Shown here: positions 1-64,000 of the stretch, piece after piece | How the letters are laid out: the number at the start of each line of letters is the position of its first letter | Numbering within the stretch: the first letter of the stretch is position 1 | Source of the DNA: an uncultured virus (IMG/VR IMGVR_UViG_3300009500_000012) | Lineage: Duplodnaviria > Heunggongvirae > Uroviricota > Caudoviricetes | Virus record (IMG/VR): IMGVR_UViG_3300009500_000012 | Length of the DNA stretch: 64,000 nt | Strand: one strand, 5' to 3' | Made by a program: the position numbers and the translations under genes | The notes under the pieces: model-generated | What the model saw: only the letters and a program-made list of their open reading frames with translations | Told to the model about the DNA's origin: nothing | Database searches by the model: none

Positions 1-137
1 CATATGGCGTTTCCATTTCACTATTATATGTTTCAGAACCATCAGCAACATTACGTTGGTCAATATCACCTGAACCAGAATAAGATTCTGCAAATTTTTG
101 GAACCAATCGCTCATATTAGCATCCTGTCTTAAATAT

Positions 138-389
138 TTAATTTGATTCAATTGTTACAACAGAAACAAAATCTTCAAATCCATTACCATCAGATTGTTC
201 TAATTCTGATTTTTCGATTAGAAGTAAAGCATCTTTACGATTCATAAAGTCTATAATTTCATTAGAGATTTTACCGACTTCATCCATATCGCCATGAATT
301 GTACAAATATCGCGTTCTATTAATAAACTTAATATAACTCTTTCAGTACGTTCAAGTTCTTCTTTGATTAAATCTAATTTTGTAATCAT
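138..389 (-). CDS. hypothetical protein (coiled-coil)
   Basis: 83 aa ORF, co-oriented with neighbours, AAGGA upstream. Confidence 0.6.
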   Translation of the reverse strand: MITKLDLIKEELERTERVILSLLIERDICTIHGDMDEVGKISNEIIDFMNRKDALLLIEKSELEQSDGNGFEDFVSVVTIESN

Positions 390-418
390 TAAATTGGAAC
401 TATCCTTGTTAAGAGAAA

Positions 419-1606
419 TTACGCAACTTGTTGTCCTTTATCAATGTTTTCTGTGTACGTGCCAGGTATACCATCAAAAGAAATGTCCAATGTATTATAA
501 GCAGAAACCCAATTTTTAATTTTATGACTTAATAAATGATTATTACCAACATAATCAAAATTATTTTTTCTTAATTCTTTTCTTAATTCCTTATTATCAA
601 TTAATAATTGAATAGATTTTTTCCAATCATTTTTTGATTCTGCCAATAAACCAACTTTATTTGTTGATTCATTTACATATTGGAGATATGGCCCAAATCG
701 TGAAGCAACAAAAGGAATGCCAGCAAGTCCATATTCAATTAATTTAATATATGATTTACAAGCATTAAAAACAAAACTTTCTAAAGGTGCTAAAGCAATG
801 TCTAAATCAAGTGATTGTAAAACTTTATAATACTTGACTGTCGGATTTTCATTGTCTTGGGAATAATTTGTTCCATGTCCGTTTTTGTCTCTTGGAAAGG
901 TATCTCCTGCAAAACTCATGCGTTGGCGAATTTCAAAAGGAAACATTCCTCTCATATCAGAACCCATAAATACAAATTCTACATTTTTATTGGTCGTAAA
1001 AATATCAATAAGAGCAGGAACAACCTTTTTAAAGTCATCAGTATGTGTGGAGGAACCTGCCCATCCAATTCTTATTTTTTCATTATCAAAATTTTTCTCT
1101 GACAATTCGAATTTTTCAAAGACATTATTATCCAAAGCATTATAACACACGTTTATATTCTTGTTAAAACGGGTATATTCCCTCAATAATTGTGGAGTTG
1201 AAACAGTAACCATATCAGCCAAATCAAGCAAAATCTCGGTATTTTTGGTTGCGATTTTTCCTCCACCATAAATTTTAGACGATGGATTTGAGTTCGGAAT
1301 CGCATGTAAGTTGTCGTCAAATTCAAAGACGACCTTTCCATGAGGTACATTTTCTTTATAAAGTTTGGCTTGCTTGATTACTCCTTCCGCATGTTGTCTT
1401 TGGAGAACAAGAACATCAAATTTCGATGTTTTATCAGGGAAAAGTATGTTCGTTATTTCAATCTCTGCCCCCAAATTTGCAAGCGCCTTATAAGGAAGCA
1501 AACAGCGATAATAGCCGCATCCTAGCAAGTCACCAACAGCAATCAAGATACGGGGATGGTTGTTCATAGAAAATTTCTCCAATTGAGTGTTGACAATAAA
1601 TGACAA
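419..1606 (-). CDS. GT-B fold glycosyltransferase (GT4-like); true start possibly 1567
   Basis: GCGYYR, FEFDDNL, TVSTPQL, IGWAGS.TH, DIALAPL..FNACKS.IKLIEY motifs. Confidence 0.85.
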   Translation of the reverse strand: MSFIVNTQLEKFSMNNHPRILIAVGDLLGCGYYRCLLPYKALANLGAEIEITNILFPDKTSKFDVLVLQRQHAEGVIKQAKLYKENVPHGKVVFEFDDNLHAIPNSNPSSKIYGGGKIATKNTEILLDLADMVTVSTPQLLREYTRFNKNINVCYNALDNNVFEKFELSEKNFDNEKIRIGWAGSSTHTDDFKKVVPALIDIFTTNKNVEFVFMGSDMRGMFPFEIRQRMSFAGDTFPRDKNGHGTNYSQDNENPTVKYYKVLQSLDLDIALAPLESFVFNACKSYIKLIEYGLAGIPFVASRFGPYLQYVNESTNKVGLLAESKNDWKKSIQLLIDNKELRKELRKNNFDYVGNNHLLSHKIKNWVSAYNTLDISFDGIPGTYTENIDKGQQVA

Positions 1607-1674
1607 ATGTGTTAGGTTCTATTCATAAAGCGGAATATAACCGCTTGAAACACTTGACTTTAAAAGGAAATAAA

Positions 1675-2301
1675 ATGGCAGCTACTGCAACAGCAACGAG
1701 CAAAACCACTACTTATAATGATATTCCAAAAGGCCGTGGTGTGCGGATTTTTGAACAAAATAAGAAGAAAATTGCCGTCGTTCCACGAAATTCTGCGCGA
1801 TTTTTAGAAGGGCTCTTAGCCCAGGGACCCTATAACCAAGAAGAATGGGTAGGTCAAAAGAACGTCTACATTATTGAAAAAGACCTCGCAAAGAAAATTT
1901 TCCCTGAAAATCCCGATACTGCTCCAAGCCTCGCAAATTCTTCACGTAGCCTTCTTGAAGACAAAAAAATTCTTGAAACTGTTCGCTCCGGCTCCCCATC
2001 AACGCGAGCCATCGTGAAGGTTCTCGTTGATGATTTTGTTCAATCAGAAACCAATCAGGGTGTTCGTCCTTCCACCAAAGGTCCACGTAAGGCTCGCGTC
2101 AAAAAGACCGCAGATAGTCGCACCACTTCTTCGCGCAGAATGACCACGGTAGGTCGTCCTTCTGTTGCTTCAAAAGTTCAAGCCAAGGACAAATTCCTTG
2201 ATAGTTTAGGAATCGAATCTGTGGCCGAATTCCGCCAAGGTATCGAAATGCTTGATTATATTGAAGCAACGTATCCAAACATTTACAAAAAAATGATTTA
2301 G
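1675..2301 (+). CDS. hypothetical basic protein, possibly DNA-binding
   Basis: AAGGA before ATG 1675; K/R-rich linker; terminator follows. Confidence 0.6.
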   Translation: MAATATATSKTTTYNDIPKGRGVRIFEQNKKKIAVVPRNSARFLEGLLAQGPYNQEEWVGQKNVYIIEKDLAKKIFPENPDTAPSLANSSRSLLEDKKILETVRSGSPSTRAIVKVLVDDFVQSETNQGVRPSTKGPRKARVKKTADSRTTSSRRMTTVGRPSVASKVQAKDKFLDSLGIESVAEFRQGIEMLDYIEATYPNIYKKMI

Positions 2302-2321
2302 TTTTAAAAACTAACTTTAAA

Positions 2322-2355
2322 AAAAGGGCTCTAGTAGCAATACTAGGCCCTTTTT
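2322..2355. terminator. bidirectional intrinsic terminator
   Basis: AAAAGGGCTCTAGTA-GCAA-TACTAGGCCCTTTTT between convergent genes. Confidence 0.75.
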
Positions 2356-3220
2356 AAATAAATTTTTCAATTTGTTTAGTGTTTTTCGCATCTGTAATTC
2401 CCCACATGCCAGATGCTTCTTTAGGAATTTCGATGTTTTGATTTTTCCCAACTTTATCCCGGTCGATTCCATGACAAAGTTTATAATATTCCGGTTTACA
2501 TTTATACATGCATTCTGGTGAACTTGGTGCTAATTTGAATTCTGGCTCTTTACCTTCCATTACATGTTTAATTAAAATTTGTGAATATTTCAATAAATCA
2601 TTTATCATTTTTTGATTTTTAGGAACTATAAACTCGGTGATTTTGTGAGAGTCTTTTTCTTCATAAAAAATTATACTTTTTGTAACTGTTCTGCCCTTTA
2701 AAATCGCTTTAATTTCTGGGTCATCTTTCATTTCATTTAAAAGATGAAAATATAATTGAGTTTGTTTTATATGTTCTTCATCAGGAGAATTATTATCTTT
2801 CATTTTCTTCATTGCATAAGATTTACATGATTTCAATTCAACAAGATAAAGTGTATTTTTTATTTCAACAAGTAAATCTAAACGAGCTTTTATTTTATTT
2901 TTAGTATCAATTAAAGTTTTTTCACATAGCTTAACAATACCTATTTTGGCTAAAACATCTTGAATGTATTCATGAAATTGATTACCAACAACTTTAGCTC
3001 TTTCATTTTCATAAGAGAATTCATCGTCTTTAACGGGTTCTAAAAATCCATTACCGCTAAATTTAAAATTAAAATATGCTTTAGTCATGCACATATAATC
3101 TATAGAAGGAGAAAGATTTTCTTTTTTTCTCCCAGCATATGATGACGCATTTATTTTAGCATAATCTATGACTTTTTCTTTTAAAAGTGGTGCTAAAATT
3201 TCTACTTGTTGAAAGTTCAT
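2354..3220 (-). CDS. Cas4-like PD-(D/E)xK exonuclease
   Basis: GNQFHEYIQ, RLDLL, VELKS, QTQLY, C-terminal Cys cluster; TATAAT-6nt-ATG leaderless start. Confidence 0.8.
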   Translation of the reverse strand: MNFQQVEILAPLLKEKVIDYAKINASSYAGRKKENLSPSIDYMCMTKAYFNFKFSGNGFLEPVKDDEFSYENERAKVVGNQFHEYIQDVLAKIGIVKLCEKTLIDTKNKIKARLDLLVEIKNTLYLVELKSCKSYAMKKMKDNNSPDEEHIKQTQLYFHLLNEMKDDPEIKAILKGRTVTKSIIFYEEKDSHKITEFIVPKNQKMINDLLKYSQILIKHVMEGKEPEFKLAPSSPECMYKCKPEYYKLCHGIDRDKVGKNQNIEIPKEASGMWGITDAKNTKQIEKFI

Positions 3221-3235
3221 GTTTCTATTATAGAA

Positions 3236-3994
3236 CTAACTTTCTGTAAAACTGTTTGCAAATTCATCGGTAAGTTTTTCTACTAATTTATATTTTTCTA
3301 TAGTTAATTTATATAAATTATATTCTTTATAAATTTCTAACCAATTGGTCATTTCTTTTTCAGGATATTTGTCATCTTTATAATATTTTTCCATATCTTC
3401 CGAAGCGAATCCATATTTTTTCTCAAATTTTTCTAATTTAGCTTTTAATAATTTGATTCTATTTTCAGCAAATGCTAATGTTTTATCGGGTTTTTGTTTA
3501 TGTTTCCATACATTAGGATGAGTTATAGTATTTAATAAAATTTTGGCTAGTGTTAACTTAGCAAAATCTCTTTCGGATAAGATTTCCATAAGTTGTTTTG
3601 TAAATTGTGAATTTTCTTTATTATCTGCTTCAATAATTTTCCATAAACCATAAGTTAAAATTAAATCCAAGAAGTTTGTAGATGCTTCACCTTGAGTTAT
3701 ATTACTTAAACTTCTCCAAGAGTAACCTAATTTAGGCATTATTGATAAAATTAAAATATCTTTTATTTCATGTTCGGGGTTCAAATCTTTTAAAATATCA
3801 TTTATAAATTTCGAATATAATTTTATAAATTTATAAATTGCATTTTCATCTGGCTCTCCATTTTTTTGTTTTAATTCTCTAGAAATAACTTTGTATTCTT
3901 TATCATCATTTAGTTTTGCTGATTTGATATCAAATTCATCTTCATTTGCAAATATTGCAAATTCACCTGTTTCTGGACTGTAATGAAAACGCAT
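3236..3994 (-). CDS. hypothetical protein
   Basis: 252 aa ORF in operon. Confidence 0.65.
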   Translation of the reverse strand: MRFHYSPETGEFAIFANEDEFDIKSAKLNDDKEYKVISRELKQKNGEPDENAIYKFIKLYSKFINDILKDLNPEHEIKDILILSIMPKLGYSWRSLSNITQGEASTNFLDLILTYGLWKIIEADNKENSQFTKQLMEILSERDFAKLTLAKILLNTITHPNVWKHKQKPDKTLAFAENRIKLLKAKLEKFEKKYGFASEDMEKYYKDDKYPEKEMTNWLEIYKEYNLYKLTIEKYKLVEKLTDEFANSFTES

Positions 3995-4294
3995 TTAAAG
4001 CACCGTATCTTCGGGCGAACTTTGCCCGTAAGACCCTTGGAAAATTACACTTGAAAACGGAATATCAACAGATACTTTCTCACCAGGAAACAAGATTGAT
4101 AAAGCCAATTGAGGCATCGTTGAATTATCTCCGTAATAAACACCCCCATACCCAAATTTTATCTCTGTAATTATTCCTTGACCATATTTAGTTAAAATAG
4201 GATTTCCAACTCTTAATGGTAATTGAGTTCCTCTAGGGCAAGGAACATTTCTGAGATATTGAGCATACGGATTACCATTAGAATTATATGACAT
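3995..4294 (-). CDS. hypothetical protein
   Basis: 99 aa ORF abutting next gene. Confidence 0.6.
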   Translation of the reverse strand: MSYNSNGNPYAQYLRNVPCPRGTQLPLRVGNPILTKYGQGIITEIKFGYGGVYYGDNSTMPQLALSILFPGEKVSVDIPFSSVIFQGSYGQSSPEDTVL

Positions 4295-4327
4295 ATCATT
4301 TACTTTTCTGAGAATGATTCTTATTTG

Positions 4328-6679
4328 TTACCATTGACGGGCTCTAAATAAACCACTTGTTGGTAATTTCTGATATTTAGTGAAGTTACTTGCTGTTTTT
4401 GCATAAAATGCGGTTCTTACAGCATCAATAACATGGTCTGGAGAAACAGTTCCTTTAGAATAAACAATTTGTCCACCGCTACCAGTAGAATATGTATGAT
4501 TTCTAAATTGATTTTCAATTGAGTCATCAAATTCTAAACCTGGCATTTGTAATAAGTTTCTTTCAGCATGGTAAATAATCATATTTGTCATTGCTTCTTT
4601 TGCTGGAGCAGTAACTTCTTTTCCATTAATTTTATCAACTACAAGTCTTCCACCAAATGGAATTGGAATCAATCTTTTATCAAAATTATGTAGAGCAAAT
4701 TTATTCCATCCTGTGCGTTTAGACATAAGAATTTGAGCAACAGCAGTACCATTACTTCCGGCATCCATTCCGAGCATTTTAAATTGATAATAATTATCTA
4801 ATAAAGCTATTAAATCTGCTTGAATATCATATGTAACATGTTCCATATGAATTCGCAAAACCATCTTCATAATTCCATTCCATTCTTCAAAAACAACGAA
4901 TTCTGAAGGGTCGGCAGAATAACCTAAATCAGCGCCAAACCAATATTTACATCCTGGATGCTTAGAAGGAAATCTTCTATTTAACCAACCGCTTAAATCA
5001 TTACCAATAGCATGAAGACTTTCTGGAGTAAGATTTAATAAACGATATTCTGGAGATTCTTTATTATCATTTTTGTATTTATAAGCAAATACTTTTTCAA
5101 AGACCAACCAGTTGAATACACCCATGTCAACAGTCCCCCAATCTGCCATGATTTCATGTTCATATTGGGTTGTATTTAATTCGGCTTTAAAAGAACGGTC
5201 TTGAATTTCATCATATTTTGGGTTTTCCCATGATGCAAACCAAAATTCTTTATAACCCCATTCTGGGTCTGTACAATTTGCAACTCCTATAAAATTAGCA
5301 ACATAGGAATGGTCATTTTCAACTTCAAGATTATATACCGATAAACTTTTTATTTCAAATTCATTGTTAGTAATAGGAAGATAAATGAATTTATCATCTA
5401 CATGACCAAAATTAATTGCTAAATCATCAAACTTACTTAAATTATAACATTGTTTTAAATTTAAAGGTATAGCAAGGAAATCTCCTGGATAAAGTTCTTC
5501 AATAGGATAATATTGTGCCTCTGGCTTTTGTACTCCATCATGTAAAGATGGAAGCAAACATTCGTTGGATGGATTCCATAACATTTGTTCACAATAATTA
5601 CAAAAGTGATTTTCTTTTTTTACTGCCATTACTCTGTGATTTGGAGTTGCTTTTATTGGCACTTCTGAGCCCATATACCATACAGAATGCATATTTCCGG
5701 TATATGGACGGTTCATTATCTTAGTGACCCTTGCAGGCTCTGCAAAGCGGTTAAAAACAACATCGTCAACTTCTATGTCTTCAATATTTTTTATAGTTCC
5801 ATCTGATAATAAAATAGGAGTGTCATTTTCAAAACATGCTTTAAAAAAGTGTGCGCGTCTTCCAGATGGTGTGGAAGATAATACTGTTAAGGCTTCATCA
5901 CCAGCATTGATTTCAGTTGCTTTTTCAGCAGCGAAGAATGATGCTGGCATATAATCTGCTTCGTCATATAATTTATAATCAAAAGTTTTAGAACGTGCTG
6001 CCTGTCCATTTGCACCAGGTCCTCTAAATACAAGAGTTGCAGGTTGACTCCAACCATCAACATGAAATTCAATTTGTGGGAATGGATTTTTTTTAACTAC
6101 AATAATTCCTTGGTCCATTGCCATACAATATTCAGGGCATTCATTCAAAAATTTCATTACGCGGTCAAAGACTGTTTTTGCTTTATCAGCATCCGCAGAA
6201 GCCAAAATAATATTAGCTCCGCGTGTGTATTGTTTTTCCCGAATTACAATGCCTTTAGGATTTTCCGGTGTAATTTTAGATTTATCTCTTACCGGAAATT
6301 TCTTTTTATATTTAATAGGTTTAACTAAAGCAAGATATAACGCGCCAAGAGCAAGAACCTCAGTTTTCCCAGATTGTCTTCCAATACGCCAAGCAAATCT
6401 TTTAATTGGTAAACCACGAAAAGCCTTGATAGGGTAATTTTTTGGATAAGTATATAATTTATCAAAACATCCAAGCAATAAAACTTGATAAAATGCTTTT
6501 GGTGACCATTTAAATTTATTTTGAGCCCAATATAAAGCATAAGAACTTCTGGCAAGTGCATAATCTCTATGTAATTGCTCTGTTCTTGTTATAATTTCTT
6601 CTTCAAAAACTTCATTTTCAGCCTTTTTTATTGCTGATTCATCAAGTAATTTACCTAAAACATTTATTGTTTCGCTCAT
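4328..6679 (-). CDS. terL: terminase large subunit containing a mini-intein
   Basis: Walker A GRQSGKT, Walker B YDEAD, SSTPSG coupling motif, RNase H-like GADLG / GMDAGSNG / DHVIDA. Confidence 0.9.
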   Translation of the reverse strand: MSETINVLGKLLDESAIKKAENEVFEEEIITRTEQLHRDYALARSSYALYWAQNKFKWSPKAFYQVLLLGCFDKLYTYPKNYPIKAFRGLPIKRFAWRIGRQSGKTEVLALGALYLALVKPIKYKKKFPVRDKSKITPENPKGIVIREKQYTRGANIILASADADKAKTVFDRVMKFLNECPEYCMAMDQGIIVVKKNPFPQIEFHVDGWSQPATLVFRGPGANGQAARSKTFDYKLYDEADYMPASFFAAEKATEINAGDEALTVLSSTPSGRRAHFFKACFENDTPILLSDGTIKNIEDIEVDDVVFNRFAEPARVTKIMNRPYTGNMHSVWYMGSEVPIKATPNHRVMAVKKENHFCNYCEQMLWNPSNECLLPSLHDGVQKPEAQYYPIEELYPGDFLAIPLNLKQCYNLSKFDDLAINFGHVDDKFIYLPITNNEFEIKSLSVYNLEVENDHSYVANFIGVANCTDPEWGYKEFWFASWENPKYDEIQDRSFKAELNTTQYEHEIMADWGTVDMGVFNWLVFEKVFAYKYKNDNKESPEYRLLNLTPESLHAIGNDLSGWLNRRFPSKHPGCKYWFGADLGYSADPSEFVVFEEWNGIMKMVLRIHMEHVTYDIQADLIALLDNYYQFKMLGMDAGSNGTAVAQILMSKRTGWNKFALHNFDKRLIPIPFGGRLVVDKINGKEVTAPAKEAMTNMIIYHAERNLLQMPGLEFDDSIENQFRNHTYSTGSGGQIVYSKGTVSPDHVIDAVRTAFYAKTASNFTKYQKLPTSGLFRARQW
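5276..5836 (-). mobile_element. mini-intein (187 aa, no homing endonuclease)
   Basis: block A CFENDTPILLSDG, block B ATPNH, end VYNLEVENDHSYVANFIGVAN followed by Cys+1. Confidence 0.9.
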
Positions 6680-6700
6680 TAAATTTAAATCCTACTATAT

Positions 6701-6734
6701 AAATAAGAGTTCTTGATAGTAAGAACTCTTATTT
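6701..6734. terminator. perfect 14-bp inverted repeat (terminator or operator)
   Basis: AAATAAGAGTTCTT-gatagt-AAGAACTCTTATTT just upstream of terL. Confidence 0.6.
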
Positions 6735-6748
6735 GAATCTTTATAAAA

Positions 6749-7603
6749 TTAAATCTTTCGGAGACTATCTTTTATTGATTTCTTACTTGCGGCTTTTGTT
6801 GCACCCATGCCTGAATTATTTGGCATTTGCGATATATCGTTGTTGTAAGTTTCTTTATCTTCATTTGTAGCACTATTAGAAACTTTACCATCTTCGCCAT
6901 AAGGTTTGAAATTTGAGTTTAGCCAAGAACAAGACTTTGCTGCTTGAACTTTTTCAACATCTAAACCAAATTTACAAGTTCCGTTAGAAACATCATAATT
7001 TGCACAAACAGAACAAGGATAATAAGGATTACTTCTATCTGAACCATTTAATTCAGTTGATGCTTGTTTCTTAGTTTTTTTATGAACATCAATTTGTTCT
7101 TTTGGTTTTAAAGATTTTTCATCGCCAACATCATTAACGTCTATACCTTCTTCTTCTTGTTCAAGAGGGTCTACAGTACCAGTTTCTTGTTGACTATATG
7201 GCTTTTCTGTATTTTCGCCGCTCATCCATTTAGCCAATTCAACTGGGTCTGCATTTGGATTTAAAGAAGTATCACTCATTGGGTCTGCTGTCGCACCAGG
7301 TGCAGCAGTTTCTGTGTTGCCTGAATCTTTCATAACAATTTCAGGCATTAATCTAACTGGAAAAGTTATTCCATTAATATCTACTTCAAATAAATTACCA
7401 GAAACTTCAGGCTCTGGCGGTGGTAAATTTTCTGGCGCAGGCGCAGTAGGAGGAGCCGTTTGCTGTTGGTCCATCATTGGATTTAAACCAGGAAGAACAC
7501 CATTAAGTTCATCTTCCGGTAATTTATCTAAAGCTTCTTTTTTTAATTTAGTTTCAAATTTTGTAAAGAATTTTTTTAACCAATTTGGTTCATGATTACT
7601 CAT
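6749..7603 (-). CDS. hypothetical Pro/acidic-rich protein with Cys cluster
   Basis: GAGGT RBS before ATG 7603; CSVC..C..C. Confidence 0.65.
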   Translation of the reverse strand: MSNHEPNWLKKFFTKFETKLKKEALDKLPEDELNGVLPGLNPMMDQQQTAPPTAPAPENLPPPEPEVSGNLFEVDINGITFPVRLMPEIVMKDSGNTETAAPGATADPMSDTSLNPNADPVELAKWMSGENTEKPYSQQETGTVDPLEQEEEGIDVNDVGDEKSLKPKEQIDVHKKTKKQASTELNGSDRSNPYYPCSVCANYDVSNGTCKFGLDVEKVQAAKSCSWLNSNFKPYGEDGKVSNSATNEDKETYNNDISQMPNNSGMGATKAASKKSIKDSLRKI

Positions 7604-7835
7604 TATTTTTACCTCTTGAAACAAGAAGTTCTCTAGCTTGCCAAAAAGCAGACATTACATTGTATTTTGCTCTGTCGTACATTCTATCGCTAGGAATTGA
7701 ACCCTCAAGAGATTGAATTGTTTCTTGCATTAATTTTGCAAGAACATAATCTGAGTATTCTTCTTCTGTTAAAGTGCTAATATCTCTGCCCTTGAATCTA
7801 TTAATAGAAAGAGCATCTTTACTTTGATTTGACAT
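7596..7835 (-). CDS. hypothetical protein
   Basis: 79 aa, overlaps next start. Confidence 0.55.
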   Translation of the reverse strand: MSNQSKDALSINRFKGRDISTLTEEEYSDYVLAKLMQETIQSLEGSIPSDRMYDRAKYNVMSAFWQARELLVSRGKNNE

Positions 7836-7856
7836 TTCTAACCTATTCTTTGTTTA

Positions 7857-10595
7857 TTAACTAACCAAAGCGATATTACCAAGAATACCAGCTTCATGTT
7901 TTTCTTTATTTACGGTAGCATATCCAATTTTTTCTGCTTCTTCTGGTGATTTTCCAGATTTTTCTTCAGATTCTTGAATATGTTCTTCTTGACGGTGTTC
8001 TTTTTTAGTGAACTTTGGGTCGGAGCAATTCGCTGCCTCACCATGAAGTCCGCGTTTATCTGCTTCAGAAGTTTCTGGAACAGGTTCTGCAACATCATCA
8101 ACTACAGTATAATCAGTAAATACTGCACTATCACCATCAGCTTCTTTCAATAAAGAAGCATCAACTTTATGTGCATAAGCGTAAAGGATTTCTTCATCCG
8201 TGTATCCTGCTTCAACAAGAGCAAGCATACCAAAATCAACAAATTCTTGCGGGGAAAGACTTGCAGTTGCATCTAATGCATCAAGTCCACCAGATGGAGG
8301 TTTTACTGCCTTTGGTCTACCTTTTGCTTTTGGAACGCCACCTGGAGTATCATATTTAGATTTGATTTCTGGAGATTCCCAATCAATTTTTTCTAAACCT
8401 TCTGGTTCTTTATCGGAAAGAGATTTCCATTCAGAACTACGGTCAACAGGTTTTGGAGGAGCAACAGGGCCAGAATTTTGATTTTGAAATTCTTTTGCTT
8501 TTTCTAAACGTAATTTTGATTCAGGAATATCGCTGTTACCCATACCTGGAAGGCTATCATTGTTAAGAGGAGCAACATTGTTTAATTTATCAACATAGCT
8601 CTTAACCGCACTATTATCATATGCGCCGCCTTGGTCACCTGAGAATTGTGGACCGGCTACGGGTTGTTCTTTTGGTCCATAATTATGAGACATGAACTGT
8701 TCAAAATCCATAGGTTGTTCACCACTTGATAATCCTGTCAAATGTTGACGATATTTTGATAAGGCTCCGGGAAATTGTGTATTAACACGATTACGATAAC
8801 CTTCATAACTTTCATTTTCTGGTGACCAATGCGGACTATTTAATTCTTGAGAAGCAGCGTACTTGGTAATATTTCCAAGATATGTTGCAGACCAAGCCAA
8901 AGCCATATTCATATGAGTTGCTTCATCTGCCATTGGGTCTAATTGTTCTGCTTCGGGTAACATATCAACAGCAACATCAACTAAAGTATCTTCTAAAGGA
9001 TTTGCTTGTTCTGTATTAGCATTTTGATTGGTGAATAAAGATTCATCATTCATCAATCCGCCGTTATCCAACATATTATCTGGTGAAGGATTTAAAACTG
9101 TTGGTTCTAATTCAGTTAAAGCAGGGTCGCCGCCTAGTTGGCTGTCTGGAGCAAAGTTGCCACTATCAGGTAATGCAATATTATCAACATTAACTTGTGG
9201 CTCTTGATTATCTTCAAAAGACATAAGTTGTGTTGGAAGTTCCGCAAATTTAACAAAGGAAGGACTTGTTGTTAAAAACTCAGCAAAATGTTTTGCACTT
9301 TTGGCAACAAAACCATTATTTTCGCCTTCTGAAGAAAATAACGTACCAACATCAGCAACATGAATATTCCATGTTTTATCGGAACCGTCGCTGTAAACTG
9401 CTGTTATAGCACCAATTGCAGGAGTATTAGCCAAAATTAATTTAGCTTTTTCATTCAAAGATACAGTTTGAACAGGTGTTGCACTAGAAACTTTTCCGGC
9501 GACACTAAATAAATTAAAATTAGAAGGTTTAACAACTTGTTTGTTAGAAGCCTTTTTTTCTAATGGACGAATACGAACTGATGCTGCTTGTTCTACGCGA
9601 TTAACAGGAGGTCTTTCTTCTGGCAAATCTTGCATATCATTAGGTTGACCATCAAAATAAGCATCTTCGGCATTTGGTGTGATACCTTCATTTAAACCAA
9701 AAGGTGGCATTTGACCATTTTCTGCTGTTGCATTTGGGTCTAAAGCACTAGCCATATCGTTATCAGGCAATTGACGAACTTCTCCGACAATATCATTTGG
9801 CATAACACTTTGTTCATCTTGATTTAAGATTTGATTATCTAAAGGTAATTGGTCTTGAGGAACAAAAGTTGAATCCGGCATAACATTTGCTGGTGCAAGT
9901 TCGCCAATTTCATTGGCATTTGCTGTTGCTTGCATTGGCATTTCTTCAGACATTTCTTCGTTTTCGCCAGATTCCATTACAGGAGAAGAAGCATCTTGTT
10001 CTGCATTACGAATATTACGTGTATAAGCAGATAAACCAACTCTACTTACAACTCCTTCAGACATTAAATCTTCAAGTGCAGTTGCGACAGATTGTTTGAT
10101 ACCTTTTGTTTTAATTGTGCCTTCTTCAAGAATTTCAGCAGTTGCATTAAGTTTTATAAGTTCTTCATGAACAATTTGACGTAATGCGGTACGAGCAATC
10201 GTTGCATCAACAAGTGGAGTAGAAATTTTTGCAGGAACAATCATGTCTGCAACTAATTCAATATCTACTGCAACACCTAATTCAGCAACAATTCCTGGTA
10301 AATACTCAAGAACTTGATTTCTAACAGTTTCAAAAGAAACTGCTGTTTGATTCATAGCATTAGTTTTTAATTTATCAAATGAACGTACAGAAGCGTCACT
10401 TGATTTGCGAGTAATTCCTCTACCTTCAAGTAATTCTTTTGCATCTTTCATTTCTGCCAAACGATTTGTTAATTTGGTTAATTCAGGAGATAAAGAATTA
10501 ACATCTGTTCTTTCAAATGCTTCGTCTCCGATATTTGCAGTTTTAGAAATAGATTTCTTAGTAAAACCGCCCATAAATTTTTTTAAAAGTGACAT
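7857..10595 (-). CDS. large acidic low-complexity protein, possible prohead core/internal head protein
   Basis: 912 aa, AGGAG RBS, near terL; function inferred only. Confidence 0.6.
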   Translation of the reverse strand: MSLLKKFMGGFTKKSISKTANIGDEAFERTDVNSLSPELTKLTNRLAEMKDAKELLEGRGITRKSSDASVRSFDKLKTNAMNQTAVSFETVRNQVLEYLPGIVAELGVAVDIELVADMIVPAKISTPLVDATIARTALRQIVHEELIKLNATAEILEEGTIKTKGIKQSVATALEDLMSEGVVSRVGLSAYTRNIRNAEQDASSPVMESGENEEMSEEMPMQATANANEIGELAPANVMPDSTFVPQDQLPLDNQILNQDEQSVMPNDIVGEVRQLPDNDMASALDPNATAENGQMPPFGLNEGITPNAEDAYFDGQPNDMQDLPEERPPVNRVEQAASVRIRPLEKKASNKQVVKPSNFNLFSVAGKVSSATPVQTVSLNEKAKLILANTPAIGAITAVYSDGSDKTWNIHVADVGTLFSSEGENNGFVAKSAKHFAEFLTTSPSFVKFAELPTQLMSFEDNQEPQVNVDNIALPDSGNFAPDSQLGGDPALTELEPTVLNPSPDNMLDNGGLMNDESLFTNQNANTEQANPLEDTLVDVAVDMLPEAEQLDPMADEATHMNMALAWSATYLGNITKYAASQELNSPHWSPENESYEGYRNRVNTQFPGALSKYRQHLTGLSSGEQPMDFEQFMSHNYGPKEQPVAGPQFSGDQGGAYDNSAVKSYVDKLNNVAPLNNDSLPGMGNSDIPESKLRLEKAKEFQNQNSGPVAPPKPVDRSSEWKSLSDKEPEGLEKIDWESPEIKSKYDTPGGVPKAKGRPKAVKPPSGGLDALDATASLSPQEFVDFGMLALVEAGYTDEEILYAYAHKVDASLLKEADGDSAVFTDYTVVDDVAEPVPETSEADKRGLHGEAANCSDPKFTKKEHRQEEHIQESEEKSGKSPEEAEKIGYATVNKEKHEAGILGNIALVS

Positions 10596-10625
10596 TTAAT
10601 TCTCCTGAAAAAATCAAAAATTTCC

Positions 10626-11750
10626 TTATTTGGTACTAAAAGTTTTAAGGAAAACATCAAAGATTTTGTCTCGTTCATTAACATTAATACGCGATAGTAT
10701 GTTTTTCGTTACTTTATAAAGCATCTTATTCTCATAAGCATTGCTACTTTTTGCACTTTTTGCTAACCATTGTGATACAACTGCAATTGTAAATTTAAAA
10801 GCACTTGCTAATAAATGTTCGACTCTTAACATTAAAGGAGTCTTTGCTACAGGTTGTTTTTTTGGTGAACGAACAGGAATTCTATTCGAATTTTGTGGTT
10901 TTGGCTGTGGTCGATTATTATTACTTGGTCTTGGAGCCGGGGATGGATTATTTATATTTTGCTTTGGATGCTTTACTTGTGGAATAGGTTGTGTTTTCGC
11001 ATTTTGACTATTATTTTGGCTATTAGATTGAGAAGAAGGATTTTGTTGCTGTGGTATAGGTTGTGTATCTTGCTCAGTTAGGGGGGTTTTTGTAAATGTA
11101 TGTTCAGAACTAGAAGTAGGACCTTTTTTAATTAATTCATTAACAGCTTCTGTTGCTACATCTATTTCATTTTCAACATCTTTAATAGATTGTTGTGGAA
11201 CAAACTTTTTCAAATCATGTAAAAGAGCAACTTTATCTCTGTACCAAATAACCTGTTCTTCGAAAGAACCTTTTAAAGGAAAATTACCATAACTAGAAAA
11301 ATCTTTAGCAAGTTGATTTAAGAATTCTTTATGCTCTGGATTTTTGCCTAAAAATATACAATAATATTCATCTTCCACAACCATCTTGTTCCAAATTTTT
11401 TCAACAGCAGCATTACGACGACTTTTGTCTTTAATTTGTTTAGCTTCCATCATTTCGGGCATATATTTTTGAGTAACTTCTTCTCTATTTTTATGTCCTT
11501 CAGGTAATGGTGATTCTAATTTACGGTCCATCTTATCCCAATGTAAATCTTCGGGTTTATGACCGATAGTATCATAAGGACCAGCCTGAATTGTTCCATC
11601 AACAAGAAATACATGGACACCATTTGGCATAGTTTTCCATGTTCCTTTTTTTAATTGATTGTCAATGAAAACAAAATCATAATCGTTATTAGCCGCTATA
11701 ACTAATAAGTCTCGGGAAAGATAATCAAGAAAATTTGGATTATTTAACAT
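10626..11750 (-). CDS. hypothetical protein with Q/N/P-rich linker
   Basis: 374 aa; N-terminal W.T.PNG.HVF..DG.I.AGP segment. Confidence 0.6.
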   Translation of the reverse strand: MLNNPNFLDYLSRDLLVIAANNDYDFVFIDNQLKKGTWKTMPNGVHVFLVDGTIQAGPYDTIGHKPEDLHWDKMDRKLESPLPEGHKNREEVTQKYMPEMMEAKQIKDKSRRNAAVEKIWNKMVVEDEYYCIFLGKNPEHKEFLNQLAKDFSSYGNFPLKGSFEEQVIWYRDKVALLHDLKKFVPQQSIKDVENEIDVATEAVNELIKKGPTSSSEHTFTKTPLTEQDTQPIPQQQNPSSQSNSQNNSQNAKTQPIPQVKHPKQNINNPSPAPRPSNNNRPQPKPQNSNRIPVRSPKKQPVAKTPLMLRVEHLLASAFKFTIAVVSQWLAKSAKSSNAYENKMLYKVTKNILSRINVNERDKIFDVFLKTFSTK

Positions 11751-11752
11751 AA

Positions 11753-11992
11753 TTACAACTTTGGACTAGAATATTTGTATAATTCAGTAGGACTATTCCA
11801 ATCAAATATAAAACCTTGGTCAATATTGATTCCTATTCTTCTGTTTTTAATTGCAGGATATTTAACAAGCATATTGTGCCAGAATTTTGTACGAGCATCA
11901 TAATATTCAGCCGTTAAACCTTGTTTAGCCATTTTAGCTATTGCGCGCATACATTGTTTATCTTCTTCGTCTATAATTACTAATATTTCCAT
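11753..11992 (-). CDS. hypothetical protein
   Basis: 79 aa in operon. Confidence 0.5.
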   Translation of the reverse strand: MEILVIIDEEDKQCMRAIAKMAKQGLTAEYYDARTKFWHNMLVKYPAIKNRRIGINIDQGFIFDWNSPTELYKYSSPKL

Positions 11993-12326
11993 GAAAAAAC
12001 CACCTAAATATCCTCAAACCCCGATGCGAAATTGTCTTTATTGTAATCACTTCAATAAGGTCGCTGTTTCCTGTGATTCACCTAAAGCACATCTTATTGC
12101 TACTTTCAATCCTAATCAAGAAAAAGATTGTATTTTATTTAAATATGATAGAACAGAAAATCCTGAAGTTCCTGAGAAGTTATTTGCTGAAAAATTTTGT
12201 ATCGGTAAAAAGTGTCCTTATTATTTTGCATCTAAAAGAATTTGTACAAGACCAAGTTTGTGCCCCTATAAAGATGAAGAACCAGATATTTTTAATTCTA
12301 TACAATTAAAAGAAGATAAATCTTAA
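11991..12326 (+). CDS. Cys-rich hypothetical protein
   Basis: CLYC, CPY x2; fills gap on opposite strand. Confidence 0.5.
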   Translation: MKKPPKYPQTPMRNCLYCNHFNKVAVSCDSPKAHLIATFNPNQEKDCILFKYDRTENPEVPEKLFAEKFCIGKKCPYYFASKRICTRPSLCPYKDEEPDIFNSIQLKEDKS

Positions 12327-12967
12327 ATTTTTTCAGGTTTTTCTTCTTCAAAAGTTACATCAACATCTGTATAATTTGGTCTTTCTCCAGGTGCGGGAGT
12401 CCTTAAAACTAACGGTGGAACATTTTCTGGATTGCTTGCCCAAGCCTTGAAATTTTGTACATCTGAATTTGATTCTTCAGCATCCAAAGAGTCCTTAGCA
12501 AGCAATTGTTTGATATCTGATGATGCACTATCACCTTTAGCTGTTTTTTCTGGAAGCAATCCTAATGCTTTTAATGACGCATGTATTTGTCCATGCGGGT
12601 CTTGTGAAGCAACTCGGTCAAAAAATCTTCCAAAAAAAGATTCTAAACGACTTTTACGTTGAACTCTAACAAGCCCATTACATAAAAGAATAAGTTCAAT
12701 TTCCATTGCTGTTGAAAATTCACCATATTTATCTAATAAATCTTTTTTTAATCTATTAAAATATTCAGAAGCAACATCTTTATCTTCACGTTTAAAATAC
12801 ATTGTATCTGGACGTAAAGCATATTTAGGTTCTTTTCTTAATTTATTTTTTGTTTTTTCTAAATTTTCAAGATTTTTTTGTTTAGTTTTACGACGGTCTT
12901 TTCCATCATTATCATTCATCTTGCGAACTTTTTCGTCTAAAAACTCATCTTCGTCTTCAAATAACAT
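12323..12967 (-). CDS. hypothetical, possible terminase small subunit
   Basis: helical, LILLC...LKALGL pattern reminiscent of TerS; weak. Confidence 0.4.
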   Translation of the reverse strand: MLFEDEDEFLDEKVRKMNDNDGKDRRKTKQKNLENLEKTKNKLRKEPKYALRPDTMYFKREDKDVASEYFNRLKKDLLDKYGEFSTAMEIELILLCNGLVRVQRKSRLESFFGRFFDRVASQDPHGQIHASLKALGLLPEKTAKGDSASSDIKQLLAKDSLDAEESNSDVQNFKAWASNPENVPPLVLRTPAPGERPNYTDVDVTFEEEKPEKI

Positions 12968-12974
12968 TTAAATT

Positions 12975-13448
12975 TTAACCTTTACCTGTTTTATCTAAAT
13001 AATTTAAATAATCTAAGGCTGCTTTTACTTCTTCAGGCATATTAACTGGTAAATTAGTATTTGAACCAATAGGTTTGCCTTTTTCTTTTTTATAAACTTC
13101 TGGCAAATTAGTAACTGCTGCAAAAGGAGCATCTTCATGAGCTTTTTCAAGTTCTTTTGAAACTTCTTTTTCAACATTCATACCCTGATTATTACGAATG
13201 TTTGCCATTGGGATATCTTTGTCATTTGTTGTATCTTTATATGTTTCTGGAAGTGGTTTAACAGGCTTGTAAGGAACTTTTTCCATTCTACCGCCTTTAT
13301 CTGAATTAAATAATAATGTTTTAGTATCACGCATTTCATATGATTCTAAATCATCTAATAATTCATTAAGTTTATTTGGATGTGAAAAAATTTCTTCTGC
13401 TTTAGGGGTAGAAACGTGATGCGTGTCCATATTATCTTTATCAGCCAT
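12975..13448 (-). CDS. hypothetical protein
   Basis: 157 aa, AAGGAG RBS. Confidence 0.65.
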   Translation of the reverse strand: MADKDNMDTHHVSTPKAEEIFSHPNKLNELLDDLESYEMRDTKTLLFNSDKGGRMEKVPYKPVKPLPETYKDTTNDKDIPMANIRNNQGMNVEKEVSKELEKAHEDAPFAAVTNLPEVYKKEKGKPIGSNTNLPVNMPEEVKAALDYLNYLDKTGKG

Positions 13449-13577
13449 TATATTTAGACTCCTTTTAAGGGTTTACAAATTTAAAATATGCATTTATACT
13501 ATGAAAGAAGCAGAATGAACAATAAAATAGGACGCTCCTAAAAGCATCCTATAATATTTTAACTAAATTATACTTGA

Positions 13578-13778
13578 TTATGAACTTGAAAGAAGGTATA
13601 TTTCTTTTGCTCCACCAATAATAACTTGAACTAGTGTCCAATTAACACCATGTAAATATGTTAATGCTGGTGCAGTATCAATTATAGTAGTCGGCGAAGC
13701 AGCAACACTTTTACCACCAATTTCTTTACCATTAGCAAAATCAATCAATTGTTGATAGTCTAATTCTAAATATGTCAT
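13578..13778 (-). CDS. hypothetical protein
   Basis: 66 aa, AGGT RBS. Confidence 0.5.
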   Translation of the reverse strand: MTYLELDYQQLIDFANGKEIGGKSVAASPTTIIDTAPALTYLHGVNWTLVQVIIGGAKEIYLLSSS

Positions 13779-13803
13779 TGCTTACCTATATCAATCTTTT
13801 AAC

Positions 13804-14034
13804 TTAAGCCTTTGAAACTACAATAAGAGTGCTACCAATTTGGAATGATAAATTGGTAAAGTTAGATAAAACTAATTCTTCTAATGCTGCTAATGCTGAA
13901 GCAAAAGTAAATTTAACAGGCGCACCATTATTAGTTGCAGTAATTGAATAACCATCAAAACTGATTGTATCTTTTCCAGATGCAACTGCGGTAATAGCTG
14001 TTGATAATAATTGAAGATATTGTAAAACGCTCAT
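13804..14034 (-). CDS. hypothetical protein
   Basis: 76 aa, AGGAG RBS. Confidence 0.6.
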   Translation of the reverse strand: MSVLQYLQLLSTAITAVASGKDTISFDGYSITATNNGAPVKFTFASALAALEELVLSNFTNLSFQIGSTLIVVSKA

Positions 14035-14103
14035 TGTAATTCTCCTAAAGGGAAGTGTACAAATATATACTACGCAAAGGAGAATTATTAGTAACTTAGA
14101 ATA

Positions 14104-14442
14104 TTACGAAGACAATAAAATTTTACTTTTCTCTTGATACTGTAACAAAGAATTACATTTTGCATTGAAAAGTTGATTTCCTAATTGAGTTGTTACATCA
14201 TAACTAAACTTTTCAATACCAGCCAATGTATCTTCGACATTATTTTTTGATAAAAATGACAAATCTAAAACAAAATTTACTGCAATTGCTTGGGCATCAG
14301 TTGCAATATCAGCAATTTGATAAACAAAACTCAATGCATCTTGTTTACCAAAAGAAACATTTAAACCTGCTTGGCGCATAAATGCAAATAATGCAACCGC
14401 AACTCTTTCAATAAAAATATCGTTATTATTTGATTCTTCCAT
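14104..14442 (-). CDS. hypothetical protein
   Basis: 112 aa, AGGAG RBS. Confidence 0.6.
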   Translation of the reverse strand: MEESNNNDIFIERVAVALFAFMRQAGLNVSFGKQDALSFVYQIADIATDAQAIAVNFVLDLSFLSKNNVEDTLAGIEKFSYDVTTQLGNQLFNAKCNSLLQYQEKSKILLSS

Positions 14443-14450
14443 ATATTCTC

Positions 14451-14681
14451 CTAAACTATTCTAAATTGAAATCTCAAATAAGGTTTTTTGCTGTTTTCTT
14501 TTTGAACATTTTCAATTTCTTTAGCATATTCTTGCTTCTTCTTTATTCTAGTAATATTTGAAGAAAGTTGCTCATAAGTTTTGAAGCCACTAACAATATT
14601 TTCACAACTAACACAAATCAATGTCTCGGAATCGAATTGTTTTAAATTTTTACTAGAACATATTGGACATTTTAACTTCAT
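14451..14681 (-). CDS. zinc-ribbon protein
   Basis: CPIC...CVSC; TAATG coupling. Confidence 0.6.
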   Translation of the reverse strand: MKLKCPICSSKNLKQFDSETLICVSCENIVSGFKTYEQLSSNITRIKKKQEYAKEIENVQKENSKKPYLRFQFRIV

Positions 14682-14899
14682 TAATAAGTAAAACCAAAAG
14701 ATGTGTCAGGTAAAAATGCCAAACAAAATATACCAGATTCTTTTTGTTCCTCTGTGGCATAAGGAACATAGGTTCCATCATCAAGAAAAAATACTACACG
14801 ACCTGCTTTTTTAAATTCATGTTCGAACTTAGCCATACGTTCCATAGTTTTTTCAAAGGTAAGTTCTTCTTGATTACGATTATTGTCTTCAAAATCCAT
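14681..14899 (-). CDS. hypothetical protein
   Basis: 72 aa, coupled. Confidence 0.55.
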   Translation of the reverse strand: MDFEDNNRNQEELTFEKTMERMAKFEHEFKKAGRVVFFLDDGTYVPYATEEQKESGIFCLAFLPDTSFGFTY

Positions 14900-14910
14900 G
14901 ATTACACCCT

Positions 14911-15210
14911 TTACATAGAATCTACCGATGTTGAAAGTAGCAATGATTTATATTCTTCAATCATATCTTCGTTTTCAATAAAATAATATGTAATTTGACT
15001 CATCTTTGTTTGACGAGCAAGTTCTTTTAAGAACAATTCTGTATCAGAAGGCACAACATGTCCGTAAACACTAACCATTGTTGCATTATAAGGGCGATGA
15101 GCATTATTTGTTAAAACCCAAATCCTACCATCATCTTGTAAAGTAAAAATACCTACAACTTCTGGTTTGGATTTAGGTTCTTTTTGAAACATTGCTATTG
15201 TTGCGCTCAT
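14911..15210 (-). CDS. hypothetical protein
   Basis: 99 aa, AGGAG RBS. Confidence 0.6.
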   Translation of the reverse strand: MSATIAMFQKEPKSKPEVVGIFTLQDDGRIWVLTNNAHRPYNATMVSVYGHVVPSDTELFLKELARQTKMSQITYYFIENEDMIEEYKSLLLSTSVDSM

Positions 15211-15211
15211 T

Positions 15212-15751
15212 TTAAACTCCTAAGTGTTTACAAACGGTATCCAAAATCTCTTGAGGAGAAAGATTGTCTGTATTCACAAACAAATTTGGTTCTTCTTTTA
15301 AAGAATATTTGCTGGAATCATAAAAAGCACGTTCTGGCATTTGAAAAGGAACTTTATTTCCTTTTTCATCAATTGTCCAGCGGTCAGACCTCATAAGTTC
15401 GCGATTTTTCCAAGTATCATAACTACAAGCAAGTCTAATAACCTGAGAAGAATACTTAGAACGAAATTCCTCTACCATCTTGCGAAAATCTTCAGACATA
15501 CCAGTAGAATTAGCAATAACTTTACGACCCGCAGAAAGTTCATTTTCTACGCGCCTACGTAAGGTTGCAAAAGTATCAAAGAATTTACCATCACGACCAA
15601 TTCCTTTTGATTTTCCTCCTGGTTGACCACTTAATTCAGTACGAATGGCATCAGAAGAAAAAACCTTACAACCAAGTTTTATGGCTAAGGCATCGCAAAG
15701 AGTGTCTTTTCCTGAAGAAACATTACCTACAACTACTAAAAGTTCGTTCAT
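15212..15751 (-). CDS. P-loop kinase (AAA_33 / polynucleotide kinase-like)
   Basis: VVGNVSSGKDT Walker A, SSDAIR, R...R lid. Confidence 0.75.
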   Translation of the reverse strand: MNELLVVVGNVSSGKDTLCDALAIKLGCKVFSSDAIRTELSGQPGGKSKGIGRDGKFFDTFATLRRRVENELSAGRKVIANSTGMSEDFRKMVEEFRSKYSSQVIRLACSYDTWKNRELMRSDRWTIDEKGNKVPFQMPERAFYDSSKYSLKEEPNLFVNTDNLSPQEILDTVCKHLGV

Positions 15752-15777
15752 ATTTTTAGTCCTCTCTTAGTAGTATA

Positions 15778-16926
15778 CTATACTCCGAAAGTATTTTCAA
15801 ATTCAACCAAAGCCTTTTTAAGTTTTTCAAAATTTGAATCGAAAGATTCTCTTTTATTATCAAAAGAAGGCTTGTTCAAATTGTTTGCTACTTCATCATG
15901 ACATTCTATCATTTCAGGTGATATAGAAGAAAAAACAATATCTGCTAAATCTCTATCGCCAATTCTTAACATCAAATCTTTAATTGGCGTATAGTTTTCT
16001 CTAGTTATTCTTAATCTAACCATAAGAGCAGTTGTCATTTGTTCTGGAGTTAAGAACGTTGCAAATTCATGTTGAGAAAGAAAAACATTTCCATTGGAAT
16101 CAATAAAATGACGTTCAAATCTTTCGCGGACTTGATTATTTACAAGAGCATAGGCTGTCCAATGTTGGATTAAAAAATAAAATGCTCTTTTTTGTTCGGA
16201 TTGATAATCATAATTACTAGTCATAGGATAAAGTTGAAATGTTTGATTTTCCAATAAAGTTACTGCATCATGGAAAGCCGTTGCAGTAACTAATTTATCA
16301 TTTAAATGACCAAAAAATACTTCCTCACATTGCAATCCTAAAAGTTTACCAGCTTGTGCAGCCAAGACTCTATTAACTGCTGAATAAGCATCATCAACGT
16401 ATCCATTAATCAAAAATGGGACACCATTAATATCTTTCCATAATTTCATAGGAATAGTATTGAAAGATACCGGACTTTTTATGGTTTTATAAACGCTTAA
16501 ATCGCCTAAATCTAATTGGTCATATGACATAAATGGAAAACGGAAAAGACCAAATTTTTTAACATTAATTTTAGGCGCTTTATAATCAGACTTAGGTTCC
16601 GTAGAATTTTGACTAAGTTGTTGCTCATCATTTATAAATACAGATTGTTTTAATTTATTTAATAAATCAATATTAGATTGTCCGTAAGACTTTAAGAATG
16701 CTTGCATTTTTGGGTCTATTGGACGATATTCGTTTACAAATTTCAAAAATTCAAGGACTGCATTTTGAGCATTTTTAATATTTTTGCTTTGTTGTATTGC
16801 TTGAGTTAATTGTTCTAATCTAGTTTGCAATCTTGGATAAGAAGCGGTATTAGCAGCAATAAGGCCAGCTATAATTGGCATAACTACATTAGCATCTAAT
16901 TTAGGTTGTACGGTTCCATTAGCCAT
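15778..16926 (-). CDS. hypothetical protein, C-half weakly HipA/PI3K-kinase-like
   Basis: AVNRVLAAQAGKLLGL segment; catalytic residues not evident. Confidence 0.5.
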   Translation of the reverse strand: MANGTVQPKLDANVVMPIIAGLIAANTASYPRLQTRLEQLTQAIQQSKNIKNAQNAVLEFLKFVNEYRPIDPKMQAFLKSYGQSNIDLLNKLKQSVFINDEQQLSQNSTEPKSDYKAPKINVKKFGLFRFPFMSYDQLDLGDLSVYKTIKSPVSFNTIPMKLWKDINGVPFLINGYVDDAYSAVNRVLAAQAGKLLGLQCEEVFFGHLNDKLVTATAFHDAVTLLENQTFQLYPMTSNYDYQSEQKRAFYFLIQHWTAYALVNNQVRERFERHFIDSNGNVFLSQHEFATFLTPEQMTTALMVRLRITRENYTPIKDLMLRIGDRDLADIVFSSISPEMIECHDEVANNLNKPSFDNKRESFDSNFEKLKKALVEFENTFGV

Positions 16927-17277
16927 TTATATTTGCCTCAAATAATTTAAAACTTCATCTTTACAGATTGTTTCATACTCATCCATAATATTTTGAAATA
17001 TAGATGGTGTAAAATTTTCATCATAAGGTTCAATTTTTAAATTAATTAGTTTATTTAAAACATCTTGATATTTATTAACATTATTTTTATCAAGAAGATT
17101 TTGAATTTTTTTGATTCTATCTTCTATCTTATCAAGAACTGACTTTTTAAAATTCTTTGATTTTTTTGACTTAATATTTTTTGGTTCAATTCCGTAATAT
17201 TCTCTTATTTGTTCCATAAAATCGTGACTTGCGCCACGCTCACTAACATTTACAATGTTTTTGCATAGACGGCACAT
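16927..17277 (-). CDS. hypothetical protein
   Basis: 116 aa, GGAG RBS. Confidence 0.55.
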   Translation of the reverse strand: MCRLCKNIVNVSERGASHDFMEQIREYYGIEPKNIKSKKSKNFKKSVLDKIEDRIKKIQNLLDKNNVNKYQDVLNKLINLKIEPYDENFTPSIFQNIMDEYETICKDEVLNYLRQI

Positions 17278-17302
17278 TTCGATTCTCCATGATTTTAAAT
17301 TT

Positions 17303-17629
17303 TTAGATAGGTCTATTTATGTATTCACCTTTATCTAAGCGTTTAATTAATTCATTTTGACATTCGAAATGTACTTCAAGTAAAATATTAGGGATTCTAA
17401 GATAATCAGGTAGCCCACCAACATAAGCGCGCGTATCTAATACTTTATAACCTATAAGCCAATTGTTACCATTTTGTCGTACCCACATAAAGTCATCACA
17501 AATGCAGCATTTTATTGAACTTCTAGTTTCTTTAATTCGACCATATTCGCCTTCGGTATAACGTGTTGTTTCGGTATCCAAAGTTGATTCAATGAAAGAA
17601 TTAGAGCGAGTCATAGTAAGATGATTCAT
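17303..17629 (-). CDS. hypothetical protein
   Basis: 108 aa. Confidence 0.5.
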   Translation of the reverse strand: MNHLTMTRSNSFIESTLDTETTRYTEGEYGRIKETRSSIKCCICDDFMWVRQNGNNWLIGYKVLDTRAYVGGLPDYLRIPNILLEVHFECQNELIKRLDKGEYINRPI

Positions 17630-17706
17630 GGTGATTACCTTTCAATTTTTTAGGGAGGTAACTTCTTCTATCAAATAAAATATGAAAGTAGAAGTAGATA
17701 ATAGTT

Positions 17707-17994
17707 TTATTTCCCGTATCCCATTGGACAATCATTTGGAGCAGGATTATCCATATGTGATACTTCATTTGTTAATTCATATGTACAACCCAATTTGTTA
17801 GGAAAAGAATTATATTTACAAGTCGAACAAACAAAGGGAATCCATGTCTCGAATGGTATCAAATCTAGACGCTCAACGTGCGGAATCGAATCTAAAATTT
17901 GATTTGCTAATTTTTGTTTAGAAAATATATTACCTTCACTATCAAAAAGTCTCGGTAATATATTTTCTATCATTTTAGTTAATTTTTTTCTCAT
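17707..17994 (-). CDS. hypothetical protein
   Basis: 95 aa, GGAG RBS. Confidence 0.5.
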   Translation of the reverse strand: MRKKLTKMIENILPRLFDSEGNIFSKQKLANQILDSIPHVERLDLIPFETWIPFVCSTCKYNSFPNKLGCTYELTNEVSHMDNPAPNDCPMGYGK

Positions 17995-18066
17995 TCATTC
18001 GCTCCATTTTCTGTCGTTAATTAGTATCATAATAAAAGAAGCAAAACAAAAAATAGGAAACATATT

Positions 18067-18411
18067 ATGGAAGATGAAGAAAAATTTGAAGAGAAAAATC
18101 TTGACAATCAATTATACAGGATAACACCTTCAAATAAAACAACAATTTTAACAGCATTAAAAATTTATAGCCAACTTCCGCTGAATATAAATAAAGCAAA
18201 TGTTGAGCAAATTTTAAAAGATTTAGAAACACCAATTCAAATTAATTCAGAGACGAATATTGAAATAAAAAATACTATGCAAAACGAAACTTTAAAAAAT
18301 AAATTACAAGTCTTGAAAAGAGCTATGACCGAAACAAAAGAAAAAACAACAAACCCTGAAAATAAAAAACTAATTGAACGCCTAATAGATATGATTCCTG
18401 AAGTTGTATAA
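18067..18411 (+). CDS. hypothetical protein
   Basis: 114 aa, first of plus-strand block. Confidence 0.6.
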   Translation: MEDEEKFEEKNLDNQLYRITPSNKTTILTALKIYSQLPLNINKANVEQILKDLETPIQINSETNIEIKNTMQNETLKNKLQVLKRAMTETKEKTTNPENKKLIERLIDMIPEVV

Positions 18412-18451
18412 TCTATAGAGAATCATTCCTATTTAACCTTGATGAAAGACT

Positions 18452-18859
18452 ATGAATACACGAACTCATTTGCTAGATAAATTGCAATCAGATTTGCGAT
18501 TTAAAAATTTTTTCGAAGAACAAGCCAGCAATACAGATTATGAATTGACATTAACTATTCTTGAGTTATTTGAACCATATATGACTATATTGAAAGACCA
18601 AATAACAAAAGAAGGTTATGAATTAGCAGTTCATGCGTTTGTTTCTAAACCAAAATTATTGTCCTTAGACCTACAAAAAATGGATGAAGATATTATTCTT
18701 TTTGATTTTTGTTGGGAGCCTTTAAACAAAAGAAAAGAATTTATACCTCATGAATTTAATCCAAAATCACTTTCTAAAAAAATTATAGATTCATGTTTGG
18801 CCGAATTTAGTAGAGACATTGGCATTACTGCGGAGCTTTTTACAGATGCAAGATTTTAG
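18452..18859 (+). CDS. hypothetical protein
   Basis: 135 aa. Confidence 0.6.
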   Translation: MNTRTHLLDKLQSDLRFKNFFEEQASNTDYELTLTILELFEPYMTILKDQITKEGYELAVHAFVSKPKLLSLDLQKMDEDIILFDFCWEPLNKRKEFIPHEFNPKSLSKKIIDSCLAEFSRDIGITAELFTDARF

Positions 18860-19349
18860 TTCTAAGATTGAAATTGCAACTAAAGAAATTCTAAAACCCG
18901 CAATTCATAAATTTATAACTAAAATCCAAAATGATGTTGATAAAATAACAGTAGAAATTTCTGAATTTCTAAAACCTTATTTTTACATGAATATTCCAGA
19001 ATCAGCAATATGTGGTTTAGTACATCCTGTTCTAGAAATTCAATCTAAAGATATTGCGCCAGATTATCAAATTCAAGCAATGCCTGAATGGTATGCCTAT
19101 TATTTTCACAAAGATGGAACAACATCAGATATTATGGGTAATGACCTTGATAATTACTATAATCTTTTAGTAAAAGTTAATAAAGAATTTACTGATAAAA
19201 ACAATATATTAATAAATCTTTATGCTGTGCGTTCAAGTATTCATAAAAAATTGATTTTTTCTTATATTGATAAAAATAAAATGGCAGATAAGTTTTCCAT
19301 TATGGGCCTAAAAGTTTTTGGTCAAAATCCATTAACTTTGATAGAATAG
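18846..19349 (+). CDS. hypothetical protein
   Basis: ATG 18846 preferred over TTG 18819. Confidence 0.55.
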   Translation: MQDFSSKIEIATKEILKPAIHKFITKIQNDVDKITVEISEFLKPYFYMNIPESAICGLVHPVLEIQSKDIAPDYQIQAMPEWYAYYFHKDGTTSDIMGNDLDNYYNLLVKVNKEFTDKNNILINLYAVRSSIHKKLIFSYIDKNKMADKFSIMGLKVFGQNPLTLIE

Positions 19350-19358
19350 AGGACAATT

Positions 19359-19751
19359 TTGATAGAAAGAAAAAATAGTGGCAAAAGATTCACGGGTCTT
19401 GAACAATGGAAATCTGAATTTTTTCAAAAGAATTATGTTAAAGTAATTGATATACAATCAATAGATTGTAATACTAAAACCAAACTTTACCGCTTTTATA
19501 TTTTGGTTAATTATACAAAACGTACTTCTGAAGAAAAAAAATCATCATTAACACTTCTTGAACAAGTTATAGAAATTCGTGATATTGAAGACTCAAGAGA
19601 CATACGGCGCGCAAGGAGAGCATTTGAATATCGTGCCAATGCCGCCATTAATAAAACAAAAGCAAAGAATCCAAATTTTCAAAAAATGTTTGCGGAAATA
19701 CCGCTTACAAAACTAGACTGGGGTCATTTTTACCCAGATGGTTTTAACTAA
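19359..19751 (+). CDS. hypothetical protein
   Basis: GAGGA RBS, TTG start. Confidence 0.55.
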   Translation: MIERKNSGKRFTGLEQWKSEFFQKNYVKVIDIQSIDCNTKTKLYRFYILVNYTKRTSEEKKSSLTLLEQVIEIRDIEDSRDIRRARRAFEYRANAAINKTKAKNPNFQKMFAEIPLTKLDWGHFYPDGFN

Positions 19752-19772
19752 ATAATAATAAGGAAAAGCACA

Positions 19773-20537
19773 ATGAAACCTAAAAGATTAAGCGATGAAT
19801 CTGAGATTACCGCAAATCAAAAGTTGTCAAATGCTATTGAATTATTAACAGATGTTGCGAATGAAGTTAAAGATAACAGAATAGCAAATTATGCACGTTC
19901 TGCATCCTTAACAACAACCTCTTTAGATTCACAAGCACTTAATTATGCAGCAACAAGCGTTGCTCAACCAGCAACTTTTGGAACAAACAACAACTCACAC
20001 TATGTTGGTGATGTTGTATTACCATCTTCACCTTTACCATTTCCTCAACAAAAAGACCTTGCTCTTCAAAATTTTCAATGGGGTTCAACACATACTTTAC
20101 CTCAATTTTTTGAAGCATATGACCTTGGTAAATATCCAGTTGTTGATATTTCAGAAACAAATATTAAAACTATGGGCTGGGAAGATGGCAAAACTATTTA
20201 TAAAGAATCTAAAGGGTATTTAGTAAATATTTTTGTTCCGGGAGTTAATAAAGAATTAATTGAAATTGAACTTAAAGAGGGTGGATATGCAGGGGTGGCA
20301 TTTTTTCCTCCTAAAATGCAAATTCGTGTTCGTAAAAATTCAACAGATGAAAAAGTTTATATTTTAAAAGAATCAAAAACATCATTCGCACATCGAATTG
20401 TTAGTTTACCTGCCGATGCAGATATTACTACAATTACATCTGGAAAAATGTCGGATGGAGTTTTAAGTTTTACAATTCTCAAAGATGAAAAACCTGAACA
20501 ACCTGTTATTCAAAAGAAAAAAGTTCAAATAAAATAA
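19773..20537 (+). CDS. Hsp20/alpha-crystallin family protein with N-terminal extension
   Basis: VPGVNKELIEI, RIVSLPADAD, MSDGVLSFTILK, C-terminal VQI. Confidence 0.8.
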   Translation: MKPKRLSDESEITANQKLSNAIELLTDVANEVKDNRIANYARSASLTTTSLDSQALNYAATSVAQPATFGTNNNSHYVGDVVLPSSPLPFPQQKDLALQNFQWGSTHTLPQFFEAYDLGKYPVVDISETNIKTMGWEDGKTIYKESKGYLVNIFVPGVNKELIEIELKEGGYAGVAFFPPKMQIRVRKNSTDEKVYILKESKTSFAHRIVSLPADADITTITSGKMSDGVLSFTILKDEKPEQPVIQKKKVQIK

Positions 20538-20567
20538 AAAAGAGGGCGGAAAAATGCCGCCTTCTTT
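20537..20567. terminator. bidirectional terminator
   Basis: AAGAGGGCGG-AAAAATG-CCGCCTTCTT between convergent genes. Confidence 0.65.
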
Positions 20568-21065
20568 CTATTTTTCAAATTTACGTTGTTTTGAACCACC
20601 AACACTCTCCTCGTTAATGGCTCGCTCAAAAAATCCTACAGGCAATCGAATTTCAGGATTTGAAAAAACCCACATGTGATATTGATTTGCGGTATCAACC
20701 TTACGCGATTCAGCAGGGTAAATTTCAAATCCTTCATTTTCTTCGCCAACAAGAGCATTCTTAATATCTTGCATTATCCGCCAGTCACGAATTGGTTCTT
20801 TATCTGTACGTTTAATAGAGAGCCAAATAACTTCAGGAAAGGTGGAACCTTCTGGTTGTTCTGCTATACGAACATTTACTTGATATTCTTTATTTTCATC
20901 TAAATAAACTTTATCATTTTTAATGATTTCCTCATCCATAAGAGTTACTGCTTTTAGAGCATCATCAAATGATATAGGATTTTTAGATGTTTTTACTACA
21001 ACCTTAGCACGTTCTATTCTTTGTTCTATAGAAGATGGATATAAGAATGCTTTAGAAAATTTCAT
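20568..21065 (-). CDS. conserved phage protein (DUF7694-like)
   Basis: WLSIKR.D, DW..MQ.IKN, EIYPAES..VD.ANQYHMW. Confidence 0.65.
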   Translation of the reverse strand: MKFSKAFLYPSSIEQRIERAKVVVKTSKNPISFDDALKAVTLMDEEIIKNDKVYLDENKEYQVNVRIAEQPEGSTFPEVIWLSIKRTDKEPIRDWRIMQDIKNALVGEENEGFEIYPAESRKVDTANQYHMWVFSNPEIRLPVGFFERAINEESVGGSKQRKFEK

Positions 21066-21127
21066 TTTACTCTTCTTCTTTTGAGAATCATTTTTTATCT
21101 ATTGACTAGTCTGATATACTATACCAC

Positions 21128-21472
21128 ATGAAGTCCGAATATGTCTACCTCATTGAAAATTCAGCCACTAAATCCTTAAAAATTGGCTATTCAAACAATC
21201 CTACAAAAAGATTTAAAGCACTACAAACAGGAAGTTCTACTCCCTTGAGATTGGTTGCCACCATAAAAGGCGATAGACATAAAGAAACTGAATTACATCA
21301 CCAATTCAAACATCTTCGACTTGGCGGTGAGTGGTTTCGTTATGACAAACGTATTATTAAGGCTTTTCAAAAAAGAATTCCATTATGGAAATATGTTTTT
21401 CTGTGGATAGTAATTCCTCCTATAATTGTATTATCCATAATTGCTATGGGTAGAACAGTTATAGCCAATTAA
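21128..21472 (+). CDS. T5orf172/GIY-YIG-like nuclease with C-terminal TM helix
   Basis: YVYLI, KIGYS.NP..R...LQTGS, E..LH..F, GEWF. Confidence 0.8.
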   Translation: MKSEYVYLIENSATKSLKIGYSNNPTKRFKALQTGSSTPLRLVATIKGDRHKETELHHQFKHLRLGGEWFRYDKRIIKAFQKRIPLWKYVFLWIVIPPIIVLSIIAMGRTVIAN

Positions 21473-21677
21473 TGAAAGAAGACGAAGACTTTTATTTTTG
21501 TGATTATTGCTTAGAACCAACAATTCATTCTCATGAAATTATTTTCAATGAGAAAAAAGATTTTATTGATGTTGTTTGTTGTTCTTGCTTTGATAGTTAT
21601 AAAAATTTAAATATAATTCCCGTTGAACAACGAATAGAATTTTATTTCCGTTAATTTAATTTATAATAATAGGAGTT

Positions 21678-22073
21678 ATGCAAAATGATTCTTATTTTTA
21701 TTATGACCCGCTTTTTTGTTCAAGATGCCATAAAGTTATTCGGGAAATTAACGAAATTCACTTCAATAATCAAATGAAACCTTGCAAAGCTTCAAAACTT
21801 GCTAAAGGTGCTTTTGTATATTTAATTCATGATGAAGATAAAAACTTATTAAAAATTGGTTTTACGGAAAATCCTACAAGAAGATTTAAAGAAATAAAAA
21901 ATGCCAATAATAATAAAACTAAAATTATTGGTTATATCATAGGAACTAAAACAAATGAAGCCAATCTCCATCGTAAATGGAAACGGCTTCATGCAAAATT
22001 AGAATGGTTTAATTATGACGAAGAAATAATTGATTATTTCTTAAATCATCCTAGTTTTAAAAATTTAAATTAA
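21678..22073 (+). CDS. T5orf172/GIY-YIG-like nuclease
   Basis: FVYLI, KIGFT.NP.RR, EA.LH, EWF. Confidence 0.8.
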   Translation: MQNDSYFYYDPLFCSRCHKVIREINEIHFNNQMKPCKASKLAKGAFVYLIHDEDKNLLKIGFTENPTRRFKEIKNANNNKTKIIGYIIGTKTNEANLHRKWKRLHAKLEWFNYDEEIIDYFLNHPSFKNLN

Positions 22074-22423
22074 TTTTTCTTTTTCTTTGAATTAGAAAAA
22101 CTTGTTAATGTAGGTGTTGTTGTAATTACTCTCGGAGGCTTAATAAATGGAGCCGCTACAGATACAGATAAAATTTTAATGTATTCTGGTACATGAAAGA
22201 AATATTCACCAGTTGGCGGATTTATTGCAGCACTTGGCGCAGGTGTAAAAGAAACAACATAATCAGTATTCGTTTCTAAAACATTAGTGATGATAGAGCC
22301 ATCAATTACCGTTTTTGTGTCTAGAACTTCAGAACTATCAACACGTTTAATATAAGCTAAAGAACCATTTGGAACAGGATTACGAGCAATTGAATAATTA
22401 ACAAAATTCAAAGTATAAAACAT
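22070..22423 (-). CDS. paralogue of the N-terminal domain of 28574-29395 and 29423-30643
   Basis: TLNFVN..PVPNG..LDTKTV..Y.VSF..PTGEYFF. Confidence 0.6.
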   Translation of the reverse strand: MFYTLNFVNYSIARNPVPNGSLAYIKRVDSSEVLDTKTVIDGSIITNVLETNTDYVVSFTPAPSAAINPPTGEYFFHVPEYIKILSVSVAAPFIKPPRVITTTPTLTSFSNSKKKKN

Positions 22424-22763
22424 TTTAATCTTCTTTTTTAATTCGCCGAATTCTTTTGGGTTTAGTTTTGTCAGGAATTCCAGCAATTAATACACCGGGA
22501 ACATCAATTTGTTCAAAATCAACATATTCTTCAACTTCTGCCCATATTTCTTCTTCTGATAATAAAAAATTTTTTGAACTACTACTAGTTTCTATATCTT
22601 CTATAATCGAAGTATTAATATCAGCCGATTCTTGTTGAAGTGCTATTCCATCTAAATATCTATCCATATATTTATAATATACAATTTTTTGACAAAGATA
22701 ACGCAAATTTACCAAACCGCCACCGCGCAAATTAATTGTTTATATCTGTAAAAGAGACATAAA

Positions 22764-23423
22764 ATGACTAGTAAAAAAATTAAATTTGTTGAAGATAGTT
22801 CTTTATTTCCTCCAGGTTTCTTTTTATTAAAGAAGTTTATAAACGAAGAAAAGTGTAAAGAAATCGTAGAAATCATTGATACACAGATAACAAAGGTTAC
22901 ACCATTCGACATATATAGTATGTATAATGGTAAGACGTTTAATTGTTTTATGACAAATTGTGGAGAATATGGATGGATAAGTGATGGTGCCAATGGTTAT
23001 AGTTACAGAAAAGAAAATCTAAAAGGTATAAAATGGCTACCAATGCCTGAATTATTTAAAAGAATATCTTTAGATGCTTTAAAAGAAACAATAAAAATTA
23101 TACCCGAAGGTTATGAACCTCAATCTTGTTTAATTAATTTGTATCCACCAGGAAATAGTGGGAAATTAGGTTCTCACGTTGATAATACAGAATTTTGTTC
23201 TATGCCAATTATTTCTTTTTCTATTGGTGCTTCTGCGGTATTTAAAGTAGAAAATATTGGAAATATATTGTTAGAAGAAGGGGATGTATGTATAATGAGT
23301 GGAGAATCAAGATTTGTACGACATTCAATAACAAAGATATTAGATTTTAAAAAACCAAGAATAGCATTAACAATACGTCAAGTATATAATGGAGTACCCG
23401 TTTCATATAGACATATGAAATAA
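22764..23423 (+). CDS. alkB: AlkB-family 2OG-Fe(II) dioxygenase
   Basis: MTNCGEYGW, CLINLY, HVD, IISFSIG, distal H, RIALTIR. Confidence 0.9.
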   Translation: MTSKKIKFVEDSSLFPPGFFLLKKFINEEKCKEIVEIIDTQITKVTPFDIYSMYNGKTFNCFMTNCGEYGWISDGANGYSYRKENLKGIKWLPMPELFKRISLDALKETIKIIPEGYEPQSCLINLYPPGNSGKLGSHVDNTEFCSMPIISFSIGASAVFKVENIGNILLEEGDVCIMSGESRFVRHSITKILDFKKPRIALTIRQVYNGVPVSYRHMK

Positions 23424-23437
23424 GGATATATAAAAAA

Positions 23438-23800
23438 ATGAATGATGAAGATTATGACTATGAAAAAAATAGGAAATTAGAACCTGAAGTAGTAACTAGA
23501 GAGTTATTAACTCGTTTAGGGCAAGTATTTTCCAAAGGTAATCATATAGAAAATTCTCTAAATCAATTGTCTGCTTCGGATTTAGCAAGATTGAATTGGG
23601 ATAATGAGTTTGCATGTCTATTAAAGACATTTTTTAATGCAAGGGATGCTGTTTATTTATGGCCTAAAAAGAAATTTATTGAACTTGGTGGAAAGCCAGA
23701 AGAATATGGTATTGCTTTACATGGTGAAGAGAGTTGGAATAAATTAAAAGATTTTTTTAAAGATGAGATACAAAGACAGCATGACCGCCAAGAAGATTGA
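23438..23800 (+). CDS. hypothetical protein
   Basis: 120 aa. Confidence 0.55.
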   Translation: MNDEDYDYEKNRKLEPEVVTRELLTRLGQVFSKGNHIENSLNQLSASDLARLNWDNEFACLLKTFFNARDAVYLWPKKKFIELGGKPEEYGIALHGEESWNKLKDFFKDEIQRQHDRQED

Positions 23801-24584
23801 TAATAATTTATTTATTTTATATCGAAAAAGTTTAACTGATAAAGAAGAACTAGAAGTTATTAAAAAATATTTTCCTGATAAAAATTCAGATTGTATGGTA
23901 GGTATTCAAAATAAGGTTGTTTTGGGGCGTTATTCTTGTGTACCATTTTATTCAGAAGTCCAACAAGGTCTTGCTGTTCAAAATTCTAGATTAATAAATT
24001 CTTTATCTGAGCATTTATATATAGCCAACTTTGATTATTATTGGGATATAGAAAATTATACTCCTAAAACTTGGTTTTCTTTAGTTGGTTTGCAAGATTC
24101 AGATGGTCCATTTATTGTTAAAGGACAAACAAATTCTAAGAAACATCAATGGAATACAATGATGTTTGCTCCAACAAAAGCAGATGCTATTCGTATTTCT
24201 ATTGATTTAAAAAATGATTATTATTTAGGTTCTCAAGATATAATTATTAGAAAATATGAACCTTTAATTAAGTTAGGTGATTCCATAAATGGTTTATCTT
24301 TTACTAATGAATGGAGATTCTTTTTTTATAAAGAAGAACTATTAAGTTATGGCTTCTATTGGTCAGAATGTGATATAAAAGGTAGTATAGATGAGGCTGG
24401 AATAGATTTTGCTAAAAAAATATCAAAGATAGTAAGCAAAAGAACCAGTTTTTACACAATAGATATTGGTCAAAAAGAAAATGGTGAATGGACTGTTATT
24501 GAATTAAATGATGGTCAAATGGCTGGATTTTCTGATAATGACCCACACAAATTATATTCTGGACTTTCGAAATTAAAAATATAA
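23781..24584 (+). CDS. ATP-grasp protein (DUF4343/R2K-like)
   Basis: FIVKG, EWRFF, FYTIDIG, VIELNDGQMAG. Confidence 0.75.
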   Translation: MTAKKIDNNLFILYRKSLTDKEELEVIKKYFPDKNSDCMVGIQNKVVLGRYSCVPFYSEVQQGLAVQNSRLINSLSEHLYIANFDYYWDIENYTPKTWFSLVGLQDSDGPFIVKGQTNSKKHQWNTMMFAPTKADAIRISIDLKNDYYLGSQDIIIRKYEPLIKLGDSINGLSFTNEWRFFFYKEELLSYGFYWSECDIKGSIDEAGIDFAKKISKIVSKRTSFYTIDIGQKENGEWTVIELNDGQMAGFSDNDPHKLYSGLSKLKI

Positions 24585-24850
24585 TGCATAAAACCTGCAT
24601 TTTATGTAAACGTTCTGGGCCAACACCTGATAAATTAGATTATCTTTGTTCCAAGGGTCGTTGCAGTAGCCTTAAACCACCGCCTGATGGCAGAGAGCCT
24701 ATGATAAAAGCAGTAAGCACATATGAGTGTGAATGCGGTTATGATTGCTGTTATCCATCTTATTGTAGCAATTGTGGTGCCCATTGCTTTCCTAGTCATT
24801 ATAAATATTTAGAAGAACAACAAGGAAATCATAATAATAATGATTATTAA
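24584..24850 (+). CDS. Cys-rich hypothetical protein
   Basis: multiple CxxC; coupled. Confidence 0.55.
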   Translation: MHKTCILCKRSGPTPDKLDYLCSKGRCSSLKPPPDGREPMIKAVSTYECECGYDCCYPSYCSNCGAHCFPSHYKYLEEQQGNHNNNDY

Positions 24851-25046
24851 ACTTGAAAAAAGACACTATATATACATAGTTGCAAGCATAATTGGTATAT
24901 TAGTTTGCTTATTAAGTGGATATATGATTGCAATTGGTAATGCCATTGGAATTTTTACATTTTTATTAGGAATGGTAACTTTAGGAGTTGGCCGTTCATA
25001 CCTTCAAGGATTACCTAATTCTAGAGGACAAGTTGAAGATGACTAA
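24840..25046 (+). CDS. small 2-TM membrane protein
   Basis: two hydrophobic segments. Confidence 0.55.
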   Translation: MIIKLEKRHYIYIVASIIGILVCLLSGYMIAIGNAIGIFTFLLGMVTLGVGRSYLQGLPNSRGQVEDD

Positions 25047-25446
25047 GGTTGAAAAAGATAAACTTTTTTCATTAATGAATTCTTCTATTAAAGCCAAAAT
25101 TCGTCAAGAAAAAGCGAACTTAGAAAAAAACAAGTTAGATAAAGCCTTACAAAAAGCATGTAAGCACCCGTATATTGGTTCGCAATGGAGGCCAAGTCTT
25201 TCATCTGGTTATGATTGTAATGGTGGAAGTAACTATAACCCTGGGCATTTAATTTGTTTAGTATGTGGCCTTCAACATTTTAATGAATATGATGCAGGCC
25301 CTTTATATAATCTTCACTATAAAAATGAAGTTATAAGAGACAAAGATATAAATAATCTTTGGAAAATAGTGGGTTCTAAATTAATTAAAAGCATGATTCT
25401 TCAAGATATACCGGCAACAGAAGTAAAATATTTATTAGGAAAATGA
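25039..25446 (+). CDS. hypothetical protein
   Basis: ATG 25039; CKH..CLVCG. Confidence 0.55.
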   Translation: MTKVEKDKLFSLMNSSIKAKIRQEKANLEKNKLDKALQKACKHPYIGSQWRPSLSSGYDCNGGSNYNPGHLICLVCGLQHFNEYDAGPLYNLHYKNEVIRDKDINNLWKIVGSKLIKSMILQDIPATEVKYLLGK

Positions 25447-25447
25447 T

Positions 25448-26584
25448 ATGGCAGAATTTAAAGTAATAGCAGATAAAATAAGATTATTTCCACACCCAGG
25501 AGCAGATAAATTACTTCTTGGTAAGGTTGGTCCATTTCAAGTAGTTGTTGGTAAAGACAATGATTACAAAGAGGGAGACATTGTAATTTTTGCTCCTGAA
25601 CGTAGTATTCTTCCTGATGAAATTAAAGGAGACTATTGTAATACAGAAACTGGTGTTTCTTATTTGAGCGGTCCTGATTCTAACCGTGTTAAACGTGTAC
25701 GCTTACGTGGAGAATACTCTGATGGTGTCACGCTTAATAGAGATTGGGTTGTAGAAAAACTTGGTCTTCCTGTACTTGAAGATATTGCTTTAAATTATGA
25801 TTATTCAGAAGCATTAGGAATAAAAAAATACGAACCACCTATTCCATTTAATATGAGTGGACAACTTGAACGTATTGAAGATGTTTCTTTTGCGGTCAAT
25901 CATGATGTTGAACAATTTCGTCTTTATGTTGATGAATTCATTGATGGTGAACCTGTAATTGCAACCGAAAAAATTCACGGTTCTCAAGTAAACATTCAAC
26001 GTACAAGTAAAGGACGTTGGTATGTTACTTCCAAAGGTATTGGTAAAAATGGTCTTGCTATTCAAGAATCAGAAGGCAATCTTTATTGGCAAGCATTAAA
26101 TAATTCTGGTTTGAGAGAATTACTTGATGAATCACTAGGAACAGATGAAAAGAACCAAGAATATCAATTCTTTGGTGAAGTTTTTCCATGTCAAAAAGGT
26201 TATAATTACGGACAAGATAAGGCTACACTAAGATTATTTAGATTGAGAATTGACGGAAGAGAAATCCCTTTTTATGAAGTAAAGACAACTTCTAAAATAT
26301 TAAACGATGAAAATGCTTCTTTCCATGAAACATCAAACATATTTGGTAAATTTTGGGAGAAAATAATTGAACTTTGGGTTCCAGTCATTTATATGGGTCC
26401 ATTTAATGTAGAAAAATTAGTTGAAGCATCAAAAGGTTTAGAACAAGTTTCTGGTAAACAATTACACATACGCGAAGGCGTTGTTGTCTCGCCACAAGAT
26501 ACTCGTAGAAGTAAAGAAGGATTTCCTTTACTTTTAAAAATAATTAATCCTAAATACAAAGATACTGATGAAAGTTTCTCATAA
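25448..26584 (+). CDS. RNA ligase, DRB0094/Rnl5 family
   Basis: N-terminal OB HPGADKL, motif I TEKIHG, FFGE, REGVV, KIINP. Confidence 0.88.
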   Translation: MAEFKVIADKIRLFPHPGADKLLLGKVGPFQVVVGKDNDYKEGDIVIFAPERSILPDEIKGDYCNTETGVSYLSGPDSNRVKRVRLRGEYSDGVTLNRDWVVEKLGLPVLEDIALNYDYSEALGIKKYEPPIPFNMSGQLERIEDVSFAVNHDVEQFRLYVDEFIDGEPVIATEKIHGSQVNIQRTSKGRWYVTSKGIGKNGLAIQESEGNLYWQALNNSGLRELLDESLGTDEKNQEYQFFGEVFPCQKGYNYGQDKATLRLFRLRIDGREIPFYEVKTTSKILNDENASFHETSNIFGKFWEKIIELWVPVIYMGPFNVEKLVEASKGLEQVSGKQLHIREGVVVSPQDTRRSKEGFPLLLKIINPKYKDTDESFS

Positions 26585-26586
26585 AA

Positions 26587-26916
26587 ATGACAGATGAAGA
26601 ATTACGTAAAAAATTAAAAGATACATTTGAATCACTTTTAAATCAAACCGAAAATAATTTATTTTATGCAAAATTATCTTTAAATAAAAGTGATATTACT
26701 GAAGAAAAAAAGAAAGAATTAAAAAATATTATTGCGATTAATAATATTCAATTAATTTGCACTAAATCATATCTTACTGAAATTGAAAATTTTGACCGTG
26801 AAGTAATGGAAGTTCTTGTTGAATCTTTAGAACATTTTACTCCTCTACTTAAAGAAGCTTCTAATGAAATTCTTAATAAGACTCAAGAACTTTACAATAA
26901 AGAACTAAATTCATGA
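26587..26916 (+). CDS. hypothetical protein
   Basis: 109 aa. Confidence 0.55.
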   Translation: MTDEELRKKLKDTFESLLNQTENNLFYAKLSLNKSDITEEKKKELKNIIAINNIQLICTKSYLTEIENFDREVMEVLVESLEHFTPLLKEASNEILNKTQELYNKELNS

Positions 26917-27365
26917 CAAAAAAACAAAAATTAGATTCTTGTCCTTCCTGTCATCATCCTTGGGCTTGGCGTTCATTTGGATGGGGCGGTTCTAGAACTG
27001 GATGCTCTGAAGAAACTAGTTCTGGACCTTGTAATTCTGATTATTCATATTGTGAATGCAAACATGAATTTCATTGGATAACTAGATGTACCTTTGTAAA
27101 TAAAAACATTAACAAACAAAATTATATTTATAGAGGTCGCGATTATGACCAAAATGGTAGATGTACTATTGAATCATATCTTATGACTCCAAACATGGAA
27201 TGTGAAAAACATATATCTCCTCTTGACAAAGCACAAATAGATTTACTAATGGCAAATAAAAAAACAAAAGTCGAAGCTATTAGAAATAAAAAAGAATTAG
27301 ATTTTAAAATAAAAGAAGCTAAAAATTTACTTAAAGAAAACGGCTACAAAATAGTAAAAACATGA
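26913..27365 (+). CDS. Cys-rich hypothetical protein
   Basis: ATGA overlap. Confidence 0.55.
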   Translation: MTKKQKLDSCPSCHHPWAWRSFGWGGSRTGCSEETSSGPCNSDYSYCECKHEFHWITRCTFVNKNINKQNYIYRGRDYDQNGRCTIESYLMTPNMECEKHISPLDKAQIDLLMANKKTKVEAIRNKKELDFKIKEAKNLLKENGYKIVKT

Positions 27366-27613
27366 AATATAAGTGGGAACAAAAACAAAAAACAACAACT
27401 TGGGCAGAACTTCGAATAAATAACGATGAAGTTCGAGTTTGTGATTTTAATATGACGGATGCTAAACCCGAAAAATGTAAAAATGGTATACATAGTGGTG
27501 TTTATCATTCAGACAGAATTTACTATGATGATGGCGGGTCTTGCTCATATATCAGAGTTTGTAGTAGGTGTCATGCAGAAGTCAAATCAGATATTTTGGA
27601 TTTATTATATTAA
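27362..27613 (+). CDS. hypothetical protein
   Basis: ATGA overlap. Confidence 0.55.
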   Translation: MKYKWEQKQKTTTWAELRINNDEVRVCDFNMTDAKPEKCKNGIHSGVYHSDRIYYDDGGSCSYIRVCSRCHAEVKSDILDLLY

Positions 27614-27773
27614 ATGAAAAAATTTCTTCAAAAAATATTCTGCAATTTTCAATTTCATTGGTGGATGACAAATGAATATTTTTTAAACCAAAAGTTTAAA
27701 ACCGTAACAGCATATTGTTACTCAATAAAAAGAACTTGTAGAATTTGTGATATCAAAGGAGAGTTAATAATAT

Positions 27774-28079
27774 ATGACTGCTAATAATAATAAAACAGTT
27801 TGGGTTGTTGAATATCGAGAAATAGATGCAGTAGATAATTGTGTTGCACATATTGCTTCAACAAAATCTAAAGCTATTAAATTTATATTAGATAATCCCA
27901 ATTTTAGCACAATAGAAACTAAATGGTATTGGTGGTTAGCAGAATATAATGTTGATTCTAATGATACCGTTTTTCCTTTTGATTTTAGCACGTATGTTTC
28001 ACGTAATGGCTTTGAATCAAAAGAATTATGGCAAGTTTTAAATAATAATACACCCAAGAAAGTAAAAAATGAAGAATAA
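27774..28079 (+). CDS. hypothetical protein
   Basis: AGGAG RBS. Confidence 0.55.
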   Translation: MTANNNKTVWVVEYREIDAVDNCVAHIASTKSKAIKFILDNPNFSTIETKWYWWLAEYNVDSNDTVFPFDFSTYVSRNGFESKELWQVLNNNTPKKVKNEE

Positions 28080-28257
28080 AGAAGATTTTAATTATGTAAT
28101 TGCTCGTCAATGGGAATCTGGAGCTTTAAATTGTTATGCTTATCATACTCAAGTTAAATTTGGTAATCAAGAAGATGCTGAATATTTCTTGAATTATGTT
28201 AAAGAACAAGAGCCAAATTATGAATGGAGAATTATTAAACTTAAATGGGATGAATAA
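28069..28257 (+). CDS. hypothetical protein
   Basis: coupled. Confidence 0.5.
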   Translation: MKNKEDFNYVIARQWESGALNCYAYHTQVKFGNQEDAEYFLNYVKEQEPNYEWRIIKLKWDE

Positions 28258-28577
28258 TGTCAAAATTAAATACAATCAAAGTTAGTTTTGTTGACATAAT
28301 GCCCGAAAAATTAGAAAATGGCATCGTTTATATTTCTGAAAAATTTGCTTTGGCAATTCATAAATGTTGTTGTGGAGAATGTGGCTGGGAAACGGTAATG
28401 CCTTTTAATTTACCAAATTGTGATAGCCAAGCAAAAAATCCACATGCATGGGAAATAATATTGAAAAAAACAGAAGGCGCAGAAGATATTGTATCTTTCA
28501 CGCCTTCAATTGGTAATTTTCAATATCCGTGTAAATCACATTACTACATTACAGATAATAATATTATTTGGATTTAA
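28257..28577 (+). CDS. DUF6527-like protein
   Basis: IHKCCCGECG, SFTPSIGN, CKSHYYI. Confidence 0.65.
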   Translation: MSKLNTIKVSFVDIMPEKLENGIVYISEKFALAIHKCCCGECGWETVMPFNLPNCDSQAKNPHAWEIILKKTEGAEDIVSFTPSIGNFQYPCKSHYYITDNNIIWI

Positions 28578-29395
28578 GGAATAGAATTTATAGTTACATA
28601 AACAAATAATGAAAAAGGAAATTGCAAACTAACAGGTGTATCTGTTAAAAATTGAAAATCTAAATTAATTGCTGTGGTACTTATCGGTACAATTAAGGTT
28701 GAATTTGAAGTATATGGTAAACCAAGATTAGTTAATGGATTAACATAACTTGTTGATTCAGAAGTAAAAACCGGAACAGAACCGCCATTATAAAATTGTG
28801 TTTGGAATTGTATAAATTCAACAGAAGATTCAATCGTAACATCACTACAAAAAGCTTGGACTATACATTCTAAATTTTGGTCGGTACAACCTTCTGGTAC
28901 TGGTGGCGGAACTATTTGTAAAGATGCTTGAGGTGATGAAACTACACTTGCAGTTATTCCTCCGCTTGCAAATCTTTCAGTAATGGAAATACCTCCAGCA
29001 AAAAAATAACTATTTGTATTTTGACTACCAAATACAAATACATGACTTCCTAAATATCTAGATACTATATGAGAACTGCCGCTGTTGCTTCCACTATTAT
29101 TACTACTAGTTTGAGGAGGATTAATTGAAATAACAATAGTATTTCCAATAGCATATCCAGTAGAAAAATAAAAATTACCTGTTGGAGCGCCAGAACCACT
29201 AAACGTAATATAATAATTATTTGATATATTTAATGATAATACTGAAGTAGAAATTTCATTGTTATTTACTGTTTTTGTATCTAATAAAGTATTATTTTCG
29301 CCATCATAAATTTTAGCAGTTGTACCATTAGGAATAACTGATTGATTAATGTCACTAGACGCAAAATTTACAAAGAGAAGCGTAAAAGTAGACAT
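28574..29395 (-). CDS. Ser/Thr-rich putative virion surface/fibre protein
   Basis: beta-rich, shared N-domain with neighbour, AAGGA RBS. Confidence 0.6.
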   Translation of the reverse strand: MSTFTLLFVNFASSDINQSVIPNGTTAKIYDGENNTLLDTKTVNNNEISTSVLSLNISNNYYITFSGSGAPTGNFYFSTGYAIGNTIVISINPPQTSSNNSGSNSGSSHIVSRYLGSHVFVFGSQNTNSYFFAGGISITERFASGGITASVVSSPQASLQIVPPPVPEGCTDQNLECIVQAFCSDVTIESSVEFIQFQTQFYNGGSVPVFTSESTSYVNPLTNLGLPYTSNSTLIVPISTTAINLDFQFLTDTPVSLQFPFSLFVYVTINSIP

Positions 29396-29422
29396 TTTGT
29401 TATTCCTTTAAAAATAAATTTA

Positions 29423-30643
29423 TTAATTATTAAATACACCAAAAGGTGTTACTTTAACAACAACTGAAGGAATACTAATTGAAGTGGCACTTGAATCAGC
29501 ATAACCAAATTGTACAGGAATACTTGATGGTATACTTGTTCCATTACCAATACAGGTTGAACCAGTAATACTATAAATAACTTTTGAACCACTTGCGTAT
29601 GTGTAAGTAGATGTTGTTGGTGCAAAAGATATAACCATAGTATCTACCGATGTAACACCATTAATACTGATTGTTGGTGTCGTTGTTGGAACACTTCCTA
29701 AAGTTAATTCTATGATTGCAGTTACTTCTACTAAAACATCAGCAATATCATTAAGATTTGGTGCAATAGAGGTGGCATTAGTAACACCAAAAGCACTTGC
29801 TCCAGGTAGACTTAATGTTCCATTTCCACTAGTCCATGTAAGTTGACCACCGCCAGCGTTTGTAGAAGATGCACTATCACTTTGGAACCAAGTTCCACCA
29901 ACGATATTATTTGAACTAATACTAAAATTAGTGCCAAAATCAGCTAACAATCCTCTGGCATAATAACCATTAGATTGAAGTGCAGTTTGAGAAATATAAT
30001 CAAATCCAGTTAAACTATTTCCAAATGTAACATAACTTCCACCAGGAATAGTAGAAGCATTACTAAAGGTTGGAGTTACAGTTAATTCTGTAGAACTTGG
30101 AACAGCAGTAACAAGTACAATGGCATAAGCAGAAGTTGAAGAATATACAACCAATGCAGAACCAGGTAAAAATTGTGAACTGTCAGTAACCATTAATGTT
30201 CCAGATACACCTAAACCAAAATTATCATCTTCAGCAGAAGGATTAATAGTTCCAGAAGTAAATGCAGGAAATACGGGACTATATGCAGCCGTTGTTTTTA
30301 CAGGAAGACTAGCAATTGCAGTTGATGTTGTTGCATTATACAAAGATGGAGGAAGAACAGAAACACTCAAATTATTCGCATTGTTTGCATAATAAAGGGT
30401 GCTAGTATTGAAAAAATATGTTCCACTAGGCGCACCAGAACCACTAAATTTTACAGAATATTCAGCAGGGCCAGCAGTAAGAACAACAGCAGTTGTTGGT
30501 GCTACCCCATTTTGAACGGTTTGAGTATCAACTAATTGATTTGAACCATTATAAATCATACAAGTAGAACCATCTGGTACAACTGGTGTCTCGCTAGATG
30601 TAGCATAATTTATAAAATTTAATACGGTTGGTAAAACTGCCAT
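29423..30643 (-). CDS. Ser/Thr-rich putative virion surface/fibre protein
   Basis: GAGGA RBS at ATG 30643; FSGSGAP.G.YFF shared with neighbour. Confidence 0.65.
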   Translation of the reverse strand: MAVLPTVLNFINYATSSETPVVPDGSTCMIYNGSNQLVDTQTVQNGVAPTTAVVLTAGPAEYSVKFSGSGAPSGTYFFNTSTLYYANNANNLSVSVLPPSLYNATTSTAIASLPVKTTAAYSPVFPAFTSGTINPSAEDDNFGLGVSGTLMVTDSSQFLPGSALVVYSSTSAYAIVLVTAVPSSTELTVTPTFSNASTIPGGSYVTFGNSLTGFDYISQTALQSNGYYARGLLADFGTNFSISSNNIVGGTWFQSDSASSTNAGGGQLTWTSGNGTLSLPGASAFGVTNATSIAPNLNDIADVLVEVTAIIELTLGSVPTTTPTISINGVTSVDTMVISFAPTTSTYTYASGSKVIYSITGSTCIGNGTSIPSSIPVQFGYADSSATSISIPSVVVKVTPFGVFNN

Positions 30644-30752
30644 TTTATATTCCTCTTTTAAAAAAGATATTCTACATAAAATTATGCAATATTCATAAAA
30701 TTTTAACTTATAAATAGACAATTTTCTTACTTTACTATATAATCCATTTACT

Positions 30753-31073
30753 ATGAAAATATTCGCTATACAAAATCCAAAGAAAAAAATCATAAATAAA
30801 TGGCATATTTTTTCACATCTTGAAGATAATATTTTATATAGACCAAACTCAACGGTTTATTATGCTTCGTGCGGTTCGAGTTATGAATATAATCCTAAAC
30901 ATGAAGATTCTATCTATACAAAATTTAAAATAAAACCGATTATACAAGAATATACCAAAGATGATGAAAAACTTCTTTGTCCATCCTGTGTAATGCAAGC
31001 ATGGAAAAGTGGTATAATTATGGTAGTACCCGTACCAGAAAAAGATGAATTTTACAATGAAGACGACTATTGA
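30753..31073 (+). CDS. hypothetical protein
   Basis: TAGACA-17-TATAAT directly upstream. Confidence 0.6.
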   Translation: MKIFAIQNPKKKIINKWHIFSHLEDNILYRPNSTVYYASCGSSYEYNPKHEDSIYTKFKIKPIIQEYTKDDEKLLCPSCVMQAWKSGIIMVVPVPEKDEFYNEDDY

Positions 31074-31288
31074 TATTTCATGTCCAAATACGCATGGCTC
31101 TCAAGAAGATTGGAATGGATTTAAATGAAATATAAAAAACCAAAAGTTAAACCATATAAAGATGCAAAAGAACCTGAAAGGATTATTCTTTCTAGAAAAT
31201 CAAAATTAATTTTGCATAATTTAAATCAAGATGTGCATGAATATTTAAAAGAAAATCCTGTGCCCGAAATAGAAGTGGAATAATAATA

Positions 31289-31813
31289 ATGAAACGTAAT
31301 TTATTTTTAAAATCAACAGCCGCTACAGCAGGACTAGTAGCAATATCTCCTATAACTGCTTTAGCAAATAATAATAAACCCTCAAAATTATTTGAAGGTA
31401 TGTATAGAACAGAATATCAAGACCCTAATTCTTCTTATAAAGAATATTTAAAATATGATGTTTATTTTAATGATGAAAAATTAGACCTTTTATCTATCGT
31501 AAATGATAAAAGTAATATATATTTTTTAATTTCTGATGGAGAAAATGGGCACAAATTTTTGGAAACCGCAATAGATAATCATGTTAATGTTTCTTTAGAT
31601 ATGGATTTTATTAAAAATAAAAAACTTAAAAATATTAAATGTTATTTATCAAAATTTATAGACCATACTAACAAGACATATCATCCTTATTGGTTTTCAA
31701 ATCAATATCCTTCTATGAAACTTCCTCTTAAAGGAATAAGCAATGATGGTGTTATCTTTGCAGAATATGTTGATATTTTTACCCCAATACCTAAAGGATA
31801 TATACCAGATTAA
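31289..31813 (+). CDS. exported protein with Tat-like signal; paralogue of next gene
   Basis: MKRNLFLKSTAATAGLVA; shared YFNDE, DGE.GHKFL.TAI, DH.NKTY.P.W. Confidence 0.6.
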   Translation: MKRNLFLKSTAATAGLVAISPITALANNNKPSKLFEGMYRTEYQDPNSSYKEYLKYDVYFNDEKLDLLSIVNDKSNIYFLISDGENGHKFLETAIDNHVNVSLDMDFIKNKKLKNIKCYLSKFIDHTNKTYHPYWFSNQYPSMKLPLKGISNDGVIFAEYVDIFTPIPKGYIPD

Positions 31814-31833
31814 TAATAATTTCTTAAAAGATT

Positions 31834-32358
31834 ATGAAAAATTTTAAATATTTAAATCAATTTTGTAAATTGACTGTCTCATCTTTATTTAAACAAAACA
31901 AAAAATATTCTGAATTATTTAAAGATTTGTTTGAAATAATACCTTGGGAAACCAAACATGTTTTTGGTAATAGTGAAAGACTAGCCTGGCATTTTTATTT
32001 TAATGATGAAGTTGTAAACGTTCTACCATTTACAAAATCAAATAGCTTTTGTTTTACAATGACAGATGGAGAAGGTGGCCATAAATTTTTAAAAACAGCA
32101 ATTACAAATAATATAGTTGTAAAAACTGATATCACCTGGAAAATGAAAACAACACCTTATAAATTTACTACTGAAACTTATACAATGGGACAACTATTTG
32201 ACCATAAAAATAAAACATATCAACCACATTGGATTTCAGAAAAAATTTTATCTATTGGTACAATTGTTTATCCAGGTTATGAATTTGCTAAAATGACAAA
32301 CTCTATTCCAGAAAATTATAAACCAGTTGATTGGAAGACAAATACCTTCGTTATCTAA
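31834..32358 (+). CDS. paralogue of 31289-31813 without signal peptide
   Basis: shared motifs. Confidence 0.6.
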   Translation: MKNFKYLNQFCKLTVSSLFKQNKKYSELFKDLFEIIPWETKHVFGNSERLAWHFYFNDEVVNVLPFTKSNSFCFTMTDGEGGHKFLKTAITNNIVVKTDITWKMKTTPYKFTTETYTMGQLFDHKNKTYQPHWISEKILSIGTIVYPGYEFAKMTNSIPENYKPVDWKTNTFVI

Positions 32359-32915
32359 TTTTTACTATCAGATGAATAAAAATAAAAATTATTCTTCAAC
32401 CAACTATCCATTTCAATAGCCTTATCAGATGCACCATCATAATCAATCTTCCGAAATAAATCACGTAAAGATAAGCCATAACGATATAACCAAGGGTCAT
32501 GAGGATATTTAATAGCCCAATCCATAAATGAATCCTCTACCCAAATAGCCTTATTAAAAAGATAATGTCCATCATTAGGATAACCATAATCAGCACGAAT
32601 ATTTAAATCCTTTAACTCATTCCTAATCCCTAATATGGACTTCTTCATATGACCAAAATATGCATCCGCAGCAGCCATATCAGATAAATGAGAATTGTTA
32701 GTAGTAGTTGTTTCTTGGGCTAAAACCTTATTGCTTGTCAAAAATTCTAAACAGAAAAATATAGCAATAAGTGTAGTAATAAAAATAACAACGACTTTTT
32801 TTGTTCTTTTCAAAATTTCCCTTCCCTTTCTACGGGCAATATAATAAATACCATAAACATTGACTATTGTCAATAGAAGAATAATAATAAGAAGAAGAAG
32901 AAGAAGAAATATCAA
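32355..32915 (-). CDS. exported/membrane protein (start uncertain)
   Basis: signal-like segment then AADAYFGHMKKSILGIRN..KYPHDPW. Confidence 0.55.
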   Translation of the reverse strand: MIFLLLLLLIIILLLTIVNVYGIYYIARRKGREILKRTKKVVVIFITTLIAIFFCLEFLTSNKVLAQETTTTNNSHLSDMAAADAYFGHMKKSILGIRNELKDLNIRADYGYPNDGHYLFNKAIWVEDSFMDWAIKYPHDPWLYRYGLSLRDLFRKIDYDGASDKAIEMDSWLKNNFYFYSSDSKN

Positions 32916-32916
32916 T

Positions 32917-33201
32917 ATGCCCTACATACATCAAACAAAACGTCATAATCATCATGAAATAGGAAAAATCTATAAAGTAGAATTTAACCCGGATATTACA
33001 AAAGAAGAAGAGAAAAAACAAAAATTACTCATAGATGAATATTATTACTATGACCAAGAACAAGGTAAAGTCTTAATAGATGAAGAGTCCTTCTATAAGA
33101 AGAAAAAGGTGGTAGAACAAGAACCATCATCATCACTATTATCCTTTGAAGAAAAATTCCATCAATTTAAAACCAAAAATAATACACATAACAAAAAATG
33201 A
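32917..33201 (+). CDS. hypothetical protein
   Basis: ATG 32917 after AAG run. Confidence 0.45.
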   Translation: MPYIHQTKRHNHHEIGKIYKVEFNPDITKEEEKKQKLLIDEYYYYDQEQGKVLIDEESFYKKKKVVEQEPSSSLLSFEEKFHQFKTKNNTHNKK

Positions 33202-33449
33202 CATTAAAAACAGAAGATTTAATAATAGACCAAACCTCTCTTGTCCATGTAGACCCACATAATAGAACCCCTAAATCTATTGTATTTGTAGTTAAAGAAA
33301 TCTTTAAATCTCAAGATGATGAAAAAGTTTATGTCAATGGTAATTTTGTAGGATGGGTACTCTTGTCTTCATGTTATGATATCTATGATTTATGTGAAGT
33401 AGAAATTACAAAAGGTATTAAAAAAGCCGTTTCTAAAAAAATTTCATAA
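33198..33449 (+). CDS. hypothetical protein
   Basis: ATGA overlap; last gene of AT-rich half. Confidence 0.55.
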   Translation: MTLKTEDLIIDQTSLVHVDPHNRTPKSIVFVVKEIFKSQDDEKVYVNGNFVGWVLLSSCYDIYDLCEVEITKGIKKAVSKKIS

Positions 33450-33700
33450 GAGAAAAAAAGACCGGGGTATTTTTAGAAAATCCTATTCGGCGATGCCGGA
33501 ATTGAAAAAGCCTATACCCGATTTTTGAAAAATTTGCATATAGAGAAAATAGGCTTGGCTCTTTACGGCATAGGGCATAGCATCAGGATTTACCCCCCCT
33601 CCTCTTTACAAAAATTTTACAGAGAAATGTCAAGTCTTTTTTGTAAAGAAATCTATGTATTATACACAATAAAAGAGGGAGGACCTTTCGGCCCTCCCCT
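33450..33700. other. compositional junction with inverted repeats; converging transcription
   Basis: CTTTACAAAAA/TTTTTGTAAAG IR, AAGCCTAT/ATAGGCTT, GCATAG repeats. Confidence 0.55.
33668..33700 (-). terminator. intrinsic terminator ending the cassette array
   Basis: GGGGAGGGCC-GAAA-GGTCCTCCCT-CTTTTATT. Confidence 0.85.
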
Positions 33701-33708
33701 TTGTGCTT

Positions 33709-34377
33709 TTACTTATCGAATCCTGGCACGACCCATTCAATGTGGGCCGTGCGCGCTTGCTTTGATTCGTTGGGGGTCACGACGGCGTAGAGGGTGCCCG
33801 AATGGTCCGGCTGGTCGGAGACATAGATGCGACCCCCGTAGCGGGCACGAAGGGCGTTCGGCCCGTCGCTACGTGCGCCGCGCGTCACGGCATTGGGTTG
33901 ATAGCGAATGAAGAGGGTTTCCTCCGAAGCCTGGGCCAAGCGCGCAGCCTGTTTGGCAGCATATTCGATGGCCTCGGTAAGGGCCTCCCCGTTGACGTCA
34001 TCCTCCGTGACCAGGACCGGCATTTGGAGGAACCGTTGCTTTTGGGCCGGTTCACCGCAGGGGAGGATACCCTGGGCTTGAACCTCGGGGGATTCTTTAA
34101 CTTCCGCTTCTTCCTTCTCGGTCATCGGACGGCGCAGGGCCGCGACGGCGATATATCCCGCCACGGGGTCCCGGTCATACGCCTCGCGCATAAGTTTAAC
34201 CATCCCGACCGAGGAAACGACCTCCTCAAAGGACCGGCGTAACTTCGCGCCACGGCCGGTCCGGTTCAGGGTGGCCTCATATGCTGCCCGCAGGGCGATG
34301 GTCATGTTCGTGACGCGAACGCCAAGCGCGACCTGTGCAGGGGTGGGGGCGGTGGTGACTTTTTGCATCGTTTCCAT
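33709..34377 (-). CDS. early hypothetical protein
   Basis: leaderless promoter, terminator downstream. Confidence 0.8.
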   Translation of the reverse strand: METMQKVTTAPTPAQVALGVRVTNMTIALRAAYEATLNRTGRGAKLRRSFEEVVSSVGMVKLMREAYDRDPVAGYIAVAALRRPMTEKEEAEVKESPEVQAQGILPCGEPAQKQRFLQMPVLVTEDDVNGEALTEAIEYAAKQAARLAQASEETLFIRYQPNAVTRGARSDGPNALRARYGGRIYVSDQPDHSGTLYAVVTPNESKQARTAHIEWVVPGFDK

Positions 34378-34408
34378 GTTCTAATTATATCGAATTAGAA
34401 GGGTTATG

Positions 34409-34555
34409 TCAAACCGCTTGCGCGATATTGACGTAAGCGAAAGCAATCATTTTGCCTCGCGAATTGTTGAGGGTCACTTGGAGGCACCCTTCGCCCCAGG
34501 GGGTAAAGGTGCAATAGTAGCCGCGCTTGATGGTGAAGTTCTTAAACGGTTCCAT
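34409..34555 (-). CDS. 48 aa leaderless protein (MEPFKNFTIK...)
   Basis: TATAAT-6-ATG; TGA inside next -35. Confidence 0.7.
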   Translation of the reverse strand: MEPFKNFTIKRGYYCTFTPWGEGCLQVTLNNSRGKMIAFAYVNIAQAV

Positions 34556-34690
34556 GTCCTGATTATACAGAACAGAAGGGGTTATGTCAAATACATTAAA
34601 AAGGGAATACCTCGCATTCTCACTTCCTTCGCCCTACGGCGGGAAGGGGACCAACCTTCCCGCTTATTATAGAGTTAAAGGGTCGTTTTG

Positions 34691-35299
34691 TCAAATGGCC
34701 CCGCAGGGGTAATGGGTTGTCCTGGTCATCGGCGCGCACCCATAGGCGACCAGAACACCAGAGAAGGCCCGTTCTGAATCCGTTAGGCCATCCAAACCGA
34801 TTTGGTGGGGTTTGCGGCGTCCTTTGTGTTGGCCCTCTTTGTAGGCCCGTTTTTGGGCCTTCTTGTCGATACGTTGGGCCGCAAGGTCCGCTTCCAATTC
34901 TGCAAGGTGGGCCGCTTCCTCCTGGTCCTCTTCGACGGGAGCGGTTTGGGGAGCGGGTTTGACGGCGGACGCAATTTGACGAGAATACTTCGCCAATTTT
35001 CGGGCAACGAAGCGCGCTTGCTTCGGGGTTAAGGTTTGATACTTTTCGGAACCTTCCGCAATATCGGAGAGAATTTGCGCGTCGGTGCCATTGAACCCGG
35101 TTCCGTTATTATAGGCTGTCGCTTGGGCCATTTGTTCATCGGCCGTTTGGTTCGCATAAACGACTCGGAGCGCGCGGTACGTTACCTTCCGTTGAAACGG
35201 GTTGATAAGGGTCGGTTCCGTTTGTGCAACTTCTTGCAGGAAGGATTTAATACCTTCTTGTGTTTTGAGGTCATGCACGGTCGTCGTCGTGTTATTCAT
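34691..35299 (-). CDS. phage hypothetical protein
   Basis: leaderless; QTADEQ..NGTGFNGTDA..LTPKQ..KYSRQ. Confidence 0.8.
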   Translation of the reverse strand: MNNTTTTVHDLKTQEGIKSFLQEVAQTEPTLINPFQRKVTYRALRVVYANQTADEQMAQATAYNNGTGFNGTDAQILSDIAEGSEKYQTLTPKQARFVARKLAKYSRQIASAVKPAPQTAPVEEDQEEAAHLAELEADLAAQRIDKKAQKRAYKEGQHKGRRKPHQIGLDGLTDSERAFSGVLVAYGCAPMTRTTHYPCGAI

Positions 35300-35335
35300 A
35301 ACCTAATTATACATATTAGGTGGAGTTATTGCAAA

Positions 35336-35651
35336 TGAGGTTCCCCCAAAGTGACCAACCTCGGGAGAACCTCTTTGCGCCTAATCAATACACTTGAAGA
35401 GAGGTTTTGCTTTTCTTTCGTTTTTTCTTTCGTTAGTGTCTAACCTTGTCGGATTCGGCGCGCAGTTCGCCTATCTCATACATTCAAGGTTTAAGACTCT
35501 AGGTGATTCGCTTTCTCCTTTCTTTTGGAGGAGACTCGACAAGGGCCAAGGTTACTCAGGGGAGGTGAACGTATCCCGCTAGTTCCTTGTCTCTTTCAAA
35601 CCCTTGTCGATATACGTCGTAGGTGTATTCCTACGTTCCGCTTTCTCCTAC
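35336..35651 (-). ncRNA. putative structured ncRNA (~315 nt)
   Basis: promoter 35658-35686, no ORF, several stems incl. 10-bp TCGACAAGGG/CCCTTGTCGA. Confidence 0.6.
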
Positions 35652-35660
35652 CCTTTAAGT

Positions 35661-35930
35661 TTAATGCTTTTCGGGAGTTATGTCAAATGTCGAAGCGTAA
35701 TACTTCTTTCCGACCGTATACGTTTCATAGGCGAGGCCATCGAAGTAATCGGCCAAGGAACAGAATCCTAGCCCGAAGTCTACAAGTAGCCAAAGGTCCG
35801 ACTCCATGAAGTAAAGGCCCATACATTCGCAAATATCGCGCACGTACACTTCTCCGGTGAAGAGGAGACGGAGCGCATTGTTGATGAGAAGGAAGGTGAT
35901 AACTTTGAAGAGGTCGCAGTAAAGTTTCAT
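35661..35930 (-). CDS. early hypothetical protein
   Basis: TATGCT-7-ATG 35930. Confidence 0.7.
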   Translation of the reverse strand: MKLYCDLFKVITFLLINNALRLLFTGEVYVRDICECMGLYFMESDLWLLVDFGLGFCSLADYFDGLAYETYTVGKKYYASTFDITPEKH

Positions 35931-35973
35931 CTTCGTTAGCATACACCTTTCAATTTATTATGTCAAATGCCTT

Positions 35974-36138
35974 TTAGTCGGCAACCTTTACGCGAGCGTT
36001 GCGACGATGGTTCTTGTATTTGCCTTTCCCGCGCTTCTTATTGTAGGGGGAGTGCCAATCTTCGTGATACATCGTTCCGCGCTTGGTTTTGCGCGAGACT
36101 TCCAATTCGTAACGGAGGTTTGCTTCTCGAACATCCAT
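35974..36138 (-). CDS. 54 aa basic leaderless protein
   Basis: TATACT-6-ATG; MDVREANLRY...KKRGKGKYKNHRR. Confidence 0.7.
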   Translation of the reverse strand: MDVREANLRYELEVSRKTKRGTMYHEDWHSPYNKKRGKGKYKNHRRNARVKVAD

Positions 36139-36225
36139 GCGTTAAGTATAAACCTTCTTTTTAGTTAATGCAAACCAAGAGGAGGGGGTTCTATTTATTA
36201 TAGTGCAAGAAAAGAGAAAGGACCC

Positions 36226-36537
36226 CTACCCTCGGGGGTCCGCTATTTCTCCCTTTTGGATGAGGTAGTCCGTCATTAGGTCCCCCGTAGACTTGAAGGG
36301 CGGAACATATGTCCGGTATGCTTCTCGACCCTCTTCCATCCAAGCGTCATAGCCATCTTGGTCGAGGATTGCATCGCATCGCATACAGGAGAGGAAACGG
36401 CCCTCATCGGTGGCATCATCACGCTTAATCGGTTTCTTCGGGTTGCCATACTCGAACTTTTCCATCGCGCAATCGACGCAGAGGCGTCTCTCGGATTGGT
36501 CGCTGTTGACTCGGTAGCCAACGATATCGTTTTCCAT
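36226..36537 (-). CDS. Zn-finger hypothetical protein
   Basis: leaderless; CVDC, CMRC. Confidence 0.75.
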   Translation of the reverse strand: MENDIVGYRVNSDQSERRLCVDCAMEKFEYGNPKKPIKRDDATDEGRFLSCMRCDAILDQDGYDAWMEEGREAYRTYVPPFKSTGDLMTDYLIQKGEIADPRG

Positions 36538-36573
36538 GTCCTAACTATACACCTAACTTTTGGTTATTGCAAG

Positions 36574-36825
36574 TTACCAATCGAATTTAGTGCAAACGGG
36601 GCCGCATTTTTCGCGACATTCTCCAGAAGCATAGTGGTGGCGAATATGTTCCGACCGTTTCGCTTCTCGTTGGGCCTCGCGTTGACGACGAACCTTCTCT
36701 GCTTGCGGGTCATAGGTCCGACCGAATCGGTTCACCGGGAGGGCACCGTTGGCGAGTTCATCACACCGGAGGCATCCTTCAACCTTCTTACCGAAGTTCG
36801 GGCCGTGATTGTGTTGCGTTCCCAT
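36574..36825 (-). CDS. Cys/His-rich hypothetical protein
   Basis: leaderless; CLRC, CGPVCT.FDW. Confidence 0.75.
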   Translation of the reverse strand: MGTQHNHGPNFGKKVEGCLRCDELANGALPVNRFGRTYDPQAEKVRRQREAQREAKRSEHIRHHYASGECREKCGPVCTKFDW

Positions 36826-36851
36826 AACCCTATATTACATTTAATTAGGAG

Positions 36852-37127
36852 TTATGTCAAGGGATTTAGAAGTGCGAGAAGCCTTCTCAATTCCTTGATT
36901 TGTTCTTCTTTTGCTTCGATAGCCTTTTCCAGGGCCTTCTCGAACGCTAGGATGGCCTCTTCTCCATCGGTGTAGAAGTCTTTGCGCGCGACGGAGTAGA
37001 CTGTTCCGCAGGCAATTCTCCGACCATTATCGCGAACCTGTGAAACAGTAACTTCCCGAAGGTAAGGAATACCTTCGTGGTTACTGTCGATAATGAAACC
37101 TTCGGTTCCTTTGCGAATATCTTCCAT
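36852..37127 (-). CDS. early hypothetical protein
   Basis: ends LT-stop inside next -35. Confidence 0.75.
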   Translation of the reverse strand: MEDIRKGTEGFIIDSNHEGIPYLREVTVSQVRDNGRRIACGTVYSVARKDFYTDGEEAILAFEKALEKAIEAKEEQIKELRRLLALLNPLT

Positions 37128-37237
37128 CCTTTATATTTTAATTTAATCCCACAGTTATGTCAAGGAATAAGCCTATGATAAGTAGAAAGCAAAGAATGGA
37201 ATAGAGGAGGGCTTGAAAAGCGCCCTCCTCTTTTTGG

Positions 37238-37417
37238 TTAATCACCTTCGGTTCCCGTTGCTTGCAGAAACCGTTCCCGGTTGAAACGGGGGTTCGTTAT
37301 CGCCAACGAATCGGCGAAGGCAAGGGCCGCAGAACGTCGAGCGGAACGGAGACTTGCCGAATGGGAAGGCATCCCTTTGATGGTGTCGGCAATCAGTTGA
37401 AAGTCTTTCTTCGTCAT
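37238..37417 (-). CDS. 59 aa phage protein (MTKKDFQLIA..NPRFNRERF)
   Basis: leaderless; terminator 37204-37230 follows. Confidence 0.8.
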   Translation of the reverse strand: MTKKDFQLIADTIKGMPSHSASLRSARRSAALAFADSLAITNPRFNRERFLQATGTEGD

Positions 37418-37456
37418 GTGCTTACTATAAACCTATAACGAAGTTTTGTCAAAGAC

Positions 37457-37855
37457 TTACTTTCTCCGCTTGTTGTGATTTCCCCATCCCACAGTTTTCC
37501 AAGAATGAGGGAAAATTTCTTCAATGAACATAGCGACCTTAACAGGTATACCATACGAACGGTAGAGAGACTCCACTATGAGGGTTTGAAAGGTATCATG
37601 CCTTCCCCCTTCTCTTCCGTGATATACGTGGTCGATATAGTGCCCTAATTCGTGCAAGAGGGCCGCAGTATGTTCTGTCGTGGAACCATTTTTGCGGAAG
37701 TGTAGATAAATGATTTTGCTACGGGAAAAGTACCTTCCCGTATCTTTGTGGGCATCACGAAGCGAAGCAACTATGACCCGAGGAGCGGGTATGCCATAAT
37801 CTTTACAGACTATGTTTGCATATTCTTGTGCCCATGTGGTCAAAGAAATGTTCAC
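37457..37855 (-). CDS. HExxH zinc metallopeptidase-like (SprT-like)
   Basis: LLHELGHYID..H; leaderless GTG. Confidence 0.7.
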   Translation of the reverse strand: MNISLTTWAQEYANIVCKDYGIPAPRVIVASLRDAHKDTGRYFSRSKIIYLHFRKNGSTTEHTAALLHELGHYIDHVYHGREGGRHDTFQTLIVESLYRSYGIPVKVAMFIEEIFPHSWKTVGWGNHNKRRK

Positions 37856-37963
37856 TTGATAAGTATAACCTTTTTTAAGTAGTTATGTCAAAGGCTTGTT
37901 CTCTTTAATTTATTATAGAGTAAAAGAAAGAGAGGCTCCCAGGGCAAGAACCTCCTCTTCGCT

Positions 37964-38221
37964 TTACTTTTTCTTGCCTTTCTTGGGTTCCATGTTGCGT
38001 TGACCCTTGGAGGCACGGATTTGTGCCCGCGTCATCTTCTTACGCTTGCGGGGTTGCTTGTCCACGGGGAGGGCCACAGGTGCCAGGATGGACAAACCCT
38101 GTTCCTCGGCGCGTTTATGCCCTTCCAGGACCCATTCGATATTGACCGGAACGGTGTTCGGATTTTGCGAGAAGTTCTTCGCAGCGAAGGGGGCGAAGGT
38201 GGTCGTCATTTGCTGTTCCAT
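37964..38221 (-). CDS. basic hypothetical protein
   Basis: leaderless. Confidence 0.7.
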   Translation of the reverse strand: MEQQMTTTFAPFAAKNFSQNPNTVPVNIEWVLEGHKRAEEQGLSILAPVALPVDKQPRKRKKMTRAQIRASKGQRNMEPKKGKKK

Positions 38222-38230
38222 GAATTAAGT

Positions 38231-38404
38231 TTATACCTTCTCGGAAGTTTTTGCAAGCGAACCTTTGTTTTTATAGGCCGTTGTCCACTTGTGCCACTTG
38301 GTTCCAAAGTGTATCCCCATATGGTAGGAGACAACTCCACGATTTTGTTTCAACGCATGAGCATAGCAGAAACGGTAAAGGCGTTGCTTCTGAAACTCTT
38401 TCAC
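38231..38404 (-). CDS. 57 aa protein, GTG start
   Basis: TTGCTT-17-TAGAGT-6-GTG. Confidence 0.5.
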   Translation of the reverse strand: MKEFQKQRLYRFCYAHALKQNRGVVSYHMGIHFGTKWHKWTTAYKNKGSLAKTSEKV

Positions 38405-38501
38405 CTTCTTACTCTATCATAAACTGAAAGATAAAGCAAATATAGTTTTAAGATATTATAGCATTAAAGGAAGAAAAGAACCCCCGGAGGGGGTCTAGTT
38501 G

Positions 38502-38528
38502 TTAGCCGAAAAGTTTGTCAAGTTTCAT
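38502..38528 (-). CDS. 8 aa micro-ORF MKLDKLFG
   Basis: consensus promoter, TATAAT-6-ATG, terminator follows. Confidence 0.45.
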   Translation of the reverse strand: MKLDKLFG

Positions 38529-38564
38529 AACCTGATTATACCTTTTTGTTGATGTTATTGCAAA

Positions 38565-38650
38565 TGAGAGGAGTTTTCAATTAACGGGAAGAAAACTCTT
38601 AACAACTCCCGGCCTTTTCTGTGTCCCATTCGACCACGGGGGCCAACCTT
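38565..38650 (-). ncRNA. putative small RNA
   Basis: promoter 38657-38685, no start codon at TSS, hairpins. Confidence 0.45.
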
Positions 38651-38665
38651 AATTTAAGTATAAAA

Positions 38666-38845
38666 CTATTTGGTAGTTTTGTCAAACTTCCAGGTTGGCA
38701 TGACTTCTTCGCGAGCCTGTTCTAGGCACAGGATGCACGTATATTCGTCCGCAACGATGCGAACCGTATCCCGAGGGCGAAAGTCTGTTACCTTCGCACC
38801 ACAACGAATTGATTCTGTTTTCTTGTCGAAAAGGTGGTTTAGCAT
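38666..38845 (-). CDS. hypothetical protein
   Basis: coupled to upstream stop; C..CILC. Confidence 0.55.
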   Translation of the reverse strand: MLNHLFDKKTESIRCGAKVTDFRPRDTVRIVADEYTCILCLEQAREEVMPTWKFDKTTK

Positions 38846-39114
38846 GAAAGTGCGAGAAGCCTTTCTTTCCAATCCGAGGAAAGTTTATCCCCTTCTGCTT
38901 TTTCTTGAAGAAGTTCGTACAGTTCGGGATAGGTAACATAATCCCGAGTATCACCTTCATCGGAGCAGAGAACCTCTACTGATTCACCTGCAACCGAATG
39001 AATCATGGGATTCGGTCCCATAAGAATTGAAACTTCCTTCCCATTCTCGAAAGAGATTACCGCATGACGTACACCACGCGAGGTCAAGAAGTGTGGTTTG
39101 ATTTCAACTCTCAT
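38839..39114 (-). CDS. early hypothetical protein
   Basis: leaderless. Confidence 0.75.
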   Translation of the reverse strand: MRVEIKPHFLTSRGVRHAVISFENGKEVSILMGPNPMIHSVAGESVEVLCSDEGDTRDYVTYPELYELLQEKAEGDKLSSDWKERLLALSC

Positions 39115-39200
39115 GCACTAATTATATCTTAAATTGAAAGATAATGCAAGAAGAAAAGAAGAAGCCTTGGGATGCTTGATTCCAAGGCTTTTCTAATATG

Positions 39201-39464
39201 TTATCCGTTATATTCGGAGAAACAACGCCCCTCGTCTAGTGCGACTTGATAGCGTTCGATGGATTCGATACAACTTTCTAATTGTAGACGCGCCATCAGT
39301 AGGTCGCGATGAATCCCGCGATTATAGGATTTTTCGATGTTGACTTTATCAATAGTATCACAGGAATCATATCGCGCATGATACTCTTGAAGTTTGTTCT
39401 TCATCGCTTCTAATGAAGTGATTACATCAGAAGTGTTAAAGTTAGAAACCTTCGATTTAGCCAA
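39201..39464 (-). CDS. hypothetical protein (leadered)
   Basis: AAGGAG + TTG start. Confidence 0.65.
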   Translation of the reverse strand: MAKSKVSNFNTSDVITSLEAMKNKLQEYHARYDSCDTIDKVNIEKSYNRGIHRDLLMARLQLESCIESIERYQVALDEGRCFSEYNG

Positions 39465-39584
39465 AATTTTCTCCTTAGAAGAGTAAGCCCTAGAAGGGCA
39501 AAATTAGTTTTTACAAACCAAAACATATCAAATTACCAAAGTTATGTCAAATGTAGGTTGTTCTATATATAATAGTGTTGAAAA

Positions 39585-39811
39585 TAAGAAGAAGGAGAGG
39601 TTAATTACTCCTCTCCTACTTTCCGCAAGGCGTCCCTTACTTGCCCGTTTTACATTCAGGTGGTGCCATACCTACACCATTCCGACAGGTGTTGTGGTTC
39701 TAAGTTTTTTAGTCCCTGGAAGTCAAACCCTAGACTTAAAAGCCTCCAGCGGGATTGTTTCCGTATCATCGCTTTTGTATCACGGTAAGGACGAACAATC
39801 AATTTCCTTAC
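39585..39811 (-). ncRNA. putative structured ncRNA (~225 nt) with 5' pseudoknot
   Basis: promoter 39818-39846; GTAAGGA/TCCTTAC stem from +1; loop GATTGTT pairs AACAATC; 3' terminator. Confidence 0.65.
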
Positions 39812-39911
39812 AACCAAAGTATATCAAAGCATTGAAGTTATGTCAAATGGAGTTTTATTCTATGTATAATATACTTGAAAAGAGGAAGGGGAACCGGAGT
39901 TCCCCATTCTT

Positions 39912-40196
39912 CTACTTAATCCCGAGGCGGCGTTTGATTTCCGCTTTAACGAGGCGGGCTTGTTCGCCCTTGTAGGTGGTGGCGTTGGAGAGGAAATACA
40001 TTCCAATGGACCGACCGGAGTCCGCACCATAGGCATCCTCGAATGAGGCCATATCGGACATGGCCTCTAAGTAGGGAACCGCACCGAAGTAGATTTTGGG
40101 CTTCCAGGACTTGCGAACGATATACGCAAGTTCGTTGACCGTCTTGCTTTTGAGTTCTTCCGCCGAAACGACGTTGTTGTTGTTGCTGATTTCCAT
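39912..40196 (-). CDS. phage hypothetical protein
   Basis: leaderless; YFGAVPYLEAM..YFLSNA. Confidence 0.8.
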   Translation of the reverse strand: MEISNNNNVVSAEELKSKTVNELAYIVRKSWKPKIYFGAVPYLEAMSDMASFEDAYGADSGRSIGMYFLSNATTYKGEQARLVKAEIKRRLGIK

Positions 40197-40482
40197 AAAC
40201 CTATTATACCTTTCGATAGAAGTTATTGCAAGAAAAAGAGCCTATCAGATTTCCGATAGACTCTCCAGACTTAATCCTCTGTTTCGATTTCAAACATATC
40301 ATTTCCTAGATAACGCACAGGCGTATCCGAAATGATATTGGCGACAATTTCCAAACCTTTTCCAGACGCCTCTCTAAGGGTTTCGGTTAATTGATTCAAA
40401 AGGTCTTGAAAAGAAATAACTTCTTTTGCCATGTTTATATCATTCTCTCTTTCTTGAAGAATCCCTTTAGACTTGTGAAAAT

Positions 40483-40740
40483 TTAATAATCTTCCGCTCG
40501 CCGCGCATCGGTTTCGTCTTGGTTGACGCCACTTGCAATAGTTCGACCAGAATCTTCGTCGTTGAACGTATCGACTTCGGTTCCATCCGGTAATTCGATA
40601 TATTCACGAACGAGGCATTCATCATCAACGTCAACATCGACTGTTTCGATATTACTCACGTTGAGGGTAGAAGGAAAGAAGTCGCAGGAGGAGCGCACTT
40701 CGGTGCCACCATCCCATACCGAAACGTATGTTGCTTTCAT
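40483..40740 (-). CDS. hypothetical protein
   Basis: GGAG RBS, MKATYVSVWDGG. Confidence 0.65.
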   Translation of the reverse strand: MKATYVSVWDGGTEVRSSCDFFPSTLNVSNIETVDVDVDDECLVREYIELPDGTEVDTFNDEDSGRTIASGVNQDETDARRAEDY

Positions 40741-40744
40741 GTTT

Positions 40745-40945
40745 TTATTCTCCGAATCTATCGGGAACGATTTCCCACTTGCCGACTTTGTTTCCGTTGC
40801 TATCCAAGATATTCTCTTGGTCCCCGACGTATTGAGTGCTTTCATCGGAGGAATAACCCCGGAAAGAATTGGCGATAGCCGTCTTGACTTCACCGAAGGT
40901 TTGCATCGCATCGTTGTCGAGATTGATTTCGAGCGTCATCTTCAT
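40745..40945 (-). CDS. phage hypothetical protein
   Basis: leaderless; ILDSNGNKVG. Confidence 0.75.
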   Translation of the reverse strand: MKMTLEINLDNDAMQTFGEVKTAIANSFRGYSSDESTQYVGDQENILDSNGNKVGKWEIVPDRFGE

Positions 40946-40982
40946 GCTTTAAGTTTAACAACTTTCGGCAGTTATTGCAAAC

Positions 40983-41213
40983 CTAATGAACAATAGGAAA
41001 ATGAATCGCCGGAACCCACGTTAATACCCACAGAACAAGCCAACAGGGGTAAACGAATGGGCAGAAAATACCGAATATCGCGGCGACGTACCAAGGAGCC
41101 CAAACTCCAAAAACCCAGAAGAGAATAAACTCTGCCAGGAGACAAGAAACGAGGTATATCACCGAAAGGAATAATAATTGTATACCATAGAAAAACTTAA
41201 TAAATTCATCCAT
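40983..41213 (-). CDS. small membrane protein
   Basis: leaderless; hydrophobic. Confidence 0.7.
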   Translation of the reverse strand: MDEFIKFFYGIQLLFLSVIYLVSCLLAEFILFWVFGVWAPWYVAAIFGIFCPFVYPCWLVLWVLTWVPAIHFPIVH

Positions 41214-41328
41214 ACTGTTATTCTACAACTTTGGGGAGGATTCTGCAAGGGTTCTGATTATTATAGTTTAATAAAAAGAAAGGCAGGCTTTTTCTCCTTA
41301 GCCTGTCTCTCTTTTTTTGAGGAGGGTT

Positions 41329-41646
41329 TCAGTATTGAATCCGAACAGCCCCGCCGATGGTCAACTCTTTCCCTTGAACCGGATTCATCGCTTCCCGAAC
41401 GAGGGAGAGGAGTTCCGGGAAGGAAGCGACCTTGGCCCCGTATTGGGTGTTAAGCATCCAAGTGCCGGGATGGCTTTTGGTCACGTTGTATAGTGCCAAA
41501 GCACTTTGTTTGTGAAGGGCGATGATTGCGTCATCTGATTGGAGGATGAAGTCGATATCCTCTTCTTTCGAGGGATAGATGACGAAGTTTCGCACCTTGC
41601 GGGCACCAGGGAGTTTGAAGTCAACGCTTGGAATGATGTTCTTCAT
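41329..41646 (-). CDS. early hypothetical protein
   Basis: leaderless. Confidence 0.75.
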   Translation of the reverse strand: MKNIIPSVDFKLPGARKVRNFVIYPSKEEDIDFILQSDDAIIALHKQSALALYNVTKSHPGTWMLNTQYGAKVASFPELLSLVREAMNPVQGKELTIGGAVRIQY

Positions 41647-41681
41647 GTCCTAAGTATAAACTAATAACGAAGATTTGTCAA

Positions 41682-41906
41682 CTAATAGTCTTCTTCTTCG
41701 TCCTCGTTATCCTCCTCTAGGTTTACGTCGTCCATAACATCTTCGGTCGAATAGCCCAAGACGTAAGCCTCTGGAAGAATTTCTTTCCCATTCCAAACTT
41801 CTACCTTATCAGAAATAAGGTGATTGAAGTAAAGGTGTTTAACATCTACTACTACTTCATCGGGAACGCTAACATTGACCCAGGTGACAAAGGTTAAAGT
41901 TTTCAT
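41682..41906 (-). CDS. acidic-tail hypothetical protein
   Basis: TATGAT-6-ATG 41906. Confidence 0.7.
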   Translation of the reverse strand: MKTLTFVTWVNVSVPDEVVVDVKHLYFNHLISDKVEVWNGKEILPEAYVLGYSTEDVMDDVNLEEDNEDEEEDY

Positions 41907-42011
41907 GTGCTTATCATACACCTTTCAGAAAGTTATTGCAAATAGGGTTATTCAATTTATTATACACCAAAAGAGAGAAGAGAGAGCCGGAGCCCTCTAC
42001 TTCAATCTTCC

Positions 42012-42434
42012 TTACACTTCCTTGACTTTGTACCCGAAGTTATTGAACACCTTAAGCACGTTCTCGGCGGTGCCGAGTCCGGGATTGCTATAATCACGTT
42101 GGCGGTTGTAAAGGGTTTGAGCCATAACGAGACTGATTTTGTTACGCGAAACCGTGAAGATGTAACCTTCGGTTTCGACAGCCTTCTTCGTTTCGGTCAA
42201 ACCCATGCTGGTCAATTCGCGAAGGAATTTGATAGCCCCGATTTTATCGTAATCCCCATAAGGGCCGATAATGATAAACTTCAACGAAAGCGGGTCTTGC
42301 TTGCCTTCGATACGCAATTCGAGCAAACCCCGAAGGGCCATGTCGGTCACAATCGAAACGAAGGAGGTGCCATCCACCTTGTTATGGGGGATGAGGATTT
42401 CTTGGTCGCCTTGCTTCAAAACAATGTTCATCAT
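42012..42434 (-). CDS. ribosomal protein L7/L12 C-terminal-like domain protein
   Basis: KIGAIKFLRELTSMGLTETKKAVE. Confidence 0.75.
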   Translation of the reverse strand: MMNIVLKQGDQEILIPHNKVDGTSFVSIVTDMALRGLLELRIEGKQDPLSLKFIIIGPYGDYDKIGAIKFLRELTSMGLTETKKAVETEGYIFTVSRNKISLVMAQTLYNRQRDYSNPGLGTAENVLKVFNNFGYKVKEV

Positions 42435-42479
42435 GTTTTTATTCTACCTTTTTCTTGAAGTTATTGCAAGAAAGAATTA

Positions 42480-42665
42480 TTAGGGAACGTAGAAAACAGG
42501 TGAACCATAATCAGGATTGTATTCCTGAACAGTTTTCCATTCGATGAGATTTTGTTCTTCCAAAGCCCGAATGGCTTGAAGTGCAGCAACGCGAGTCACA
42601 CCCGGCAAGAAATGAATGACCGCCCCAACTTGCCGAGGTTCTTTGTTCTCATTGTTATTGTTCAT
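42480..42665 (-). CDS. early hypothetical protein
   Basis: leaderless. Confidence 0.7.
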   Translation of the reverse strand: MNNNNENKEPRQVGAVIHFLPGVTRVAALQAIRALEEQNLIEWKTVQEYNPDYGSPVFYVP

Positions 42666-42753
42666 ACTTCTATTATCAACCTTTAGGGTAGTTTTGTCAA
42701 AAATTATTCAATTTATTATAGCATAAGAAAAGAAAGAGGGCCAAAGCCCCCTT

Positions 42754-42957
42754 TTAGTCCGGGTCGTACTCTTCCCCAGGCGCTTCGTCGTGCATATAGC
42801 GCATGACTTCAACATCTTCGACCTCCGCGAATTTGATTCGAGGAGTCTGCTTATATGCGGCGTCCCGAATCTCATCAATATCGGGGTTCGCATTATCCAG
42901 ATTAACTTGATATTTGCGAACCTCCGTAACAGTTTCTGTTAGAACGAACAGGGGCAT
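42754..42957 (-). CDS. hypothetical protein
   Basis: GGAGG RBS. Confidence 0.6.
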   Translation of the reverse strand: MPLFVLTETVTEVRKYQVNLDNANPDIDEIRDAAYKQTPRIKFAEVEDVEVMRYMHDEAPGEEYDPD

Positions 42958-43139
42958 CCGTAGTCCTCCTCTTCTTCCCATTCTTCATAGTCGATATTCT
43001 CGTCAAAGAAGTCCTCTTCTTCGACAAATTCGCCATTCGCTTCGGAAGCGAGGCAGTTTTCCTCGAAACGGATGGCATCCCCGAAGGGCATCGAGTCGTA
43101 GGGGTCGTAAGATTCGTAACCGCTGTAATCTTCATCCAT
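42939..43139 (-). CDS. highly acidic small protein
   Basis: leaderless; D/E-rich. Confidence 0.7.
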   Translation of the reverse strand: MDEDYSGYESYDPYDSMPFGDAIRFEENCLASEANGEFVEEEDFFDENIDYEEWEEEEDYGCPCSF

Positions 43140-43161
43140 AAACTAATTATAGACCTTCTCT

Positions 43162-43344
43162 TTAGTTACTGCAAGCGGAGAGAGGATACCAACGGCCACC
43201 ATCTTTCCCTCCGCTTGCATGATAGCGAGGCAACTGCGGGACGCAGAAGATTTCCCCTTCCCGCTTCTTGGTAACGTAGCAAGGAACGTCTTTCAAGCGA
43301 CCACGACGAGGTGTAGCGGCCTGAAGAAGGTTGGCATCTTTCAA
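43162..43344 (-). CDS. hypothetical protein
   Basis: TTGA overlap. Confidence 0.45.
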   Translation of the reverse strand: MKDANLLQAATPRRGRLKDVPCYVTKKREGEIFCVPQLPRYHASGGKDGGRWYPLSACSN

Positions 43345-43592
43345 CTAATCCACACCTTGTAGGCATCGGCAAGGTCGTAAAGATAGTCGAGCGAATCATT
43401 AAAGTCATCTACCGACCCATTTACAGATGACTTGTAAAAATCGTTTGATAAGTCCGTAGTGTCAAGAACATTGAAAGGTGAATTTACTCGAAGCCTTTCC
43501 ATGATTTGATTTGCAGCGGCCTTGACTGAATCTTCATCTTCAGAAGTGTCAAGAAGGTCTTTGATTTGGAATTGAGACAGCCATTTACCCAT
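43341..43592 (-). CDS. hypothetical protein
   Basis: GGAG RBS; LYDLAD..VWI. Confidence 0.65.
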   Translation of the reverse strand: MGKWLSQFQIKDLLDTSEDEDSVKAAANQIMERLRVNSPFNVLDTTDLSNDFYKSSVNGSVDDFNDSLDYLYDLADAYKVWIS

Positions 43593-43593
43593 A

Positions 43594-43770
43594 TTATTTC
43601 TCCAGCAAAGCGACAAGGAACCCATGTTGATAGATGAAGGGTAAATTATCGAAGAGAGCCTTCTGGTTCTTCGTTGCCAGGGAGAGAGCAAACTCCTTCG
43701 CCTTGTTATAGGCGCTCAACTCCACAAAGGAGGAGGTCAAAAGTTCTTTCGCTTCATCTTTCGTCATCAT
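43594..43770 (-). CDS. 58 aa leaderless protein
   Basis: TATACT-6-ATG. Confidence 0.65.
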   Translation of the reverse strand: MMTKDEAKELLTSSFVELSAYNKAKEFALSLATKNQKALFDNLPFIYQHGFLVALLEK

Positions 43771-43796
43771 GCTCTAAGTATAAACTTATTGCGGAG

Positions 43797-44012
43797 TTAT
43801 GTCAAAGGAAGCGGAATTGTAGACTCGAACCAAACTTCTTTGTCGTAATCATTATACGTGATTTTAACATGGCTGTATTCTACGGCATGGCGATGAATAA
43901 GATTTTTCGCAAGATTCAATGCGCCTTGCTTTGAGTCCCGAGTCCAGAATTGGACTTGTGCGGGATATTCACGTAGGGTTGCAATGATGACAAATGGTTC
44001 GGTATACTTCAT
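43797..44012 (-). CDS. early hypothetical protein
   Basis: leaderless; ends LT-stop. Confidence 0.7.
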   Translation of the reverse strand: MKYTEPFVIIATLREYPAQVQFWTRDSKQGALNLAKNLIHRHAVEYSHVKITYNDYDKEVWFESTIPLPLT

Positions 44013-44027
44013 GCTATGAATATAAAC

Positions 44028-44297
44028 CTATTCAGGAGTTTTGTCCAACAATGGGAGGAAAGAAACGATATTCTTTCTTAATTTATCATAAACAACTCGA
44101 ACAGTCTGACCCTGCCATTCGAGCGTATGAATAGTGACCCGATTTGATTGGGTCACAACATTTTGACTTCGACCGGACATAATATGACGCTTTAATTCTA
44201 TCATATTTTGATGGTTGAAGTCAATTCCGTAACGCTCCAATGCCCTCCGCTTGGCATGTTTACGTTGGCACTTCCCTTTGCTAACTCGCTTTCCCAT
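44028..44297 (-). CDS. hypothetical protein
   Basis: HAKRRALERYG motif. Confidence 0.65.
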   Translation of the reverse strand: MGKRVSKGKCQRKHAKRRALERYGIDFNHQNMIELKRHIMSGRSQNVVTQSNRVTIHTLEWQGQTVRVVYDKLRKNIVSFLPLLDKTPE

Positions 44298-44319
44298 TAT
44301 TGTTGTTCCCTTAAATAAT

Positions 44320-44407
44320 TGGTGGGGAAGGTGGGACTCGAACCCACATGAGATTTCTCCCGTCGCGTTTTAAGCGCGATGCTTCTGACCAATTTAGCCA
44401 CTTCCCC
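44320..44407 (-). tRNA. trnL: tRNA-Leu(UAA), CCA encoded
   Basis: GGGGAAG/CTTCCCC acceptor, TCGCG-CTTAAAA-CGCGA anticodon arm, long variable arm, GTGGG-TTCGAGT-CCCAC, ACCA. Confidence 0.93.
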
Positions 44408-44819
44408 GAATAGATGGATGACTATAATATCCTCCGCATTTTCGAGAACAATAATTTTCTTTTGTTACTTTATTTTTTTGTCTGTCTTGGCGCTCACGTT
44501 GACTAACTTCTGCTTGAAACTCTTTTCCGCAAGGGCAAGTATATGTTTTATATTTTCTTTGCCTTCCGTGGTCAACCCAAACGGATTTTCTTCTATTTTC
44601 TATTCCGCTCAAAACTTGCAAGTTCGACAGTTCATTGTTTCTTATGTTTCCATCCTTGTGGTCAACTTCTTCCCAATCCTCAAGTTTCCTTCCTAATGCT
44701 TCTTCCATGAGGTAACGAGGATAAGAAATAGTTATCAGGGATTTATCGTCTAATTGCTTGACAATTCTGCTTCTGCCGTCCTTGGCAGTATATGGTCCGT
44801 ATATCTTCATGGCTAACAA
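44394..44819 (-). CDS. HNH homing endonuclease
   Basis: EVDHKDGNIRNNELSNL; CPCG..YCSRKC. Confidence 0.85.
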   Translation of the reverse strand: MLAMKIYGPYTAKDGRSRIVKQLDDKSLITISYPRYLMEEALGRKLEDWEEVDHKDGNIRNNELSNLQVLSGIENRRKSVWVDHGRQRKYKTYTCPCGKEFQAEVSQRERQDRQKNKVTKENYCSRKCGGYYSHPSIRGSG

Positions 44820-44847
44820 CCTCTTTGTTAACCATTATATTAAAAAG

Positions 44848-45090
44848 TTATTTGGTTCGACCAGCAATAGCCTCTACATAATTTTCAAGGCAACGACGAG
44901 TATGATATTCTGGATTTTTGTTATTAAATTGACTGTAGTAATTCAACAGCCCTTGCTTTTGACTGTCACCTGGTTTAACTGTAACAGTAAACTCGTTAAA
45001 CACAAATGAAACCGGATTGCCTAGCCGGTTTGCAAACTCGCGAGCATATTCAACTGCTCCGTTAATATGATGAATGCTGTTTATTGACAT
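44848..45090 (-). CDS. early hypothetical protein
   Basis: leaderless. Confidence 0.7.
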   Translation of the reverse strand: MSINSIHHINGAVEYAREFANRLGNPVSFVFNEFTVTVKPGDSQKQGLLNYYSQFNNKNPEYHTRRCLENYVEAIAGRTK

Positions 45091-45133
45091 ACTCCTATTC
45101 TATCAACTTTCTTTAGTTATTGCAAAAAAATGA

Positions 45134-45364
45134 CTAAAGAGGACCAGAACCTAAAAAGTAGTCCTCTTCCTCTTCTTCATCTTCTTCTACGGCGAAGGTG
45201 GCACTCAGTCCTGGATGACTTGTGCTAATAGTGTTATAGCGTTCTTCGGTAAGCCGAACCTCGCGTTCATAGATAGCAGAAGCGATGCGCGCAAGGCTAC
45301 GTCCGTCGCTATGTTCGATACGTTGCACCAAGTCACGAATGAGGTCCTCGCGTTCAATCTTCAT
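45134..45364 (-). CDS. early hypothetical protein
   Basis: leaderless. Confidence 0.7.
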   Translation of the reverse strand: MKIEREDLIRDLVQRIEHSDGRSLARIASAIYEREVRLTEERYNTISTSHPGLSATFAVEEDEEEEEDYFLGSGPL

Positions 45365-45449
45365 GACCTTATTTTATCAACTAATTGGAGTTCTTGCAAC
45401 TCATACTATTTATTATATAACTAAAAGAAAAAAGGAGGACGAACCTCCT

Positions 45450-45746
45450 TTAGACAGGGAATCGAGGAAGAGGTTTTTCGGTTTGAGGGCTTGCTTTGAG
45501 AAACTCTACGTGCCCCTTTAGGTCCTCTGCTGCCTTCAAGTAATCACCACGCTTATACTTGCGGCCGGTGTATTCTGAAGCCATCTTGAGCATTTGAACA
45601 GGTCCAACGCCTCGGGTCGGAATCATCTTCAACTTTGCATAGCCGATGAGACTTTGTGCCAGGATAGCGGCCCGGAAAATATCCACATCCCCTTTGGCAA
45701 GGACTCGGCCGTTGTGGGTGCGTTCGGCAAATGATTGATTATCCAT
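45450..45746 (-). CDS. early hypothetical protein
   Basis: leaderless. Confidence 0.75.
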   Translation of the reverse strand: MDNQSFAERTHNGRVLAKGDVDIFRAAILAQSLIGYAKLKMIPTRGVGPVQMLKMASEYTGRKYKRGDYLKAAEDLKGHVEFLKASPQTEKPLPRFPV

Positions 45747-45855
45747 GACTTTATATTATCAACTTTAAGAAGATATTGCAAGTCATTTTATTATTTATTA
45801 TATCATTATTCCACAACGAGGACCGGCGCTAGGCTCGGCCCTCCTTGGGATAACG

Positions 45856-46014
45856 CGCTAGGTCCCGGATTTGAACCGGAAACGCCACCTATTTGCTTAG
45901 GTCCGAACCTAGATGAAGTAAGAGGATGCTCGCACAACTTTTATATGCTGCCGGTCAAGAGAGTCTTATCTCTCACGCTTTGTTTAGGCGGTCCTACTTG
46001 TCCACCTACCTAGA
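45856..46014 (-). ncRNA. tRNA-like RNA with ~90 nt domain replacing the anticodon loop
   Basis: CTAGGT/ACCTAG acceptor, TCCGG-TTCAAAT-CCGGG T arm, CCGCCTA/TAGGTGG stem, own promoter, no CCA. Confidence 0.6.
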
Positions 46015-46075
46015 ACCTTAGTTTGTCACTCTGTGATTAGATTATATCTTCTTGAAGAAGTTTTGTCAAAACCCT

Positions 46076-46264
46076 TTAGTTAGAAGGGTCAACAGATTGG
46101 AGTCTAAAGGACCGTGCGGCTTCACGCATTTCGGCAAGCATATTCTCTGCTTCACGATAGTCGCTAGGTCCTGGCGCATCCTTTGTATGGTCGCCAAGGA
46201 TAACTTCAAGGGCAGCAATACGGTTCGGCGTGACCTTTACTGTTGCTTGGTTAGAAGTATCCAT
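46076..46264 (-). CDS. hypothetical protein
   Basis: follows 46270-46689. Confidence 0.55.
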   Translation of the reverse strand: MDTSNQATVKVTPNRIAALEVILGDHTKDAPGPSDYREAENMLAEMREAARSFRLQSVDPSN

Positions 46265-46269
46265 TATTT

Positions 46270-46689
46270 TTAGATGGTTGCCTTGAAAGAAACCAGGTTG
46301 TAAGAGTAGGGCGAGTTCTTGACCAACTCTTCATATTGCGGACGAGTAAGGATACCCGCAGCAAGAAACTTTTTGGCGACCTCTACATCGGCCGTAAGTT
46401 TCTCGGGAACCTCCACAAAGTTAATCTTGAAGTTCCCCCGCTTGTTACGGAAGGTGCCGGAAATGAAGGTTTCTTTGTTCTCACCCAGGGCCTTGCGAAT
46501 GGCCTTAATCTTGGGCTTGAGGTCTTTCTCCAACTTCGTTTCCGCAGCGGATTTCAGTTCGGAGGTAAGGATATAGTCCCGAAGAACGGCAACGATTTCG
46601 GTTTGCGTATCTTCGGTAAGTGCGGTGACACCTTCTGCGGTCACGGGCACGATGACTGTTTGGGCGTTTTCGAGAAGTGTGTTGCTCAT
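46270..46689 (-). CDS. early hypothetical protein
   Basis: leaderless. Confidence 0.75.
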   Translation of the reverse strand: MSNTLLENAQTVIVPVTAEGVTALTEDTQTEIVAVLRDYILTSELKSAAETKLEKDLKPKIKAIRKALGENKETFISGTFRNKRGNFKINFVEVPEKLTADVEVAKKFLAAGILTRPQYEELVKNSPYSYNLVSFKATI

Positions 46690-46835
46690 GTATAAACTAT
46701 AGACCTTTCAGAGAGTTATTGCAAGCAGCGGTTGTACCCGCTTTGCCTACGGTGAAGCGAGTATAACATATAAAAAACAAAAAGTCAAGTGCATTCTATT
46801 TATTATAGCGTTGAATAAAGAAAAAGGAGGATTTT

Positions 46836-47048
46836 TTATTTCCCCTTCTTCTCCTGTTGAAGAAAATAGTTAATGACTTCTGCTACCCGATACTTATGAT
46901 TGACCCAGGTAATAGTCTCTCTGAAGATAATTTGATACCCTGCGGGGTATTCTACGATGACAAGGTTTGCATTATCAGTAGGTAAACCTGCTTTAGCAAA
47001 CTCTTGCTTGATATAGTTTTTTGAGAATTTTACTTGACTAGGATTCAT
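46836..47048 (-). CDS. hypothetical protein
   Basis: ATG 47048 overlapping upstream stop. Confidence 0.5.
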   Translation of the reverse strand: MNPSQVKFSKNYIKQEFAKAGLPTDNANLVIVEYPAGYQIIFRETITWVNHKYRVAEVINYFLQQEKKGK

Positions 47049-47271
47049 TGACAGTAGAAGGTAGAACGATTCGACCATCCCCCACGGCTTCGACCAGCGT
47101 GGCAAACATTTCGTTAGATGCCTTCTGTCGGTCAAGGTGACGCTGCCACGATTCCTGAAAGGCTTTGCTTTCTGCATCGCGATAACCTTTTCGATACTCA
47201 GCATCGAGCATTTCATCGAGTTCCGATTGCTTCATCATAACAATCGGGTTTTTGTCTGTGTGAATAAGCAT
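47038..47271 (-). CDS. early hypothetical protein
   Basis: leaderless. Confidence 0.7.
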   Translation of the reverse strand: MLIHTDKNPIVMMKQSELDEMLDAEYRKGYRDAESKAFQESWQRHLDRQKASNEMFATLVEAVGDGRIVLPSTVNES

Positions 47272-47297
47272 ATTCTATTTATAGACCTTTCAAGGAG

Positions 47298-47666
47298 TTA
47301 AGTCAAATCTCCATCATGCCCGACAGTAAACATGACAATCTCAAACATATCACGGGCTTTGATTGCTTTAATTGCTTCGCGTTCTCCTGTGTCGAACCAA
47401 ATGCAAACCGGAAAAGTTTGTGGAACCTCCATCAAACAATCAAGTAATTCCCCAACGGTCAAGGCTTGGCTTTCATCGGCCGGTTCTTCATCATAGAGGG
47501 GAGGTTCAATCGACTGAGCATTGATTGTAACCATTGACAAAGACGGCGAACCCTCTACAGTTTCATAAGAAACATTTGTAAAGAAAGAACCATCATCCAC
47601 CCGGCATTCAAACTCCGGGTTAGTGTAGAGATTGCGAAGCGTTTCTCGCAGTTCGCTAACTTTCAT
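47298..47666 (-). CDS. hypothetical protein
   Basis: TAATG coupling; ends LT-stop. Confidence 0.65.
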   Translation of the reverse strand: MKVSELRETLRNLYTNPEFECRVDDGSFFTNVSYETVEGSPSLSMVTINAQSIEPPLYDEEPADESQALTVGELLDCLMEVPQTFPVCIWFDTGEREAIKAIKARDMFEIVMFTVGHDGDLT

Positions 47667-47857
47667 TAGCCTTGCAGAACCCCCAAGGTGCCGCAGCCCT
47701 TGCAAATATCATCCGGTTCTGGGGGATGACCAAAGTCCTCGAAAAACATTTCGATTGCTTCTGGGTCATAGTCAAGAGTGATTGTGTTAATCACTTGTCC
47801 CTGGTTTTCGCATCCCTTGGTTTCACAAACCACAGAGAAAGTCACTTCTTCTAGCAT
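47666..47857 (-). CDS. Cys-containing small protein
   Basis: leaderless. Confidence 0.7.
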   Translation of the reverse strand: MLEEVTFSVVCETKGCENQGQVINTITLDYDPEAIEMFFEDFGHPPEPDDICKGCGTLGVLQG

Positions 47858-47883
47858 GACCTTATTCTATCAATCTTAAAGAG

Positions 47884-48081
47884 TTATTGCAAATAAGGAG
47901 GCGGAGTTAGTCCCCGCTTGTGAAGCAATCCCAATTCGTTTAGAACCGCAATAGCAGTAGCCTGCATCCGATACTCATTCCAATCCTTAAAATCAAGTCG
48001 ATTCTGCGGGGTGCTATTGCGAATGGCTCTCGCAGTTCGTTCGATAAGGGCAACTTCTTCATCGGTATAATCCATAGTCAA
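47884..48081 (-). CDS. early hypothetical protein
   Basis: promoter upstream; ends LQ-stop. Confidence 0.6.
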   Translation of the reverse strand: MTMDYTDEEVALIERTARAIRNSTPQNRLDFKDWNEYRMQATAIAVLNELGLLHKRGLTPPPYLQ

Positions 48082-48160
48082 AACATTATATCAAGAATTA
48101 GAAGTTATTGCAAGGGTTGTTATTCAATTTATAATAGAGTAATAGTAAAAAAAGAGGCCC

Positions 48161-48655
48161 TTAGAAGGCCCCTGGGGTTAGTTGAGACTTCACAGGTGCA
48201 TATACTACAACCTGTTCATTTCCGACCATTCCAAGGCGATTCTTGACCGCTTGGGATACATCTATGATTCGATGCGTCCATAGGTTTGGTCCTCTATCTT
48301 CTACTTTACAAGTAGCATACTTATGGGTCTTTACATTCTTGATAATGACCCGAGTATGAAGAGGGAAGTACCAGGAAGCGCACATATTTTTGTGGGTATC
48401 GAATATGATTCCTGAAGCAGTAGGCTTCCCTTGTGTATTGTCATCCCCCCAAGGGCATAGATTGCGGTTTCCGGCGCATCCATACCAAGAGGCTTCACCG
48501 CGAGCCTGTTGACGAAAGTGATTGTTTTGCTGCCCATGATGAGCAGCAATTCGTCGCGTATGCTTTAGGTGAGATTGTTCACTTCGCGGATGTTCTGTGC
48601 ATCCGAAGAGGGAGACTCCAATCAATATGATTGAAAGATAAACTCTTTTCGTCAT
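48161..48655 (-). CDS. rlpA: RlpA-like double-psi beta-barrel lipoprotein (lytic transglycosylase family)
   Basis: lipobox LFGC; GEASWYG, TASG..FD, VEDRGP, RIIDVS. Confidence 0.85.
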   Translation of the reverse strand: MTKRVYLSIILIGVSLFGCTEHPRSEQSHLKHTRRIAAHHGQQNNHFRQQARGEASWYGCAGNRNLCPWGDDNTQGKPTASGIIFDTHKNMCASWYFPLHTRVIIKNVKTHKYATCKVEDRGPNLWTHRIIDVSQAVKNRLGMVGNEQVVVYAPVKSQLTPGAF

Positions 48656-48848
48656 GAATTAAGTTTATCATCTTCAATCAGTTAAATCAAATTATTGCTG
48701 ATATATTACTACTACGGGAGTATGTCCCGGAACAGGGTGATACTGAGAAAGACTTGCATCTTGCTTCAGCATTAACATAACACCCCAGAGAATGATAAGT
48801 CCGGTGACTCCACATTGAACTAGAATACCTGCAAGTTTTCTATTCATG

Positions 48849-49097
48849 TCAAAAGCGCCCGTGATAATGCTTTTCCACTCGCGTAATCAACTTGACGCGC
48901 TGACCATCCTGGGTCATTTCTTTTTCTTGTTCGGACCAAGCAGGACGAGATTCACCAATGATACAATCCGTGCAACCGCAATCGCTTGGGTCAATATATT
49001 CGGTCGTTTCCTCAAAATAAAGGACCACACTTCTACGCTTATTATTCATGATTATTAAACCTCCTCTTTTTCCAAAGATTTTTGAGATTGTAGCCAT
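48849..49097 (-). CDS. hypothetical protein (start possibly 49049)
   Basis: CGCTDC. Confidence 0.5.
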   Translation of the reverse strand: MATISKIFGKRGGLIIMNNKRRSVVLYFEETTEYIDPSDCGCTDCIIGESRPAWSEQEKEMTQDGQRVKLITRVEKHYHGRF

Positions 49098-49327
49098 TTT
49101 TGATATTCGTGGTGACTATCATTAATGCCCCAATGACGTTTGAGGTCACGATAATTATGCCCTGTGCGAAAGCCTTGGTCAACTAATTGTTGTAAGATAT
49201 TAGCGCGCATCTTACAAATGTCGCAATCAAGACCCCAATCACAAGAACTAAGTCCTACAAATAAACTATCTGTAATGTGTGAGGCTTCTCGGTCGCTAAG
49301 ATTTAATTGAATGTTCTTCTTTTCCAT
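49055..49327 (-). CDS. early hypothetical protein
   Basis: leaderless. Confidence 0.7.
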   Translation of the reverse strand: MEKKNIQLNLSDREASHITDSLFVGLSSCDWGLDCDICKMRANILQQLVDQGFRTGHNYRDLKRHWGINDSHHEYQKWLQSQKSLEKEEV

Positions 49328-49382
49328 ACAAAGATTATATCGAAATCTTTTAGTTATTGCAAAAAATACTTTTATTTATTAT

Positions 49383-49554
49383 AAACAATAATGCCTACTA
49401 GGAACTTCCGTGTTCCGTTCGGCATTATTATGGTGTTTTATTATGGTGTTTTATTATGATGTTGTAAGGGTAGGAAAACCCCCGCCTACCCTCGGGGTTT
49501 TGTAGGATGGCAAGCCCGGCCATCACGGGGTTCTTGTAGTGGTTGTCAGCCGAC
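49383..49554 (-). ncRNA. putative ncRNA with pseudoknot/switch and 3x13-nt repeat
   Basis: promoter 49561-49589, no ORF, interleaved 8-bp stems, 3' hairpin. Confidence 0.65.
49425..49463. repeat. tandem repeat TTATTATGGTGTT x3 (third copy with one mismatch)
   Basis: read directly. Confidence 0.9.
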
Positions 49555-49568
49555 TATCTTAGTATACC

Positions 49569-49901
49569 TTATTGGGAGAGTAATTGCAAGACTTCTTCTG
49601 TTAAGGTTTTGCCTCGAAACTCAATCCAAATATCATCCCCAGGCCAAAACTCAAAAGTAGCAGTAACATTGTTTGTAATGAATACATCAATGTTAGAAGA
49701 ACCCTTAGCAGGAACAATCTTCACAAAAGCAGGATTCTTTTTGATTTCCCTCTTTGAAGAGAAGAACCCAAAGTGAAGCAGAATCTTCCAGAGAGGAACC
49801 ATGTAAGTCCCTGCATATAATTGAACAGGAGAAGGTTCTAGTACCCATACATTCTTTATCTGCGTAGGCATTAGAATAACCTTCTCCTCTACTTGTTCCA
49901 T
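49569..49901 (-). CDS. hypothetical protein
   Basis: TAATG coupling. Confidence 0.6.
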   Translation of the reverse strand: MEQVEEKVILMPTQIKNVWVLEPSPVQLYAGTYMVPLWKILLHFGFFSSKREIKKNPAFVKIVPAKGSSNIDVFITNNVTATFEFWPGDDIWIEFRGKTLTEEVLQLLSQ

Positions 49902-50344
49902 TACTTGAACGCCTTGGAACCCACAATCCGGTAGTATTCGTCTGCCGTTTGACTCATTCGATTGAGGTCGGAAAGTCCACGAACCTTCTCAAAAGGAGAG
50001 GGACAGGAGCAACCAGAGTCATGGCCCCAATAGACTTCCTTGGTTTCCAAATCTTCCCAAACTACAACCATATCAAATTGATAGGCTTCCTCGGAAAGGT
50101 GAATGACTTTGAGAATCTTCAAACCAACATTCTCAGGACTATAGTAAGGGTTAAAATCAGAATCAATCGTCCAATCGAAGGGTATCTTTTTGATAAATTT
50201 CGTATTATCAAAATCCCACTCGCCCTTTTCATTCAGGGTCATAACGGAACCATCCGCAAAGGTGGCACTTACAATCTGTGATTCCCTGAAACTATCAGTA
50301 CCGATGTTGCAGTTCCCGAAGTTTTCTGCTTGACTAATAATCAT
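49901..50344 (-). CDS. phage hypothetical protein
   Basis: start 50344 after promoter; DSGCSCPSPFE. Confidence 0.7.
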   Translation of the reverse strand: MIISQAENFGNCNIGTDSFRESQIVSATFADGSVMTLNEKGEWDFDNTKFIKKIPFDWTIDSDFNPYYSPENVGLKILKVIHLSEEAYQFDMVVVWEDLETKEVYWGHDSGCSCPSPFEKVRGLSDLNRMSQTADEYYRIVGSKAFK

Positions 50345-50373
50345 AACAAAGACATTATATCGAATTTTTGAAG

Positions 50374-50607
50374 TTATTGCAAGCCCGTATAGACACAAAC
50401 AAAGACAGGTTGGTGCCATAAATTAGAGAAATAGTTGGCAGCAAATTGCGCTTGTGTTGCTATACGAAAAGCATACAAAAGATTCCCTTGTTGAGCAGGA
50501 CACCACAAAATGAAAAAGGTATCAGTTGGGCTTAAAGCGTCAAGAGGAATAAAAGATTCATCAAGCGACACAAAACCAGGAAGATTCTCAGGGAACATAT
50601 TCTTCAA
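50374..50607 (-). CDS. hypothetical protein
   Basis: ends LQ-stop. Confidence 0.5.
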   Translation of the reverse strand: MKNMFPENLPGFVSLDESFIPLDALSPTDTFFILWCPAQQGNLLYAFRIATQAQFAANYFSNLWHQPVFVCVYTGLQ

Positions 50608-50669
50608 TCCTATAATAAATTAGAGTAGTATTGGCATTTGTATACTACTCTAATCTATTCAAGATTGTA

Positions 50670-50843
50670 CTAATCTACTGCTATATGAACGACCTGGACA
50701 CCATTCTTTTCAGCAAGGTTGACACTTACTTCGTAACTCTTCTTTGCCTTGAAAAGAGCAGCAGCCTTTAACTGCGCTTGGTAGGAAGTCTCTGCATAGA
50801 CTTCAATGCGCTTCCCTTTATAGAAACAAATGTAGCCGTTCAC
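50670..50843 (-). CDS. 57 aa phage protein (MNGYICFYKGKRIEVYAETSYQAQ)
   Basis: GGAGGAGG RBS, GTGA overlap. Confidence 0.7.
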   Translation of the reverse strand: MNGYICFYKGKRIEVYAETSYQAQLKAAALFKAKKSYEVSVNLAEKNGVQVVHIAVD

Positions 50844-51109
50844 CATTCTTCCTCCTCCTCAAAGTAATCTTCGTCATACTGTGAATCTTCTAGAAGAGAG
50901 TCGATAACATCTTGAGGTACAGGACTTGCAAGGAGGTCGATATTGATAGCCGACTTTGCAACATTGTAGAGGTCCATTACCTTGAAAGCGATAAGACCAC
51001 CTTTCTCTCCGTAATCGACAACAAGTAACGCCTGTTGTTCTGGACCTTCAGAAAGAAAGGTATCATTATCTCCAAGGAAGGTGTAGATTGCTTCGGGTTC
51101 ATCAGTCAT
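50840..51109 (-). CDS. acidic hypothetical protein
   Basis: coupled. Confidence 0.6.
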   Translation of the reverse strand: MTDEPEAIYTFLGDNDTFLSEGPEQQALLVVDYGEKGGLIAFKVMDLYNVAKSAINIDLLASPVPQDVIDSLLEDSQYDEDYFEEEEEW

Positions 51110-51332
51110 TTAGGGCCAGCACTTCCTTAATTTCGGCATCGAGTTCTTCATCGGTAAAGTTGTCATATCCCTTGAAGCCGTGACGCAACAGCATTTCGAT
51201 GAAGTCCCATTCACCCGTGAGGATACACTTCTCAACCGTATTCGCATCACGGTTGACAAGGAGTTCGACCTTCTCTTCTCTGTTCAATGCGCCTGCGGTG
51301 GCAAGAATGTAGTGGGCTTCTTCTATGTTCAT
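51102..51332 (-). CDS. early hypothetical protein
   Basis: leaderless. Confidence 0.7.
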   Translation of the reverse strand: MNIEEAHYILATAGALNREEKVELLVNRDANTVEKCILTGEWDFIEMLLRHGFKGYDNFTDEELDAEIKEVLALND

Positions 51333-51358
51333 GTATTGATTATACCTTCTCCTTGAAG

Positions 51359-51670
51359 TTAATGCAAACGTCCTAAAGCCAAACCTTCCATAATTTTGTT
51401 TGCCCCATTACGCAAGGTTGCAGCCATTTCCGGGTCTGCGGGAGGTCGCACGTACTGCTTACCAAGGTATGGACGATGTTCATACGTATACACTCTAGGA
51501 GTAGGGTTTTCTAACTCCTTAGCAAGCCCAAAAGCAGCCATAAACACTTCAGCCCAAAGTTTTGCCGTTTTAGCATCACGACGCGCCTTGGCAATACGTT
51601 TACGGCGACCAGAGAGTTTTCTCTGCCATCGTCCTTGCGAATTCTGTTTGATAAACTGTGAGGCTGTCAT
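51359..51670 (-). CDS. basic early protein
   Basis: promoter upstream; ends LH-stop (TTGCATTAA). Confidence 0.7.
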   Translation of the reverse strand: MTASQFIKQNSQGRWQRKLSGRRKRIAKARRDAKTAKLWAEVFMAAFGLAKELENPTPRVYTYEHRPYLGKQYVRPPADPEMAATLRNGANKIMEGLALGRLH

Positions 51671-51769
51671 AACTGAATCATTATATCATGAGAATGAAGT
51701 TATTGCAACCATCATTCAATTTATAATAGAAACGAAAAAGAAAGAGGACCGATGAAGGCCCTCTTAAGT

Positions 51770-51970
51770 TTATGCTACGGCTGCTTCTTCTTGGACGATT
51801 ATGATGGGTTCTGCCGGAATGACTTTGATACCCTTGGGCAGGCTAGAGAAGTTGAATCCATTGGGGAGAGGCTTATGAAACCCCTCGCACTTGGTGAGGT
51901 CTTTGCGGGTCGTGGTGGTGCCTGCAAGAACGCCACGAATGAAGATTTTCTGAATCTTGGTGGTAGCCAT
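51770..51970 (-). CDS. hypothetical protein
   Basis: GAGGAG RBS. Confidence 0.6.
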   Translation of the reverse strand: MATTKIQKIFIRGVLAGTTTTRKDLTKCEGFHKPLPNGFNFSSLPKGIKVIPAEPIIIVQEEAAVA

Positions 51971-51989
51971 CTAATTTATTCTCCTCTAG

Positions 51990-52211
51990 TTAGAAACAGC
52001 ATTCTTCCGTGCAACCTTCACGGTGAAATGCAATGAAGTAATAATGGTCATTAAGTTTTTCTTCTGAAAAGTGTTCAGAATAGGGATTGTAATATCGAGA
52101 ACCCCCACTACGGTAACTCCCAAAATTTTCAATCCAGCGAAGAAGTGCTTTAACTTTTTGCACTTCGGTAAGACCTTCGCCTCGGCGAATAGTATATTTG
52201 ACTTCTTCCAT
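51990..52211 (-). CDS. early hypothetical protein
   Basis: leaderless. Confidence 0.7.
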   Translation of the reverse strand: MEEVKYTIRRGEGLTEVQKVKALLRWIENFGSYRSGGSRYYNPYSEHFSEEKLNDHYYFIAFHREGCTEECCF

Positions 52212-52252
52212 AAACCTATCTTATCAAGTTTTTGAAGTTATTGCAAGCCGAC

Positions 52253-52615
52253 TTACTTGCGCTTGGACTTCTGTTTAGAAACCGATTCGATGAAGGAATG
52301 TTTGAACTTTGTGCTGTTATTACATTCCTTCTTAAAAGCATTGACCAAGAATTCATAGAATTCCATAATGGTCATTTTCTTAATCTCTTCTACTCGGGGT
52401 AGAATTAGTCTAAACATGAAGTCATGAGAAATCAGGTAATCATACATTTCGTCAAAATCAAAACGCATATTACCTTTGGTAGTTGTTACATTGAAATCTT
52501 GTAGATATGAACTACCAAAGTCACAAGTTTCACAACCTGAATACTGGCTATGTTCCTCAGAGAAGTTGAGAATGTCACCATCTACTAGTGACAACAAGGG
52601 TTTATCATCTTGCAT
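52253..52615 (-). CDS. hypothetical protein
   Basis: GCETCDFGS. Confidence 0.65.
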   Translation of the reverse strand: MQDDKPLLSLVDGDILNFSEEHSQYSGCETCDFGSSYLQDFNVTTTKGNMRFDFDEMYDYLISHDFMFRLILPRVEEIKKMTIMEFYEFLVNAFKKECNNSTKFKHSFIESVSKQKSKRK

Positions 52616-52616
52616 C

Positions 52617-52874
52617 TTAATTCTTACTCACAAATGGAAGGCAGGAAGGAATATATTCATCTGCAATGTTACCATTCATGATGAATTTTGTTTTATGCAC
52701 CTTCGTCAAATATGCTTTTTGCATAAGTTGATAGATGCGCTGTTGCACAAGAATTTGGAGGTCCTCATGCTTATCAAAGTCTGCATCGGAGCAACGGCCC
52801 ACACGAATAGCAGCCTCTTTTATTTCTTGGTAGGCTTGAGCAGTAATCTTGCGCTGTTCTTGTATGCTTAACAT
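52617..52874 (-). CDS. early hypothetical protein
   Basis: leaderless. Confidence 0.65.
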   Translation of the reverse strand: MLSIQEQRKITAQAYQEIKEAAIRVGRCSDADFDKHEDLQILVQQRIYQLMQKAYLTKVHKTKFIMNGNIADEYIPSCLPFVSKN

Positions 52875-52900
52875 ATACTGATAATAAACCTTTCTTGAAG

Positions 52901-53278
52901 TTAAGTCAAACGCCTTCGGCCTGCTCCACCTTCGCGACGAACCAAAACTTTCCTACCAATCTCTTGCCGAATTACCAAACCATCCGGGGTAAGTTTGTCT
53001 AAAAATTCAACCTTATGTTCACGGGCAGCAGCAAATTCTTCAAGCCCTGGTTTATTAAACTTATGAGCCCTATTATGAGAAGCATTACAGAACCATTCTG
53101 TTTGGTGATATGCACCACCATTCTTGGTGTTCCGAATGATAATTTTCTTACATTTCCACCATGCACATCGGCGAACAATAAACCTAGTCCCAAGAGCATT
53201 ACTACATTGTACGCAAAGCAGTTTGCATGAAGTGTAATGCTTACCGCAGTAGAGACAGGTTCTATGTTTAGAGGGCAT
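52901..53278 (-). CDS. Cys-rich Zn-finger protein
   Basis: CLYC, CVQC; ends LT-stop. Confidence 0.6.
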   Translation of the reverse strand: MPSKHRTCLYCGKHYTSCKLLCVQCSNALGTRFIVRRCAWWKCKKIIIRNTKNGGAYHQTEWFCNASHNRAHKFNKPGLEEFAAAREHKVEFLDKLTPDGLVIRQEIGRKVLVRREGGAGRRRLT

Positions 53279-53504
53279 AGTGGTACTACTATTATTGTTC
53301 TATAATAAATTGAAACAGTTATTTCTTTTTTTCAGAAATAATTCCGATGTATTTCCCGGTGTTCTCATCAAAGCGCACTTCTTTGACTTGAATCAATCCA
53401 TTCATACAAATTTGTTGGAGTTGCTTCTGAAGAGTATAGAAGTCATGGTAGTCATCCACAGCGACTTCGGTTCCGTCTTTAATTGTCATTGCCATAAGAT
53501 AACT

Positions 53505-53696
53505 CTACACCTTTTCTTTAGAAAAAGCAAACCCTGCAAGGAAGGCTTCGGCAAGGTCCTCCTCCGTATAGACCATAGCAAGGTTGCTATTCATGAAGTC
53601 CCAAGGAGCCCGCTTCTTCAAAGCGAATCGGCGGGCTTGGGCAGCAACTTCCTTGGATGGAGCCTTCTTCAAGGCTCGCAATTCATCGAGAGGCAT
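53505..53696 (-). CDS. hypothetical protein
   Basis: 63 aa. Confidence 0.5.
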   Translation of the reverse strand: MPLDELRALKKAPSKEVAAQARRFALKKRAPWDFMNSNLAMVYTEEDLAEAFLAGFAFSKEKV

Positions 53697-53747
53697 GAAT
53701 CAACTTTCTGATAAATTGCTTGAAGCAGTAGTCACATTTGCACATTG

Positions 53748-54578
53748 TTAGTTCCCCGTCAAGGCGAGTCGATTGTTACCGAACTCATGCTGAATCTTCA
53801 TAGACTTACCACGTTCTTGACCACCAGCATAACCATTCCAACTCAGGTTACGCTTGGGGGGTTTAGCAGAGCCAGCCGAAGTGAAGGCAGCATTAAAGGC
53901 GTCATTTAACTTCTTTTCTTTGACGATAACTAAGGCATTGCCCCGTTCTTCGTCATCGGCAATATCATTGCGACGGCCAGCCTCAAACCTTGCAAGAATA
54001 GTTGCCACGATACCATACCGATAGGAGCGTTTCCAATCATTCTCGTTCGTGAAGGGGTTAAGGTCTTTCTCAACCTTCCAAGCATTGCGGGTAGCGACAA
54101 TGATTTCGTTCTCAAGATACTTGTAAAGCGCCTTGACAACTTCAACATTAGTAGGTTGACCCACGATGCCAATGAAGCCCGAACTTTTAGCAGCACCGTT
54201 CTTGCGAACTTCACCATTCTTCTTCTTGGAAGGGCCTTGGCTAATCAAACGGATAATCTTGCAGAAGTTATACTTCGCGATGACGCCAACCAACTGTTCA
54301 CGCCAACCAACAGCATCATAAGAAGGCTTATTATTGCGTTGGTTCTTGCTACGTTTAGGACGGAGGTCCCATTCTTCAGCCGTGAAGGGTTCTTCGTACA
54401 ACTCTTCAATGTCGGGAATATCCGCCATGTCGATATTATGCTTGAAGAGTAGACGAGAGATAGCAGCCGCCGCAGCCGCTGCTTCACCTTCAGACTTCGC
54501 GCCTTCCTTCAATGCGTTGAGTTTCGCAATGCGGGCACGAATTTCGTTCATCTGGTCGTTTAGTGCGCTATTATTCAT
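53748..54578 (-). CDS. DUF2786-domain protein
   Basis: RIAKLNAL..EGEAAAA..RLLFKHNI; SYRYG; GY.GG..RG. Confidence 0.8.
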   Translation of the reverse strand: MNNSALNDQMNEIRARIAKLNALKEGAKSEGEAAAAAAAISRLLFKHNIDMADIPDIEELYEEPFTAEEWDLRPKRSKNQRNNKPSYDAVGWREQLVGVIAKYNFCKIIRLISQGPSKKKNGEVRKNGAAKSSGFIGIVGQPTNVEVVKALYKYLENEIIVATRNAWKVEKDLNPFTNENDWKRSYRYGIVATILARFEAGRRNDIADDEERGNALVIVKEKKLNDAFNAAFTSAGSAKPPKRNLSWNGYAGGQERGKSMKIQHEFGNNRLALTGN

Positions 54579-54604
54579 AAACCCATTCTATCAAGAATAG
54601 AAAG

Positions 54605-55147
54605 TTATTGCAAGCCGGTTGTCGCTTCTACTCCACTCATAATCTTGCCATTGGCAATAATCATGCTAGGAGCATAGCCTCCTTTGCAAACATTCAACCA
54701 TTGTTCATAGGTAGCAGTAGAGTAAGCCCCTGCATTGGCCCCGGTTTCTGCAAGCCATTTAGCCAAGGCTTCTGCGGTTGGAAACACAGGTGAAATAGGG
54801 GTCCCTTCAGTAACAGTTTCAAACATCATGTAATGAGTTTGCTGTTCCTTGGGAATCAACATATAATCAGAGGCTTGAGGCGGTTCACCATACCATTCTG
54901 AAAATGTTGCACAACTCTCTTCTACAGACTTAGGAACAAAATCCCCGCTAACCCAATCAAGTGTATAGCCTTTTTTCCATTGCGCCTTTTGTAATTTATA
55001 CTGTGCAACGGTTTCGGCAAATTTTTCAGGGGTTGCATAAAAAAGAGGTTTAAATCGACCTCGTAAACGTGGGTGTTCCCAAGTCTCCTCTTCACTATAA
55101 ACAGGATGAACGTAATCTGCGGGCACCATTCGTACTTCTCTTCCCAT
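54605..55147 (-). CDS. phage hypothetical protein
   Basis: MGREVRMVP..ETVTEGTPISPVF; ends LQ-stop. Confidence 0.75.
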   Translation of the reverse strand: MGREVRMVPADYVHPVYSEEETWEHPRLRGRFKPLFYATPEKFAETVAQYKLQKAQWKKGYTLDWVSGDFVPKSVEESCATFSEWYGEPPQASDYMLIPKEQQTHYMMFETVTEGTPISPVFPTAEALAKWLAETGANAGAYSTATYEQWLNVCKGGYAPSMIIANGKIMSGVEATTGLQ

Positions 55148-55214
55148 GATTTTATCCTACACCTTTTCTAAAGAAATTACAAATTGGGATTTAGTATATT
55201 ATAAATTGAATCCA

Positions 55215-55562
55215 CTAATTGCGGGTTGCCGTAACAAGCAAGCCGCGAACATCGGGAATTCTAACAGAAATATTCGGATTCCAAAGAGTCAACTGATTGC
55301 CATGTTTGAGGTAATCAGGAGTTTCTTCAGAATAGCGAAACCTTGGATATTTGTTTCTGTTGCTTTTACAGTCAAAGCAAATGCTATTCGCTTGTCTATC
55401 TTGAGCGGTGTAGGAACCTGTAGTAAGGTAGTCCTCTCGGTCGCAAGTATCACAGAACCCGAAGGTAGCAGTAACCCCAGAAACATGAGATACCATCTTT
55501 GTGTGATAATTGATAACTGTTTTCATTATGACCAAGGACATTCCTTCCAGGCTTTGAGCCAT
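55215..55562 (-). CDS. hypothetical protein (start uncertain)
   Basis: CDTC, CFDC. Confidence 0.5.
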   Translation of the reverse strand: MAQSLEGMSLVIMKTVINYHTKMVSHVSGVTATFGFCDTCDREDYLTTGSYTAQDRQANSICFDCKSNRNKYPRFRYSEETPDYLKHGNQLTLWNPNISVRIPDVRGLLVTATRN

Positions 55563-55909
55563 GCTTCCATCGGTTTACCATTGCCAATGGTTTGAGGAAG
55601 TTTCATGCTTTCTTTGTAGCAATCCTTACAGTATGGTTGCCCGAATTGGGGAGGATTCGGATGCGCTTTACAATGCATAGGCATTTTTGCTTCAAATGCA
55701 CAAGAGAGAATGAACCATTTATCAGGATTCCCATTCTCACTCATCATACATTTTTCGGGACTCAGAGTTAGTTGAAGGTGATAGCCAACTTTATATAGTT
55801 CGGCCTTCGTCTCTTCATACTTCTGAGGGGAAACAATAAGAGCATCTACCCAATACTCATTGTTCATTCCGCCCCACTTCTTTTTAACTAATTGAATGTC
55901 CATACTCAA
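55526..55909 (-). CDS. early hypothetical protein (start likely 55903)
   Basis: promoter upstream. Confidence 0.65.
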   Translation of the reverse strand: MSMDIQLVKKKWGGMNNEYWVDALIVSPQKYEETKAELYKVGYHLQLTLSPEKCMMSENGNPDKWFILSCAFEAKMPMHCKAHPNPPQFGQPYCKDCYKESMKLPQTIGNGKPMEAWLKAWKECPWS

Positions 55910-56064
55910 ATTATAGCATTCATTTTTAGTTTAATCAAATGAATGGGGTATGATACCGACCGCTGAAAGGTCCTTATTATGGAGAACCGTAGTCTTTTCA
56001 GGGTATGCTTCCCATGCTGCCTTGAATGCTACATAGGCCCACAGAAATCTGCGAATTATATCGG

Positions 56065-56358
56065 TCATTTGCCGACGTTATCGCCAAAGAGTTTCTTGAG
56101 GGTTTCGATAGGACCGAAGGCGCTGAAATAATTATCTTTGTATGAGCCCTTGTAATCCCATACACCACAACGCACTCCGTCAACTGTAAAGCCCCAGGAG
56201 TATTTAACTTTGTAGGGGTCATCCTTGCAATTAGCAGGGAAACCAATAATACTTTTGATTTGTGAGGCACTCAAACCTTTAATGGTATATTGAGCGTGGT
56301 CCCCGGCTTCATCTACAGGGAGGACGACAGGTTTTTTATCATCGGTATTATTATTCAT
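56065..56358 (-). CDS. early hypothetical protein
   Basis: TATAAT-6-ATG 56358; DPYKV..W..WDYK. Confidence 0.75.
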   Translation of the reverse strand: MNNNTDDKKPVVLPVDEAGDHAQYTIKGLSASQIKSIIGFPANCKDDPYKVKYSWGFTVDGVRCGVWDYKGSYKDNYFSAFGPIETLKKLFGDNVGK

Positions 56359-56439
56359 GTACCCATTATATCTTTTAGTGAGAGTTTTTGCAAATTCTTC
56401 CAAAGATTTTGATATATGTTCCATTTATTATAGCCTTTA

Positions 56440-56557
56440 TGGTGGAAATAGAAGGATTCGAACCTTCATATAGTTGACACAAGTATCGCGAATACCTGGT
56501 GAGAAGAGACTAGTATTCTCTGTCAACCTGTTTTAATACCACTTAAACTATATTTCC
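56440..56557 (-). ncRNA. tRNA-like RNA (118 nt, CCA encoded) with branched two-hairpin domain instead of an anticodon loop
   Basis: GGAAATA/TATTTCC, D arm GTTT..AAAC, GGTTGACA/TGTCAACT, GAAGG-TTCGAAT-CCTTC, ACCA. Confidence 0.85.
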
Positions 56558-56906
56558 CATAAAGAGGGCATCATGTCCTTTCCCCTCAGTCTTGCATTGA
56601 AATACAACCCGGTAAGATTGCCCTCGCGTTTCTTGCGGTCATGGGGCGTCTTATCTTAGTAGCAAGTCTTAAAAATTTGGGGCAATCCGGTAACGCCAAG
56701 AGGTTGCAACCCCTTTTTGCTTCCCATACGTAGCACATACGATTCGGGTTCCTCACAAGCCGCATTGCCATGCCTTGTGAGTCCTGCCTGCCCTGGTTTG
56801 TCCGAGAGCCGTAAGAATTCTTGAATGGACAGGAATCATTCAAGTTGAGTTACGCAGAGGACCAGGATGTAAGGACTTCCGTTTCATGAACCGGCTAGAA
56901 CCTTAC
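56558..56906 (-). ncRNA. putative large structured ncRNA (~350 nt)
   Basis: promoter 56913-56941; stems GTAAGG/CCTTAC, CTTGAATG/CATTCAAG, CTCACAAG/CTTGTGAG, GATTGCCC/GGGCAATC. Confidence 0.65.
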
Positions 56907-56944
56907 AAACTCATTATACTATTTGAATTTAGTTTTGTCAATTT

Positions 56945-57119
56945 AGATAATCGCCTCGGTGGAGGTTAGGCTCCTCCAATATCCCTTAACTCTCGCCATG
57001 TTTTTCCTTGCGGAACCCATCTGCTTCAAACGAGCGCAGGCTGATAGACTTCGGTTGTCTATCTTAGGGCCTCTTTATTTTATTATCCGATACTACCGAA
57101 TTTATTCCGGCGACCATCT
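56945..57119 (-). ncRNA. putative 175-nt ncRNA closed by 11-bp terminal stem
   Basis: promoter 57126-57154; AGATGGTCGCC/GGCGATTATCT; internal hairpins. Confidence 0.7.
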
Positions 57120-57213
57120 AAAACTATTATGCCATTTTCATTTAGTTTTGTCAAGTACGGTTCCAACAGTAGGCGTGGAGAAAAAGTAGACGCCTAGTTT
57201 TACTATGATACGC

Positions 57214-57396
57214 TAGGGCATACAGGGCTCGAACCTATATTTCCCGATGTTCCCCCAAGCACAAACCGCCAAGTCTGAGCCACCTAATCATTCTCTTGCT
57301 TACTTTTTCGTAGTTGGCGCTAGGAATTTCAGCATGGATTGATTCAGATTCAAGGGGTACTAGTCAAGGCGTTTTGTCCATTTAAACGAATGCCCC
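57214..57396 (-). ncRNA. tRNA-like RNA (183 nt) with ~100 nt insertion in anticodon arm
   Basis: GGGGCAT/ATGCCCT, D arm GTTT-AAATGGACA-AAAC, ATAGG-TTCGAGC-CCTGT. Confidence 0.75.
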
Positions 57397-57631
57397 ATTC
57401 CCGTATCACGCCCATTGGACTGATTACTACACCTTCTGTAGTTTGATTTGAGAAGGTTTTCCTACTTCTCACCGGGTCGAGACATGTCCCGGAGGCTAGT
57501 TGTAGCGTCCCATTTAAGGGATACCAATGAACTCGAAGCACCGTGGGAGTATCTCATTGGCTGTCAGCAACGTCGTCTTGGGTGCTACCTGCTTCTCGGT
57601 TATTTTGTGACCAAGCGTTTCCGCTCACCAC
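57397..57631 (-). ncRNA. putative multi-hairpin ncRNA (~235 nt)
   Basis: promoter 57638-57666; GAGCG-GAAA-CGCTT, CCAATGA/TCATTGG, CCGGG/CCCGG, TGAGAAG/CTTCTCA, ACTACA/TGTAGT. Confidence 0.6.
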
Positions 57632-57752
57632 ATTTATATCTTATACTATTTGGAGAGTTTTGTCAAATCCTTTTTGTTTAATTCAAAAAAGAATCTCCTG
57701 CCATGACGCCATGAAACTTTATGACTCTTGCAGGAGCAATAATTGAAACGCT

Positions 57753-58037
57753 TCAAACTGTCCCCTTCTCAACTGCATAAATATACGCAGCAGAATCTTT
57801 ACGACTTGAAGTAGGAGAAGAATCTGAATACAACTCTTTATAATCCGCAGGACGCCCAGCAGCAAGGTTCTCTGCTCGTCTACGCTTGATTAAGGCTTTC
57901 TGTCTAGCAATAGCCTCCGCATCTTCAGGACCCAACAGAGCGGCAAGGAAGCCATCTACAATGCCATTTGCAGCATCTTCTTCAATGGTAGTCTCTCGCT
58001 TTGGTTGAAGGTCTACTTCGATATATTTCATTTTCAA
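57753..58037 (-). CDS. early hypothetical protein
   Basis: promoter at 58042-58070; terminator downstream. Confidence 0.65.
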   Translation of the reverse strand: MKMKYIEVDLQPKRETTIEEDAANGIVDGFLAALLGPEDAEAIARQKALIKRRRAENLAAGRPADYKELYSDSSPTSSRKDSAAYIYAVEKGTV

Positions 58038-58232
58038 AAGTAGTGTATCAATCTCTTACAGTTATTGCAAACAACAACAACAACAACATTCTATTTATTA
58101 TATACAGCAGAACAGGAAACCAAGCGTATACTCTTGGCTCCCTATCTGTGTAGTAGTCCTCATGGAGTGAGCGACTTGCATTTAGTATACCAAAGAGGAG
58201 CAGTTTTGTCAAGAACTGCCCCTCCCTGTATT

Positions 58233-59204
58233 CTAGACCTCTACGAGGTACTTGAGGACTTCATCCTTCAAGGGTTCATCAAAGGTGCGGATATACTTGC
58301 GTTCGAGCGCACCGTTCGGGTTGTCCTTGGTTTGGTTAGTAGCCCGGTCATGGTCGAGGTAATCAACCGTGGCATTCCAGAGGCCGTAGGCGGTATCACG
58401 CACGTTCGCGATATCGGCAGCATTGAGCGCCTTATTGAACAGGTTACGACCCTTTTCAATTTCGGTTTCCTTGCGCTTACCAATCGACATTTCGGGAAGA
58501 GGAAGGAGGATTTGGTCACGAACGAATTCGATTTCCTTCGTGGTGACAGGCTTCTTGAGAAGGCCATTCATCACATCTTCAAACTTCGTGAAGTAATCTC
58601 CCGAGATTTTCAGAACGTCACGGGCCGCAAGAACCAGAGTGTTGGTATCCATTTGGTTCCCGATATGCTTGACACGGAAGGTATTCTTTGCACCTTGCAA
58701 GGCAGCAGTAAGGGTATTTTGGCAAACCACCCGAACCGGAGTAATCACGCAGATAAAGGAACCTTTGCCGTCGTGATGATTCAGAAGCAGGATGTAACGA
58801 GAGATTTCATCCCCGGCAATTTTAGTGATGTTAGGAAGGCGCATCAGAATCCATACGCGCTGCCCATTATCGAACGTGCCCGCCGTTTCAAAGAGGGACT
58901 CGTTCTGGATGCCCGTAATCGCCTCTGCGAGATTAAAGGCTTCTTCATTCTGAAGAGGTTTGTAGCGTTTCGTAACCGTACCGAGGATACGCTTCTCATC
59001 CATACGCACGACATTGAATGCGCCGTGATTCGGGATGAATTCTTCGCCGACTTTGGCATAAGAAGGATGGAGTTCTACAGTCCAATCAAGGCCACCAAGA
59101 ACGCGGGCTTGAAGGGCGTTTAAGTCATGGTCGGGCACAACGCCAAGACCATGCCACGGGGTTTCACGAACGGAGACGATGGAAGTGATATTTCCAGCCG
59201 ACAT
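58233..59204 (-). CDS. DUF932/DUF945 phage/plasmid-like protein
   Basis: PWHGLG, YKPLQNEEAF, ETAG, NHHDGKGS, VRVVCQNTL, AYGLWNA. Confidence 0.85.
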   Translation of the reverse strand: MSAGNITSIVSVRETPWHGLGVVPDHDLNALQARVLGGLDWTVELHPSYAKVGEEFIPNHGAFNVVRMDEKRILGTVTKRYKPLQNEEAFNLAEAITGIQNESLFETAGTFDNGQRVWILMRLPNITKIAGDEISRYILLLNHHDGKGSFICVITPVRVVCQNTLTAALQGAKNTFRVKHIGNQMDTNTLVLAARDVLKISGDYFTKFEDVMNGLLKKPVTTKEIEFVRDQILLPLPEMSIGKRKETEIEKGRNLFNKALNAADIANVRDTAYGLWNATVDYLDHDRATNQTKDNPNGALERKYIRTFDEPLKDEVLKYLVEV

Positions 59205-59425
59205 ACTTTGTTCTTTATTCCTTTCAGGAGTTGGGGAGAACAAAATGATAGTACCAACTTCTGGTAGATAATGCAAGTGCCAATTTTTAGAGTGGTCCTA
59301 TTTATTATAAGACTGAACAGGTTTTCAAGGATTTTACTCCTCGAAAACCTCAGACTCATCTACTCCATGATACATGAAGTAAACAAGCGTACTACAAACC
59401 AGAATCCACAACAAAGTCATCATGA

Positions 59426-59728
59426 TTAAATTTGTTGAAACTTCTTATTGAATTTTTGACTATAGTGTTCCAACTTCATGTCCAAATAGGGCTTACCTTC
59501 GGGGGTATTATACCAATTTGGAATTCCTGCCAGGTTGTCATTCTTACAACGAACCATTAATTCTGCAAGTTCATCGGCAGTTAGGACTTGCGAAGTAGGC
59601 GTAAAGAATTCTACGCGGTCCGAAGAAATAAATTCTGCTTGGCAGATGAAAGTTCCAGGTTTAAATGGATAGACGTTTTCTCCATCCATGATAAGGAAAT
59701 TCCAACCATTTTCAAATTTCAATTCCAT
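59426..59728 (-). CDS. hypothetical protein
   Basis: 100 aa. Confidence 0.55.
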   Translation of the reverse strand: MELKFENGWNFLIMDGENVYPFKPGTFICQAEFISSDRVEFFTPTSQVLTADELAELMVRCKNDNLAGIPNWYNTPEGKPYLDMKLEHYSQKFNKKFQQI

Positions 59729-59730
59729 AT

Positions 59731-59913
59731 TTAAATTGTACCATCCTTTTTAGGTTTTTGCAAACGCTGGTTCTCTTCTTCTTCTGCTGCATATTCAGGA
59801 ATCTCAAACCGCTGTTCGTAAAGCCTTTGATACAGTTTATTATAATTAAAAGCCGGATACGTACCCCTGTAGGGGTTATAGCAAGGCTTACCTGTTGGCG
59901 AAATGATTTTCAA
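59731..59913 (-). CDS. hypothetical protein
   Basis: 60 aa. Confidence 0.45.
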   Translation of the reverse strand: MKIISPTGKPCYNPYRGTYPAFNYNKLYQRLYEQRFEIPEYAAEEEENQRLQKPKKDGTI

Positions 59914-59918
59914 TGGAA

Positions 59919-60251
59919 TTAACTACTAGTTTTTTTGTAGTCATCAAAATCTTTGAAAGGACCTTGAGGACGCAAAGCCTCGCGCACGATATATTCCATT
60001 TCTGAAATGGCTGCGTCATCAGGAGTTTCATCAGCATCTTCGCCACGTTGACGAATGGCTTCCTTAACAAACCTTTTAGAAGGTTTGATTCCTGCTACAT
60101 CAATTAAAGTAGCAACGACAATCTGAGCAATATCTTCGGGTTCCATAGTAACGAGGTTTGTTTCTTCGTTGTATTTTGGAGCAAATTCGATATCTTCTGT
60201 GTTTTCCATATCCTCATTATACCATTTGAGTTCAGAAAAATCAAGCCGCAA
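59919..60251 (-). CDS. hypothetical protein (start likely 60209)
   Basis: TATAAT and GAGGA before ATG 60209. Confidence 0.55.
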   Translation of the reverse strand: MRLDFSELKWYNEDMENTEDIEFAPKYNEETNLVTMEPEDIAQIVVATLIDVAGIKPSKRFVKEAIRQRGEDADETPDDAAISEMEYIVREALRPQGPFKDFDDYKKTSS

Positions 60252-60873
60252 TCTTCAAAGGAATAGCAGGCTGACGCTTTAGTTTTTCAACCCTATGAGA
60301 CTTTGTAAGACGAATCCATGCCAACCAGCATATTGCCTGCAATTCATAGGGACGCAAACCAAACTTCTTGGCAGCAATCTTATATGCACTAGCAATAGTG
60401 TCATAATCAGTATCAGTTAGGGACCAAGGTTCAGAACGCTTGCCCATATAGATTGAAAATGCATGAATGTCTACAGTAACTTCTTTTGATTCTGTATAGC
60501 CAATATTATGACAGAATGAACGCACCTTCTTGCTAGTATACGCAAGCGAAGGATTGTTCTCACGAAGAATTCTAAAGGCTTTTTCCTTATTCTTTGTGAA
60601 AGTCCCAACTCGAATAGATTCTGGACCTCGACCTTCTGAATTTGCTTGGAGAACCGTAACCAAATCCTTTAGGTTCTGTTTCCATTTATTTCGCGGAGAA
60701 AGGGCCGCAAGAACCGCAATAGCAGTATCAAGAGGAACATTAAACTTACCTGCGGCTTCAGCACAATATGCGCGAGCCACAAGATACCAATTCAATCCAT
60801 CAATTTTTTCTGCTGCGGTGGCCTGTTCATAGACCTTTAGAATATTGGCAATTCCTGTACGCTTATTTTTCAT
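60241..60873 (-). CDS. phage protein, possible HhH-GPD glycosylase-like (DUF7178-type)
   Basis: GLNWY, AVLAALSPRNKW.QN, KVRSF..NI, VTVDIHA, LQAICW. Confidence 0.65.
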   Translation of the reverse strand: MKNKRTGIANILKVYEQATAAEKIDGLNWYLVARAYCAEAAGKFNVPLDTAIAVLAALSPRNKWKQNLKDLVTVLQANSEGRGPESIRVGTFTKNKEKAFRILRENNPSLAYTSKKVRSFCHNIGYTESKEVTVDIHAFSIYMGKRSEPWSLTDTDYDTIASAYKIAAKKFGLRPYELQAICWLAWIRLTKSHRVEKLKRQPAIPLKIAA

Positions 60874-60987
60874 ATCGAAAAGATTATATCAGATTGAAAA
60901 AGTTATCGCAAGGGCTTGCTCGCTTCTGTTTTATTTATAATATATTTAATTAAAAAGAGGGCTCCTTGTTGTAAGGAGCCCCCTTTA

Positions 60988-61647
60988 TTAAAGTGAACAG
61001 TAAATCGGTTCTTTCATTTTGATTGCCCTCTTCAAGAAGGTAACCAACGCTTTTTGACGAGACTTGAAGTAAGCAGAATTCTTCTCAAACTCTTTCTGAT
61101 ACTCTTCTGCTTGTTCTTTGGCATACTTTTGATAGGTTGTATTATCTTTAAGTTTACGTTCAATGACCTGTTTAAGGTCAATTTCGAAGTCTAACTTTTT
61201 GAGAAGTTCTTTTGCTTGTTCAGGATGAAGATAATTTGCAGAATGTTCATCCCCATCAAAAGGGCATTCTTTATCTTCACGCAAAGGGCAAGGCGTTCCA
61301 TCTTCGTGACGGAGCATCGGAGACACATCTTGCCACCAAGAGAAGTAACCAAGGCTAGAAAGTCCCCAACTATTGTAGGGGTCTCGGAAATATCCGCCAC
61401 CATCATTCATGGCTTTATAGTATTTATTAACTTTCTTCTGAGCATCATTCAGAAGTTTAACTTTTTCCCGAAGTGCTGCGGGAGGTCGTGGAGTAGGACG
61501 AATTCCCCAAACATCTTTCATGTAAGGTTGGACTTCAGGAAATTTATTCGCTATATCATCGCGCGTTTTGACCGCAATATTGAAAAGAGGTTTGTACTTT
61601 GCATCCTGCTTTTGAGAAATGCTTTCGATATAAAGGTCCGCTCCCAA
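60988..61647 (-). CDS. phage hypothetical protein (leadered)
   Basis: AAGGAG + TTG; GADLY..YFRDPYN. Confidence 0.7.
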   Translation of the reverse strand: MGADLYIESISQKQDAKYKPLFNIAVKTRDDIANKFPEVQPYMKDVWGIRPTPRPPAALREKVKLLNDAQKKVNKYYKAMNDGGGYFRDPYNSWGLSSLGYFSWWQDVSPMLRHEDGTPCPLREDKECPFDGDEHSANYLHPEQAKELLKKLDFEIDLKQVIERKLKDNTTYQKYAKEQAEEYQKEFEKNSAYFKSRQKALVTFLKRAIKMKEPIYCSL

Positions 61648-61726
61648 ATCTTTCTCCTTGAATTCTTGTGAAGTAGTTGTGGACTAATTATAGCAATGAT
61701 TTTTAGTTATTGCAAACCACAACTAC

Positions 61727-62212
61727 TTACCAAGAAGCCTGGTAGTAGAAACTACAGTCGCGGGCTGCTTCATCTTCAAGAAGGAATTTAAGACGGTCCC
61801 TAGTGTATTCCAAGTCATGGAGATAGTATTCGTCAATTTCGGTACTACCAAAAAAGAACCCAGACTGAGGAGTAAGAAGTTCCTCTGCCTTTTCAAAATC
61901 TCCAGCCTTATAGGCTTCGATTGCTTGAACACAGGTATCCCGAAGTTTTTCGAGTTGTTCTCTTTCAACATACGAACGTTGACATTCATCCTTACCATCT
62001 TGAACATTTTGGACAAACCAAGAATGAATCGCATTCGCTTTACGCCAATAAGCAACAGTCACTTCGACATAAATGCTAGGCGTAGACTTCTCAAGAAGAT
62101 GAGTCATGTTGGATGCTTCTAAAACAAGAGGAACCATCTTCTTGTCTGTCTCACTTGAGAACTCGTAGTTCGAGGCGTATTTTTCCGCCATGAGGTACAT
62201 ATCTAATCCCAT
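61727..62212 (-). CDS. phage hypothetical protein
   Basis: MGLDMYL, YWRKANAIH.WF, GFFFGS, YYQASW. Confidence 0.8.
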   Translation of the reverse strand: MGLDMYLMAEKYASNYEFSSETDKKMVPLVLEASNMTHLLEKSTPSIYVEVTVAYWRKANAIHSWFVQNVQDGKDECQRSYVEREQLEKLRDTCVQAIEAYKAGDFEKAEELLTPQSGFFFGSTEIDEYYLHDLEYTRDRLKFLLEDEAARDCSFYYQASW

Positions 62213-62319
62213 GTACGTACTATATCAAAACCTGTAAGTTATTGCAAATACATACATGCGCGTTCAATTTATTATATTTATGAAAAAAATCAGCCTGCTT
62301 ATTAGGCAGGCTGCTGTGT

Positions 62320-63051
62320 TTACAACTTCTCAGTTTTGATAAGGTCGTTTTCGAGAAGAAGTCTCAAAACTTCCGGGAGAGGTTCTTCACCTTCATAGGC
62401 ATTTAGAGGGTCCCCAGGAGTCTTGAAGCGAGTATACAACTTCTCATAATTAGACTTTACATTATTAATTTTACGAAGAAAGAAGGTTTGAAGATATTTA
62501 TTTTCCCAAATAGTGGCGTCTACATTGTAGATTGCATTTGAGTATTCGTTGTTAATATACGAACTCAAAATTTGAGTGGCATTATCTTGAATATCTGCCC
62601 CATCCATTTCACCATCATCGCCAAATTCTTCACCCCGCCAGCGAACACTTCCAGAAACTTTATACCCCCAGGGTGTCAAGAAGTTGTGGCAAATGTAGGC
62701 AAACCATTCCTTGTATCTGTAGAATTTTTCTCCGCCATCCCATTCAATACCTTGAAGGTCTTGTGTAGGAACCCATTGACACCAAAGGCCAGGTTGAGTA
62801 CGAGGAGGTTCATTGTAGTCAATAACGCTAGTTAATATTGCTTCATTAATATCATCGCCTACATAAAATTCTCCATCAATACCTGGAGGCAAATGAACGG
62901 CAATTCGAACTTCATCAGGAAGAATAGCAGTTGCTTTCTGACTACGAAACATTCTTCGGGTATCAGCAAACTTTTTTAAATAAAGTGCTTGGTTTTGAGT
63001 TAAAGGTCTGTCTAAATCAAACCGACCACGGAATTGAGTGTCATAACCCAT
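62320..63051 (-). CDS. phage hypothetical protein
   Basis: MGY.T.F.G.F, QPGLWCQW, WDGGEKFY. Confidence 0.75.
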   Translation of the reverse strand: MGYDTQFRGRFDLDRPLTQNQALYLKKFADTRRMFRSQKATAILPDEVRIAVHLPPGIDGEFYVGDDINEAILTSVIDYNEPPRTQPGLWCQWVPTQDLQGIEWDGGEKFYRYKEWFAYICHNFLTPWGYKVSGSVRWRGEEFGDDGEMDGADIQDNATQILSSYINNEYSNAIYNVDATIWENKYLQTFFLRKINNVKSNYEKLYTRFKTPGDPLNAYEGEEPLPEVLRLLLENDLIKTEKL

Positions 63052-63398
63052 TATAAATTAAAAACCTTTGCCCTTTCAGGATTTACAGGAAGTTTAATAC
63101 CCTTGACCGTTACATGGATATCTTCAGAGATATCCTGGCAGATAAATCCAGGCGAACAAGGACACGCACAGCCTGCGTAGTGCGACCATCGAATGCCCTT
63201 TATAGGCACATCAATGTTTAGTTGCTTAAAAACCTCTGGAAGAAGTTTTCGGTATTCCTTGTGAGGTTCGACACCCCGAGCCACAAGCATATCAAAGACG
63301 CCTGCGCCTTGTACAAAGAAGTAAATTCGACCATTTCTCTTTCGATAATTGCGCCGATTGGCAGGAGAAAAGAATTTCGCTTTCACAATTTCTAACAT
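63051..63398 (-). CDS. phage hypothetical protein
   Basis: leaderless; WS.YAGC.CPCSPGF. Confidence 0.75.
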   Translation of the reverse strand: MLEIVKAKFFSPANRRNYRKRNGRIYFFVQGAGVFDMLVARGVEPHKEYRKLLPEVFKQLNIDVPIKGIRWSHYAGCACPCSPGFICQDISEDIHVTVKGIKLPVNPERAKVFNL

Positions 63399-63483
63399 AT
63401 GAGTATCTTACATTATTTTTGAAGTTATTGCAAATGCTGATTAGTCCCTACTACATTAAGAGACAGGTTCAATGTAGTAGAGA

Positions 63484-63792
63484 CTAAATCTTATAAACTT
63501 CTTCGGGACGCACTTCATGGACATAGGACATAGCCCGGCGAACGGTTCTATCCGTTTCGTCCACAAGATGGCATATTGTGAAATGAATGTCTGATTCAAA
63601 TAACGAAGCCTTCAACTTCTGAATCATAGAAGGAGGACCCTGCAACTTCTCTAAGAAGGAGGGTTTTAGTAAGGGCGTGTTAGCCCTATGAGAGGTCGTA
63701 CAGCAACCTCTCCGGCAGCGAAGTTCCTTCTCATATGTTACATCAATATGATTGGGAGTGAGTAATTCGGAATCAACATGTTCTAAAAACAT
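63484..63792 (-). CDS. early hypothetical protein
   Basis: TTGACT-17-TATAAT-6-ATG. Confidence 0.7.
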   Translation of the reverse strand: MFLEHVDSELLTPNHIDVTYEKELRCRRGCCTTSHRANTPLLKPSFLEKLQGPPSMIQKLKASLFESDIHFTICHLVDETDRTVRRAMSYVHEVRPEEVYKI

Positions 63793-64000
63793 ATTGACAT
63801 TATATCATATTTGAAGTGTTTAGTCAAAGAATGAAGCATAAGATAATTGATAAGAATACCACAGCAATCTGTCCATCTTATCAAGAACTCCTACATTATG
63901 ACCGCGCTTCTTCATTTCGTTGAAGAAGTGACCCTTGTAGCGTTCAGTATCTGTAATGGCATCTTCAACACCAAGTATCTTGGCATCGTTAATAGCCTTG

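Follow-up and report, generated by a model that had tools for sequence, protein, structure and literature searches.

A tRNA-shaped phage RNA with a predicted structured domain in place of the anticodon arm and an origin from tRNA-Gln(CUG)

The window analysed here, a 64,000-nt stretch of a 130,281-nt phage record (virus source, a moss sample; estimated completeness 78%), carries on its minus strand a 183-nt gene, E2, in which the complete frame of a tRNA encloses, in the place of the anticodon arm, a domain of about 110 nt. The reading that we favor, at a probability of roughly 0.5, is that E2 is a non-decoding tRNA-like RNA that arose from a phage tRNA-Gln(CUG), whose tRNA shell would serve for processing and would present a structured domain that is under selection. 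The features on which the argument turns are as follows, with position i of E2 corresponding to window coordinate 57397-i.

57638..57666, minus strand: candidate promoter P1, TTGACA, 17 nt, TAAGAT (consensus scan, 10 of 12 matches)
57397..57630, minus strand: non-coding leader of about 235 nt between P1 and E2 (open reading frame broken in the homologue X5; no Rfam match)
57214..57396, minus strand: E2, tRNA-shaped gene, 183 nt (ARAGORN intron-mode call and reading of the sequence)
57390..57396, minus strand: acceptor stem, 5' strand, GGGGCAU (pairs with 57215-57221; 7 bp)
57371..57387, minus strand: D arm, GUUU-AAAUGGACA-AAAC, with G18 and G19 (sequence and ARAGORN)
57355..57369, minus strand: predicted stalk, 5' strand, positions 28-42, with the ARAGORN 'anticodon stem-loop' CUUGA-CUAGUA (MFE pairs 29-33/150-154, 37-38/147-148 and 40-44/141-145)
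57338..57354, minus strand: relic tRNA-Gln anticodon arm, positions 43-59, CUUGA-AUCUGAA-UCAAU, anticodon CUG (tRNA-Gln comparison)
57282..57349, minus strand: predicted long arm of the insert, positions 48-115 (MFE; pair probabilities 0.98-1.0)
57258..57281, minus strand: predicted second hairpin of the insert, positions 116-139 (MFE; pair probability 0.997 for 121-134)
57243..57256, minus strand: predicted stalk, 3' strand, positions 141-154, GGGGGAACAUCGGG (MFE pairing with 57353-57368)
57222..57242, minus strand: variable loop AAAU and T arm AUAGG-UUCGAGC-CCUGU (sequence and ARAGORN; within the tRNA-Gln-identical 24 nt)
57214..57221, minus strand: acceptor stem, 3' strand, AUGCCCU (57215-57221), and discriminator A (sequence and ARAGORN)
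57170..57196, minus strand: trailer hairpin, UAGGCGU, 13-nt loop, ACGCCUA (by reading; 18 nt behind E2)
56440..56557, minus strand: E1, tRNA frame containing an insert of 40-47 nt in two hairpins, with encoded CCA (Rfam and ARAGORN)

The first-pass annotation had described this element as a tRNA mimic with an acceptor stem GGGGCAT/ATGCCCT, a T arm, a D stem GTTT/AAAC repeated in an element at 56.5 kb, and no encoded CCA, all of which are borne out: 57396-57390 pairs with 57221-57215, the T arm reads AUAGG-UUCGAGC-CCUGU, the D stem is present in both elements, and the discriminator A is followed by GCG. The acceptor, D and T stems are of 7, 4 and 5 bp, the first acceptor pair being G1.U72 and the third, as that annotation held, being other than G3.U70 (it is G3-C70). 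Every base that makes tertiary contacts is also in place (U8, A14, A15/U48, G18, G19, A21, G53-C61 and U54-U55-C56-R57-A58). When introns of 1-300 nt were allowed at default stringency, ARAGORN recognized E2 as a tRNA in which 109 nt are inserted behind position 37 (site 37/38); it drew a 74-nt cloverleaf with the loop CUAGUAA, labelled tRNA-Thr(AGU), and with one additional base separating the D stem from the anticodon stem. Applied to the whole 130,281-nt record, this mode returned five calls (E2, E1 and three ordinary tRNA loci), and applied to 40 dinucleotide-preserving shuffles of that record it returned none, so the frame is real beyond chance; the tRNA frame of E2 is complete. An uninterrupted 5-bp anticodon stem with a 7-nt loop is absent from E2. 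ARAGORN run without introns missed the element, the RF00005 covariance model had no match to it even at E<=10 on 251 nt, and Rfam as a whole returned no tRNA, tmRNA, group I intron or ribozyme match at E<=10 in the 251 nt and 3 kb searched. The label of tRNA mimic was right about the shape and about the large domain replacing the anticodon arm, and in the sense of a non-decoding function it coincides with the reading that we favor, but it missed both the canonical intron site at 37/38 and the tRNA-Gln(CUG) ancestry.

That ancestry is supported by several comparisons. The last 24 nt of E2 match Lactobacillaceae tRNA-Gln genes exactly, and at the 5' end GGGCAUUCG is likewise identical to Lactobacillaceae tRNA-Gln. 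Among genome representatives, a 20-mer spanning the T arm and acceptor occurs at five places, three of which (four genes) are Lactobacillaceae tRNA-Gln(ctg); a metagenome contig that also contains this 20-mer shares it only and is otherwise dissimilar to the window. Across the 3' part of E2, 26 of 29 positions are identical to tRNA-Gln. In a panel of 18 tRNAs, the tRNA-Gln genes gave the best score for this 3' part and the Ligilactobacillus tRNA-Gln gave the best score for the inner hairpin, which agrees with the anticodon arm of that tRNA at 13 of 17 positions, a level reached by 22 of 20,000 shuffles. The body of E2 is recognizably derived from a tRNA-Gln(CUG). E2 does not, however, offer a CUG anticodon that is accessible and as far from the acceptor end as usual: a stalk of about 12 bp intervenes, and the loop is predicted to be paired (probability 0.98-1.0).

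The insert is bounded by CCCC/GGGG, as annotated at first pass, through the predicted helix C40-U44 / G141-G145 (CCCC/GGGGG), and its predicted fold consists of the stalk of about 12 bp, the long arm and the second hairpin, with pair probabilities of 0.9-1.0. The predicted ensemble does not contain the relic anticodon arm (pair probability 0.0), whose loop is paired inside the long arm, and a conformer in which the relic hairpin is formed is 5.9 kcal/mol worse. Folding energy does not set E2 apart from shuffled sequences, either for the 183-nt element (z = -0.29; 77 of 200 shuffles fold as well) or for the insert by itself (z = -1.02). The hexamer CCUUGA, at positions 28-33, recurs 14 nt further on, at positions 42-47. 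Matches of the insert to potential antisense targets within the phage were at chance level only and at most 14 nt long, and neither inspection by eye for hammerhead core motifs nor Rfam produced a match in E2. Excision of the insert by RNase P and RNase Z acting on a nested tRNA-like fold was considered and rejected for E2, since the hand-drawn cuts leave a loop of 9 nt or 3 nt.

Information on selection comes from X5, the sole diverged homologue, which derives from a sequencing run and was read as a table of differences from the window; this table leaves out differences that lie closer than about 31-33 nt to an end of an aligned piece, and 11 further ones are not displayed. The MFE structure was predicted from the window sequence alone, and the X5 differences were then placed on it. 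Three pairs of the long arm are altered on both sides with pairing retained (56-108, CG>GC; 64-99, GC>AU; 65-98, CG>UA). Random placement of the differences produced three or more compensatory pairs in 146 of 20,000 trials (permutation p = 0.007), and a control in which the partners were slid gave 0, 1, 0, 0, 0 and 1. Five one-sided changes break MFE pairs, three of them re-pairable, by hand only. Substitutions fall on third positions of the sole long frame in 4 of 12 cases (hand count). The compensatory changes in this one homologue argue that the insert is a genuine structured domain under selection.

The decoding features, in contrast, are not kept in X5. The 5' strand of the stalk bears U31>G, A33>G and U35>G, the last of which eliminates the would-be U33 of the ARAGORN loop; the relic CUG is disrupted by an inserted U, and C56>G breaks the relic stem. 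Within the D stem, A23>G converts U13-A23 to a U.G pair. Among the displayed differences, positions 20-39 of the tRNA part are altered at 7 of 20 sites and positions 40-116 of the insert at 15 of 77, and the region of the second hairpin (57248-57280) contains at most three. From position 149 onward, X5 has no alignment at 80% likeness to the T arm and 3' acceptor, and what X5 says about the tRNA shape is confined to the part before that position. In the 9.4-kb X5 contig, the aligned pieces leave a gap from 5,544 to 5,614, and the 5' strand of the acceptor falls at about 5,760-5,766.

E2 is preceded by its own candidate promoter, and X5 keeps the P1 stretch (57614-57666) with two letters changed; the presence of sigma-70 promoters suggests a bacterial host. 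The sole open reading frame of the leader (57350-57541) has four small indels of 1-2 nt in X5, at 57354, 57391, 57398 and 57433, and the net change of one additional base means that the frame is broken. Over 57378-57570, X5 has about 11 unlisted differences, or some 6%. The three leader RNAs have no mutual similarity above that of shuffles, and the trailer hairpin at 57170-57196 drew no terminator call. A moss metatranscriptome contig from an RNA library (run X3) spans the insert unbroken from 57193 to 57379 with no joint reported, so that an unspliced form of E2 is present in the library; such contigs are given without strand and ends, a rarer spliced form may drop out of them, and the library may hold DNA. 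This contig ends inside the trailer hairpin, at 57193, and thereby passes the 3' end of E2 by 21 nt, unlike a trimmed mature RNA. The X3 contigs have zero cover over 57380-57630, E1 and the flanking genes, which, in contigs, permits no conclusion about processing. Two RNA runs end at 57104, beside adapter sequence.

E1 is a sister element of comparable design. It is recognized by the Rfam tRNA model (44.9 bits, with a 47-nt insertion) and, in the intron mode of ARAGORN, as tRNA-Thr(tgt) with a 40-nt insert; it has the D stem GUUU/AAAC in common with E2, and its stalk with two hairpins can be compared with that of E2. In X5 it is 95% conserved, with 6 letters changed in 121.

Relatives of E2 were sought in several ways. 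Neither the 1.3-kb block nor E2 alone had a blastn match among 50,697 GenBank phages, exact and degenerate pattern scans of viral, metagenome and genome contigs recovered no relatives of E2, and an allele lacking the insert was found neither in these scans nor in the phage blastn. The DUF932 and terminase proteins, used as baits, led to no related loci. Five loci share the neighboring 119-aa gene, and the block is absent from all of them; these five contain 79 matches to the tRNA model, with a large insert only in one weak 100-nt match.

On the reading that we favor, transcription from P1 would produce a transcript of about 420 nt with E2 as its 3' module. The intact shell (acceptor, D arm, T arm and elbow contacts) most likely lets the RNase P of the host remove the leader, and 3' trimming and CCA addition would then finish the 3' end to give a stable RNA of about 186 nt, in which the insert would be retained. 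The stalk of about 12 bp, standing in the place of the anticodon arm, would carry the long arm and the second hairpin, with the CUG loop buried; and even if this loop were freed, it would lie too far from the acceptor end for decoding. The folded extra domain would be the selected part, and its binding partner in the infected cell is presumably a protein, another RNA or the ribosome.

The leading alternative, which we consider a real if minority possibility, is that E2 is a working tRNA interrupted by an 'enigmatic' intron that does not splice itself: an endonuclease of host or phage would cut the stalk, the RNA ligase of the phage would rejoin the halves, with the cREC protein and the kinase healing the ends if these require it, and the product would be tRNA-Thr(AGU). 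The insert does lie exactly after position 37, the classical intron site, and its removal leaves the 74-nt cloverleaf drawn by ARAGORN; the sister element reads as tRNA-Thr(UGU) with a 40-nt insert; and a conserved intron structure could itself be a recognition signal. There is also precedent in the Lak megaphages, for which the excerpted text of Devoto et al. 2019 (PMC6784885) describes possible 'enigmatic' introns of 23-141 nt in tRNAs, several starting at 37-39. These inserts, in the same excerpts, lie in the anticodon loop, could not be classified with Rfam and have an unknown mechanism; one, in a tRNA-Thr(TGT), itself looks tRNA-like, and their reading as introns rests on the existence of alleles that have the insert and others that lack it. 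E2 resembles them as a phage tRNA frame with an unclassifiable anticodon-loop insert whose 109 nt fall within that range (PMC6784885, as excerpted), but differs in that no insert-less allele was found in the database scans, its body resembles tRNA-Gln and a relic anticodon arm lies inside its insert, and its homologue X5 keeps the insert while changing the exons and losing the anticodon loop. Among the products of the phage genes are an RNA ligase (25448-26584), a protein with a cREC_REC domain (cyclic-phosphate-processing cREC; L009, 2354-2752) and an AAA_33 kinase-like protein (15212-15751), and with these genes splicing by cutting and rejoining is possible. Enzymes of these classes heal and seal cut tRNAs, although large phages commonly carry RNA repair genes for other reasons (both from the portion of PMC7824862 consulted), and no splicing endonuclease Pfam domain was detected among 161 phage ORFs (at least 70 aa long inside the window and 100 aa outside it). 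The body of E2 is Gln-like rather than Thr-like, an additional base separates the D and anticodon stems, and a bulge-helix-bulge (3-4-3) could not be drawn by hand (CUAG opposite GAAC makes 1 of 4 pairs). In X5 the would-be U33 is G, two bases of the anticodon stem are changed, and the tRNA part evolves faster than the insert; the RNA contigs, moreover, are without a spliced joint.

Rapid divergence of the tRNA part (7 of 20 displayed positions) would also be expected if E2 were a decaying tRNA-Gln pseudogene, produced by duplication or insertion and transcribed only because of its place behind the conserved leader, which would then be the functional RNA, and the failure of the 3' tRNA part of X5 to align, as against a leader that differs by about 6%, points the same way, as do the two copies of CCUUGA that a partial duplication would leave, the buried relic anticodon and the rejection of E2 by the Rfam tRNA model. 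We nevertheless regard decay as unlikely: neutral decay does not predict three compensatory changes that keep the long arm paired, the copy in the window has intact tertiary bases, seven acceptor pairs and an intact T loop, and E1, of comparable design, is 95% conserved in X5. Integration in tRNA genes, with the 3' part of the gene carried by the phage, is widespread among temperate phages, and the 24 nt that E2 shares exactly with the 3' ends of bacterial tRNA-Gln could accordingly be an attP for integration in a host tRNA-Gln, the remaining tRNA shape being incidental. This is very improbable, since an attP has no need of the 5' acceptor strand and D arm that are present, E2 sits within a non-coding block that is driven by a promoter and appears in RNA contigs, and an integrase domain is absent from the 161 ORFs scanned, although in a record estimated to be 78% complete it could lie in the missing part. 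Least credible are the readings of E2 as a tmRNA, miniature or in two pieces, and as a tRNA that harbors a degenerate group I intron or a self-cleaving ribozyme. E2 does have tmRNA topology, with paired ends that form an acceptor stem and T arm and a large domain in the place of the anticodon arm, and ARAGORN, run at 80% stringency, proposes a 'permuted tmRNA' built on the E2 T arm; tmRNA calls appear at that stringency only, with none at the default. E2 departs from tmRNA in its G3-C70 in place of G3.U70, its D stem, its size of 183 nt (about half, as noted at first pass) and its lack of a tag frame, and the X5 substitutions are without codon pattern. A search with tRNA and tmRNA families, the check proposed in the first-pass annotation, gave no match at E<=10, and its statement that E2 is not tmRNA is supported. 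Its view that the insert is no group I intron fares equally well, as no Rfam family matches at E<=10 in the 251 nt or 3 kb, the insert has only 109 nt, and the ARAGORN junctions have A39 at -1 and C148 at omega rather than U(-1)/G(omega). Bacterial group I tRNA introns, as in tRNA-Leu(UAA) of cyanobacteria (Williams 2020, preprint, in part), are likewise inserted in the anticodon loop and are found by the intron mode of ARAGORN, but the E2 insert has neither a catalytic core known to Rfam nor those junction bases.

The non-decoding RNA that we favor can be set beside other RNAs associated with tRNAs or resembling them. The T4 RNAs rnaC (species 1, 139 nt) and rnaD (species 2, 119 nt) are described in the portion of PMC9697503 consulted as stable and of unknown function. 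Like E2, they are non-coding RNAs encoded beside phage tRNAs, and rnaC has, in its sequence, a T arm at the end and paired termini; they differ in following tRNA-Arg directly, E2 being preceded by a promoter of its own and a leader of 235 nt, and E2 keeps a full D arm with all elbow contacts and has no sequence similarity to them (blastn). To our knowledge, the tRNA-linked stable RNAs of T4 have been without a known function for fifty years. GOLLD and ROOL are large phage non-coding RNAs that are often near tRNA islands, and tRNAs are sometimes covalently included in the GOLLD linker (PMC12286853, as excerpted). No GOLLD or ROOL match (including the RF02032 3' domain) was found in 55500-58500 at E<=10, the positive control being the GOLLD RNA of the related phage locus L002 (161 bits), and E2 is different in that the tRNA-like unit itself is expanded. 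Non-decoding tRNA mimicry is also familiar from YrlA and the bacterial Y RNAs, whose tRNA-like part is used by tRNA enzymes, and the ends of YrlA RNA lie in the Ro-binding stem rather than in an acceptor stem; the Rfam YrlA model had no match on E2.

E1 and E2 might further be members of a class of 'stalked' phage tRNAs, in which a complete core has its anticodon arm lifted on a stalk and masked by an added arm, a grouping that we put forward tentatively and at low probability. Such an RNA might be a caged tRNA-Gln or tRNA-Thr, freed only when a nuclease and the phage RNA ligase cut and rejoin it, which would amount to tRNA splicing catalysed by proteins in a bacterial virus, or a tRNA-shaped carrier that would bring a selected RNA domain, in the course of infection, to machinery that binds tRNA, for example RNase P, the CCA-adding enzyme, a synthetase, EF-Tu or the ribosome.

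In the literature on tRNA introns of megaphages and other phages that we surveyed, no such inserts appear besides those of the 2019 Lak report. To that report E2 adds a clear ancestry, in a tRNA-Gln whose former anticodon arm is still visible, evidence that the inserted fold, and not the decoding parts, is under selection, and a promoter of its own together with a conserved leader. Retention of the insert would mean that phages create new stable RNAs by building domains into the shell of a tRNA, and its removal would mean that bacteria or the viruses that infect them possess a protein-based route of tRNA splicing that has so far not been described.

E2, the 183-nt tRNA-shaped element under study, lies with a sister element (E1) and three promoter-like sites in a gene-free block on the minus strand, at about 56440-57670. 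Positions within it are numbered from its 5' end, such that position i is window coordinate 57397-i.

Promoter-like sites and tRNA-shaped elements of the gene-free block
57666-57638, minus: P1, promoter-like site (promoter scan)
57154-57126, minus: P2, promoter-like site (promoter scan)
56941-56913, minus: P3, promoter-like site (promoter scan)
57396-57214, minus: E2, tRNA-shaped element (sequence, ARAGORN intron mode)
56557-56440, minus: E1, tRNA-shaped element (Rfam tRNA, 44.9 bits; anticodon loop enlarged by a 47-nt insertion)

The source record (130,281 nt, estimated to be 78% complete) encodes a tail sheath, portal and terminase, and its gene content is that of a tailed phage; because it contains many perfect TTGACA-17-TATAAT promoters, a bacterial host is pointed to. 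The sequencing runs containing the record carry the label moss metagenome. Elsewhere in the phage, the 783-aa large terminase gene (4328-6679, minus) has weak matches to Hint and intein-splicing domains, below Pfam cut-offs, and possibly holds an intein. At 58065-59276, which is GC-richer, long ORFs occupy both strands; a DUF932 protein (E 3e-47) is encoded by the minus-strand ORF, which makes its plus-strand counterpart probably spurious. Outside the window, a tRNA cluster at 113.5-114.9 kb of the record (locus L009, 3500-4900) holds an inserted ORF whose HNH-like motif was spotted by eye, Pfam giving no match, and three of its five Rfam tRNA matches are not called by ARAGORN at default settings.

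The tRNA frame that the first-pass annotation had read in E2 is borne out: the acceptor stem joins GGGGCAU (1-7) to AUGCCCU (176-182), the D and T arms read GUUU-AAAUGGACA-AAAC and AUAGG-UUCGAGC-CCUGU, respectively, and C40-U44/G141-G145 close the insert. The third acceptor pair is G3-C70 and not G3-U70, as claimed (the stem also has G1.U72), and GCG directly follows the discriminator A, such that CCA is not encoded. The bases for tertiary contacts are complete (U8, A14, A15 with U48, G18, G19, A21, G53-C61 and U54-U55-C56-G57-A58), which allows the tRNA elbow of the L shape to form. Neither ARAGORN without introns nor the Rfam tRNA model detected E2, and 251 nt around it matched zero Rfam families at E≤10. 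When introns of 1-300 nt were allowed at default stringency, ARAGORN called it as 'tRNA-Thr(agt)' (loop CUAGUA|A), with a 74-nt cloverleaf (77 bases in the output, which includes one extra 5' base and two extra 3' bases) and a 109-nt insert after position 37. Of the five calls that this mode returned across the record, three lie at ordinary tRNA loci and the others are E1 and E2; 40 dinucleotide-preserving shuffles of the record yielded none. Folding energy alone does not single E2 out (z relative to shuffles: E2, -0.29; insert, -1.02).

Several comparisons connect E2 to tRNA-Gln. The 20-mer spanning its T arm and acceptor matched five places across genomes of 185,579 species, three of which (four genes) are Lactobacillaceae tRNA-Gln(ctg); its 3' part agrees with Lactobacillaceae tRNA-Gln genes at 26 of 29 positions, 24 of them consecutive, and the 5' GGGCAUUCG is common to both. 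Within the insert, positions 43-59 (CUUGA-AUCUGAA-UCAAU) retain a relic anticodon arm, whose stem has 4 bp and a single C.U mismatch and whose 7-nt loop includes U33, the anticodon CUG and A37. This arm is identical to that of tRNA-Gln at 13 of 17 positions. When the central 131 nt were shuffled 20,000 times, this level was reached in 22 shuffles, and a Gln-type arm of any kind appeared in 159. In a panel of 18 tRNAs, tRNA-Gln genes scored highest for the 3' part and Ligilactobacillus tRNA-Gln for the inner arm. Joined together, positions 1-27, 43-59 and 154/155-183 make a tRNA-Gln of canonical length; the two remaining segments (28-42 and 60-153) base-pair with one another and are inserted precisely at either foot of the anticodon arm. 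The 'Thr(agt)' label is therefore probably a by-product; the anticodon stem that ARAGORN assigned is the base of the E2 stalk. Two copies of CCUUGA (28-33 and 42-47) are what a partial duplication would be expected to produce.

With the tRNA frame held fixed, the extra domain is predicted to form a stalk (29-33/150-154, 37-38/147-148 and 40-44/141-145) that opens into two further elements, the long arm spanning 48-115 and the hairpin 116-139, with predicted pair probabilities of 0.9-1.0. Forming the relic anticodon hairpin instead costs 5.9 kcal/mol, and thus the old anticodon loop is paired with 110-115 in the predicted fold.

No relatives of E2 were found in the searched collections (GenBank phages by blastn; viral, metagenome and genome contigs by pattern). 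One DNA run, X5, contains a 9.4-kb contig with the block and otherwise different flanks; this homologue is known only as a table of differences from the window, which omits differences up to about 31-33 nt from the end of an aligned piece and leaves eleven others undisplayed.

Differences between X5 and the window
E1: 6 of 121 letters differ
P1 region: 2 of 53 letters differ
57248-57601: 36 letters differ, with 6 gaps
57180-57247 (E2 T arm, 3' acceptor and trailer): replaced by 69 letters, unaligned at 80%

The comparison thus covers E2 short of its 3' tRNA part, and displays 22 substitutions and two indels at positions 20-116. Placed on the MFE structure predicted from the window alone, these include compensatory changes on both sides of three pairs, each within the long arm (56-108 CG>GC, 64-99 GC>AU and 65-98 CG>UA). 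Random placement matched or exceeded this count in 146 of 20,000 trials, and with the partners shifted by 1-3 columns the counts were 0, 1, 0, 0, 0 and 1. Of the one-sided changes, one preserves its pair and five disrupt theirs; three of these five can be re-paired, by hand rather than by computation, as C61-G103 and A62-U102 (after G102>U and A103>G) and U51-A113 (after G113>A plus an inserted U). Features needed for decoding are poorly kept in X5: U35>G removes the would-be U33 of the ARAGORN loop, U31>G and A33>G alter the stalk base, and C56>G with a U inserted into CUG spoils the relic arm. Displayed differences fall at 7 of the 20 positions 20-39 vs. 15 of the 77 positions 40-116.

The first-pass view that E2 is neither a tmRNA nor the host of a group I intron stands: ARAGORN makes no default tmRNA call, no Rfam family matches at E≤10, the element has G3-C70 and a D stem, and the 109-nt insert is without an Rfam intron match. 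The homologue substitutions have no codon pattern, and the bases preceding the 5' and 3' junctions are A and C, respectively. A known ribozyme, an archaeal-type intron and a coding gene are likewise rejected: Rfam is silent on ribozymes, a bulge-helix-bulge cannot be drawn and the 161 ORFs scanned contain no splicing endonuclease domain, and the only ORFs in the region are broken by small indels in X5.

Parts of the block occur in two metatranscriptome runs. One contig of run X3 (57193-57379) extends from the D loop across the whole insert to 21 nt beyond the 3' end, joint-free, and a second (56695-57104) reads on through P3 to 56695. Unspliced E2 sequence is present in an RNA library, which is all that these contigs show, since they do not reveal ends, strand or rare forms and such libraries may contain DNA. 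Contigs from both runs end at 57104, about 15 nt downstream of the expected P2 start, where in X3 Illumina adapter sequence directly adjoins the stop; a third non-coding unit lies downstream of P2 (56945-57120, minus).

We propose, with a probability of about one half, that E2 is a non-decoding tRNA-like RNA. A transcript of about 420 nt would start from P1, and the tRNA shell would recruit RNase P, 3' trimming and CCA addition to yield a stable RNA of about 186 nt, whose working part would be the grafted stalk, long arm and hairpin. Selection would hold the pairing of the grafted domain while anticodon features drift; the anticodon relic would be buried, and in any case its distance from the acceptor end, about 12 bp too great, would prevent decoding. 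The main rival, which we consider rather unlikely, is a spliced tRNA of the kind in Lak megaphages: a phage RNA ligase with an OB domain, a cREC cyclic-phosphate-processing protein and an AAA_33 kinase-like gene, classes described among the usual phage RNA-repair enzymes (PMC7824862), make cutting and rejoining possible without being evidence for it, and none of 161 phage ORFs scanned has a splicing endonuclease domain. A decaying pseudogene is less likely still, as the compensatory changes and intact elbow fit it poorly.

RNA-repair-type gene set of the phage, including two AlkB-like 2OG-Fe(II) oxygenases
Window 25448-26584, plus: RNA ligase with OB domain
Window 15212-15751, minus: AAA_33 kinase-like gene
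Window 22764-23423, plus: AlkB-like 2OG-Fe(II) oxygenase
L009 2354-2752, minus: cREC domain protein
L009 14885-15442, minus: AlkB-like 2OG-Fe(II) oxygenase

The sister element has a tRNA frame with CCA encoded and a stalk of 7-8 bp (GGUUGAC/GUCAACU) topped by two hairpins; in intron mode ARAGORN reads it as tRNA-Thr(tgt) with a 40-nt insert. It is kept at 95% in X5, where G62>A converts a G.U pair of the second hairpin to A-U. Its 350-nt leader (56558-56906, minus) appears structured: in a hairpin at 56751-56781 all five X5 changes are in the loop and none in the stem, 56850-56887 has no listed change, and small indels disrupt an 85-aa ORF. Parts of E1 match 91 phage records at 80-99% identity, 56 of them Klebsiella phages. 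In Klebsiella phage Marfa (MN044033.1; locus L020), the interval between tRNA-Leu and tRNA-Thr contains a tRNA-like sequence of some 90 nt (659-746), lacking annotation, that matches the 3' 44 nt of E1 at 87% identity, with an AGUUGC/GCAACU stem in both; just upstream (356-480), intron mode gives a 125-nt 'tRNA-Pro plus 40-nt insert'. A related viral contig (L002) carries a GOLLD RNA (161 bits, 7469-7857) followed by tRNA-Lys, 2.2 kb downstream of a homologue of the 119-aa gene flanking E1.

Possible introns of 23-141 nt in Lak phage tRNAs, one of them a tRNA-Thr(TGT), are described as enigmatic and unclassifiable by Rfam (PMC6784885); T4 rnaC (139 nt) and rnaD (119 nt) adjoin tRNA-Arg, with a function reported as still not known (PMC9697503), and rnaC ends in a T arm; GOLLD RNAs are described as sometimes having tRNAs in a linker (PMC12286853). 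E2 has a general theme in common with all three, whereas its sequence matches neither GOLLD (Rfam, E≤10) nor any of 50,697 phage records (blastn). E2 is a variant of a poorly understood kind, its mechanism proposed only; it is a real, probably transcribed gene of tRNA-like form, derived from tRNA-Gln and bearing an extra domain of 125 nt that is under selection.
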